Assembly: GCF_028641065.1 (NCBI RefSeq)
Contig: NC_073390.1
Location: forward strand, 47,616,001 to 47,680,000
Direction: 5' to 3'
Length of the DNA: 64,000 nucleotides
Origin: Leucoraja erinacea
Taxonomy: Eukaryota
In this document: positions 1 through 64,000 of the stretch, one piece after another
Numbering within the stretch: the stretch's first letter is position 1
How the letters are laid out: each line of letters begins with the position of its first letter
Translations under genes and position numbers: made by a program
The notes under the pieces: model-generated
The model's input: the letters and a program-made list of their open reading frames with translations, nothing else
What the model was told of the DNA's origin: nothing
The model's database searches: none

Positions 1-699
1 TATGTCCCTTGGAAAGAATTCCAATGATTCTCTACTCTTTCTCAGCGAGAGTAGTTGATCACCCCCCACATAATTTGAGACCCTCATCTATGATTCTAGA
101 CACCCTAGCGAGAGAAAATAAATACCTTAATTCTGTATACACTATCTAAACAAAATGATTAATGGTGACATGCAGCAGAGTCCCTGGACGTGGAGGAACC
201 TGGGTGATGATTTGCAAACGGCTAGTATGCAGGTTACAAATAATTAGGAAAGCTGGCAGTTTTTATTGCTAGTGTTATTGAGAAGTAGGGACGTTTTACA
301 TTACTTACAGGGGCAGTGTGAGACCATATCTGGAGCAATCTGGCTTTTAATGCAATGGAAGACTTGCAGGGGTTTACTAAATTAATACATAGTCTGGGCC
401 TACATCTGCTAGAGTTTAGAACAATGAGGGGAGACGTGATTGAAATCTGAGCCTGAGGGCGTTTTGACAGGATGGGTTCAGTGAGGCTGCTTCCTCTTCT
501 GCGTGAATGTGAAGCAAGGGATCACAAATTAAAAAATCACAAGAGATGTTGCCATTTAAGAAAGTTATTTTTAAAGTGGGGGGCGGTTGCGTCTTTGTAG
601 CTCCGTTTCCTCTGCATTTTAAGGCGGAGGTGGAGACTTGAAAAGCAAGAGGGTGGAAAGGATCTTTGGTGGAAAGATTACTGCGACTGCATACGAATA

Positions 700-1090
700 T
701 TTTATTGTCGCATGTGACTAGGCACAGTGAGAATGATTCTTTGCTTGCATACACAATGTATACAAATAGCAGCCACCTGCGGCGCTGACAAAGTACAAAG
801 CAGGCCGGGTCCCTATTGCCCTTTGTCCCTCTCTCCCCCCAAATTGTCTATTGTCCACCCCCATCACGGTGGTCCTCCAGGCTCTCGTCGACCCGCGAAG
901 CATCACCGCCGCCGAGGCCGCCTCACCGCTGTCGACGCCCCACTTCACGCCTCCGTGGTGCTGCCCCAGGCCCCGTCGGCCGCTTCATCCGACCCCGGCT
1001 TCTACGCGGCGATCCGGGAGGCATCGAGACGGATAAAGGCATCCGGCCGCGTTCCCAGTCCACAGCCGCGGCGCCGACATAGGAATGCGG
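700..1090 (-). mobile_element. Unclassified GC/CpG-rich SINE-like retroposon with a LINE-type 3' tail
   Basis: The minus strand ends in ...cactgtgcctagtcacatgcgacaataaaa, resembling the LINE tail at ~9600-9640 (cactgtacctcggtacatgtgacaataa). The body is CpG-rich and its ORFs are not recognisable. Confidence 0.5.
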
Positions 1091-1254
1091 TGTTGAAGTT
1101 ATCTTGTTTTATGGCGGAGCTAATTTAAGGGGCCGAGAGACCTGTTCGAACACCAATTCGCGTGTTCATATTTTCAACCCGCGTGAATTTTTACAAGCTT
1201 TTTGATGTACAATTTTAAAATAGCTAATTAGTAGAGATGAAACTATTTGATTCT

Positions 1255-1402
1255 GGAGGTTAGGGCTCTTACAGATAGCGGAGTCGGGGGATATGGGGAG
1301 AAGGCAGGAACAGGGTACTGATTGGGGGTGATCAGCCATGATCACATTTGAATGGCGGTGCTGGCTCGAAGGGCCAAATGGCCTACTCCTGCACCTATTG
1401 TT
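1255..1402 (+). mobile_element. CR1 LINE 3' end fragment
   Basis: gggggatatggggagaaggcagg...aatggcctactcctgcacctattg tail, shared with many copies in the window. Confidence 0.8.
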
Positions 1403-1446
1403 TATTGATACACAATCAATATATGGAATAAGCCTTGCCCACAACA

Positions 1447-2038
1447 TGTGAATATTATCTGAATGGTGGCCGATTAGGACAGGGGGAGATGCAACGAGAC
1501 CTGGGTGTCATGGTCCACCAGTCATTAAAAGTAGGCATGCAGGTGCAGCAGGCCGTGAAGAAGGCGAATGGTATGTTAGCATTCATAGCAAAAGGATTTG
1601 AGTTTAGGAGCAGGGAGGTTCTACTGCAGTTGTACAGGGTCTTGGTGAGACCACACCTGGAGTATTGCGTACAGTTTTCGTCTCCATATCTGAGGAAAGA
1701 CATTCTTGCCATAGAGGGAGTACAGAGAAGGTTCACCAGACTGATTCCTGGGATGGCAGGACTTTCATATGAAGAAAGACTGGATAGACTCGGCTTGTAC
1801 TCGCTAGAATTTAGAAGATTGAGGGGGGATCTTATAGAAACGTACAAAATTTTTAAGGGGTTGGACAGGCTAGATGCAGGAAGATTGTTTCTGATGTTGG
1901 GGAAGTCCAGAACAAGGGGTCACAGTTTAAGGATAAGGGGGAAATCTTTTACGACCGAGATGAGGAAAACATTTTTCACACAGAGAGTGGTGAATCTGTG
2001 GAATTCTCTGCCACAGAAGGTAGTTGAGGCCAGTTCGG
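1447..2038 (+). mobile_element. CR1 LINE ORF2 C-terminal fragment
   Basis: ORF 1435..2052 contains LVRPHLEYCVQF, RRLRGDLIETYK and RVVNLWNSLP, which are typical CR1 ORF2 motifs. Confidence 0.92.
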
Positions 2039-2109
2039 TGTCTTCTACCTGAAGATGTGTTGGCATGACCAGTTTAGAGGCCCAGCGGTTTGACATTGAA
2101 GTGTCCGGA

Positions 2110-2440
2110 GGTGAAACATCGCCTATCCAAGTTCACCAGAGATGCTGCCAGAGCCCCTGAGTTAATCCAGCACTTTGTGTCTTTTTTTTTGGTAAACCAG
2201 CATCTGCATTTCATTGTGTAAACTTAAACCGAAGATAGACCCAAAAAGCTGTAGTAACTCAGCGGGACAGGCAGCATCTCCGGAGAGAAGGGATGGGTGA
2301 CATTTCGGGTCGAGGAAAGGTTTCGACCCAAAACATCACCCATTCCTTCTCTCCAGAGATACTGCCCCAAAGATCCGCTCTATGATCTTTGATGCTGCCT
2401 GTCCCGCTGAGTTACTCCAGCTTTTTGTGTCTTATCTGCA
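2110..2440. mobile_element. Penelope-terminus-derived palindromic elements (cluster)
   Basis: Inverted copies of gtaactcagcgggacaggcagcatc...gggtcga / tcgacccaaaacatcacc...gatgctgcctgtcccgctgagttac. Confidence 0.7.
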
Positions 2441-2586
2441 GATCATTTGTTTCTACACTGACGTTTTAAGCTGGGAAGAAAACAGGCCGTTGTCGCTCAA
2501 TATTAACATTAAACACGGATGTTCAAAGAACAATGATTGCAGAAAACACAAATTAACTTACAAACTTAGAGAGCGCTTTGAGGATT

Positions 2587-2617
<31 letters not shown>

Positions 2618-2779
2618 AGAAAATATTGAATTTCATGCAATTTTAAGACGGTGTCTGCGCCAAGAAAGCCTGTAGAGGCCTCTCTGCATTTTTACCCCAA
2701 TCTGTTCCCTACTTTCTGGATAATTAATGGATCATTAGCGAGAAAGGTTTTTATTATAAATGGTGAATTAAAATGCAAA

Positions 2780-3133
2780 CGACGAGAACGACAACGACAA
2801 CCGGGTGGCGGGGTGCGCCTCGCTTGCAACGTCCCCTGCAACTGAAATGTAACTTTGTATCCGGGAGTGGCAGCATTAGGAGCGCCGCTCCGTTTGCCGC
2901 GCTCCTCGCCTTTGTTTGCTGCCCACAGTTAAGTTCAGCGCTTTTCGGATTCAAATCTTTGCACCAGGCTCCGCTATTCGCTGCTTTTTGAAATAAAAGG
3001 GGGGTATTTTTCCAGACATGCGCGCTGCCAAACGAATTGGGAGTTGCAGAGTTGGCGAGGCGGACATGGTTCATTGCGATTCCCCGGCGTTTGCAGCCCA
3101 GACCCCGAGGGCGCCGCGCTTTCCTCCTGCACG
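2780..3133 (+). promoter_or_regulatory. TRIM59: CpG-rich promoter and probable non-coding first exon of TRIM59
   Basis: Non-repeat CpG-rich island; CHR-like TTCAAA at 2950..2955 and TTTGAA at 2987..2992; strong donor ACG|GTGAGT after 3133; nearest downstream + strand gene is TRIM59. Confidence 0.55.
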
Positions 3134-3419
3134 GTGAGTGATCTATCTATTGTTCATCTCTCTACCTCGTGGCGGCTTCCACCTCGCTCTGCTGCCCAGA
3201 TCTGCTCATTTCCACACCCGCTCAAACTTTGCAGGCATTCGTTTTCGGGAACCCCGAGCCGAGCGTTTACCAATGAAGTGCTTTCCATTCGTTGGTAAAC
3301 GTGCGTAGGCGAATATTTTGGAGAGGTGAACTCGCGACAACGGGAATCCCTAATTAGACTGCAAATAAATCGCAAAGCACTCTGCATGACCCATTCGTTA
3401 TCGCGCCTATCCAAAGGAT

Positions 3420-3810
3420 TGTCAGATTCAGATTCTTCGGCCCAACATGCCCCATGTATACTAGTCTCACCTGCCCGCCCTGGGCCCATAAACCTCTAGA
3501 CCTATCTTATCAATGTACCTGCCCATATGTCTCTTAAACGTTATGATAGTACCTGCCTCAACTACCCCCATCTGGCAGCTTGTTCCATATATCCACCACC
3601 CTTTGACTAAACAAAAGTTACCCCTTGTGTTTCTATTAGATGTTCCCCTCACCTTAAACCTATGTCCTGTTGTTATCTTCAAAATATTCGGTGCATTCAG
3701 CCTATCTATTCCTCCCAGATTGTTGTACACCTCTATAAGATCACCCCCCCCTCCATATTCCTGTGTTCTAAGGAATAAAGCCCTAGCCTGCTCAATTTTT
3801 CTCTACAGAT
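3420..3810 (-). mobile_element. CR1 LINE 3' fragment
   Basis: Reverse-strand CR1 tail and degenerate ORF2 end (TTGHRFKVRG...RGNF). Confidence 0.75.
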
Positions 3811-4359
3811 CAGGCCCTCGAGCCCTGAGAGAGGGAGAGATCTTGCTACCTCTAGAACAACCATAACTGTGTTTTATAAACAAATGCTTCTGGCTAACCT
3901 AGAATTTGTGGACAAAACAAAACTGAGGTGACTGATGAAATCTTTTCTCAACCATTGTTTTAAAGGCTGTAATCCAGGGTGTAACTATGGGCATTGTTAC
4001 GAATGACAACACGAGAACCTGGACCTCTACTTAATATTGTTACATTTTTGGAAATAGAAAGAGGCCCAAGATCGACAGTGCGTTTTCAACATTCTCTGTT
4101 TTTATTTCATATTTCAAGCTTCTACAGTTTTTTTGATTTTCATGTATTCTTGTGTTTTTTTTATATACCTAGCACATGGTGACATAGAAATATTACGAAG
4201 TACAATGAACGATTTGTCAAATTATTGTGGGCTGTGGTTGTGAATCAGCTGGTTGGTGAATGACCCCTGAGCAATCTTCCCTGACATCCTGTCCCCAACT
4301 CACTTGCAGGTAAGCGTAATGTTGATACTTGCTCCTCCCAGAATTGTGGAAGACTAAAG

Positions 4360-4932
4360 CAGTGGCAGCAATGAAATTCTTACTTGCAGCAGCACAACAG
4401 AATATGTAAACATAGTACACTGTAAACAATATAGTAAACGAGAGAGAAAAAATCAGTGTGTGTAGATATACACGACTCATAAATACNNNNNNNNNNNNNN
4501 NNNNNNNNNNNNNNNNNNNNNNNNNNNNNNNNNNNNNNNNNNNNNNNNNNNNNNNNNNNNNNNNNNNNNNNNNNNNNNNNNNNNNNNNNNNNNNNNNNNN
4601 NNNNNNNNNNNNNNNNNNNNNNNNNNNNNNNNNNNNNNNNNNNNNNNNNNNNNNNNNNNNAATAACAATAATAGTCTCTATAGTACAGAGCTTATTTGAG
4701 GTTGTTGTGCTTAACAGCATCATGGCTGTAGAGAAGAAGCTGTTCCTGAACCTGGACGTTACAGTTTTCAGGCTCCTGTACCTTCTTCCCGATGGCAGGG
4801 GTGAAATGAGTGCGTGGCCAGGGTGGTGTGCGTCTGATGATGCTGGCTGCCTTTTTGAGGCAGCGATTCCAGTAAATCCCTTCGATGGAGGGGAGATCAG
4901 AGCCGGTGATGGACTGGGCAGTGTTCACCATC
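4360..4932 (-). mobile_element. Rex1/L2-like LINE 3' fragment (spans the gap)
   Basis: Minus-strand TAQSITGSDLPSIEGIY..RCLKKAASII, homologous to the copy at 21800..22660. Confidence 0.8.
4487..4660. other. Assembly gap (N run)
   Basis: Run of n characters inside a LINE tail. Confidence 1.
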
Positions 4933-5271
4933 CTTTATGGAAAATATATAACCATTCATAGACATAGATCATGGAAAGGTACAGCACAGGAATAAGCCCT
5001 TCAGCCCATAATGTCTGTGACAAACACAATGCCAAGCTAAATTAATCTCATCTGCCTGCATGTGACCATATCCCTCCATATCAATGTGCCTATCTGAAAG
5101 CCACTTTCTTATCTGCCTCCACCACTATGTTCCAGGCACCCACCATCCTCTGCATAAAATAACTTGCCCCATTTACCTTAAAGTTATGTCCTCTAATCTT
5201 TGATAAAAAGGTTCTCACTGTCTATCCTCTCTATGTCTTCACTAATTTTAAATTCTGGAACAACCAACACA

Positions 5272-5785
5272 ACAGAGGGAGTACAGAGAAGGTTCAGAGA
5301 AGATTCCTGGGATGGCAGGACTTTCAAATGAAGAAAGACTGGATAGATTTGGCTTGTACTCGTTAGAATTTAGAAGATTGAGGGGGGGATCTTATACAGG
5401 TAGTAACTTACAAAATTCTTAAGCGGGTGGACAGGCTAGATGCAAGAAGATTGTTCCCGATGTTGGGGAAGTCCAGAACAAGGGGTCACAGTTTAAGGAT
5501 AAGGGGGAAGTATTTTAGGACCGGGATGAGAAAAAAAAAAAAATCACACAGAAAGTGGTGAATCTGTGGAATTCCCTGCCACAGAAAGTAGTTGAGGCCA
5601 GTTCATTGGCTATATTTAAGAGGGAGTTAGATGTGGCCCTTGTGGCTAGAGGGATCAGGGGGTATGGGGGGAAGGCAGGTACAGGATACTGAGTTGGATG
5701 ATCAGCCATGATCATATTGAATGGCGGTGCAGGCTCGAAGGGCTGAATGGACTACTCCTGCACCTATTTTCTATGTTTCTATGTA
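5272..5785 (+). mobile_element. CR1 LINE 3' fragment
   Basis: Near-identical to 1715..2036, followed by the CR1 tail ending in ctatgtttctatgt. Confidence 0.9.
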
Positions 5786-8369
5786 ACAGTACTAAGGAAG
5801 TGTCTTCACCAAAGGGATTGCAGCAATTCATGTGGATCTCATCATAATCTTCTGAAGGGTGACTAGAATGGACACCACCCTTGTCAGTGGTGCCCAAAGT
5901 TCACTCACTGAATAAAAGGTTTCACGATAGTATTTTTATTTTATTTTTGCCTGTTTGTAACAATAATGCTACAGAACACTTTGATTTCAACAGACACTAA
6001 ATCAAATGAGCAGTTATGGAGCTGTAGGCCAGGAATTTATGTAGTTCAATAGATTAAAAATATATACCATTCTGTTATACCATTCTGGCATTCAAGATGC
6101 TTTCAACCTGCACATTCTGTCAATACAAAGTTGTGTTCTCATAATTTCTGCAACGCTGTTACTTTTCAAATCCACCATCTCACTCTCTTCTGGAATCACA
6201 TTCAGTGTGGAGATTCTCATGTTACTTTTCCACTCCATCCAACAATGCTGAAGAATAAAACTTCCCATATTGAATCTGCTTAACGATTTCTTTACCTATC
6301 TTTGTCAGATGTCAGGGGCAAGGCCAGAGTCGTGTCCCGTGGACTCGGCCCACTTTCTCCTCTGTCAAGGAAAGCAGTGAAACAATGCCACTGCTATATT
6401 CATTACGGAAACACAAACTATGCCAATAATTGCTACAAATATTTTTTTTCCTGTATTCTTAAAAAAATGTGCTTGTCACTTTTCATCGGGAGAGAATTGT
6501 GTATAAATATCCTGTGATATTTTTGAAGTCCACATCTTTGAAATGCATAATTAGGAATAAGGGATGAAATAGAATTACAAATGACCAAGGAATAGATGAC
6601 ATTTCAAATCGAGATGCTTCATCAGACTGAATCTCCCTGACTTTTAATCTGATGAAGGACCTCGACCCGAAACATCACCTTTTCCTTTTCTCCAGAGATG
6701 CTGCCTGACCCAGCATTTTGTGTCTATCGTCGGTGTAAACCAGCATCTGTAGTTCCTTCTTACATACAATTGACCAGGGCTTTTATTAAATTTAGAACCA
6801 CCAGTATATGTCTGTTGTTATCAAAGGATTTCCTAGGAAAACAGTTCAACTGGTTGCCAGGTTAAAGTTTCCTAACAAATTGTGGTGTGCCTTCTCTTCT
6901 TAACTTGGCTATAACGTCGATTATATTTCGAAGTGGCAACATTTAAGCTAAGGGAGGCTCCTGAACACTCTTGATGTTTTTACAAAGCTCCTTTGTATTT
7001 GTATAAAGGCAGATTTCAACATAATTGTATTTGTAGTTGAATCTAGGCCAGCAGATAACAAGCAGCTTCTCAAGAACCAGAAATAATTATTTGCTATTAT
7101 TTCCCTGTGAATTTGCCCTCAGTCACCATTACTCGGCTTAAATTTCAAATCTCATGAAACCAAATCTGAGCCCACTTGGTAAAACTGATAATTGTATACT
7201 GATTATATTTTCCAGACACAGATTTTCTGACTACATAACACTGTGTGAGTCCTTATAGATTTGGGGACAGAATTTCTCCAATAACATTTATTGCTGCACA
7301 CACAAAACTAATCTTTCATGTCATAAAAGCAATGGTGTAGAAAATGATACTGATAAATTGCACCTGAGTTACTGCTTTAGGTAGCACATTGCTTTGGAAC
7401 AGCAGGTGTCAAAAACATATTAATTTAAATTCCCCAAATGATTCTATAAGTGACTGCAGATTGGAACAAATTAATGTTATATTGATCTCGTGGTGATGCT
7501 GTATCACTTTTCAATGCACGTATGATTAGAGGTTGACTTCAATAAGTGCAGGACAATATCCTTTTACATGTTAAATAAAACATACGGGAGAAAAACAGGA
7601 CTTGGTGTCATTGATCTGTGCTGGTGTTTATGGTTCATACATGCCAAATACACAACTATAGAAGTTAGATAATGACAGACTTGGCCTCAGCTGTTTTTCC
7701 TGCTTTGGTCCAAAAGCCTTGACTGATTTATAGCATGGGTACATGAGAAATTGCGGACGCTGGAATCTTGAGCAAAATATAGTGCTGGAGGAACTCAGGA
7801 GGGTAAAACAACAACTAGGGAGGGAAGGAATGGCCAGACGACATTTCAGGTCAGGACCATTCTCCGAACTGACCAGAAATGTCAACTGTCCATTCCCTCC
7901 ACAGATGCTTCCTGACCTGATTAATGCCACCAACACTTTGCGTTTTGCTGGGTTTATGAAATAGTTACTAATGGAATTGTGAGGGGTTAATACTTTAAAC
8001 TAGATACATTCAGTTTGGAAAATGTACAAATTATTATTTTATAAAATCATAGAAATAGTTTCAATGTAATTTTGTAGAACCCACAACGGAATCTTGCAAT
8101 AGGCACATATACATGAGTTGATAAATCTGGGTTAAAAGCTCCTCTTGTTAAAATGGTTAACATAGAATAGATTAATTAGTTCCACTAAGTCAAGTCAAGT
8201 CACATTTATTTATATAGCACATTTAAAAAACAACTCTCGTTGGCCAAATAGCTTTACATTTGTTGTAAGAATAGTATAAATAAACAAACTACATACATAT
8301 ATACATATAGCCCTCGCTCAGTGGACGTCAAGAAAGGCTAAAGGTCATCTCATATGATATGGAACTTAT

Positions 8370-8570
8370 TAGAAACATAGAAAATAGGTGCAGGAGTAGG
8401 CCATTCGGCTCTTCGAGCCTGCACCGCCATTCAATATCATGGCTGATCATCCAACTCAATATCCTGTACCTGCCTTCTCTTCATACCCCCTGATCCCTTT
8501 AGCCACAAGGGCCACATCTAACTCCTCTTAAATATAGCCAATGAACTGGCCTCAGCTACCTTCTGTGCCA
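8370..8570 (-). mobile_element. CR1 LINE 3' tail
   Basis: Reverse complement of the 5580..5785 tail. Confidence 0.88.
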
Positions 8571-10369
8571 TACAACTTACAGGCCTGAGTTGCCCACTAT
8601 CTTTGTCATTGATAAAGCATTATACATAATATACATACATAATAATTCAAATTAAAAAAAAATAGGGAAAGCTTGTATTTCTGCTTACTTTGAGGTAATA
8701 ATTGTAATTTACAAATATCAAGGTATCTTCAAATGTGATTTGTCTCTATGATGTGCCTTTCCATAAGTACATATGTTGCAGTATGGATCCGTGGGCTAGT
8801 TTGATTTGTATTTCAGTCTGTTACAAAATAGTTGCTGTGCAACATTGTCCTTATGACACTTTAGTGGGGTATTTAATAATAATACATTTTATTTGTATAG
8901 CGCTTTTCAAGGATTCAAAGTCGCTTAATTTATTGCATAACTTGCATCATAAAATATCTTCAATATCCCTTTCAGAATGTCCCTAAGGGACCCGAGGGGT
9001 AATTTCTTCACGCAGAGGGTGATAGGTATATGGGACATGCGGCCAAGTGAACCAAGGGGGTGGTGTGTTAGCAAAATTTGGACAGGTACTTTGACAGGAA
9101 GGATTCAGAGGGATAGGGAGGGTTCCGAAAGATTCGTGCCAAATGCAGGCAAATTGGACTAACTCAGTTATAAAACCTAGTCAGCATGGGCAAGTTGGTC
9201 TGAAGGCTTTGCTTACATGCTGTATGATTCATAAAAGCGTGCACCACCAGACCAGCTTCTACCCCCTTAGTATTAGGCTTCTGAATGGGGCATTGCCCAA
9301 TTCACTCAACCCAATTGTGGATATTGAACTTTGTCAATGGAACTGATGCGCAACAATGTTAAGAATTATATTCTGAACTGTATTTGCCCAGTTGCTCTTT
9401 CGTACTCGAGTTTGACATAGTCATAGAGTTATACAGTGTGGAAACAGACCCTTTGGCCCAACTTGCCCACACCTGCCAACATGTCACAGCTACACTAGAC
9501 CCACCTGCCTGCATTTGGTCCATAGCCCTCCAAACCTGTCTTATCCATGTAGGACATGATTCTCTCTGTTGTCTGATCTGTTCGGTAGCATGCAAAACAA
9601 AGCTTTTCACTGTACCTCGGTACATGTGACAATAATAAACCTAAACCGTTACAGCTAATGAACTACTTTTTAAAGTGTAATGTAAAAATATAGCAGCCTG
9701 TCTGTAGAAAACTCCAAGAAATAGCAGTTGGGCAGATTATCGATTGGTCCATGTATCAGAAGGAACTGCAGGCACTGGTTTACACCACAGATAGGCACAA
9801 CATGTTGAAGTAACATAGCCGGTCAGGCAGCATCTCTGGAGAAAAGGAGTAGGTGACGTTTTTGGTTAAACCCTTTCTGCAGATCATGATCAGTCCATGT
9901 TTAATATTGTTGATGAATGGACATTGACAACCAAATACAAGAGACATATCATCCAAACCAATGGTTGTACGCTGTTCTTGGGCTAGATGGGGTATGGGAG
10001 TGAGGCAGCAGCTTTGAACTAGAAGTGAAATTTCACTTTAGATCAAACATGCTATTTGTCTATTCTCTTTTGTGGTTTATTGCAACATAACCATGCGCAC
10101 GTTTCAGTTATGTATAGAAGAATTGGTGCAAATTAATGGAATGTTGAATTGGGATGAAATTGAGATAAGGATCAGAAATCGCATGCCCTTGCTAGCGTGG
10201 GTTACACCCGTGCCAGCTAGATAGAAAAGGGCCTGATGGTCTGTATGGAGGTTTAAAGAGTTAAAAAATGATAAGCTCCGAGGTGGTAATTTCCACATTC
10301 TCTACAGTCAGCAAGAAAGGTATAGAAGATGCAGAAATGTAAAGTGTACTTCAGACACCTGTTATAGCT

Positions 10370-10555
10370 TTTACGAAGGAACTGCAGATGCTGGAAAATC
10401 GAAGGTATACAAAAATGCTGGCGAAACTCAGCGGGTGCAGCAGCATCTATGGAGCGACGGAAATAGGCAACGTTTCGGGACGAAACGTTGCCTATTTCCT
10501 TCGCTCCATAGATGCTGCTGCACCTGCTGAGTTTCTCAAGCATTTTTATATACCT
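10370..10555. mobile_element. Palindromic Penelope-derived mini-element
   Basis: Inverted arms around ggcaacgtttcgggacgaaacgttgcc; flanked by acct(g/a)ttatagct at 10357..10369 and 10552..10564. Confidence 0.8.
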
Positions 10556-12256
10556 ATTATAGCTGATGCATAGGAATCCCATTTTCCTAGGTTTGGGTGG
10601 GGGGGGAGCGGAGGGGGTGCAATTCTGGATTTAGCACTAAGAACTGAAGCTGGGTAAAGTGACAACATCAGAGACATGGCACTTTTACTTTAGACTTTGG
10701 TGAGATTTAGCGTTGTTTTGAAAGAGAACAATGGCGTAATGGGTCCGAGTTGGAGACAGCTTACTTGGTTTACTGTAGAGTGGGATTAGCTATTGGAAGT
10801 TAAATCCATCCCAGAGCAAAGGGTGGGATTCAAGAATACTTGGGCTGTTTAGGGCAGATATTCCCACAAGGTGGAGCTGCCATATGGAGAGGTATGGTAA
10901 GGCTATACAAACGTATGTGAGATGCCAAAAATTGAACGCAGTGGAAAGCCAAATAGGATGTTTGAATGTATAGAAATGAAACGAACAGAAATGAAGTAGA
11001 GTATTATGCACAATATAAAATCCAAGGAGATTTTAATGTGTGTGCACAAATTGCATGAGAATAATCATTAGAGATTAAAAACAGTAACCTGAAGGTGGAG
11101 GGTATGGATAATGAACAGTCTGCAGTTGTCTTTAAGAGGATGCTAGTGCTGCAGTTGAGGATGAGCATGAAATACTGAATGGGATAATGATGGTAACATA
11201 TAAAGGAATGTTGGAAGATTAGGAAGGAATAGATAACCCAGCCTATTAAGCAGAAATATGGCAAATTATATTTAGCCCCAGGAATCGGTGCTGGGGTGCT
11301 TGCTGTTTGTAATATGGGAATTATTTGAATATTAATGTAGGGGACATGATCTGGAAATGTGAAAGATTGCTGGAGTTGTTGACAGTGTGGAGATGGTGGC
11401 AAGACAGAGTTTAATCCTGATCAACGTGTGGTGATGCATTTCAGGAGTATTAATGAGGTTTGTGCATACACCATGAATGGCATGGTCTTCATTGCCTTAG
11501 CTTGTTGGTTGATAAAATAGGACTAGGACTTGCATTTGTAAAATGCTCTTCACAACCCCGTCAAATCAGAAACGGAGGAAATGTCTCATTTATTTCAAAC
11601 AAGGAATTGCAAATAAGTGAGCGGTGATAGACACAAAACAGCTGGAGTAACTCAGTGGGACAAACAGCATCTCTGGAGAGAAGGAATGGGCGACGTTTTG
11701 GGTGGAGACCCTTCAGTGAGTGGTGATCCTCGAGTTCACACTCTGGCTACCAATGGCTCAGTGAGGATTTTAATCATGATTACGTTATTGTTATGCAGGA
11801 GATTTAAAACTACACGGTATTAAACTTCATGTAGCCAGAATAGTTTCTCCTTTGTTTCTCTTTGTTTCTGCATGTTTATGTTGATTTTAAAAATCTTCCT
11901 CCGAAATGCTAATTGTCTTTTGTTTCACTGGGGTGTGTGGCAAACTGCAGTTACTTTTCACTCGATTCGTAAACCTATTTTTGAGGGAATTTAAATTGTC
12001 GCCTTGATAAACTTTCAGAAAATTCTTTCAGCCTCGCCCTCATTAGCATCCGTCATCTTGCAAACATCTTTCCTGTGACCCACTTAGTGATGATAGAGTT
12101 TTGGCTTTAACCTTCTTAAAAGTTTGAACGAATTGTCATTCATTTCTGTTCTCATTGGCTTATTTTTCCTTCTGGGAAATGCTTTGAGATGGGGAAGCTT
12201 ATGATTTTAATCACATCAGCTGCTGATGAGTTTTAATTCTTTAATTGCAGGTAAAT

Positions 12257-13483
12257 ATGGATAATTTTGAAGAGGACTTAACTTGTTCCGTATGTTACTC
12301 TATCTTTGAAGACCCCCGCGTGTTGCCTTGTTCTCACACCTTTTGTAGAACATGTTTGGAGACTATTATCTACGAATCGGGAAATGTCTCCATTTGGCGA
12401 CCTCCGAAGATCCCACTGAAATGTCCAACTTGTAGGAGTGTTGTGGATCTCCCAGCCACGGGCATTGTCTCTTTACCTATAAACTTTTCACTGATGGGAA
12501 TTATTGAGAAATATCAGAAAGAACAGCCCAAGTCTCCCAAATGCCCAGAACACCAGCAGCCATTGAACATGTTCTGTTTGTTGGATCGTAAACTGGTGTG
12601 TGGTTATTGCTTAACAGTGGGCCAGCATCAAAGTCATTCCGTTGATAATCTCCACAATGCTTATGTTAAAGAAAAGGAGCAAGCTGGCAAACTTGTTGAC
12701 CACCTTACTGATAAATATTGGGCAGACTTATCCATGTTCATCGAAAAACTGGAGCATCAGAAATTGCAAGCTGAACACATACTTCAAGATGATAAAGTGA
12801 TTGTCAACCAATATTTTGAAGATCTTCAAAAAACTATAGAAACAAAAAAGCATGCTCTTCTGGCAATATTAGCCGATGCCAACTTAAAAATCACAAATGA
12901 ATACGATCCACTAATTCAGAAAATGAAAGAATTTAAGGAAGAGCAACGCAACCTTATAACATTCAGCACATATGTAGAAGAGGAAGAGGATCCCTTGATG
13001 TACCTGGAGAAAATTCACACATTCCGGCAGAGAGCAAACGCATTGATGAAAACGCAGCTTCCAGTCATTCACCCGTTGAATGTGCACTCACCGACACAAC
13101 AATTTCTGACTGAGAAATGGTCCAAGGTCACAGTCGGCCGTATTAAAGAAGCACCAATTCTGCAAACAACAGATTTTTTGGAAATCCACTGGAATAAACG
13201 TATTGCAATGTATCTCAAGCAAAAAGGATTTTCTCCAAGACTGATGATTACAATTATATTTTTATTCCTCTTGTTACTACAGAGCATTTTGTTTAAGGAA
13301 TACTGGGTTGCTGTTTTCAGTACCACGGTTTTTAATTTCCCACAGCTGAACACGTTAAGTGACACTGTAGTAGAATTTTTTGCTGGTGTTCGTTTTTTTA
13401 ATGCTACTTTACAACATTCTGTACAATTGCTAACTAATTATTTTGCTCAACTGACGGATTATTTTCCAATATTTAATAAATAA
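12257..13483 (+). CDS. TRIM59: Tripartite motif protein 59 (RING - B-box - coiled-coil - C-terminal TM), 408 aa, single coding exon
   Basis: MDNFEEDLTCSVCYSIFEDPRVLPCSHTFC..IWRPPKIPLKCPTCR RING; B-box CPEH..MFCLLDRKLVCGYC..H; hydrophobic IIFLFLLLLQSILF segment; acceptor TTGCAG| at 12250 just before ATG 12257; synteny with SMC4 favours TRIM59 over TRIM13. Confidence 0.93.
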   Translation: MDNFEEDLTCSVCYSIFEDPRVLPCSHTFCRTCLETIIYESGNVSIWRPPKIPLKCPTCRSVVDLPATGIVSLPINFSLMGIIEKYQKEQPKSPKCPEHQQPLNMFCLLDRKLVCGYCLTVGQHQSHSVDNLHNAYVKEKEQAGKLVDHLTDKYWADLSMFIEKLEHQKLQAEHILQDDKVIVNQYFEDLQKTIETKKHALLAILADANLKITNEYDPLIQKMKEFKEEQRNLITFSTYVEEEEDPLMYLEKIHTFRQRANALMKTQLPVIHPLNVHSPTQQFLTEKWSKVTVGRIKEAPILQTTDFLEIHWNKRIAMYLKQKGFSPRLMITIIFLFLLLLQSILFKEYWVAVFSTTVFNFPQLNTLSDTVVEFFAGVRFFNATLQHSVQLLTNYFAQLTDYFPIFNK

Positions 13484-15456
13484 TGGGTTTTCAATTTACC
13501 ACCATTTTTCAAGCTTATTTCCTTCAGAAAACCCACTGAACAAGTCCATCGATAGGAATGGTTAAGAAGGATATGGGCCAAATGCAGTTAGGTGGGAATA
13601 GTGTAGATGGGGCATCTTGGTCAGCGTGGCAGTTTAGCGCTGAAGGGCCCATTTCCGTGCTGCATGGCTATTCAGTTTAGCTGACGTGTGGATTTCCACT
13701 ATATTATTTTTTAATGATTAGTTTAGTAATGCAAGGTAGAATGTGCAGGTATGAAGCTAAATTACAGTCTGCAGTTCACTTTTTAATATAAAACTTTATA
13801 ATGTATATTATATAATGTTTGATCTTAGCCCTTAACTATTTTTGTAGTTCATTGGTTTAATGAAATTAAAGAAAAATTATGAAAACATTTGTAGATAACA
13901 AATTGATTTTAATGACATTAAAGCTCATGTACAAGATTCCCATCCCATTAATTCAGACAGGATTCAAATGAAGGATGGGTTTAAAAAGCGTGCTCAGGCT
14001 CCAGTAAGAAGGGATATGTTTTTTTCAGTGAAGGTGGGAGTTGCTGTGGGAATGTGGTTCCGTATAGTCTTTTTTTCCCCACCTGTTACTGTTCCCCACC
14101 AGAGATGTTCACCTTGCTCCGTATTTTTGGTACATCAGGAGATGGAGCCAGCTACTTCCCCTGCCCTGTCTACTGGAAGGATTCTTAACCATAAATGCAA
14201 ACCTGGAATTTGATATTTAACATTAAGGACAATGCAGCGCAAAGTATGTTACGTGACAAACCATCCAGGAATAAATACAATCTAAGGGAATCAAGATGTG
14301 GAAAATTCTTACTGCAGAGGAATATTTCAAACTCAAATGCATCCACTAAACTAGGTTGGTGTGGTTTTCATTTGACACAAACCGCAAGCAACATAATCCA
14401 CCAGTGTTTATTCTTATGCTTCCAAACTCTGAAGAACTGACTCCAAATTGCTGGAAACTTCTCCAAGAGGCAACTACTCTTGTTGCAAACTTTTGCTTTA
14501 TCTATGGATGCTCACAACTATTCACGTGTAAGTAATAGCTGCAACCAGGAAGGAAATGTTTCAGAAATCATGAGGACGGGTATTGGGACAAAAGGAAGTA
14601 AATGAATAAAAACAGATTGATTTTGTTAAACTAATTAACTACTCAGACTGCTTTTCATTAGCTACATTTGCATTGGATGAAGTGAGTAAATGTGCTGCCG
14701 ATCATCTCTGGAAATATTTCCTTCCTGATGAATAAGAAAACAGATATAGGACCAGTAATAATATTTTATCCCAATCAACATGGAAAATATTATTTATGAT
14801 TAACAACTGTTTGCTGCCAAATATTTTTTTTTAAATCACAGATCACTATCTTAAAATAATCAGTACCTTCTGAAATGTATTGACTTTCTGGAATATTGAA
14901 AGTGCAACTGATTTTTTAACCAAAAGAAAATCCAAGTCTTTCTTGTAAAACTGCGATTCCCACTAGGTTCATCCCAACTACCACTGAAAAAGAGCATTGA
15001 GTTATATAGGAAACATTTTGGTGATGGAGGTGGGGATAAGTATGGTCTAGTAAGAGGGCACTTAAAAGCAGACTGCACATTTTGAAAATGCCCAGGTTCA
15101 CAACTGGATGAATGTCTACGTAAAGCTTGAGTTTTGGATTTGAAGATCCAAAATATATTGTATATGTATTTGGGTAGGGTGGGGAGGAGAATTAAGGAGA
15201 ATAACACTAATCATGCTGGGATGCAAATATTGCAGAGCGTTGATAATATGCAGAATTTTACTTATGATGACTAATGTATACATATATTGACAAGTTAATA
15301 GTCACAAACTCAAACTATGCCTGCATGGAAAATGTGCATACATAATTGAATTGTATTATCATTTGTACCAAATGTCTATTTTTCACAATAACCATATACT
15401 TCGTGGTATTACTGACGATATTTAAATATATGTTATGTACTAGCACAACAAACAGC

Positions 15457-15462
15457 AATAAA
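15457..15462 (+). terminator. Candidate TRIM59 polyadenylation signal
   Basis: AATAAA at the end of an AT-rich, repeat-poor stretch downstream of the stop; other AATAAA hexamers also occur. Confidence 0.35.
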
Positions 15463-16887
15463 ATCAAATTTGAAAATAATCAATTCTTAAATGTCTTCAT
15501 GCAAGTACTTGATATTTCTCAGTTGTTCCAGGTGAACATGAACATACGCTCAGCATTCAAACCTTCATGGCTGATTTGATTGCAACCCTAACCCCAGATC
15601 AATCCACAATAACATTTCCTTCCCCCATAACAAAGTACTTATGAAGAATTATTGAATCTGTCATAAAACTATTTGAAGATTCTGTTTTCACTCCCCTTGA
15701 GGACTCATGGTCCTCAGAAAAAAAACTTTCTTGTAAACTACTTTCAACACATTAATATCTTTCTTTAAATAATCTGCACAGTACTCCAGATGTCTTACCA
15801 ATGCCCTATTGTCAAAGCATAACCTACTTTTGTGTTCTATTCCCCTTTCAGATGATATGCCATCGTTAGCGTTCCTACTTATTATATCCACCACAGTCTT
15901 TTTACCAATCGAGCATTGGAGCACCCAGATCCCTCGCGATTCTCCCTAAAAAGAACTCCACTAAATTTGTCCTAGAACCTATTTTCCCCTCCTCGGTTAA
16001 CTTGATTTTTTTTTTTTGAAGTATCCTTTTGTACAGTCCTCTTTTGGCGAACAGAGTGGTTAGTGGTACTTTACAAAAGGAACACTAGGGGTTCAGGTAA
16101 AGATGCTTTTATGTGTAAGTGCACTGTTCAAGGACCATAGTGACAGCTGATGATCTTAGTGACTCTTAGTGTATTTAGAGTACGAGAGGTTCATTACTTC
16201 AGGTATTATTACTCACATGGGAAACTAGTTTTTATTTCCTGCAACTAAGACAGTTGATTAATATCGGGTTATATTTCTTCCCTGTGGTGGAAGGCAACAG
16301 TCAGTCGTCCTTTGTTCATCTGTGATCGGGGCCATAAACCCCGTAGTCACCGCTATGGACGTCCCGATACAAAGGCCTTCTCATGGGACGGTCAAACACT
16401 TCGTGGCTTGGAGTGCCCTAACGGAGACCGCGGCTTCAGGGTGTTATAGGCCACGCCACGCCAACGGCAAGAAGCCCCGCAGACCACAACCCCATGATGC
16501 CAAAGTCACCAGGCCAGCGATCGGAGGGAGCACTCCTCACTGGCGACCCCCGGCAAGGGTTCGCCAGCTTACGTGGATCTTGGACAAGCAGCAATCAAAG
16601 AGAAGCAGGGAGAAGAGCTTATTGGCTGAAACCCGTGGGAAAGGTGAGTCCCATGGGAAACACAGTTTAAAATTGAGGAATTTAGTTTGTAAATTGGTAA
16701 ATTAGGCAATTTATCGGTCAATATAAGCAAGGCTGCTCTAGGGGAGCAGCAGTGAAGGAAGTGCCTTGTGATGGAAGCGCGAGTCTGGCTCGAGAGGGCC
16801 TGGTGAGTAAAGTGTGAGTCTTTGGCTCGAGAGTCTTCTGCGAGGAGGCTACGCAAAAAGCTGGAGAGGACGGGACTTTTATCTTTT

Positions 16888-18456
16888 AGAAACATAGAAA
16901 TTAGGTGCAGGAGTAGGCCATTCGGCCCTTCGAGCCTGCACCGCCATTCAATATGATCATGGCTGATCATCCAACTCAGTATCCCGTACCTCCCTTCTCT
17001 CCATACCCCCTGATCCCCTTAGCCACAAGGGCCACATCTAACTCCCTCTTAAATATAGCCAATGAACTGGCCTCAACTACCCTCTGTGGCAGAGAGTTCC
17101 AGAGATTCGCCACTCTCTGTGTGAAAAAAGTTATTCTCATCTCGGTTTTAAAGGATTTCCCCCTTATCCTTAAGCTGTGACCCCTTGTCCCTGACTTCCC
17201 CAACATCGGGAGCAATCTTCCTGCGTCTAGCCTGTCCAACCCCTTAAGAATTTTGTAAGTTTCTATAAGATCCCCTCTCAATCTCCTAAATTCTAGAGTG
17301 TAAACCAAGTCTATCCAGTCTTTCTTCATAAGACAGTCCTGACATCCCAGGAATCAGTCTGGTGAACCTTCTCTGCACTCCCTCTATGGCAATAATGTCC
17401 TTCCTCAGATTTGGAGACCAAAACTGTACGCAATACTCCAGGTGTGGTCTCACCAAGACCCTGTACAACTGCAGTAGAACCTCCCTGCTCCTATACTCAA
17501 ATCCTTTTGCAATGAAAGCTATACCATACCATTCGCTTTTACTGCCTGCTGCACCTGCATGCCTACCTTCAATGACTGGTGTACCATGACACCCAGGTCT
17601 CGCTGCATCTCCCCCTTTCCCAATCGGCCACCATTTAGATAATAGTCTGCTTTCCCGTTTTTGCCACCAAAATGGATAACCTCACATTTATCCACATTAT
17701 ACTGCATCTGCCAAACATTTGCCCACTCACCCAGCCTATCCAAGTCACATTGCAGTCTCCTAGCATCCTCCTCACAGCTAACACTGCCCCCCAGCTTAGT
17801 GTCATCCGCAAACTTGGAGATATTGCCTTCAATTCCCTCATCCAGATCATTAATATATATTGTAAATAGCTGGGGTCCCAGCACTGAGCCTTGCGGTACC
17901 CCACTAGTCACTGCCTGCCATTGTGCAAAGGACCCGTTTACTCCTACTCTTTGCTTCCTGTTTGCCAGCCAGTTCTCTATCCACATCAATACTGAACCCC
18001 CAATGCCTTGTGCTTTAAGTTTGTATACTAATCTCTTATGTGGGACCTTGTCGAAAGCCTTCTGGAAGTCCAGATACACCACATCCACTGGTTCTCCCCT
18101 ATCCACGCTACTAGTTACATCCTCGAAAAATTCTATAAGATTCGTCAGACATGATTTACCTTTCGTAAATCCATGCTGACTTTGTCCAATGATTTCACCA
18201 CTTTCCAAATGTGCTGCTATCCCATCTTTAATAACTGACTCAAGCAGTTTCCGCACTACCGATGTTAGACTAACTGGTCTGTAATTCCCCATTTTCTCTC
18301 CCCCTCCCTTCTTAAAAAGTGGGGTTACGTTTGCTACCCGCCAATCTTCAGGAACTACTCCAGAATCTAAAGAGTTTTGAAAGATTATTACTAATGCATC
18401 CACTATTTCTGGAGCTACTTCCTTAAGTACTCTGGGATGCAGCCTATCTGGCCCTG
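16888..18456 (-). mobile_element. Young CR1 LINE, 5'-truncated (RT domain plus 3' tail)
   Basis: ORF 17519..18472 has PGPDRLHPRVLKE, NYRPVSLTS, YLDFQKAFDKVPH, GVPQGSVLGP and KFADDTK; continues by frameshifts into ORFs 17286..17468 and 16976..17329. Confidence 0.96.
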
Positions 18457-18469
18457 GGGGCCAGGGCCC

Positions 18470-18912
18470 CACGAGGATGTTGCCAGGACTACAGGATGTG
18501 AGCTATCAGGAGAAGTTGAGTAGGCTGGGCCTGTATTCCATGGAGCGCAGGAAGGTGAGGGGGGATCGTATGGATGTGTACAAAACCATTAGAGGAATAG
18601 ATCGGGTGGATACAGTCTTTTGCCCAGAGTAGGGGAATAGAGGACCAGAGGACATGGGTTTAAGGTGAAAAGATTTAATAGGAATCCAAGGGGTAACTTT
18701 TTCACAATGGTGATGGGTGTATGGAACCAGCTGCCAGAGGAGGTAGTTGAGGCTGGGACTATCCCATTGTTTAAGTGACAGTTAGATAGGTACATAAATA
18801 GGACTGGTTTGGAAAGATATGGTCCAAGCACAGGCAAGTGGGTCTAGTGTAGCTGGGACAAGCATGGGTAAGTTGGGCCGAAGGGCCCGTTTCCACACCA
18901 TACCACTCTATG
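18470..18912 (+). mobile_element. CR1 LINE 3' fragment, different subfamily
   Basis: aggatgttgccagga...ttgggccgaagggcccgtttcc tail. Confidence 0.8.
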
Positions 18913-19089
18913 AGAAACATATAAAATTCTTAAGGTATTGGACAGGCTAGATGCAGGAAAAATGTTCCCGATGTTGGGTGAGTCCAGAACCAGGGGTCAG
19001 TTTAATAATAAGGGATAGGCCATTTAGGACTATGAGGAAAATCTTTTTCTCCCATGTTCCAAGGCAAGAAAGATTTTCACCAACACCAA

Positions 19090-19215
19090 GACTGAAGAAG
19101 AGTTTCGGCCCGAAACGTTGCCTATCTCTTTCGCTCCATAGATGCTGCTGCACCCGCTGAGTTTCTCCAGCATTTTTGTGTACCTTCGATTTTCCAGCAT
19201 CTGCAGTTCCTTCTT
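19090..19215 (+). mobile_element. Penelope terminal fragment
   Basis: ctgaagaagagtttcggcccgaaacgttgcc...tccagcatctgcagttccttctt; homologous to the end of the element at 56283. Confidence 0.8.
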
Positions 19216-19592
19216 GACCTCCACAAAATAGAATCCGGGCACCAAAAATGATGCCCCCCCCCAAAAACGCACAAACCAAATGCCAAAATGCAAAGAATAA
19301 GCCTCCACGTTATAGAATTAACTTTCTATGTATTCATCATTATATTTGATATTCCAGGCAATGTACTGGCAGCCAATCCCTTTGACCCAAACTTTCATTT
19401 TGCTGCAGTTCCACCCAGCAGGATTTCTCCTACCTCATTTTTGTTTAATAGTATGTTCTTCCATCCCACATTATCCACAGCAGAGTTGAATAAATTGGAG
19501 AGGATGGCATCACTGTTATTGGCTGCCTGGCAACTGATCAGTGAAACATGTCAAAGAACTACCATCCAACAGTGAAAAGCTTTTGAAAGCGA

Positions 19593-19598
19593 TTTAAT
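19593..19598 (-). terminator. Candidate SMC4 polyadenylation signal (ATTAAA)
   Basis: tttaat on +, about 275 nt past the SMC4 stop. Confidence 0.4.
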
Positions 19599-19871
19599 AT
19601 AAGAATACAAATATCTACAGAACATTAAAACAGTACTTTTCCACAAATAGAAAATATATACAATATCAAAATTTAAAGATCACAGATGGGCAATTCAAGG
19701 GAAGTTAACCCCAAAGAGAAGTTTAGAAACCAACTTTAAAGTCCACTGTTTATAAAGATGTATTACTGTCCTACTTTAGGCTGCAATGAATTCCACATAA
19801 CGGTGGCAAAATTTAAAACAAATGTTTAAAAAGTCTTAAAAAAAAGCTGATGCCATTTCTATCACCAAGAC

Positions 19872-20042
19872 TTAAGCTGTGCCCATTACTTCGGGAAGTG
19901 CTTGAAGACCAATGATTTTAGGATTAGTTGCAACACTCTTCGTTGTGTTGTGGGTCTTGTAGATTCCAACCAACCTATCAGCAATTTCAAACATATTGTT
20001 CCTTAAAGAAATGATGATAAACTGGGCATTCCTGGTCTGTTC
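19872..20042 (-). CDS. SMC4: SMC4 last coding exon
   Basis: ttag|EQTRNAQFIIISLRNNMFEIADRLVGIYKT...VMGTA-TAA. Confidence 0.93.
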   Translation of the reverse strand, partial: EQTRNAQFIIISLRNNMFEIADRLVGIYKTHNTTKSVATNPKIIGLQALPEVMGTA

Positions 20043-23000
20043 CTAAGGGAAGAAATCATAAACTGTCAACAAAATGTCACAAAACATTTGTTGTTGCTGC
20101 ACCAAATGAATCTGCTCTCAGTGAGCCAGGCATGTAAATCAAACAACCAAGATTCATGTCAATTGTTTGTTTGCCTTTTGTACAGCACTCATTTCCCCAT
20201 ATCCCAGAGAACCGGGACACAAACTGACAAATATACACCTCACTTTGACTATCCCGTTGTCGCACCCTCCCCCCCTTCCATTCCCTTCCTACGTCTGAGA
20301 CATATCAGACAACCCAATCAACAACGTCCAAATGCTTAGCCCTCACTGCCTCGCTTTACTATGGATCTTCAGTCCTTTGCTTTCATTCCCTTCAGGAAGA
20401 CATCATGGTTCTGTTTCTTCTAGAACAGAGACCCAACCAGATCCCACCATTTGCATTATTTTGTCCTCTTCACTTTATCATCTCCAGCTTTGGCTATCTC
20501 TACCCTTCTCACCCCCATTTGACGCATCAGCCAAGCACCCCTCTCCACCTGAACCAAACTTTCAATTGTTAGCTCTTGTCCAACTTCTTCCCCTCATCTC
20601 TTTCTACAAGCTATCTCCCCTCTACTCCAGTCATTGACCCACAATGTCATGTTCATCCCCCCTCCCTGCTGAGTTCTTCCAGCAATTTATCTTTTGCAAG
20701 TAAACTCCAGTTTTCCGAAGGAGAACTACATTGGAATTCAAGCAACATATAATCTGTCATCACCATAAAGCATTGATAATTTCCCATAGCCGGCCAAATT
20801 AAGACCAGTTGGTGCATCAGCTTGTCGAGTTGATGGCACAGTGGCGCAGCGGTAGAGTTGCTGCCTTACAGAGCCAGGATTATTTCCTCCCCTCCCACCA
20901 TGTCCCACCTTGCCCTTCAGATGAATGCAAGATGACATCATGACACTACATAAGCAATTCAATACTATTCAATACAATTCAATCTCTTTGGTTAATTCAT
21001 TGGCAATGGCGGCACCTTGCTGAGAGAAACTACTGCTCGAATTTCCTATATCTCAAGGCTTACTTTCTTTATAAGAGTTCTTAATTGCTTCTGAAATATT
21101 GCAGCGTGGCAGCAATAGTTTCCATTCTTATTGGAAACATCAAATGCAATTAAATAACATTTTTATAAGCAGTCTTAAATATTGAAGAATATTTGTTAAA
21201 CTAGGCTTAATACTATTTTATCCAGTCTTAAAAATTTGGTCATAAAATTTCTAGATTTTAGAGTGTTCTTATGGTTTTACACTGCTGTTACTTACATAAA
21301 TATAATGTGCAACAATTGAAACATTTCTGAAATCCAGCGCTGCATCAATCTCATCCATGAAGTATAATGGAGTAGGCTTGTAATGATGAAGTGCAAAAAC
21401 TAGAGCCAGAGAACTGAGAGTCTTCTCTCCACCAGAAATATTGAAAATCTTTTTCCAGCTTTTCTTTGGTGGACGCACACTAGAAGAACAGGTTAGGTTT
21501 CCATTAAAATTAAAGAAAACAAGCATTTCCCCCCCAAATTTAAATAATTTCAGTATTGGCCAACAGCAGCTGTTATTTAATCCTATTATTAAAATTAAAT
21601 TCCCATCTAATTAAATGATTTTATGTGACTAAAATTGCTCAAAAGAACGGGGCATTTATACGAGAAAAAAACCAACAGTTCCATTTGTTTTACAATAATT
21701 CTATGTTCAACTCTCGGGGTTTTAAACCCAGGTGCATTTCAATAATGGTCAGTCATGTACTTTTTTTTTCAAGGCTGCATGCTCAGCCCCCTGCGTTACT
21801 CACTCTATACTCATGACCGTGTAGCTGGTCATAGAGTGAACTCCATCATCAAGTTCGCCAACGACACCACTGTTGTGGGACGAATCACTGACGGTGACGA
21901 GTCAGAGTAAAGAAGTGAGATCGACCAATTGACCAAATGGTGCCAGCACAATAACCTGGCTCTCAACACCAGCAAATCCAAGGAACTGATTGTGGACTTT
22001 GGAAGGGGCAGGAGAGGGACCCACAACCCCATTTATATCAATGGTGGAAAGGGTCAAGAACTTAAAATTCCTGGACGTGCATATTTCCAAAGATCTTTCC
22101 CGGTCCCAGCACACTGATGAAATTATAAAGAAAGCACATCAGCGCCTCTACTTCCTGAGAGTCGTTATGTCAAAGAGGACTCTCTCGAACTTCTACAGGT
22201 GCACAGTAGAGAGCATGCATCGTGGCTTGGTAAGGCAACCTGAGCACCCAGGAGTGGAAAAGAATGCAAAAGGTTGTGACCACTGCCCAGTCCATCATCG
22301 GCTCTGACCTCCCCACCATCGAAGGGATCTATCACAGTCGCTGCCTCAAAAAGGCTGCCAACATCATCAAGGATCCACACCAACTGGCCACACACTCATC
22401 AGGTAGAAGGTACAGGAGCCTGAAATCTGGTACATGCAGGTTCAGGAACAGCTTCTTCCCCACAGCCATCAGGCTATTAAACTCGCCAACAAACAAACTT
22501 TGAACTATAATATCCTATTGCACTATATCTGTTTATTTATGTGTATGCTATACAGACACACTGAACTGTTCTGTATTTATGCTTACAATATTCTGTTGTG
22601 CTGCAGCAATGCAATAATTTCATTGTCCTATCTGGGACACATGACAATAAACTCTCTTGACTGGACGACTATATATATGGAAAAAATATTCCCACTGTTA
22701 AAAAAGTAGCACTCTTAGTACTTTTGGTCGGTAGTGTTCATGACTACAAATGAACAGTAAAACTAGCAGTTATAGTTACTGATAGTGTAGCATGAAGATA
22801 ATAAACATGAATAAATGTGATTTCAAGATGCTTGTCAGCATCCCATTTAATCTGGTAAACAAGGAGTGGAAAACAAAGTGTTGTCTAGACATGTCATGGT
22901 TCAAATTCCATTGGGCTTTATAATGCAATTATGTCAACACTTGTGTAAAAAGCAAAGTTTCCTACCTGAACAGAATTCCTTCAGAAAATGGGTCTAGACT

Positions 23001-26000
23001 GTCAACCAACTCCAGTTCAGCATCTCCACCTAGTGTAAGCATTTGGTAATTCTCCTTCAACTTATTGGTGATCATATTAAAGCCAGCCATAAATTCATTT
23101 AGACGCTGCTTCCTCAAGTCTTCAAAGGCACGTCTGAATTTATCACGCTGATCAGTAATTTCATCCAACTCGCCCACACGCTGCAGGTAGAGCTCTTCCT
23201 GCAGATAAACAGCACATTAAAAAAGGTTCAAATCTAACAAATGTAACCTCTACAAGACAAGCAAGAATTCCAGAACGTACTTTCTTCTTGTATGCAGCAA
23301 TTGAACCCAGGTTTGGCTTCATATCGAGGCACTTAGCTTCCAGAAGTGCAATCTGATTATTGATCACATCTGGATTGTTAATTACTTGCAGATCCATCTC
23401 ACTTAATTCTTTAAGTTCTTCTGCTGGTTTGTCAGATGGATGTAAAGAAAGCTTTGATATCTAGAGTCAAATTACAGAAAATTAAAAATAAAATGAAATA
23501 CATCTTATTTTAATTTAAACTTACTTTTCCATTTGTTCCATAAACAAGTCAGTCAAATAATACATCAAGATATCACAATAAAAACCTTAGTCACTAAAGC
23601 AGTAACAAAAAATAAAACCATCAACAAAAAGTTGTTTGGCAAGTCACTTTTCAGTTTTAAAGAGCTGATTAAGAAATTCGACAAGACTATTCATTTCCAA
23701 TATTTACTTTGTCTAAAATCAATGAAGCACAGAACTGGTCACTGAGGAAGGTTTGGCTGTCAGTCCTTTTAAAATTAAGTTCAAGCATGAACAGAAAGTT
23801 TAGCAGGCGTTTCACTGTAGGGGACTTTGCAGCAAACGTTCATTATGATCTCCCATTTCTTGCTTCCCACATACAGAGATAGTTGGACTCAAATCAATCA
23901 CAACTTAGTCACATTACCCCTCCTCTCAAATCAAGCTGGAGATCACCTGTACAAAGCCTGCAGGCCTCCCCAGATAAAAGCAGCAAAGTTAGCAGACTAT
24001 AAACGGAAACACATTTTTTCCTAGTTAATATAGCTTGGCTACTCCCTGCATAAACAATGTCATTAGCATCCTAACCATTTTAAAATAACGAGCTGTTTGC
24101 TATCCCTTACCTCTTTCTGCCAGAATTTAATTTTAGATTGGTGTTCTGCAATATGCCCGTCTATCTGTTCCAACTTTAGACGAATGTTAAGAGTTTCTTT
24201 CTGAAGTGCCTGTTGTTCTTCCTGAATTGCCTTAAGTTCTTGCAGTAAACAATTACGTTCGTCAGTTACAGTTGTTAAATGTTCCTATGGAAAATAGAAA
24301 AGACAAAGAGTAAACATATGATGCAAAAAAGATCTTTTAAACAATCCAAGATAGATTGGTATTTATTTCAATTGTCCAAATGATCTTGCTAACGTACCTT
24401 AATCGGCAAAGACAAATTCATCTGTTAAAATATTTTAGAGAATTTTATAATGGAAATTTGGGAAAGTGAAGACCCTGAATACATATGAAATACTAACTTT
24501 TCATTGTGAATTATCTAACGACACATACTTGCAAAGTTCATGTTTACTAAAGCCCCAGATAAATTCTGTCAATGTTAAAATAGCATTATACAACATGGAA
24601 ACAATCTACAGGCCGTCCACACCAACCTAGATGCCTATCCAAGCAAATCCTATTTGCTTGTACTTAGTCCATATTTCTCTAGACCTTTCCTCTGTAACAA
24701 CGTACTTAGTCCATATTTCTCTAGACCTTTCCTCTGTAACAACATGTTCTGTACCTGGGCTTCAGTGCTTTCTTTGAGCACAATAGCACCCTCTTCCTCC
24801 AATCTTTTCAGTTCTTTTGTTAGATCTTCAATCTCTTTTTTGTTCTCTTCAATTTCTTCTCCGATTCGCTTCACCGATTCTTCTGCTTTTTTAAAATTTC
24901 TGAAAAGGTAATATTTATGACATTTTTTTGTATGAATAAGAATCAAATGATCAATCAGTTCGAACAGCACAATCATGACCAATAGTTGCTGATTTAAGAA
25001 TGGATCAATAGGCAAGATACTAAAAATAAATGCTGCACCCAGTGTTGAGGCCAGAATGCAATGAATTTCCCTAATGATAGCCATTGGAAACAATGCCAGG
25101 GGCTGTGAACAGAGACCAGAGTAGATTCGATGTTAAAATGATAGCCAACGGGAAACTTGTAGCTCCTAAACAGGAGGTATAACACAAAGTAGTCACCCTA
25201 ATCTCAGGGTTTACATAATATAGAATTGCAGGTTGGTACAAGACAACTTCAAGATTTCAAATATAGAAAAGCATTAAACAGCACAAAATATGTTAAAAAA
25301 AAATATGCAAAAGAATAACTTTAGCTTTCTAAATGCAACATATTTTCAAAAATTCCTCATGGCTGTAAGACCTATGATGCCATTGATGTACTTATGCATT
25401 AAGGATATCAATCTATAGTGCTGTGAAAAAAGAACGGATGAGGAATGGGCCAGGGCTCTGTGGAGAGAGCACGTTAAAGTGGAGTACAAGATAAATTCTC
25501 TCATTGCATCACAATGAAGGTGGCAGAAGAAAATCCTCTGACAGTAATGGCGGATGGGTGGAAAGTGAGTTTAAAGGAAACTTCTCAGTTCTGGAAGACA
25601 ATGGGACCAAAGCAGAAATGTGCTAATTGAGATGAACTTTGTCAAGGTCTCCATGTATTAACATTCAATACAATTGAGAAGCAGGGAGAAAGAGAAGGTT
25701 TTAAGACTTTTATCTTGAGAAATACAGGCACAGAAGAAGGGAAGTTGAAGTCAAGGTTAAAAATGGAAGCAGATTTGATTAATATTTCCCATTTAAATCA
25801 GGACAAAAACAGAAATTGGCTCAGTTCAAAAGTAGAGGACTGAAGCAGGATAAAAATGAATGTTCCACGCAAACCATTAAAATAATCTATTTAAGTGACT
25901 CAAATTAAAAATAAGTAATTTAAGGTAGAACAAGCTTAGAGAGGGCAATTGTGAATGGGATTAGGTTGTGATGGGTTCACGAAACATGGGGCCACTAGTC

Positions 26001-29000
26001 CATCATTGTGCAGGAGAGATTTCCAATGATGACCACAGCTTAATTTCTTCATGCCCCCCCCCCCCCCCCCTTTGGATAGCAAACTCGTAATAATTTGGTT
26101 TTGCACATTATCTTCATATGCATTTCCCCTTTTAACTTCATTATTATTTAATTATTCACATCTTTCACTTTGACCTTGCCTTTCATTAACGTACGCATTA
26201 CCACATAGGAGGCCATTCGGCATTTCAGGTCTTTGCCAGCTACAACCAAAACAATCCCATCATTCTATTTGCCATAACTGTATTTCTCTATACACTACAC
26301 CTTGTTCTCTCTCATCCATCAACTCTTCTTTGATTCTTTGTCCTATTCTGAGCATACGATCACAGGGAATATGTGCAAAATCCACAATGGCAACACATGA
26401 CTTCAGGATCAAACCTGCATTCCTTGAGCTATGAGTTAGTTGGACTAACTGACGTCTCAGCATCTCACCCCTTTTCTTCCTCCCACAAGCAACCTACCCT
26501 TGCTTAAAAACATTGTATTTCAATCAAAGCAAAATACAGAGGACAGAAATCCAAATGAAAATCATTGCTAGAAATACCTAGCAGGTCAGACAACCATGAA
26601 ACAAGCTGAATTAATTTCTAGTGTTTCAACAGAATCATATGATGAATTTACATTTATCCTTTTAGAGCTCTAATGGAAGGTGATCTGCATGAAATGTGCA
26701 TTTTGTCTCTTCCGTTACACATGCAATATGCCCAGCTAGACATTTTGACTCTTAATTATTTTTTTTTTTAAACTTCTGTTGGAACTTACCTTCCTGCAGT
26801 TTTTATAGCAACTTGTGCTTTTGTAATGGAAGAGGAACAATCATCTATTTCTTTGTTAATTTTATCCAGTTTATCCTGTTGGGCTTTAAGTTTTTTATTA
26901 TTGATTTCAACAATAAGTTCATGCAATCGTTTCACCTCTGCTTCAATTTTTCCAGCCTTTGCTGCAGCCTTCTCGTACTCTGAAGAAAAAAAACAGGATT
27001 ACAGGATAGACGATTTTAATGCATCAATATTTTAATTCATCTAAAAATTATAGGCAGTTTAATTATATAATTGCTCAACAAATTTAAAGCATTCATTAAT
27101 GAATTTGGAGTGAAACATTTCCAAGTTCCAAGAAAAAGACTAAGTTTATGTGAAGCCCCAAATAATGGAAAAGATACACAACATTGAACACAAGCTAACC
27201 TTTCTTGTACGTATCCAGTGTCTTCTGTAGCTGTTTCTGTTTATTCTGATCAGGGACGACTGCGATCACATTTGCTTCAAAGTCCTTCACCTGAATTGTC
27301 AAGTGAGCTTCCTGTTCAGTCAGCCCCTAATTTAAACAAATATCTCATTGACTGATCATTCATCAAGTGATAGGATTTTAAATTTAACTGATTTCCAAGG
27401 ATAAACATTCCCACATAACTTGATAATATCACAACTATTCTTATAATCAATCTACATTATTTCTCCAATAGCTTGAGCTTGGTGTAGTAGACATAATAAG
27501 CAGAGGCATTTACAGATACAGGCTATGGATCACCAAGTAGAGTTTTGCACTTATGAGAAGCTACCTTAATTGTTAATCTTTAAGAACTGCAGCTGCTGGA
27601 AAAATCGAAGGTAGACAAAAAAGCTGGAGAAACTCAGCAGGTGAGGCAGCATCTATAGAGCGAAGGAATAGGTGACGTTTTTGGGTCAAGACCTGTCTTC
27701 AGACTGATGTCGGGGGGGGGGGGGGGGGGGGGGGGGGAGGCGGAGATCTTTCCCCTCCCCAGGGCTCTCCCAGGCGGAGATCTACCGTCCCCAGCTCTCC
27801 TTTAGCCTTTGTTCCACCCTTCCCCCCCCCCCCCCCCCCCCCCCCCCCGATATCAGTCTGTCTAACCTATCTGAATGGCATTTGCAGTGGCAACCTGAAA
27901 TCAAATTCCATATTAAGAGTTCTGCTACTGATTATGTAGTTGATCCATTGGTACTTTAAAAAAGGAACCCGATTTGATAAATACATCACAAAAACATAAT
28001 TTCAAAATTACAAACCTGAATACTTGCTGTGTATTTTTCCAATGTATTTTTCATCTCCCTGATGCTCTGTCGCATTTTTACCACCTTTTCCTCCAAATGA
28101 CCTTTCTGTTCTTGGTATTTCTGTGCCATTGCCAAGTCCTTTTGCAATTTAGCCTCCATTTTTTCCATCTATTTTGACGTAAAAATATTTTTTAAATTGA
28201 ACTCACTTTTGTACTGAAAACCAAAGAACTTGATTGATGGACATTAGTTTAAACACAAAAATCTTAAGATATCTTAATTACTTAAGAAATTGGGTTTGAG
28301 AAATGATCAAGCTACATAACTAAACAGGAATGCTGACGCTAATATAGCTGCTGTTTATAACCAGGGTAGCACAAGTTGATGGCCTTCCCTCAACATGAAC
28401 CATTGGACAATTGAAATATTAGACATTCACTTACCTCCTCTGGTGTAGTTTCAACGACTAATGAAGATCCCATTCTTCCCTTCATTATTTTTCTCCCTCC
28501 ACCTGTCATGGTACCTGAAGCAATTGGAGTTACAAGAGAATAGATCACATAAATGTTTTTATTACAAAATTAATGCGTCTTAGAATTTGATTACTACCTC
28601 ACAGGCACTGCTCTGATAGTTACATATAATAAAATGGTTTATCGCTTCATAACGGGTGGCACATTGTTACATACCCGGACCAAAAATATTTTATATATTT
28701 TATGATTGTGTGTAAATTCTGTGAGTTCAAACACATCAATTAAAATAATCAGTTTTCAAAATCTTGTTGCATGCAGTTAATTTTACATTATGAAAGAACG
28801 GATTCAGTTGAAAATATGGTTGAATCTTCACATATTTGCATTAAACATATTCTATGCATAACTTTCCCATCAAATCTCTTAAAACCAATGCCATCTCATT
28901 TTTGATATCCCTCCCATGGGCAAAAGATCCTGATCATCTCCACCATCAAAGTCTCATAAAATGTATATTTGTCAAATTCTCAGCCTCCTTAAAGGACATT

Positions 29001-32000
29001 TTTTAGAACGGAGACAGGAAACATTTTTTCTCAGAGAGTTGTGAGTCTGTGGAATTCTCTGCCTCAGAGGGCGGTGGAGGCAGGTTCTCTGGATGCTTTC
29101 AAGACAGCTCGATAGGGCTCTTAAAAATAGCGGAGTCAGGGGATATGGGGAGAAGGCAGGAACGGGGTACTGATTGGGGATGATCAGCCATGATCACATT
29201 GAATGGCCTACTCCTGCACCTATTGTCAGCCTATCCAATCTCTTCCAATAATTAGTTATCCTTTTAAAAACTTGTCTGAAAAGAGAAAATGCCTAAATAT
29301 ATCAAGATAGGCCGACTCCAACACTTTTGCAGAGATGCTACGTGTTGGATAAAATATCTAAGACAAAAGTAGCATCTTCTGGTCTGCTTCTTATGGACTC
29401 AAATAAGGACATGCAATATCCTGCCGTCTTCCCAGCTCTATGTCAGCCTGCAAGGATAAAATTCTGCTGCAACCAGTCCCATTCAAATAAACTGAGAGAC
29501 AATGAGTGAGGGATTTTGGTATTGCAAAAGTAAAAACATTTTAAACTTTTAACAAGATTTGCGTAATAAAATGTCAAAATCGCTGTCAAACATTCAATAG
29601 ACCGAATTAACCTGCAGCATTGCCCACTCTCTTCCCAGATTCATGGGCTGATACTGACATTCTGTTCAGCTAAATAAAGCAAAAGGGTTGGCACACAAAA
29701 GTTGAAAAGCCAGGGTCCCAGAAGAAGTCTGCTACTGTGATTTTGGGGATCAGAAGATTTGTGCCAATCAACTGGAGGAAAGCTTCAGGTTAAAAAATAA
29801 ATAAATCACAATTCCACAATTGAATAATCAACCACCCATGCTTCAAAGAAAGTTTCCTTTATGTTTTTTTTGTTTAAATTAACTGACAGGATAAAAGGAC
29901 AATTAGCACGCCTGTAGAAAAGATGATACTAATACATTGTTTCATAATTTCATCTTCCAACATACCTGACTGCTCTATTATCTGTCCCTGCAGTGTTACC
30001 ACTCTCCAACGCTTGTCCTTCTGGAATGCAACACGTGTTGCTTGCTCTAGGTCGTTAGCAACAAGTGTGTCACGAAGTGCAAAGTAAAATGCTGGACGTA
30101 TAGTTTCATTGTTGATTTTAACTAAATCAAACAGACGGGGAATGTTTTCTGGAGTCTTGATTTTATCAATACTTCGTTCCCAAACTTTCATCTGCAGAAA
30201 ATATTAAAAGTTAGCATAATATAATAGAATTAGTTTAACCAAACACATTTGAATTCAAAAGAGTATTGTACCTTATCCAAAGCAATAAAAGTTGCAACTC
30301 CAATATTTTGTTTTTTCAGGAAATTAACACACTCTTGGGCCTTATCAATTGTGTCGACAACAATGTTATCCAAGGCACCACAACAGGAGGAGATCGCAAC
30401 GTCGTATTTTTCATCAATGGCACCCAGATCACCCTGAAATACAAAATATGCCATGACCAAAAAAAAAAAAAAATGCAATTCAACTTGAATTCAGGATTCC
30501 TGTACCAGTGGAATATATTTCACATATCCCTCTTACCAATCTTCCATGGATTCCGAGGATTTTACCAGTGTTCTTTTGCTGCATTAGAGCCTCCAAGACT
30601 CTGCCCCGACTGCGATTTACTGTTAACGAGCTTTTTGCTTCTTCAACCTTTTGTCGGAGCTCATAAACAGTATTCCGGATCTGAGCATCAGAATGAATTA
30701 ATTTTTCAAGTTCCTTTTCATCCTAGAAAGGATACAAAATAATCTAATATGACTATTGTATATTAAACTGAGAAAAACACAATTTTAACATTACACTGAG
30801 CCACAGTTTAGAATTTGATTCATATTAAACTATATCACACAAAAAACAAGTCGTAAAAAGAATGGACCAAAGCTTGTTAGAAGGTCGCCAATTCCACATG
30901 GAGGAAAGAGCATTAGCTCTTTGAAAGCTGTTCTTTGCTATTAAATGGACCCGCAAGTTGCAAACCAAAAAAACAAGTAGCACCATTATAAAAAATCAGT
31001 AAAAAATTGTGATACTTCAAAGTAGTAACATCCTACTTTAATAATTGATATACAAGAGACAAAATATCTTCTTAAGTCTTTCTGTGCTAATACCCTGCCT
31101 TTTTACATCCTCTCCCCTACCAACTTTGCAACATGCAATTTCCAATGGCCACACACACAAAACACAAGCCCTTGATTTCTTATCGCTCCAAGTTAATCCA
31201 GCCAATGCATCTTTGCTGCTTTGATGTACTGTTCCAAAGTTGGAAAGGAAAAAAACTCACTTCAGGTCAACGACCTTGTTTCCAACACAATGAAAGATCA
31301 TCTCCCTGAAGTATTAACTCTGATCATTTTTCCAGAGATGCTACCTATGCATTTTCACCTTCAACATTTACTAGCCACTTTTAAAACACTGGCCTCCCTT
31401 TTCATTTGTGAGCAAAGATTTCTACTTGAATAATGCAAAGCACAGCAAACACCAAGACCCTGTAGAGCCCAAGGCAAACAACATTCTAAAAGCAACACAA
31501 TGCCATTTAGAGAATGCCATTACTATCTCAGTTAATAAAATATTGGATCCCCCACAACAAATCCAAAGCAAGGCCTGCAACAAGGTAAATGCCCAATAGA
31601 CTTTGGTATTACACAATCGCAGTACTGTGATCTACACAGGATTCTTGCCAGCTCTAACTGTAATTTCAAAGAATTCTGACTCGAGTTGTTTTATGCACAG
31701 AGATTGTAAGGTTTCTTATATGCTACATCTACGCAAACTTTTGGACATGCTAATAATCACACGTGAATGCAAGTTGCTCACTAAAATGTATGAATATGCA
31801 GGGTGCCTCTGGGTAAAGAATGAGTTTTGTTGTTACAGACGCTGATTTTATTCGCAAGTAAGAATGAACACACGTAGTAGCATGTCGGACCTTTCAATTT
31901 AATAAATGTTATGAGATTGTTTGTATGTAGGGATGTCCATAAGTTGCCGTTTGCAACTTGCGGAAGGTTTGTACAGATTGCTAGAAAAACGTCTTTCAAA

Positions 32001-35000
32001 ATTAACTAGTGTACTTATCTAACCTTATGCAATTCCTGTTGATTCTGTGGTATTTTGGTTTCCAATTCTTTAATTGCTGTTTTTCTTTCTTTAAGTGTAC
32101 TAGTAGTGGTCGTTAGGGTTTCCTTGGCCTGATTGAGTTGGCCCAAAGCAGATTTATGGCGACTGAGGTAGATATCCAGCTCCGACTGAGCTACATCCAT
32201 CTTTGATCGAGCCCCATTTACCGCTTTACTCAACTCCATGAGCTCCTTTTCATTCACCTATAGATAAAAAGGCACCATAACATGACAAACATTAAAATTA
32301 TTAGCTAACATACATAAGTTTAAAAAATAAAATTACCAGCCACTTTTGAAAGCTTTTTTTTTCCTCACTTCAGCAAGTGTCATTTCATTGCCAATATTCA
32401 TGCAAAATAACCATCTTCTGAAATAGTAGAATTTATCATAATTCAGGGATTCAGTCATAGAACCTTGAAATAGACCTTTTGACCCAACTTGCTCATGCTG
32501 ATACTATTGTCTAACTAAGCTGGTCCCATTTGCCTGTGATGGCACATGTCCCTCTGCCAACCTTAGTGAAATTCATTTTGCCACTCCTAAACTTAAATCA
32601 CTGCATATTATTATCCGCTCCCATCTTCTATTGCAATGATTACATTTATATTATACCTCTTTTTCTTCCTGTAATCCTCGCGTTTCTTGTTTGAGACTCT
32701 CCATTACTTTCCTCAGCTTTTCTTCTTCATTTATTTTATTCTGTTCAAGCTTTTCTTTTCCAACTGTTGCTTCTCTGATGACATTTTCACTATCACTGGG
32801 TACATTTTTCAAATCATCCAACTATCATTAGTAACAAAAAAAGCAAAAGTTATAGCACGTATAAGAATGACAGTTAACTAAAAATCTTGTCTGTCACAAC
32901 CACATTCTGATTGAGATGTATAGGCACAAACAGCACTCAAAAGACAGCACCCATGCTGAAGTGACAGTTCGGAGTAAATAATTGGGGACCATTCGTATAT
33001 CTCTATAATATTAAAAGTCTTCGTCGTGTGTGTGTGTAGTTAATTTTTATTTTCTTCCAAACATTAGGCAGCCTTCCCATTTTCACACATCCTGCTCACA
33101 TTCTTCCCGTTGCATTCCCACCTATATTTCTGAAGTTATTAATCGTTTAAAGTTTTTAAACTAGCCCAAAAACTCACCCATTTCGGAAAAAAAACGAGTG
33201 ACGTCACAATGCACTCGCAAGGCAGGACGGGACACTCCGGGAGGGAGGTATTTTCACACATCCTGCATGAGAAATAGCGGTGGCTGCCGGCGCCCGACAG
33301 GGAGGGTAGTGCTGGAGCTGGAGGTAGGTCCGAGCCCGGGGCTTGGGATGGGGCTGAGAAAGAAGCCGCCGCTGGAACCAAGGACGAGCCTAGGTCCGGG
33401 GTCAGGGACGAGCCCAGAGATGAAGTCGGGGGCCTGCACTGGAGCCCAGGCGGCGGCTGAGCTGACGGCTGGAGTCTACAGCCAGGTCCGGGCCGAGTAC
33501 GAGAACCAGGGCCAGTTTCAGGCCCTGCTCTACAAACTGGGCAGATCCTGGGGCAGGGAATGGAGGTGAGGGGAGGAGGATGAGGGAAATGAGGAGCACG
33601 GAGATGGGGTGGGGGTTGGTTTGCTAGAGGGAGATGAGAGAGGGTGTGTGGAGGAGGGAGATGGGGAGGTGTGGAGGGAGATGGGGAGGGGTGGAGGGAG
33701 ATGCCCACTGCCACCCTCTCTAGCCCTCTTCACCCCCTCCCCCTTCTCTAGGGATTGGGGGGGGGGGGGGGGGGGGTAGAGGAAGAGAAGGGAGTGCTGA
33801 GGCACGAGGGGAAATGAGCCGCGCCTACGTAGTTGGGGGCTATGCGCGAGTGGTGCAATATTGCAGACCACGAGTGAATGGTGCAATATACCAACGTGTC
33901 TGTACTTGGTCTAGTGTCCTATAAAATTTAGAAGCCGTCTCAAAGTCAGCTATTAGCGACTAAACTTTAAACTCCTTGAAGAAAAGTGTGAATTCTTCAG
34001 CTTTCAATGTTAATTTCAATTAACATGATGTGACATGCTACTCAATTCTCCCGAGTCGCACAGATGCAATTGTACGAAAAACAAAATTATAAAATGGAAA
34101 GCATCTTCTTAGTATTATCACTTTTAGTGCATTGGACAACACCCCCGCCCCCCCCCCCCAACCCACAAGCCTTAAATGCCCGCAAATTAAAATTTAGGTC
34201 TTTCGTATGTACCATATATAAATATTTCGATTTTACAGGCAGCTGGGGGGAGTGTTAAATATCACCCTTCTCTTTTCAAGAGAAAAGAGACCCTGAACAC
34301 TCATTCTTCCACATTCCCCATGCAATTCCAGTATCCTTGCACATCACTATCTATAGAAGATGACCAGAACGGTGCAATAATACTCAAAATAGAATACAAA
34401 TCAAGATCAGGTAAGATATTTAAGTTTTAATCCAATCCTAGAAATAAACTAGTTTGATTTGTATTTTAAAGAAATAGCCACTTTAATCTGCAGCACTACA
34501 ACATCCTTATACTTGGATTCCCAGATTCATCAGTTTTGGTACCCCTTTTAAATTATTAAAATATACATACAAATCCAGATTAAAGAGTAATACAGAGATC
34601 TCCAAAGAAGATTTACTAATGGTGTTTCTGTAAATACAGCACTCAGCACTTCCAGGTTATTTTCCTGTTTTTATGTAATATTCCCATTGTTTCATATCCT
34701 GTTTTTTTTTTAAAGTAGTATAGATCATGGTGTATCGCCAAAATAATGAGATGAAGCAAAAAAATAAATAAATCTGTTTTTACAACTAAAAATATCAGAA
34801 CAGGAACAGTGGTTAGAAATTGTGCGAGACATCTTTAATATGGAGAAATTGACATATTCCTTGAGAGTCAAGGAGAATTCATTTGAGAAGATCTGGGAAA
34901 AATGGACTGTTTATTTGAGCCATGACACCAATTAGATAAATGCAGAGCTAGACATGGGAAGATTGCGTTATATAGAACTAGATGGTATGTTTGTATGAAT

Positions 35001-38000
35001 GATGAATTATCTCCAGATAACTAATCAATGTAATGGTTTTTCTTTTTTTTAATTTGGTAAGTGAACCACACGGTCTTATTCCAATTTTTTTTTTAATTTA
35101 CTTTTCTCTCCCATCTACTTATTTTTTTATTTTGATTGCTGTTTTTCTTACTTTGTTTTATTTATGGTGATGGTGTTGCACTGTTTTGAAAATATCTCTT
35201 AAAAATCAATAAAAATTTAAATGAAAAAAATCAGAAATGTCCTTGTGTTTACTTGCAACATTTTTCAAGCAGGAATTCATCAAACCCGTAGGCTAATTTT
35301 TACCAGAAAGATTACATTAATTTTGCAATTAAATATCTATACATGCCCAAATTCTGAATATGCAGATTTTTTTTCATTCATCACCCGATAAGATGGTTTT
35401 CTGATGCCCCAAGTTTTTGGAACAGAACGCAAGTAGCGGTTGCCCCTTTGGTCACATTGTGAAATGTATGATTTTAAAACAGAGCAAGCGTTTTTAATAT
35501 TTATTGTTTCTTTTTTATGTTTAAGCTTTCCATTGAAATACTTAGATCATAGAAAATAGGTGCAGGAGGAGGCCATTCGAGCCAGCACCGCCATTCATTG
35601 TGATCATGGCTGATCGTCCCCTGTCTTCTCCCCATATCCCTTAATTCCACTAGCCCCAAGAGCTCTAACTCATTGAGGTCTATCTAACTTAATAATGAAT
35701 ATAACTTAAAATCATGAAATAAAAATCTAGTTTGCTCACCTATTTTAGCAATGTCTCATTCTGTCGTCCCTCCCGTTGTCTAAAGCTGTCAACGCTATTT
35801 ATAGCGCTATAACGGTTTTTTTTTGCACTCGTCAAGATTTAAAGAAAAATTCAAACAACCCGATTATAATGATCTTGGTGGGTTAAGAGCCAACATTTTG
35901 TAAGGGAGCTTAGAAATCAGTAAGTGTCTTATAAATAATTTTTTCCCTCAAATTTTGAAAGTATTTCATTTTGATCACAAATTAGCTTAAAAGGATCATA
36001 GGTAGGCCCATTTTTAATGCTGTGGTATTTCATTACGATTTAATAACTTTCAAATTTGACCAGCCATGTCCCCTTATTTACGGAAACACCCATATCCAGA
36101 TCCTCCTAGAAAAACATTCAATCAGGATGACAACCTAACCAGAGTGGTGATGCTCATCCATGCAAAAAGCTGAGACAGCTTTAAAAGCCATGCAGTGCAA
36201 GGAACACATTCAAACAAGAGCCACAGGTGCTTGGGTTCATCTCTGATGAGGGTTTGGCACATTTTCTGATGGGAAAGGTGTAAATAATATCAAGCGAACC
36301 ATATCAAGGGGTGGCACAGCAGTAGAGTTAAAACACCAGAGATCCAGGTTTGATCCTCACTACGGGTGCTGTATGTATCAAGCACCTTCTACGTGACCAC
36401 ATGTGTTTTCTCTGGGTGCTTGGGTTTCCTCACACATTCCAAAGAAGTATAGGTTTGTATGTTAATTGGCTTTTGTAAAATTGGAAGTTGTGCATAGTGT
36501 GTAGGATAGCATTAGTGTACAGGGTGATTGCTCCATGGACTCAGTGGGCCAAAGGCCCGTTTCCACACTGCATCTAAAAGTCTAATAATCATAAGATTGT
36601 GCAGAAATATTCCAAATTTGGTTTAACCAAGATTTAATACTGATTTATTTTAATGATAGCACACAGAAGCTACAATTGATAGTATGTCACTTTTTTGCCT
36701 CTTTCAGATGAATATTGCTCACTGGCATTAAACAAGCTGTGTAACTATCTCAATATGTATTTAAACGAACAAACTTTACCTTCTCTGCATCTTTCTGTAG
36801 TTGTTTCTGCAATTTCTTCTCTTTACTTTTTGAATGCTTCAATTTTTCTTGGACTTTCACATCTTGCAAATCAAACTCTGCAAACTTTCCCTTTTTCTCC
36901 TCAATGTACGTGGTAATTTTACCCATTTTTCTATAAAATATTAACCAATAATTCTTCATGTTCATGTGACATAACAACTTGGATTACACCCATTTTTCCT
37001 TTCAGGTGACGATAATTTTCACTCTTTAAAAAAAATCAGCTTGAAGTCTGGTAATTATTTGATTTTAGAAGGATTAACCCAGATGGCATCTACAAATTTC
37101 TAAGATAGCCATCAGCAATCTGAAGCAGGAACAGAGGTTCATTCCCCGACAGCCTTTCAATGGTTGACATTCACCCAAGCCATGATTAATTACAGCTTGT
37201 GTCAGCAACTACGTAAATATCTTCTCTGCTCAACATGCACTTTCCCCTTCTTTAAAATGTGAAAATCATGAAAGAAAAATGTAAAAGACCGTATTTTGCA
37301 TTTATCTGGTGCCTTTGACATTGAAGACAACAAATTAATCAAAACAAAGGGGGAATTTATGGTTAGAATGTGAAGTCTCCAAAGAGAGTCTTTCTTTAAG
37401 TGGATTTATAATGCAAGTCAAGTGTTCTAACATTATAGAATATTTGAGTTCGATTACAATGGTTCAGGAACAAAAAGATCTTGGGATACATGAGCATGAT
37501 CATATCATGGGCATGTTAAAAAAAAAAAAAAAAGGGTTCACATCCTCGCCAGCTTACGAACACCCCACTCATGTATAGCCTGTACTTAAGAGTGAATGTT
37601 CAGGAGACTGGCAGAACTGATTTGCCAGTTGATGCAGGCAGTATCTGCCGCGTGGGAACTCAAGTTCTCACCGGCTGCATTTCCCACTTGCAACTGCCGG
37701 TCGGTATTACGAGTGGTTCTCATGAATGGAATCCTGTCATAACCTGGCGAGGACCTATGTTGGATTTTGGGCTTCATAAGTAGAGGAATGGATGGGAAGT
37801 GTTTTTTCTTTCATGATTTTCAAAATAATGGCCAATCTTATTTTTAAAAGTCCATTGGCTCACCCATAGCTGGGAAATTGCATCCAATTCTGGACTCTAC
37901 ACTTTAGGGCAGAGATTGAGAGGAGTTAAAAGCATGTAAAATCGTGAAGCTTGCAGCCCAATAAGAGATTAACATTTTCCACATCAAATATGGGCAGATA

Positions 38001-41000
38001 CAAGACAACACTTAGAACAGGTTCATGACTTACTTTTCAAATTGCTTCAAAGCATTAATTTTGACTTTTATATCCCCCTCAAGTTTGGCACTTTTATCAC
38101 GTGTATCCTGCGTATCTTCATGAATTTTTTGCTTCTGTTCCCCCATATCAGCAATTCCTCTCTGCACTTCATGGCTAGTGAGAGGTCAATGATGGGAGAG
38201 GAAAGGAAAAACAAAAAAAAAAACGGTTTAAATTACGATCAACCAGAAACCAATGAAAATCTACTTTGATGACAAATAAAGAGTGCCAGTTAAAATTGTT
38301 TATCAGTACAATAGATCGAAATAGGGAATCTAATTGCAAATATGCATTTCAAATGTTTCTAGTACTCAGAGAATATTTTAAAATATATAAAAATAGTGAT
38401 AAAAATAGATTAAAGTCAGTGAATTTCTAAGACATACATATAATAACGCAAGACACAATTCTTCTTCTTGACAATTTCATTTTCCAATGCAAGAAACTCA
38501 AGTGCATGATTTTTTTCTCCTTCCAAAGCATCCTTTTCTTTTTCCACAATCTTCACCCTATTAAGCTAATGTGGAAAAGTTTAATTAATCAAATTGCATT
38601 TCATTGCAAAAAAAACACAGGTTTAATAAATGCATTCATTTTATATCAAAATAGTTCTGTGGAAATTCTCCATTTAAATCACAATTTATAAGGCCCCATT
38701 TAAGTAGTTATATCCTTGAGCATAGAGACCATTGGCCAATTTACTCGTCAATCCATCAAGCCACTGCAAAGCCGCCTTTGTCAAAATTGATTTTCCGCAC
38801 TCTTCACATTTCCTCTCCAAATTGCTCCAGCTTTTAATCAGCAAGAATTGGTGAGGTTACTATTCCCTTTGCTCTGACTCAGAAAATCCGTATCACAAAT
38901 CCACCCCCACCCCTAAGAAAATGGGGCTGCAAAATTGTAATTGCGCTCAACCTCCAATAGAGCAACATTTATTTTGGGAAATTCAACCTACATTTCAGAG
39001 AGATCTTCATTTGATTGTTGAAACTTTACTTAAAAGAATGAAGACTTCCGTGGGCTGAAAGGAAAGCAGCTGGAGTAGGTAATAAGGGGTTGGGGACTAA
39101 TATTACATTTCGGATTTCCCCATAGATTGCACTCGTGCCATACTTAAGACAGAATCATCTATGCCACTTTATCAAACTACCAGCATTTAATTGTAGTCAA
39201 AGTTGCTCCCTGTGGCACCTTGTGCAAATGGATAGGAAAGGTTTGGCCCATATCCCTCTAAAAGCGAGCTGGTGGGACTAGCGTAGATGGTTGACATGGG
39301 CAAGCCGGGCCAAGGGCCTGTTTCCATGCTTATGACTCTACGACTCTAGTATGACCACTGAATAGTGCCAGCCTGTGAAGGTATTTCACACTCCAAGAAG
39401 AACATATCCAACAGTTCTCATCACTCCAGTATTTATCGTTAAAGCAACACCAGAGTGCTGCAACCTATCTATTTATTAGCAAGGCATTGGTATCACAACG
39501 TTGAGAAAATGGCACGTGTGAACATTTACAATTGTTTCATATTCAGTGATGTGATGAAACCCCGAGAGTGTGGCGCTACAAGAAACCCAAATAATAGTGC
39601 TTTTGGAATCTTACAAGATTGTGCCACACGTGGGATGTCAAGACAAGACTGGGTGACAAACTATATTTAATTACATTAAAGTATAAAAGCAATTTTTAGC
39701 TCTGGTCTTGAATTGATTTTATTACAAATCCGCTCCAACACACTGGATGATATAATAAACACAATACTCTGTTTTAATTCACCTTACCAAGGCTCTACAC
39801 AGCCCTTCACAGAATCAAAGACGATGGATAATGTCACTAATTTACTCCACTGATGGACTATACAAGATAACCCAAAGTGCTATTGCAGTCATGAGCCTCA
39901 AACAGTAGACACGTCCAAGATTCAGGGTTTTCCTATCACCCAAAATCTATACTTTATAAATTTTACCATGATTTATGTATCATTGTCCTCCAATGTAAAA
40001 TGCTGCACTCTACACTGAATCATTTTATTTTCAAGAATTTAAGAACCACTTGATCCAATAAAACAACCTCCCTTTACAGTACTGATCTGATAAAGGACCA
40101 TGCTAGTCATAACAGTATTGACAGCTCACTTTACATTTTAGAATGCCATTTGATGTTTCAAGTAATTTGAAATGTACCTTTTCTCCTCTCTGTTCATTCA
40201 AAATCTCAACTCTGCGACAAAGTATCTGAATTGGCTCTTTGAGTCGCTCTGATCCAATTATATCTTCCAGATATTCTAGCATACCTTCATCGTGCTGATT
40301 TTGACCTTTTGGCTTCATCATGGCAATTTGCTCCACTTCACCCTGCAAAAGAGGCGAAACATGTAAGTGTCATAAAATTGGTAACACTCATACATGTTTA
40401 CAAAACATTTTTTAAAATACCAGTATAATAGATACCAATTCCCTGGTATCTATTATAATTGTTGTTATGTTTATTAACAACTACAATTAAATTCACAATT
40501 CAGACATCTATTCACTTTTGAATTTGATTAAAAAGTTCACAATTTTACACAAAATTCCAACAGGTTGCAATTAATTGTAAAAATACAAATGGTCATAATA
40601 CATTCTGCCAAAATAAAGAACTGCAGAAAAAATAGATCTCTATTTCTGAATAAAGGGAACTCGCAACTTTCTGGATGCAACTGAATTTGTGAATTGATGA
40701 GAACACACAACTAATAATGCCTGCAACATGAAGACTTTCTAAATATGCAAGCAAGAGGAACAGCTTCTTTCCGGCGGCTGTCACTCTACTAAACAACGTA
40801 CCTCGGTGACTGCCAATCACCCCCCCCCCCCCCGGACACTTATTATTTATTTTTTATTCAAATCGTTTGCTATGTCGCTCTTCAAGGGAGATGCTAAATG
40901 CATTTCGTTGTCTCTGTACTGTACACTGACAATGACAATTAAATTGAATCTGAATCTGAAGATAGGTCTATTAAACAATGACGCATAGATCGCAACAAAT

Positions 41001-44000
41001 CACAAGCATGCCAAAATGGACATTGTCTGAAATTAATTTTGCCAAATGTAGCGCACAACTAGAGTTATTCAGCCAACTTAAAAGCCTGCATGTTTTATTT
41101 GCTATATTTTAATAGACTTGTTCGTTTTCACATTGCCATCGAGCTGCTGGAACATCGCAGGAGTTTCCATCTTGTAGTCCTAGACATCTTTCTGATTATT
41201 GATTCTGCTTTGGCCATTTACCCAAAGAGCACCAATTTGCAAAGTTGGGTGCAAAAATAAATATTAAATTCTTAGACGAAAATACAAATAACAGCAACAG
41301 AACACAAGTGCCTGGGATAAAGACGCCAATTAAAATATTTCATGCATGGCCCCTCATTGAATTTTGTAAACTCAGAACATGCCTGTGCCAATTGCACCAA
41401 CATACTGAATTAGATAAAAGAAAAGGGCACACATCAGGCAAACCAGACTACAAACCATGTATCAAAAGTTAGAATTTTCAGAACCAGTGCGTCAGAACAA
41501 AATGTAAATTGTCAATGGTAACCTCAAGTCATAGAATCTACAGCTGTGAAATTGGTAGTCAAAGTAGCCAAGTACACTTCATGGTCCATAGCTCTTAACA
41601 GTGGACACAATAAATGAGAGTAGTCTGAACAGTGAGTCACAAAAAAATCAGTTTGAAGAAGGGCCCTGAAATGTCGTCTATCCATGTCCTACAGAGATCC
41701 TGCTTGACCCCCCCCTAAGTTACTCCAACAATCCATTTTATTCTAGAGGAGGCTACAATCTTTATCTGTACTTTACAATGAAATTAATGCCCAAAATGGA
41801 CAATGGTCGAACCCTGCAGTCTCAATATTGCCCTCCCACTGGGGTCAAAGTCAGTCCAACTGTAATGTTGAAACGGTCTTCCAAAGCCATTTCATTCTAA
41901 AAAAAAAAAAAAGCAAATTGGCATAATTTTGCAGCATATCTTGACAGAGCGATGTTGACGTAAAAACACACTAAGAAAACGATGTAGTTTGTAAACAAGC
42001 AGAAACACAATGACAAAAAAAAAAAAGCAGGCCACAGGGTTGCAGAACAAATGCACTAGACATTACCAAACCTATGATAATTACACACAAAATGTACTAA
42101 ATCACTACTTTCGTGAGAAAAAAAAAATGTTTGCTCTCCGGAGTGTCAGAGGAATACTGCAGGTAATAATAGAAACCTATAGAGAAAAACTCCAAATAAT
42201 AAACATTTGTTGCCAGTTAAGAAACTGATTAATGATCCACAGGAGCTTCACACCATCTGGACACAGCTGCCCAGTTGATAGGCACTCCATCTGTACCAAT
42301 TCACTCACTCCACCACTGATGCAAAGTAGTAGCAGTTTACACCATTTACAAAATGAACTACAGCAACTCACCAAGACTTCTTTGATATCATCTTCCAAAC
42401 CAAAGATCTCAACCAGTTAGAAGGACAAGGACAGCAAAGGCACGGGAAAACCATCACCTGAAGTCTGCTCTTTAAGCCACACCACACCAACCTGGAAATA
42501 TATCATTGTCCCTCACTGTCACTAGATCAAAATCCAGGAAAATTCTCCTTAGCAGAATAGTGGGCATACCCACACCTCAAGGATCTCAGCAGTTCAAGAC
42601 ACTCGCCATTACCTTCAGGGGTAAATAAAAGTTGACAGCCTGCGAAACCTACATCCTTTGAATGAACATAAATAAAAGCAAAACATCAGTACAGCGCCTC
42701 AGCTGACCAGCATAAAATTGGGGCAGCCCCCAAGGTGGAATGTGCAAAGGAAATGTGCGTATGTTATTTACAGAGTGGTAGGTTGCTGGAACATTTACAA
42801 AGGGTGGTAGTGGAAGTACATATGATAGTGTTTTTGAGGAGTTTTTAGATAACGCATGTGACTAGGTAGGGAATGGAGGGAAATGGATCACGTCCAGACA
42901 GAACGGATTATTTTAATTTGTTCAGCATATATCATATGGGCCGATTCGTGTGCTTTACTGCTGTATTCGGTCTTTTTCTGCTGAATGTTTTATGAACAAA
43001 GAACTATTTTATTAACCATAGCAGCTAAAATCAAGTCATCAATGCAAATTTTGACAATGTTTACTAAATAAAAAGTCAGAACGCAAAAAATAACCACATG
43101 AATCATGCAAACTCCAATCAGGGTGGGTTTAATCAATGAAACTTTACATTTACCCTATAGCTTCAAAAGTGAGAACGCTCACCTGGTATAGGTCTTGCTG
43201 GCTGTTCGGCATTGAATATTATTGTTAGCCTAACGCTAATAAACACAAACTGTTTGAATGCCCTTGCTTAAATAGTGCTAAATGTTTAGAGACCTGTGGC
43301 CAGCGACAATATGGTTGCACCTATACAGAAAAAGACCTCAGGCAATGCGATCGTCAATAACAACACAGGTATTCGGCATTAAAACTGCAACTACAATTGA
43401 GTAGCTGTGGAGCCACTTTTATCGTTTTGCCATTCAATTAGGGTAATTTTGAAATTTGCACAAAATAAATTTCCTAAATCAGAAACTACAGCTGTTCAAC
43501 TACTGTACTGTGTTCAAAGTTTCTACTCAGTATTAACAACTTTCATCTTAATTTAAGAATTTGAAAGGAGAATTTACTACTGAAGTATAACCTAAAACGC
43601 AGATTGGATTCAGTGAGTTCGACTTTCCTTCCCTCCTTAGCACTGGGGAAACATGCCTAGCTTCTTCCAATGCAAACACTGAAAACTCCGTGACCGTCAT
43701 ACCAACAAGCCTACTAGCCAGCCAACCCGGCACCAGGTAGAAGGTAAAGAAATGGTGCATCCTTAGATAAGGATGGATGTCTTCTTTCAGAGCCCAAATG
43801 TTGATTAAAATCAGTAAGCAATTTATCCAAGCACATAGTAGAGAAATGTTCATTTGCCTTTAAAGTGTTCAAAGCCCTTAACTTCGAAATCTTCCCCCTG
43901 CATTGTGACCATTTCAACAAAAAAGATAATAAGGGGAGGATGAAGTTTACTTTAAGCCATCAAATCTTTTTACTGGTAAGTTTTAGTTAAGTCAGTTGAT

Positions 44001-47000
44001 GAAATTTAAATTGCTTTTTATTTGGTGATGTTTCTTGTCTTGATTGTGATGAAACAAACAGATTGCAATCAAAGCCAATTGAATGAAATTAATCCAAGAT
44101 TTTCTCGATCCAAGTTTCCCTTTGTCTTCTATTTCACTTCAATTGTGATGGCCTCAAACCTTACAGCAGGGCCCCCATTTAATACAACCTTTACTCCCAT
44201 ATTTTAACCACCAAATGGAGACCCACAAACATATCTTGATTGATTTTCCTCACCCCCCCCCCTTAAAGATCAGAGGTAACGGTTTTTTAATTTTTAGGCG
44301 TCAATTCTCAAACTGCTTTTATTATTTTGAGAATATAAGATGGAATGTATGCACAAATATTACAAAAAGCAGAACTCAACTTTTTGCAATATTTGTGCAT
44401 ACATTCCATCTTATTAATATTTTCAAAATAATAAAAGCAGTTTGAAAAATGACATCTGAAAATTTTAGACATTAAATAATAATCATATCCCATCAGTACC
44501 CTTGCTCAATTTGTACTGTTCATGTTTTGTACAATTCACGATATACAATTTGAGTCTGGCAAAATAAATTACACAGTACTACAATAAACAGAAAATGCTA
44601 AAACACCGCCTGACAGCATCACATGAAAAGGTCATAAATCTGAAAGTTTCTCTCAACAGATGCTGGCTGACCAGTTGAGTATTTCCAGGGGTGTGTTTAA
44701 TTTCAGATTTCCATCGTCTGCGTTTTTTTTCATCATTTACTCAATCACTTGTTAAAATATTCCCATTTTTATAGCTCTACTGGTCATAACCATTTATTTT
44801 CTCATGTCTCAAATCATACAAAAATCAACTTTAATAATGTTTGGGTAGTGGCCTAGGCTGTGGAACAACGCGTCTTTCCTCGATAGTAGGTGGACAGCAT
44901 TCTCTTGCTTAAAAATCAATCCTGTTTAAGAAGGAACCGCAGATGCTGGAAAATCGAAGGCAGACAAAAGTGCTGGAGAAACTCAGCGCGTGCAGCAGCA
45001 TCTATGGAGCGAAGGAAATAGGCAACGTTTCGGGCCGAAACCCTTCTTCAGTCTGAAGAAGGGTTTCGGCCCGAAACGTTGCCTATTTCCTTTGCTCCAT
45101 AGATGCTGCTGCACCCGCTGAGTTTCTCCAGAGCTTTTGTCTACCTAAAAATCAATCCAGTTGGATGCAGACATATTGTAGTCAGAAGTCAATGGATGAA
45201 TATAAGCCTGTTTTGCCAATCAGACTGATCTGTTTTCTAAAGCTATTTTCACACGAATTCCATGTTACTTACCTTCATCTGATATCTTTTAATACCCGTG
45301 ATTTAACAAAAATCTATTAATCTCGATTTGAAACTAACCTTGCCTTCATTTCTTGTTTGCGGAAGAATAAAGATACTGCCTCCGTCTCCAATGTAGACGC
45401 GTTTCCTAACTTAATTCCTGAAAAGAACTCTAACTAAAACATCATTCCTAGACTTGACTTATCTCCACCTACCATTTTGATTCGTCCAAACCATCTAAAT
45501 TCCTGAGATCACAAGTCACCATTATTAAATCTTTGTAACTTAATCCTGGTAAAGATCAGGTATCAAACTGGTCAACCAATGCTCTATCCCAAGCATGTCC
45601 AAGATGTTCTTCTTAAAGTTCAATGGGCCGAATTGCTCACTTTCCAGTCAAAGCTTCTCCAGCTAAACAAATTATTCTCCTCAGTTACTGCAATTCCACC
45701 TTTGGTATACTTTCTGTTTATATCATCCAAGTCCATAATGTATATAGTAAACTGTGTCAGCCTACATCACTAGTCACATATCACCAGATACTTGTTCAGT
45801 ATTCAGATTTTTCTGTCCTTGGCTATTTCCTTAGCAAAATAATGTAAGTGCCTTTATAATCAATAAACTCATGTGCAGCTACCAGTCTCTTGTGAAAGAT
45901 CTTAACAAATTTACTGTGCAAGCCCCCTTTATCCATCATCTTTTAAAAACAACGTGTTTTATCAGACATCACTGATTCTCTCCAAATCAACACTAGCTTA
46001 AATTGAGCAGCTAGGAAAAAAAAAATCCCTCTCATTATCTCCTTAATCAGTCTATTAATATTCCATGCCCATGTCCATAATTCCTTGGTTTTTGTCTTTC
46101 ACTATTATAACATAACAGAGTGAATCATTAAACTTTTTAATTTAAAATAACAGTTACTGAAGTCAGATCACTTGAGCTTTAAAACTAGGTTTTTTTAGTT
46201 TTGTTTTGTTCAAAATCTTAATTTGAAAGCCAATAAATCATTTGGGTCTGTTGCTCTTTGGTACATGATATTCTCACTATTACTTTGGTTATAGAATTTT
46301 CCCCAGTTCAAATTCAGGTTTTGTTCCAGGCCTAGAAGACACTTTTTCCCACAAATATTACGGCTAAATTATCATTCAACATGCCAGCTATTTATTTTCA
46401 AGTAAGAAGCTGTATTTCCTTCATCTATTTTCACATTGCTGCCCACATAGTTTTTCACTATAGTTAAAGACAGTGTTGATGTAGATCTTCCTTGCATATC
46501 TCCTTAAATACCCATTTTGCAGATCTGTTTTTCATCAATCACTTGCTGTTCTTTGCATTTCTCCTAAATATTAGGACATGCAGTAGTTTTCTCTACATCA
46601 GGGACAATTTTAACCTAACTGATGCTGGTTTTAGGCCTGACTGTTTTGACTTTCCATTACGGAAGAGAACAATATAATGCATGTGTAAGGCTGACATTTC
46701 GACCATTTTGTGGCTCAGTTCAATTAAGCACTGTCACTTCCAATCAACCTTGAGGCTATTAACATTATCTCTAATGATCACAGGTAAGGTATGAACATCA
46801 AACTATCTGCAATAAGTAATTAACATGTACATCTCTCCCTCGGCTTTCAGATTCAATTTTAAGACCAGATACAAATCTGTTTGTTAGTATACAATTATAT
46901 TTCTCTGCAGTTGTAATTTCAGTACTTGATCACAATTTTTTCTAAAAATTTACAAAATGGGATTCTTCCATCCACTATACAAAGCAAATTAGCAATGCTT

Positions 47001-50000
47001 GTATAAACAACCCTACTAGATATAAAGTAAGACTGATGGAATCCGGGAGGCGCTACAGGTCTCTCCGTTGCTGAACCAGCAGGTCGAGGAACAGCTTCTT
47101 TCCGGCGGCTGTCACTCTACTCAACAACGTACCTCGGTGACTGCCAATCAGCGCCCGGGTCTCTGGCGCTGAGAGGCAGACGTTCTACTGCTGCACCACA
47201 GTGTTGCCCTAAAGTTTTGATATACTTAAGGACTGCCAATCACCACCCCCCCCCGGACACTTATTATTTTTTATTCAAATCGTTTGCTATGTCGCTCGTC
47301 AAGAGAGATGCTAAATGCATTTTGTTGTCTCTGTACTGTACACTGACAATGACAATTAAAATTGAATCTGAATCTGAATGAAGGCAGTAAAGTAAAATAT
47401 GACAATTGTATCAGATAAACCTGCAACTGAAGTGCTTAAAAGGTTATACATTGAACCATTAAAATATTAAAAACTCTTCACATCTATTCCTGTTCATTTA
47501 ATAAGGTTAGTGACAACACTGTTGAACAAGGTGCAATTTTCACTACTCTTGTTAACTAATCCTGGGTCAATGTTCAGTTCACAAAATTATGATGGACGCA
47601 ATGTTAAGTTTTGTTTGTCTTTAATATTCCGTTGGAAATACAATGGACTTTTTTGAAAGAAACATTTCAGCAAGCAGTGCACACAAATTTTGCTCCACAC
47701 AAACTAAATGGACTTCCTCCAACAGCAAACATTTCATTGTTAACATGGAAAAAATGGAATGAATCTCTTCAAATACATTTTTGGTGGCGACCAAACCATG
47801 TCACGCTGCAGCAGCACAAGTAATATTGGCGTTTTTTGGTTTGATTATTACCACGCCAATATTTACGTGCTGCTAAAGCGTAACTGGCATTTCATTTATG
47901 TGTGTCCCCAAAGATTTCTTGGATTATGTAGGAAATGTTGTTAACCAAAGCAATACATTGCATTGGAAATCATTTTGTTTCTGGTTTAACCATAAATCAC
48001 TAAAGCAGCAAATAATGGTTTGAGTTATGAAAGCAGCCCTGCAAACCATGATGTGCTGCTACAGCAATTTAAGGGCACAAGGAAAACATTTCACAATCTT
48101 TATTTCTTCAATGTGCATTGTGTTTTCATTTGAAAGAACACTTTAATTGCAAGTAAATACAGTTCAAGGTAATCTGAAAAGACCTACCTGAAGAATCAAA
48201 AATCTGTTGTGATCCAGATCGATTCCATGACTGCGAAGCAATATTCCTACATCTTTAAATGTCGATTTCTTTCCATTAATATGGTAAACAGAAGAATTGT
48301 CCTTGTAGGCAGTTCTTGAGACGTAGAATTTGCTATTTGGAATAACTTCAAAATCATCACCCTCCTTTCATTAAAAGCAGTTTTGAAAAAAAAAGTTTAA
48401 TAACTCAAAGCTGCAGCATATGGCATATTCAACAATTATGTTTTCTGTTAGCAGTGCAAAAGCCAACTACAAGACAATCACCTTTCAATTACATCGGATT
48501 AATAAAGGACAATAGAATGGAACAATCATTCGAGTGCTTAAATATAGATTTTAGAAATTAAATGTTAAAATTATTGGTCATACAACTTACTCAGCACATC
48601 TGTCATCTAGCAATGTCCAAAAGCAAGTATTGTGTGCTTAATGCAGCTAATTTTAAACAGCGAAACACCAAATCTCCTCCAATTTTTTATTTTACAAGGG
48701 GGAAAAATTCACCCTCAACTGTCATTTTCACTGCATTAAATATCTATTTGTTAGTTATATTATGAAATCACAGATTTAGTTAAAATATTGGTATGCGGGT
48801 ATAACAATTTAAAAGAAAGTTTTTTGGCAAGAAATTTGTTAAAATTTCTGACCTTTGTTTGCATTGTCCATTGACTAGTCAATTGATTGAAAAATCTGGA
48901 ATGTGATTAGCTGGTTTATTTGAAAAATTCATTTCTCTTAGCAGACATTATAGATGCCTGCTGTACTTAAATGAGCACAAGTAAAAAAAAATGTTTTATT
49001 GCTTACAGTAACATTTCACTTGTGCCAATTGAAAACAGAAAAACAAAGCAAATTAAGAGATTCAACAATTTATCCTTGCTTAAAAAGCCAGGACAATTAG
49101 TTAATTACCTACTTCATCTTCCACTAATTTACAAGAACCCAACCACAGAAAATTAAAAAGTGAAGTGATCTTAGTTAAAAATGTACTGTGCTTCAACTTT
49201 TAAACAGCATAAATGAAAATAAGTTTGAAATTAACAATTTTTAGCTTCTTTTAAAAAATTGACAATTACCTTATCTATGATCTTTTGAAAGTGAACTTCA
49301 ACAGTACAGCTCTGAATGTCTTTGTGTTCATCGGAATGGTGAATGAGTACAGACAATTTTTTGGAGCGAATTTTTTGGGCCCTGTACCCAAAAACAAACA
49401 GCATTGAATCAATCACATTTGATTTCCCACTCCCATTTGGTCCAATAATACAAGAAAATCTCTGCAAAGAAAAAAAAGTAACAGAAAATTGTAGATTTTA
49501 CATGTAATTTTTCATAACTATTATTAATGTTGAGCATGTTCAGTGGGCATAGCATGTGATGTACTCTACTGCCAGCCGTCCACTCACACAATTAGCTTGA
49601 AATTATTTCCCTTTCACAGCAAAGATATTAAATATTATTTATTTCATTTTTTTGGTAAAAGAAATTCAATAAAAAATCCAAAAAAAAAATCACAGGACAC
49701 CGTATCTTAAATTCACATCAATTCTAAATTTAGGGGAACTGATCAAGCATTTTGTAGTTTCACATCTCCACCCAAAATGTTTCACAACCTATAGTTTCTC
49801 AGCCACAGGTTAAAAAAATGAAAAAGATATTTCTTAAGATGAACTCACAGAATAATAGACAATAGGTGCATAAGTAGGCTATTCGGCCCTTCGATACATA
49901 TTTATTTTTATTTTACCTTGTGAAAAGGACCCAGAATTTGTTCTTGAGCATACGATTTGAAATTTTGATTCACTATATGTGTAATCATGAGACGAGGAGC

Positions 50001-51735
50001 TCCAGGTTCATTGGTCATTGCTGGGGGTGGAGGAGGAGAAATGCCAGCTAAAATTTCTTCCAGGCTTTGATTATTTATTGGTTCAACTGCAGCGTCTAAG
50101 ACAGCATCTAAATTGAAAAAAACAAAACAAATACTATTCTGTCAAGGAAAAAGAACCATAACATTTCATTTAGCATCAGCTTTGCACTTCATTGTTTTAA
50201 AGGAAACCACTGCAGAGTTCCTAAAACATTAAGAATTGTTTTATTTTATTTAATAGTCAATTACAGCAGCTACTATTGTCCGAAGAAAAGGGAATTATAG
50301 TTTAAAGATTGTATAGTTTAAAGATTTACTTCTGACAAAATAGCAAGCACCAAATGTAAATTGCTACTTCAGAAAAATTAAATCAAAAAGTTTAAATAAT
50401 ATTTTTGCCTAAAAATCTCTCACGCCAATCTCACTAAAATCATTACTGTGGATGATAGGTTTGAAAGGTGAAACAAAGGATAACTTAAAAAAAAGATCAA
50501 CAAACTATCTTAAGTATATGGTCAAAACTCTCTTCGATTTTGGTGAAAGAGTGGGGGGGAGGGGGTGGTGAAGAGGGGAAGAAGGTGGGGTAGGATCTGT
50601 GAACGATGTTTTACATCTGCATTTAAATCCATCTCATTGTACAATTATCAAACTGTCAGAAGACATATGACAAGAACTTTTGTATTCATTTGAAAATCTG
50701 AATATAAAATATACGACAGGTCAATAATAGTTAGTAACTGTCCAACTTGCACTAGTTTAGTGCTGCTATTGAATCTTGTACGTTTGCCAAATACTCGCTG
50801 AGTAGCTGCAACGATCTACCAAAACGAATTTAAAACCAACTGCTGACATTGAAACGTTAAAAAAACATTAAAAAATCAAGCATATAAGGTATCCCTCCTT
50901 TTAATTTGTAAAATCTTCCACATAATCTTCAACTCCCGAACGCAGTTTTGTATTCTAGTCTACAGAAAGTCAACCCCTCCCCCACAATTAATGTACTGTA
51001 CAACTAGCGCAAAGGAAAAAAGGCACACAATGAAAAGCAAACTCTAACCCCTTAGCGCAGCAGTCTACGGGAAGGGGGGTGGGGGAGAAGAGAACTGTCA
51101 AATAAAAGTCATTCATTGCACAATTTGGAAAAGGAATAAATCATCATCAGGGTAAACCTCGATTATTACAACGCATACGTCTATGTTGAATACCGTCAAA
51201 AAAGGCAGCTGAAACTTTCCAGGAACAAGTAATTATTTCCAATGGTGAATGATATTATTAAGTTAAATTAACATCACAAACTTAAGTTGACGACGGCTGT
51301 TTATCTCGTTCTACATGAATGAGCTATATCGATTAGAACCAAATAAACATAGATCGAGTCCATTTACAGTACGATACCAAATTCCTTCAAAGAAAAAATA
51401 AATGGAATCGGCAACCTGTTTAACAATCTTTCCGGCGGTAGATCACAATTTTCAAACAATTATAAGACAACGATAACCGCAAACTTTAGTTGATTTAAAA
51501 TATTCCAAGAAGTGAAATCCGTTCTTTTGAACAACGAATGACTTGCATACACAAAAAATATCCCGCATAAACGAAGAAATTGAACTCATGTACCTATTCT
51601 AACTTCATCTACATTTGATGTGGTTGCCTTTTGTTGGATATCCATTCCGTTGTCAGACGCATCCAAGGGCTCTGGTCCCTCCGGAGCAAGTTTTGCGTTT
51701 TGCTTTGCTGTGGAATATTTCAATTTGGCAGGCAT
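19872..51735 (-). CDS. SMC4: Structural maintenance of chromosomes 4 (condensin ATPase); 23 coding exons, 3897 nt, about 1298 aa
   Basis: Walker A GPNGSGKS, hinge GIHGRLGDLGAID, signature ISGGEK, Walker B/D-loop YFMDEIDAALD; all introns GT-AG with matching phases. Confidence 0.97.
21296..21479 (-). CDS. SMC4: SMC4 exon (signature motif and Walker B)
   Basis: VRPPKKSWKKIFNISGGEKTLSSLAL...MDEIDAALDFRNVSIVAHYIY|gtaagt. Confidence 0.95.
21800..22660 (+). mobile_element. Rex1/L2-like LINE 3' part in SMC4 intron
   Basis: IIKFANDTTVVG, WCQHNNLALNTSKSKELIVDF, KKAHQRLYFLR, FRNSFFPTAIRLLN; tail gacaataaactctcttgac. Confidence 0.88.
22966..23198 (-). CDS. SMC4: SMC4 exon
   Basis: EELYLQRVGELDEIT...LTLGGDAELELVDSLDPFSEGILF|gtagg. 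Confidence 0.95.
23281..23460 (-). CDS. SMC4: SMC4 exon
   Basis: ISKLSLHP...MKPNLGSIAAYKKK|gtacg. Confidence 0.92.
24111..24284 (-). CDS. SMC4: SMC4 exon
   Basis: EHLTTVTDE...EHQSKIKFWQKE|gtaag. Confidence 0.92.
24660..24743. repeat. Perfect 42-bp tandem duplication
   Basis: gtacttagtccatatttctctagacctttcctctgtaacaac x2. Confidence 0.95.
24755..24899 (-). CDS. SMC4: SMC4 exon
   Basis: NFKKAEESVKRIGEEIEEN...ESTEAQ|gtac. Confidence 0.92.
26790..26979 (-). CDS. SMC4: SMC4 exon
   Basis: YEKAAAKAGKIEAEVKRLH...ITKAQVAIKTAG|gtaagt. Confidence 0.93.
27200..27326 (-). CDS. SMC4: SMC4 exon
   Basis: GLTEQEAHLTIQVKDFEANV...DTYKK|gttag. Confidence 0.9.
27580..27865. mobile_element. Penelope terminal fragment with fold-back poly-G/poly-C arms
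   Basis: cagactgatgtc(G)n ... (C)ngatatcagtctg. Confidence 0.7.
28016..28168 (-). CDS. SMC4: SMC4 exon
   Basis: MEKMEAKLQKD...LEKYTASIQ|gtttgt. Confidence 0.9.
28435..28514 (-). CDS. SMC4: SMC4 exon (hinge end)
   Basis: TMTGGGRKIMKGRMGSSLVVETTPEE|gtaagt. Confidence 0.93.
29005..29228 (+). mobile_element. CR1 LINE 3' fragment
   Basis: cagagagttgtgagtctgtggaattctctgcc...ggcctactcctgcacctattgtc. Confidence 0.85.
29966..30191 (-). CDS. SMC4: SMC4 exon (hinge)
   Basis: MKVWERS..TPENIPRLFDLVK..AFYFALRDTLVA..RWRVVTLQGQIIEQS|gtatgt. Confidence 0.95.
30272..30433 (-). CDS. SMC4: SMC4 exon (hinge)
   Basis: GDLGAIDEKYDVAISSCC...GVATFIALDK|gtac. Confidence 0.95.
30537..30722 (-). CDS. SMC4: SMC4 exon
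   Basis: DEKELEKL...QKVEEAKSSL..RSRGRVLEAL..GIHGRL|gtaaga. Confidence 0.94.
32024..32257 (-). CDS. SMC4: SMC4 exon
   Basis: VNEKELMELSKAVNGARSKMDVAQSELDIYLSRH...QELHK|gttaga. Confidence 0.94.
32657..32821 (-). CDS. SMC4: SMC4 exon
   Basis: LDDLKNVP...VMESLKQETRGLQEEKE|gtataa. Confidence 0.92.
33000..33914 (+). mobile_element. Non-autonomous Helitron-like element
   Basis: A|TCTCTATAATATTAAAAG 5' end, ...cttggtCTAG|T 3' end, no TSD; internal GC-rich coding-like segment and purine-rich tract. Confidence 0.7.
34795..35230 (+). mobile_element. L1/Tx1-type LINE 3' fragment
   Basis: Translates EQWLEIVRDIFNMEKLTYSLRVKENSFEKIWEKW (L1 ORF2 C-terminal pattern), followed by a T-rich UTR, AATAAA and an A-rich tail. 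Confidence 0.7.
36308..36582 (+). mobile_element. tRNA-derived V-SINE (HE1-like)
   Basis: ggtggcacagcagtagag A-box, ggtttgatcc B-box, ggtttcctc..acattccaaaga V-domain-like core, CR1-like tail ggccaaaggcccgtttcc. Confidence 0.75.
36780..36930 (-). CDS. SMC4: SMC4 exon
   Basis: KMGKITTYIEE...DLQDVKVQEKLKH...QKDAEK|gtaaag. Confidence 0.93.
37537..37760. mobile_element. MITE-like element with terminal inverted repeats
   Basis: tcctcgccagcttacga at the left vs tcataacctggcgagga at the right. Confidence 0.6.
38034..38174 (-). CDS. SMC4: SMC4 exon
   Basis: HEVQRGIADMGEQKQKIHEDT...LKQFE|gtaagt. Confidence 0.9.
38438..38565 (-). CDS. SMC4: SMC4 exon
   Basis: LNRVKIVEKEKDALEGEKN...LRYY|gtatgt. Confidence 0.93.
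40178..40342 (-). CDS. SMC4: SMC4 exon (Q-loop region)
   Basis: GEVEQIAMMKPK..DEGMLEYLEDIIG..NEQRGEK|gtac. Confidence 0.95.
40755..40960 (+). mobile_element. LINE 3' tail with (AATCTG)n end
   Basis: Near-identical to 47087..47380. Confidence 0.8.
44296..44456. repeat. Long AT-rich inverted repeat (MITE-like hairpin)
   Basis: caaactgcttttattattttga..taagatggaatgtatgcacaaatatt / aatatttgtgcatacattccatctta..tcaaaataataaaagcagtttg. Confidence 0.85.
44927..45145. mobile_element. Palindromic Penelope-derived mini-element with 17-bp TSD
   Basis: 94-bp inverted arms 44958..45051 and 45053..45146; TSD taaaaatcaatcc(t/a)gtt at 44910..44926 and 45146..45162. Confidence 0.88.
47087..47380 (+). mobile_element. 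LINE 3' tail interrupted by an antisense SINE head
   Basis: Same sequence as 40755..40960, with an insert at ~47150..47230 flanked by a repeated gactgccaatca. Confidence 0.7.
47796..47887 (-). ncRNA. MIR16-2: pre-miR-16-2; mature 5p at 47854..47875
   Basis: Minus strand reads TAGCAGCACGTAAATATTGGCG (exact miR-16-5p), with a complementary arm CCAATATTACTTGTGCTGCTGCA and a basal stem; intronic in SMC4, same strand. Confidence 0.96.
47990..48074 (-). ncRNA. MIR15B: pre-miR-15b; mature 5p at 48040..48061
   Basis: Minus strand TAGCAGCACATCATGGTTTGCA; 3p arm CAAACCATTATTTGCTGCTTTA at 48001..48022; basal stem pairs. Confidence 0.96.
48188..48364 (-). CDS. SMC4: SMC4 exon
   Basis: EGDDFEVIPNS..VSRTAYKDNSS..HGIDLDHNRFLILQ|gtagg. 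Confidence 0.95.
49270..49461 (-). CDS. SMC4: SMC4 exon (Walker A)
   Basis: RFSCIIGPNGSGKSNVIDSMLFVFGYRA...HFQKIIDK|gtaatt. Confidence 0.96.
49917..50107 (-). CDS. SMC4: SMC4 exon
   Basis: SLEEILAGISPPPPPAMTNEPGAPRLMITHIVNQNFKSYA..LGPFHK|gtaaaa. Confidence 0.95.
51594..51735 (-). CDS. SMC4: SMC4 first coding exon
   Basis: ctag|gttataccATG (acceptor at 51743), MPAKLKYSTAK...; phase-1 donor G|gtacat matches the next exon. Confidence 0.82.
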
Positions 51736-52707
51736 GGTATAACCTAGACTATAAATTGCTAAAGAAAGGAGAAAATAATACAAAATAAGTCATCCCTTCA
51801 CGGGCATTCAATTGCTTCCCCTTTCAAAACGCAAACTCACGTAGACGGAATTTGGGGGTGGGGGGGATATTAGAGATGAAACGAAAGCTTTTGTTCTTAA
51901 AGTCTTCAGAAAAAAATATTACTAAAATATAAATTTACAGCAATTTTAATCAGATTAGAATGTACTTTACTTTTCTGCCATCCAATACCACATTATGACG
52001 TTTAAAGGCAAGGTATAAAATCATCCAGAACAGTTTGCACAATAACAACATTTAGCTACAGGGTACGACATTTATTTAAAATAACGGATTTACAATCTTT
52101 GATCAAATGCAGAAAAAAATCGGTACATTGCGACGTATATTCCAGCCAGTCTACGTCACTCTCCGATTAAATAGGCGCACAAAATCTTAGAAAAACAAAT
52201 TTTTTCATGGTTCCTGCCCAATATTGGACCTCCGGACCAAGCAAATGGGTTTACTTTTGAAAAATGTACCAGAAACGGAAAAAATCTTAAAATTACACTA
52301 CAGATGGGGAAAAAACAAATTCTAAATGTGATTTTTTTAAAAAAAGTGTTTAAAATTCAGATTCAATTTTATAATAGTAGTTAATTGCTCACCGGGGGCA
52401 CACTAACATCACCCAAAGTTTTAACACAAAGCAATAAACCAAATTAAGAGGAGAAAAAAATTGCAGTTAGGAACCACTTCCCTGAAACAACATGTTTACA
52501 AATTTGTCATGCATCTCATCCCGCTAAAAAAAAAAAGATTTCGCTTCCACTGCAATAAATACCCCCGAAATCAATTCGATTTCCGACTTTGCGGCCCGAA
52601 CGGCTTACAGTTATTTTTTTTAAAATTTAAGGATGATTTTTCGATGGTTTTGGGGCGCGGAAAATAAAAAATAAAGGAATAAATTGAGGATAAATTCGAG
52701 CGCTCAC

Positions 52708-52800
52708 CTCGGTCCCAGTCGAAAATGGCGCCGAAAACTAAACTTGACTGAAATTCGTTGGGGGACAAAGCATTGTGGGTAAGCCGGTTTGAATAAATGG
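52708..52800 (-). other. SMC4: SMC4 non-coding exon 1 (5' boundary approximate)
   Basis: Donor GAG|GTGAGC at 52708/52707; contains GGCGCCATTTT (YY1-like). Confidence 0.65.
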
Positions 52801-53094
52801 GGCCGATGCCAACTTTTAAAAAAACAAATTCAAAATCCGACAGATCCGCGCCTTCAGCTCTGCCCGCCAGTGAAAAATATATAAACCGGCTTTTGTTTTT
52901 TTTAAAAAATAATATTATACAAAAAAAAAAGTCACACGCGTTTGGGTTTTTTTTTTTTCGGTTGCTGTTGCCAGGCAGCGGCCGTGTGCGCGCGCGCGCG
53001 CCGAGAGAGAAAGAGAGAGAGAGGAGAGGGAGGAGGGGGGAAGCGGGAGCGGCCGTGCGCGTGCTAGTGCGCGTGCTCGTGCTCGTGCTCGCGC

Positions 53095-53194
53095 TCGCGG
53101 AGCATCGCCACTGCATCGAGCGGCTGAAGCGACGACAACCGACAGTGGAGCAACAAAACAAACCGCGGACATCTTCTCCTTCGCACCCTTTGAG
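53095..53194 (+). other. IFT80: IFT80 non-coding exon 1 (5' boundary approximate)
   Basis: Consensus donor GAG|GTAAGT after 53194, in the CpG island upstream of the IFT80 ATG exon. Confidence 0.6.
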
Positions 53195-53196
53195 GT

Positions 53197-53198
<2 letters not shown>

Positions 53199-53231
<33 letters not shown>
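53199..53231. repeat. (GTA)n microsatellite
   Basis: About 11 perfect GTA units directly behind the splice donor. Confidence 0.95.
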
Positions 53232-53232
<1 letters not shown>

Positions 53233-53490
53233 CTGCTGTCGCCTCAATGGCCAACCAGCCGCGCGTTTTCTTTGGGGAGGGGGGTTGGTTGTCGGGGGTT
53301 ATGGGGAGAAGACAGTAGTATGGGGTTAGGAGGGGAGAGATAGATCAGCCATGGCGGAGTAGATTCGATGGGCTGAATGGCCTAATTCTGTTCCGATCAC
53401 TTATAGAACGACAGGGATCCTCACTTACTTCTGCGTCGTCGCCGTGCTCACCAGTTAGTTAAGAATGACCCGTTTTTTTGTTTTGATTTG

Positions 53491-54193
53491 AAATGGTATT
53501 CTGGTCCGTTATTGCCAGTAGGGCAAACAGTTGTTTACTTCAGAGCTTCGTGTGTATCGCTCTTTATAAACAAGTATCTGAAGTTTCTTATGTCTCTATT
53601 AAACAGTTGTTTGAGCTCCATTAGAGTTATAGAGTAGGAAAGTAGGCCCTTCGTCCCAAATCGTCCATGCCGACCATCGAAGCTATCCTATTTTCCCCAT
53701 GTTTGGCCCATATCTTTCTAAATTAAACCTTTTCTCAATTTTCTCATCTTAACTCAATTTCTAATAAAATGGTATTGTGGTCCATTATTGCCAGTGGGGC
53801 AAACAGTTGTTTACTCCAGCACTTTGTGTTTCTCTCTTTGTAAACGAGTATCTGAAGTTTCTTGTGTCTCTATTAAACAGTTGTTTAAGCTACATTAGTC
53901 ATACAGCAGGAAAAAGGCCCTTCGGCCCTACTCGTCCATACTGACAAAGATGCTGCATCTGAGCTATCCCATTTTCCCCAGGTTGGCCCATATCTTTCTA
54001 AATTAAACGTTTTTTCAATTTCCTCATCTTCACTCAATTTCTAATTAAATGATATTGTGACCCATTAGTGCCAGTAGGGGAAACAGTTAGTCCAGAACAT
54101 TGTGTGTGTGTCTCTCTCTTTGTAAATAAGTATCTGAAGTTTCTTGGGTTTCTATTAAACAGTCATTTCAGCTCCATTAGAGTTATACAGCAG
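53491..54193 (+). repeat. Diverged tandem repeat, ~278-bp unit, about 2.5 copies
   Basis: Units start aaatg(g/a)tatt at 53491, 53767 and 54047, and share aagtatctgaagtttctt and ctattaaacagt. Confidence 0.88.
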
Positions 54194-54994
54194 GGGCCAG
54201 AGGGCAGCGGAGGCTGGTTCTCTGGATACTTTCAAGAGAGAACTAGATACAGGGGATATGGGGAGAAGGCAGGAACGGGGTACTGATTGTAGATGATAAG
54301 CTGTGATCACATTGAATGGTGGTGCTGGTTTGAAGGGCTGAATGGCCTATTCATGCACCTATTGTCTATTGCCACACGTCCTTCTTCCCAACTTTCTAAA
54401 CTATTTTTGTAATTTTGATTTTTTTGGTTTGGTGTCAGATTTTGTTTAATTGAAACTCTTGTGAAGCACATTGGGTTGATTTAGCGTAAAATAGATGTTG
54501 CCTAACTGGAAGTTATTGAGATATTATAGACTTGATAACTTTCTCTGTATGCAATTGACAAACTATTCAGAAAGCCAAAAATATTCAGTTCTGAGTTTAT
54601 ATTTTTTAAATTTGTTAGGGCTTGATGCTTTTGTCATTGGATCTGTTGTGAGAAACATGCAACTTGCTTCATCTTCTTAACGAATATACAAATTTAAGAA
54701 TAAGATTGACGTCTTGATGATATATAGGATTTTTGTGATTCATTAACATTTTTAAACGTTCAAAATTTATGTATGAAGATTATATTGTTTCGGTAAAATA
54801 TTCTTTGGGAAAATAATAATTTGTGACTTTCAAATTTGTTCATATGGTCTATGTTTCTGTTTTATTGATATTTATCAAGTATGTGCAACTTGATGATGTT
54901 TTTCTCAAATTTGGCAGCCACCAAAGACAATTAGTGGGACTCCGGCTGCTTTTGGAGTTAATTTAATCATTACAACTAACCCACTTTCTAAAGA

Positions 54995-55031
54995 ATGAGA
55001 CTGAAGACATCGTTCCTGAAAGAACCGAAAC
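54995..55031 (+). CDS. IFT80: Intraflagellar transport 80, first coding exon (gene continues beyond the window)
   Basis: MRLKTSFLKEPK(H) resembles the vertebrate IFT80 N-terminus (MRLKISLLKEPKH); head-to-head with SMC4 as in other vertebrates; followed by an ATATCCTTT donor. Confidence 0.85.
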
Positions 55032-55429
55032 ATATCCTTTTGAAATAATGTTTTATTTTGAATTTTGTAATAGGAATTAAAAAATAAATTCCTTTTTTTA
55101 ATGGGAGAATTGACGGCAGACTAGTGTTAAAGCACATCTATAGTTTCCAATGTGTATGTATTAGTTGATGGGTTTTTTTAAACATTATTTTATTTGGAGA
55201 CATACCTTGGGTTGATTTTTGTTGCTGTTCCTAATTTGATAATGAAATCACACATTTTTAATAAATTATGATCTGAACCAATCAAATGCATTTGTAATTG
55301 ATGTAAAGATTTATTGTATAAAACAACTTTTTCTAACGCCCTCGTGATTTCTTACACCTTTACAAGGTTACCCCCTCAGTATCCTTTGTGCCAGAAGGAA
55401 AAATGACCACACCAGCATGTACAGTCTCG

Positions 55430-56000
55430 AGAAGGGTGTAATGTTGAGGCTCTGTAAGGCGCTGGTAAGGCCGCATTTGGAATATTGTGGACAATTTTGG
55501 TCACTATATCTGAGGAAGGATGTGCTGGCTCTGGAGGGGGCCTAGAGGAGGTTTACCCAGCAAAATGAGTAGGTTACTCTATGATGAACGTTTGTCGGCA
55601 TGGGCTTGTACTCGCTGGAGTTTAGGAGAATGAGGGTGGATCTCATTGAAACATACAGGATAGTGGAAGGCTTGGATAGAGTAGATGTGGAGAGGATGTT
55701 TCCACTAGTGGGAGAGTTTAGGACTAGAGGCATAGCCTCAGAATTAAAGGATGTACTTTTCGGAAGGAGATGAGGAGAGATTGGAGGATGGTGAATCTGG
55801 GGAATTCTTTGCTACAGAAGGCTGTGGAGCCAAGTCAGTGGATATTTTTAAGGCAGAGATAGATTCTTGATTAGTGCAGGTGTCTGAGGTTCTGGGGAGA
55901 AGGTAGGAGAATGGGGTTGGAGGGAGAGATAGACCAGCCATGATTGAATGGCGAAGTAGACTTGATGGGCTAAATTGCCTCATTCTACTTTCACTTATGA
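55430..56000 (+). mobile_element. CR1 LINE 3' fragment
   Basis: Degenerate LVRPHLEYC / RRMRVDLIETY motifs plus tail. Confidence 0.85.
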
Positions 56001-56282
56001 CAAATACCATGACTGGACTGGTTGGTGCTGTATGTATATGGCAAACACAGATTTGAAACGCTCTTTTAAAAACTTTTTTTGTTTAATATGCAACTCCTCA
56101 AAATACATATTTATGGTTGGACTCTACCAAACGCAAATGAATTATTGTTGCACATAACAATGTTGGAGGTTATAGGTCATATACGTCAATGTACCTGCAA
56201 CAATCTCCATGTCAGAATGCAGTTGTAGGTTATTTCCTATTTCTATATATCATTAATAACATTGTCAATGTACTAATTATTT

Positions 56283-58610
56283 AAGAAAGAACTGCAGATG
56301 CTGGAAATATAGAAGGTAGACAAAAATGCTGGAGAAACTCAGCGGGTGAGGCAGGATCTATGGAGCGAAGGAATAGGTAATGGTTCGGGTCGAGACCCTT
56401 CTTCAGAATGATGTGGGGCGGGGGGAGCAGGAAGAAGAAAGAAAGAGACGGAGACAGTAGGCTGTGGGAGAGCTGGGAAGAGGAGGGGAAGGAAGGAGAA
56501 ACCTGAAATTGGAGGTCAATGTTCATACCGCTGGGGTGTAAACTACCCAAGCAAAATATGAGGTGCTGCTCCTCCAATTTGTGGTGGGACTGACTCTGGC
56601 CATGGAGGAGGCCCAGGACAGAATGGTCGGATTCGGAATGGGAGGGGGGGTTGAAGTGCTGAGCCACCAGGAGATCAGGTTGATCAATTCGAACTGAGCG
56701 GAGGTGTTCGGTGAAGCGATCGCCAAGCCTGCGCTTGGTCTCACCAATGTAGAGCAGTTGACACCTAGAAAAGCAGATGCAATAGATGAGTTTGGAGGAG
56801 GTGCAGGTGAACCTCTGCCTCAGCTGGAAAGACTGCTTGGGTCCTTGGATATAGTCTAGGGGGGAAGTAAAGCGACAAGTGTAGCATTTCCTGCGGTTGC
56901 AAGGGAAAAGTACCAGGGGAGTGGATGGCCTGGGTGGGAAGGGACGAATTGACCCAGGAGTTACGGAGGGAATGGTCTGTGCGGAAAGCAGAAATGGGAG
57001 GAGATTGGAAGATGTAGCCAGTGGTGGGATCCCGTTGGAGGTGGTGAAAATGTCAGAGGATTATCTGTTGTATGTGACGGCTGGTAGGGTGGAAGGTGAG
57101 GACAAGGGAGAACTCTGTCCTTGTTATGATTGGGGGGGATGGGGAGTGAGAGCGGAGCTACAAGATATAGAGGAGACCCTGGTGAGAGCCTCAACTATAG
57201 TTGGAGGGGAGCCCCCTGTTCCCTAAAGAATGAGGACATCTCCGATGCCCTGAAACCCCTCATCCTGGGTGCAGATGCGGCGTAGATAGTGGAATTGGGA
57301 GTTGTGGATAGAGTCCTTACAGGAAGCAGGGTGGGAAGAAGTGTAGTCTAGATAGCCATGGTAGTCAGTGGGTTTGTAGTAGATGTCGGTCAGTAGTCTG
57401 TTACCTGTGATGGAGATAGTGAGGCCCAGAAACAGAAGAGAGATGTCAGAAATGGTCCAGGTGAATTTGAGTGCTGAATGGAAGTTAGTGGTGATGTGGA
57501 TGAAATCAGTGAGTTATGCATGGGTGCAGGAGGTGGCACCAATGCAGCCGTCAATGTAGCGGAGGTGAGTTTGGGGATAGGTACAAGGATAGGAACAAGG
57601 ATTGTTTGAGGTACCCTACAAAGAGGCAGAGATGGCTGGGGCCCATGAGCGTGCCCATAGCTACGCCTTGTATTTGGGGGAAATGGGAGGAGTCAAAGGA
57701 AAAGTTGTTGAGGGTAAGGACCTGCTCCAATAGGCGGAGTTGAGTATTAGTAGCCGGGCATTGGTTGGTTCTGCGATCGAGGAAGAAACAGAGGGCTTTA
57801 AGACCCTCCTGGTGGGGATGCAGATGTAGAGTGACTGGATATCCATGGGGAAGATGAGGGAGTGGGGGCCTGGAAAGGGGAAGTCATGGAGGAGACGAAG
57901 AGCGTGTGAGGTGTCTTGGACATAGGTAGGGAGGGATTTGATCAGGTGGGATAGGATGGAGTCGAGGTATGTGGGTATAAGTTTGGTGTGACAAGAACAA
58001 GCAGAAACAATGGGTCTGCCAGGACAGTCAGGGTTGTGGATTTTGGGGAGAAGGTAAAATCTGGCTGTGTGGGTCTGGGGAACGATGAGGTTGGAGGCTT
58101 GGGAGGGCAGGGAGCCGGAAGCGATGAAGCCAGTGATGGTGTTTGAGATAATGGCCTGGTGCTCGTCTCTGGGGTCATGGTCCAAGGATAAGTAGGAGGA
58201 GGTGTCTGAGAGTTGGCGCCTGGCCTCAGACCGGTCGAGGTCAGCGTGCCAGAATACCACGGCACCTCCCTTGTCGGCAGGTTTGATCACCCAGTCGGGT
58301 TTGTTGCAGAGTGAGTGGAGGGCTGTACGTTCATGGGGGAGTGGTTAGAGTGAGATAGAGGAGTGGAAAAGTTGAGGCGGTTGATGTCCCACCAACAGTT
58401 TAAAATGAAATGGTCTAAAGCAGGTAGATGGCCATGAAGGGGAGTCCCAGAGGAGGGCGTCCGTTGAAGATGGGAGGAGCGGTCAACATTAGGGGGTGAG
58501 GACACTTTCCCATGGAAAACGCTTGGATGCGGAGGCGATGGAAGAAGAGCTCCACATCGTGGCGGACATGGAACTCATTGAGGTGGGGGAGGATGTCAAT
58601 GTAACTCTGC
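56283..58610 (-). mobile_element. Penelope-like element (RT + GIY-YIG), frameshifted
   Basis: IKPADKGGAVV, FYLLPKIH, PGRPIVS and RYIDG motifs; endonuclease LIYCICFSRCQLLYIGETKRRLGDRFTEH at ~56705..56790. Confidence 0.92.
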
Positions 58611-59304
58611 CTCTGGAATTCACATGGGGACCAGCCTCTTAAGAAACAGTAATTGGAGGATTGCGGTAGACGTGGGCTGAAGTAATAAACACTTGAGATA
58701 ATCAAGGAAAGCTAACATTGCTAAAAGTAAATTGTGCTTGACTAATTTTTTCGGTGAGGTAACAGAAAATTGAGTAAGGAGTTGCAGTGGATGTGTGAAT
58801 TTTCAGATGCTCGTCAAGGTCTGATACAATATCATGAGCATCCATGGAATAAAATCTCAATTGTCTTAAAAGTGAGAACAGTGCTTTAAAAAGTTGTGTT
58901 CTAGATTAAAGTTGAGAGTAATGTTCCAGGGCAAGGATTATTGTTTTTATTTTCTAAATATATTTAAAAACTTGGATCTGGATTTGTAGAATAAATTTTT
59001 AAAATTGCAGAAAGAGAATTAGAGAGGTGGATAATAATAGAGGTACGATAACATATTCTTGCCAGAATGAGCAATTGCAAAAAAAAGTGATCAATTTTAC
59101 TATTAGGAATTCTAGGGTCTACACGAAGTGTGTACATTAATCTGATTAGGTGACTGGCTAATCTCCTTGGAGTAAAGAATTTGAGGTGATAGGTTGAGGT
59201 GCGAATAACTTATTTTACCCAATGAGCGAATTGTTGAAGGGCTAGAGGATTTAAAGTGATGGATTGAAAGATGTAGTAGGAATGTGAGGAAGAATGCTTC
59301 AATC

Positions 59305-59760
59305 AATCTTCAATCAATCAATCAATCAATCAAAGACATTATTGTCATTGAAAAATACACCAACAAATGCAAGTACGAACAAAATTTTGTTGCATCTGGC
59401 TCACCGTGCAACATAAAACAACAAAAGGATAAAATAGATAAAAAGATAAATTTGATCATTGTTGCAGCGTATTATATGGTATTCAAGAGTCGGATGGTTC
59501 GGGGGAAGAAGCTGTTGCAAAACCTGGCCGTTGTGCTCCTTATACTGCGATACCTTTTACCCGAGGGCAGCAGAATGAACAGTCCATGATGGAGATGTGT
59601 GGGGTCTTTTATTATGCTGTTGGCCTTGGAGAAGCAACGTTTGCACGCCATGTCCTGGATTGAAGGAAGAGAAGTTCCGATTATTTTTTCAGCCCTCACC
59701 ACTCTCTGTACGGACTTCCAGTCGGAGGCTTCTAATGCAGAGAATGGTTCCGGGGACTGT
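59305..59760 (-). mobile_element. Rex1/L2-like LINE 3' fragment with (TTGA)n tail
   Basis: QRVVRAEKIIGTSLPSI..LPSGKRYRSI..RFCNSFFPRTIRLLN. Confidence 0.82.
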
Positions 59761-61893
59761 TCCATGTGGAGTAATTGTGGACTCAACGGACTGGGAGCCT
59801 TTCTCTTATGCTGTAATAATTCTATATTCCTTAGTTAATTATTTTCATTAATAAATTTTCCGCCTAAACAAACAACAACTTTTGTCTCGACTTTTCTCAG
59901 GATTGGGTGAAAAATCGTCAGTATTTTTCTCTCTATTTTTCTATCTACAGATGTTGCCTGAATTGCTGAGTATTTCAAGTGTTTTCTTGTTTATATTTCC
60001 ATTCCTGAATTCAAAGAGAGACTGTTATTGGCCTATCCGAGTGTGAAACAAAACTGCCCTTCAAAGATAATGGCCCTGGAAGAATTTATCCTTTGTAATT
60101 GGGCACTACACCTGAGCTAGTGTCCCTTTTGCTGCTCTATCTGTAATTTGTTTACAATAACTTTTATAAATAATTTGTTCCAATAAAATATACTGACTGC
60201 AACAAATGTCATCCATGTTAAACTGTACACTTCTACCCTCTCTGTACATTTACATCTGAAATTCTTACAGGAATATTTGTCACCAAATTGTTATTTGCTC
60301 TGTCCAACAAAAGTGAGAATATTACCAGGCAACTACAAATTAAAAGTTACAGGTGAATAAATGGTCTTGCGGACCATGGATTGAAATCCAATATAGGCAG
60401 AATATTTCATGTCGGACCCCTGTTAATTTAATTCAGCTGTTGATGAATATAAATGCATTCTTAGCACCTTGCCTGTCAATGGGAAGTGATTAACCTCAGT
60501 TTAGTGCACGTGAACTGTTGACTAATGTTGTAGAATCTAACTTTTTCGATGCAACCAGATAAATTTAGTTAAAAAGCATGATATATCAAAATTAAACGTT
60601 GTAAATGCAGTGGCTGTTTTAGTTTTATTTTCAATGATGTCAAAAGGTGAAGGACAAATAATAGACAATATCATAATTGAAAAAAAATTGTTTGGCATAA
60701 TGAAGCACATTTAAAAACACCTATCAAACTATTTGGTAAAGATTACCAAAATTCAATGCTGAGCTAAATTAAGAAATATTTGGAAAGCTGGTGAATCCTA
60801 GGGAAATGGAAGAAGAAGAGTGGTGGAGTGAAGGATATAATCTTGGAGCACTGTGCACAAAGTGTGATGCTAATAATAATGAGAGCAGAATTGGCAAAAT
60901 AACAGAGTCACTGAGATAGAGTCCAGTGCTGAAGGAGGTTATGGAGGAATTGCTTTTTAGATTTCAGGAGCCATGATAAGGCAGAGAGGACAAAGGTACG
61001 GGGTATTAGTGTAGGATTGGATATTATTTTTAAAAGTTAGTGTAATGAAGTATATAAGGAAAATATAAGATGTTTTGTTTTTTGAAATGCCTATGATTAT
61101 AGAAATTGGGCAGTAGATTTAACATTGCCCAGTTTATTCATCTTAGAAGCGGTAAATAATGCAATGGATCTATGTTTCGATGCAGAAAGAAAAATGCACT
61201 TTGTGCTTTATTGTGGAATAACCCTAGGTTCAAAAAGGCACTAACGATAGCCCTACTTTGAAAGTAGAGTCAAAAGGTTAACAAGTAGAAACTGAAAGCC
61301 GCAGTTAACCAAGGGATCACGTTCAACAATATGTGGGGGAAATTCATTTTTAAAGCATTTCTTGATGGTATCTGGCAAAGGTGGTTAGGTATTACACATT
61401 AGTAATGTCACTTAAAATGGTGATAATCTTAACCAAAGCAGCTTGTATGTTAATGATGTTCTTGCATTACTTTTAGATTGGCTGTTCCAGCATTTGAAAA
61501 GAGCAGCAGTAGAGAGGGGGGCCAAGATATGTCCAAGTCAGGATTTTGTGAGGATCTTGAAGATGATATGCATCTTTTAGGTGGTGCATGTAATAAGTTT
61601 GGGGAGAGTTGACTTTCAGAACATTGATGGTGAGAGATTAGTGTTGATGACACCACTGAACCTCAAGGGCATATATCTAGGTCACAAATGTGTAAGTTAT
61701 ATGTCACTGAACAGCTAAATTTGGATGTTATCGGCTGAATGAGAGCTTTGATTGCTTCAATATCTGAGGAAATACAAAAAGTTGAAAATATTCAGTGAGT
61801 CAGGCAGCAGCTATGCAGAGAGAAATTGAGTTAATATTTCACACTGATCATCTTTAGGTCAGAACTAATGAACTGATAAAAAATTTAAATATT

Positions 61894-62140
61894 TAAGAAG
61901 GAACTACAGATGCTGGAAAATCCCAGGTACACAAAAATGCTGGAGAAACTCAGCGGGTGCAGCAGCATCTATGGAGCGAAGGAAATAGGCAACGTTTCGG
62001 GCCAAAACCCTTCTTCAGACTGGTGGTGGGGGGGGGAGGAAAAAGGAGGAGGAGGAGCCCGAGGGCTGAGAGGGAGAGCTGGGAAGGGGAGGAGACAGCA
62101 AGGGCTAACAAAATTGTGAGAATTCAATGTTCATGCCATA
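61894..62140 (-). mobile_element. Penelope 3' terminal fragment
   Basis: Homologous to 56283..56530. Confidence 0.82.
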
Positions 62141-64000
62141 TTAAAATATGTTTGGATGAAATTGGAATAGTTTCTCTCTGAAGACTTGCTGTGATTAGTT
62201 TTAATTTTTGATTTCCAACAATTGCTTTGTAGATATTGCAAGTGGAACTGAGATTCCTTATCTGAGAATGGCACCACTTCTGATGTTAATGGAAGGATTG
62301 CCATTGATTAAATGTTTGAATGTATTTGGAATCAGTACACTGCTTTCATCTCCCTGGTAGGCAAGGATGAATGGTGTCCAGTGACCAGTGTGAAGTGTGA
62401 TTTCTGCCACTGAAGGGTTTTCTTCTTGACATTGACAAGTTTTATTAAGGGTCTTCAAAATAACATTCTGGATGAAACAGATCAACTCACTTTTTACTCA
62501 CCTCTGACATTTGTCTCTTAATTCAATGTTTAGGTTAAATCATCAATTAGATTGGAGCAATGTATTTGGTGAAACCAAAAGAAACCATCTTTGAGTATGT
62601 TATTGATATTAGAATTAACAACAATGGTCCTTGTTGCTTCCCAACCAGCAACTCGCAGATGCAATCTGAATCGTTTGTGGCTAGTGGTTGTGTTTACAAT
62701 ATGTGTGCAACAATTTGCTGACAAAGATTCAATGATATCTATTATGTAGATCCCCATTCCCAGTATTTTTACTTACAAACATCAGTTCAGGCCATCCTCG
62801 GCATTGGTGTCACTGATATGGCCTCGGATCAGGATCTGATATTACTATAGTGGAACACTGGGCTGTTCTACCATTGGACTTCAAATGAAATTCATCAATA
62901 AATGAAAATTTGCAGATGTTGGAAATCAGAAATAAAAACACAAAATGCAGTGAACACTCAGCAGATCAGGCAGCATTTGTGGAAAGAAACCCAATTAATG
63001 CTTCAGGTCAGAGATCCTTCTTCTGAACGGGGAAATAATTTTTTTTTCCCAACGTGGTTATAAATTTGCAGAGGTGCTGGAAAATATAAAGAGGACAGGG
63101 ATGATTCGCAGCAGAAATTTAGTTCTGACGCAGACAGAAAGTGAGGTAACTTTGAGGCCGTAAGGGCTCAATGTCAAATTCTCCGGCATAGAGTACAGTA
63201 GCGAAACTCGCATTTATGTGTCAGTACTGTCCATTTCTACTACAAGTCATCTATCTGTGATACTGGCACAGTCTTGTCTTTCCATTAGTACAACCTGATC
63301 TGCTGGGCTTGTCTCACACCTCTGCAAGTGACCATTATTGTTAATTCTAATATCAACTCACACTACAGACAAAAACGTGTAATGATTCCTCCAACTGTCC
63401 CCATTAACCCGCTTGACTTTGTCCAGTCCACAATGTCAAACATTTACATATCTTAATCACTAGCACAAGTGACACCTGTGGATGTACTTGAAGAAGAGCA
63501 TGGTCACTGGCAGGTTCTTTCCATCTAATGACACCATTATGGAATCTTGATTACTGGTCTCATGGCTTTTGATTAAGCACAACAGTGAGTGCAGTTCAGA
63601 ACTATTTCATCCTCTATGAATTGTCTAGAGACACTGCATGTGTGTCAGGGTTATAAAAAACAGTTATTTAATTTCAATGTCTCCTCACGCAATAGTATAT
63701 ATTTATAAAACATTGAGTAAATGGCATCTGTGGTTGATGAGGGGGCCATAAAATCCACCAGATGGCGCCATATCTACACAGGTCCCTGGAGAGGTCTAAA
63801 TAATGCCAAATTGCAAATTTTTTGACTTGCAACAACGCGATTAACTGCCTTCTACAGTTTAAGGAAGAGTTAAAACTTTCTTAATGGCCAAATCTGGGAT
63901 TAGTCAGAAATCCATTGGTTTTGTAGGTGCTCTTATTTTTTTTGGAATATATCTATATCTTGTAATTTTAGATTCTGATGGCCATATCTCTTGTATAATC

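Follow-up and report, generated by a model that had tools for sequence, protein, structure and literature searches.

The SMC4 gene and its signature motif

The window, i.e. the complete 64-kb stretch of Leucoraja erinacea DNA analysed here, was searched by tblastn with shark and ray SMC4 proteins, which placed 23 exons within it. After splice sites were chosen, a model was obtained in which all introns are of the GT-AG type and the sole stop codon is terminal. It is identical to a Leucoraja erinacea record (P0145) in 1298 of 1298 residues and to the Amblyraja radiata protein in 1289 residues. The following features are relevant for the analysis:

51735->19872, minus strand: complete SMC4 coding gene (23 exons, 3897 nt, 1298 aa)
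49944..49946, minus strand: CAA codon of Gln102 in the N-terminal FKSYAx loop, a second and separate anomaly
21296..21479, minus strand: exon 22 with W-loop, signature, Walker B (FMDE) and D-loop with FR pair; intact, with AG/GT ends, and spliced in two RNA-like contigs
21455..21457, minus strand: W-loop residue Trp1189, corresponding to human W1185 and yeast W1317; unaltered, six residues ahead of Ile1195
21437..21439, minus strand: ATT codon of Ile1195, the first residue of the SMC4 ABC signature (human L1191, yeast L1323)
21425..21439, minus strand: ABC signature motif ISGGE, touching the ATP on SMC2 Walker A/B (ATPase site 2, AS2; site assignment according to PMC6900782 and PMC6591010)

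The gene was assigned to SMC4 on the basis of similarity, architecture and motifs. Record P0148, which is 99% identical to the skate protein, scored 1959 bits against human SMC4 (9f5w_B), compared to 217 bits for SMC1A and 147 bits for SMC2, and in trees the skate protein clusters with vertebrate SMC4. The model has the full-length head-coil-hinge-coil-head architecture with SMC4 as its nearest relative. The motifs GPNGSGKSN, LQGEVE, FMDEIDAALD, IISLR and KSWK, representing the Walker A, Q-loop, Walker B, D-loop, H-loop and W-loop set, are intact, and the conserved columns at these elements are unchanged. The canonical LSGGE is absent and replaced by ISGGE, with the SGGE core retained: positions 21442-21422 of the minus strand read AAT ATT TCT GGT GGA GAG AAG (N-I-S-G-G-E-K). 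This variant leaves the skate protein inside the SMC4 family.

The ISGGE reading of the preliminary description, with its codon at 21439-21437, was thus confirmed. It had been asked there whether reads or RNA would show CTT instead. Of eight sequencing runs compared as contigs, six span the codon, and none of the six carries a differing letter or CTT; these six come from four other organisms and one unlabelled run, while the possible assembly-source runs X1 and X2 give no coverage and run X4 is weak with the codon less than 31 letters from the contig end. The contigs of X15 and X17 break at 21295/21481 and read on into exons 23 and 21, which identifies them as spliced transcripts of relatives with ATT. 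Neither of these two spliced contigs holds an alternative letter that would point to RNA editing of the isoleucine codon, with the proviso that contigs drop rare variants. When exon 22 was compared with the skate genome in a search scoring the best candidates only, one SMC4 match was found; the other two matches were SMC3-like and SMC2-like exons, both with LSGGQ. One skate SMC1-type exon reads LSGGE, and a signature pattern search of the skate genome detected no second SMC1 gene. An assembly error, a pseudogene or a diverged paralogue as the source of ISGGE is therefore excluded for practical purposes, given ATT in the six other runs, the spliced contigs, the intact 23-exon model, the single copy found and the presence of isoleucine in 19 further species.

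Two further observations were made in the neighbourhood. Broken reverse-transcriptase-like frames, presumably resembling a CR1-type LINE, are located 3′ of SMC4 on the minus strand (16976-18502), and a short tandem duplication lies right past exon 18 (24650-24760), where the peptide NMLLQRKGLEKYGLST recurs in an intron frame.

Distribution and origin of the isoleucine

Six elasmobranch clusters (100% identity to exon 22) comprised 39 records, of which 33 contain the motif and 6 do not. Isoleucine is present in 32 of the 33 motif-bearing records and leucine in one. At the species level, isoleucine was found in 20 of 21 sharks and rays, namely 12 sharks, including the squalomorph Pristiophorus, and 8 batoids with the little skate counted. 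The sole exception with leucine is the hexanchiform Heptranchias perlo (P0129), and in the chimaera Callorhinchus leucine is present in all 12 records. The picture of a species-level oddity implied at the outset was consequently too narrow, and the change is fixed clade-wide.

Outside the chondrichthyans, leucine was found in 365 of 370 distinct SMC4 records and isoleucine in 5. These records represent the best 120, 150 and 120 of thousands of hits from three homologue searches, so that the sample is biased toward the queries; two of the queries carried the isoleucine of the skate gene and the third that of a second isoleucine lineage. Since leucine prevails although all three queries carried isoleucine, the counts support the near-invariance of leucine outside sharks and rays, and the expectation that isoleucine is uncommon among SMC4 orthologues was borne out there. 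The five exceptions (P0308-P0312) belong to one fast-evolving, long-branch lineage of microbial eukaryotes and trace back to a metagenome scan for isoleucine, methionine or valine at the signature site, in which one locus (L004:301-335) was detected. The record nearest to these five, P0313, has leucine, and ISGGE was fixed independently in that lineage. The five records are changed at 22 of 193 otherwise conserved columns. Their Walker A motif reads GANGSGKS instead of the usual GPNGSGKS.

A corresponding pattern scan (isoleucine, methionine or valine) of prokaryotic SMC-like signatures yielded at least 120 loci, with methionine in all 120 listed. MSGGE occurs in many prokaryotic SMC-like proteins (L038-L157), among them those of Coriobacteriia, haloarchaea and Gastranaerophilales. 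Leucine is not universal across the SMC family, and judging from the sequences sampled, beta-branched residues are rare there. The claim of a nearly invariant signature leucine in SMC proteins accordingly held for the eukaryotic SMC2 and SMC4 proteins sampled but not for prokaryotic SMC, in which methionine is widespread.

A 25-row tree of SMC4 proteins shows Heptranchias as sister to all 18 isoleucine rows (99/98), and with the isoleucine column removed the branch that leaves Heptranchias outside persists in a set of 18 rows (SH-aLRT 98). A clade of sharks plus Heptranchias was rejected by the AU test (p 0.004; LG+G4 without mixture; 18 rows). Nine columns, including 1195, unite Heptranchias and Callorhinchus against sharks and batoids, and at six of these the bony vertebrates carry the Heptranchias state; two columns favour shark monophyly. 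As the SMC4 tree places Heptranchias outside, isoleucine arose once and without reversal in the history of this gene.

The tree agrees with the ultraconserved-element tree of 10.64898/2026.02.13.705779, in which the split is dated to about 278-288 Ma and the remaining elasmobranchs to about 256 Ma. The SMC4 tree disagrees, by contrast, with the exon trees of the same study and with the filtered tree of 10.1101/2025.08.19.671162. The latter attributes the Hexanchiformes-outside signal to rate differences, and the Heptranchias branch is short in the SMC4 tree (0.027), which is the condition under which such an artefact is claimed. A single gene with a single hexanchiform is not enough to decide the dispute over shark monophyly, and a reversal to the favoured leucine is the homoplasy most easily imagined for Heptranchias. 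Because the site hardly ever varies, residue 1195 of SMC4 also makes an inexpensive marker for the contested root of the shark and ray tree.

Possible consequences for condensin

Skate I1195 aligns to L1323 of yeast Smc4 and to L1191 of human SMC4, the latter once the 17-residue shift of the deposited chain is taken into account. The Smc4 signature sits on the second ATP, held by Smc2, and is linked to the adjoining W-loop, which binds Ycs4/CAP-D2; head dimers with a mutated W-loop behave like those with a mutated signature (PMC6591010). The signature leucine is described as universally conserved by Elbatsh et al. 2019 (PMC6900782), who name AS2 a "dampener" ATPase site of condensin with its purpose left open. 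According to the same study, cells with SMC4 L1191V (AS2-LV) are viable and pass through mitosis with the usual timing, their chromosomes being shorter and segregation errors somewhat more frequent; yeast condensin with Smc4 L1323V doubles the rate of DNA compaction, its ATPase activity being very subtly altered, and AS2-LV condensin forms about threefold fewer Z-loops and partly rescues the loss of CAP-H2. The equivalent valine in SMC2 (AS1-LV) halves the ATPase activity and results in fuzzy chromosomes and cells that are not normal (PMC6900782). In cohesin, Smc1 L1129V blocks release (PMC4769319), and the fission-yeast alleles Psm1 L1132T and Psm3 L1097P are temperature-sensitive (PMC9388089). 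The leucine-to-valine mutants mentioned in the preliminary description are hence real, both the hyper-condensing SMC4 alleles and the cohesin allele that resists release.

The skate gene is an ordinary SMC4. No earlier report of the change in sharks and rays and no leucine-to-isoleucine assay at an SMC signature were found in the literature searched, with subscription papers and supplements mostly outside its scope, and the accessible parts of PMC6039025 and 10.1101/2022.06.24.497451 yielded nothing on this substitution.

By analogy with the engineered mutants, the reading tentatively preferred here, though at slightly less than even odds, is that Ile1195 may do naturally, and to a lesser degree, what the leucine-to-valine exchange does at AS2. 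The SMC4 signature closes over the SMC2-bound ATP at AS2, the site that dampens compaction, and a beta-branched isoleucine would slightly mis-seat the signature loop on closure, so that condensin I and II might be shifted a little toward separate, longer loops. The residue probably arose through a single base substitution on the branch excluding Hexanchiformes and could have become fixed because AS2 is a forgiving site; the change need not have been adaptive. The skate protein shares the residue, the subunit and the ATPase site with AS2-LV, and both replacements are beta-branched; as in AS2-LV, the SMC4 signature leucine is substituted with the SMC2 signature unchanged. It differs in carrying isoleucine instead of valine and in being natural and fixed for about 250 My rather than engineered, and a phenotype is known for AS2-LV alone. 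An effect of the beta-branched residue is favoured by the phenotypes of valine in Smc1, Smc3, Smc2 and Smc4 and of threonine in Psm1, and some support is provided by the 120 listed prokaryotic non-leucine signatures, which have methionine and never isoleucine or valine. The viability and undisturbed mitotic timing of AS2-LV cells, as against the abnormal AS1-LV cells, indicate that AS2 is the tolerant site. The cohesin counterparts Smc1 L1129V/SMC1A L1128V and Smc3 L1126V (PMC4769319) and Psm1 L1132T (PMC9388089) are likewise exchanges of the equivalent leucine for a beta-branched residue that are viable with altered function, but they affect cohesin and not condensin, and the SMC3 gene and one SMC1-type gene of the skate retain leucine.

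A large effect is opposed by the natural ISGGE of two ABC transporters that hydrolyse ATP, yeast Atm1 (PMC8694623) and Arabidopsis ABCG25 (10.1101/2023.09.22.559085). They resemble skate SMC4 in having isoleucine at the first signature position of a working ABC ATPase; they differ as homodimeric membrane transporters, and their tolerance may not extend to SMC heads. A natural non-leucine residue is also found at this position in prokaryotic Smc with MSGGE, but methionine is not beta-branched and this Smc is homodimeric. In fission yeast, about 2,200 integrants covering 10 cohesin positions were screened, and none of the five temperature-sensitive mutants recovered was an isoleucine allele, which counts against a phenotype of isoleucine, although non-phenotypic and lethal alleles were not distinguished there (PMC9388089). 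Isoleucine also has the size of leucine and valine is smaller, so that isoleucine would not mimic valine if valine acts via a cavity.

The explanation ranked second is considered almost equally likely. According to it, isoleucine is equivalent to leucine within measurement, drifted to fixation in a forerunner of most sharks and rays, and was never selected back. It is consistent with a conservative, same-size swap one base away, with active transporters using ISGGE, with the retention of isoleucine in 20 species since a common ancestor placed at about 256 Ma (10.64898/2026.02.13.705779), and with the only subtle ATPase change caused even by valine at AS2. The residue also arose again in an unrelated lineage; P0308-P0312 share an independently fixed ISGGE with sharks and rays, and differ in their long branch and their many changed conserved columns. 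Fixation in a lineage so altered counts against a weakened AS2 as well. Against equivalence stand the 365 of 370 records with leucine together with the lack of isoleucine and valine among the at least 120 prokaryotic non-leucine signatures, which argue for selection against beta-branched residues, and the phenotypes of valine and threonine. A selection coefficient too small for laboratory measurement would, however, suffice to keep leucine elsewhere, and this population-genetic consideration speaks against an AS2-LV-like effect, as do the ordinary type II genome architecture of the skate (PMC10115646) and the lack of a shark chromosome phenotype in the literature searched.

An adaptive de-dampening of the strength of valine, favoured by selection because genomes are large or chromosomes numerous, or offsetting a weak condensin II, is improbable. 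The isolation of the change within such a conserved protein would fit it. Newts have very large genomes and the newt record P0046 retains leucine, so that a link to genome size was dropped. A link to urea-rich body fluids was dropped as well, as chimaeras and hexanchiforms have such fluids like other sharks and rays and keep leucine. The shorter chromosomes of AS2-LV cells and the partial rescue of CAP-H2 loss would agree with adaptation, while the reduced segregation fidelity of these cells opposes it (PMC6900782). No supporting phenotype was found in the literature searched, and the skate is reported to possess all condensin II subunits (PMC10115646), so that isoleucine is not a substitute for a lost condensin II.

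A broader proposal combines the weakened AS2 with the gene tree. All sharks and rays except the six- and seven-gill lineage would run a naturally de-dampened condensin, following a leucine-to-isoleucine change about 250-290 My ago, with fewer Z-loops and longer mitotic loops as a wild-type counterpart of AS2-LV, and isoleucine would mark a clade excluding Hexanchiformes, with sharks not monophyletic. By analogy this is conceivable but unlikely.

The substitution is a conservative swap, clade-wide, at a residue with a striking known mutant, to which an effect is ascribed by analogy. A vertebrate clade with isoleucine for about 250 My beside relatives with leucine (Heptranchias, chimaera) offers a ready allele and a natural comparison, which bears on whether beta-branching or side-chain size causes the valine phenotype and on whether AS2 damping was tuned in evolution. 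If isoleucine behaves as wild type, only a footnote on motif conservation remains.

Other positions in SMC4 and its partners

Among 193 columns with a conservation of 97% or more across 53 outside rows, 1195 alone is altered in all 18 full-length isoleucine rows. With a single column changed clade-wide, SMC4 is not generally relaxed in these species, and no other conserved column of the SMC4 head was found to be changed in the isoleucine clade only. K1232R at the tip of the D-loop and I1267V were rejected as compensation, being common to Heptranchias and frequent in distant eukaryotes.

It is very doubtful that isoleucine acts through, or is compensated by, the contact of W-loop and D-loop with CAP-D2/CAP-D3 and kleisin rather than through ATP closure. 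The W-loop tryptophan precedes it by six residues and mutants of both elements are alike (PMC6591010), but the W-loop residues are unchanged, and K1232R occurs in Heptranchias and commonly elsewhere. In a Cnd1 family search of the skate genome for the KG-loops of CAP-D2/CAP-D3, most of the exons retrieved resemble adaptins, and one, L034, resembles CAP-D3 but lacks the loop. The presence of L034 in the skate genome also argues against an adaptive offset of condensin II.

The SMC2 signature in the skate genome retains leucine, as do all 86 motif-bearing SMC2 records (120 records in total). No compensating change was found in the Walker A, Q-loop, signature, Walker B and H-loop segments of SMC2, which match other vertebrates in the four elasmobranch species compared (skate, Mustelus, Scyliorhinus and Heptranchias, without a chimaera). 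SMC2 residue 164 (L024:1510-1626) is leucine in skate, Mustelus and Scyliorhinus and methionine in Heptranchias and in 20 of 20 bony vertebrates. Despite tracking the isoleucine clade in this small sample, M164L was set aside as compensation because yeast Smc2 also has leucine; it is another character with the Hexanchiformes-outside pattern.

The second anomaly of the gene, Gln102, concerns another almost invariant position of the SMC4 head that differs among elasmobranchs. Residue 102 of SMC4, which presumably lies near SMC4's own ATP pocket, is glycine in 52 of 52 non-elasmobranch rows and in 9 galeomorph sharks, glutamine in 8 of 8 batoids, and arginine in Pristiophorus and Heptranchias.
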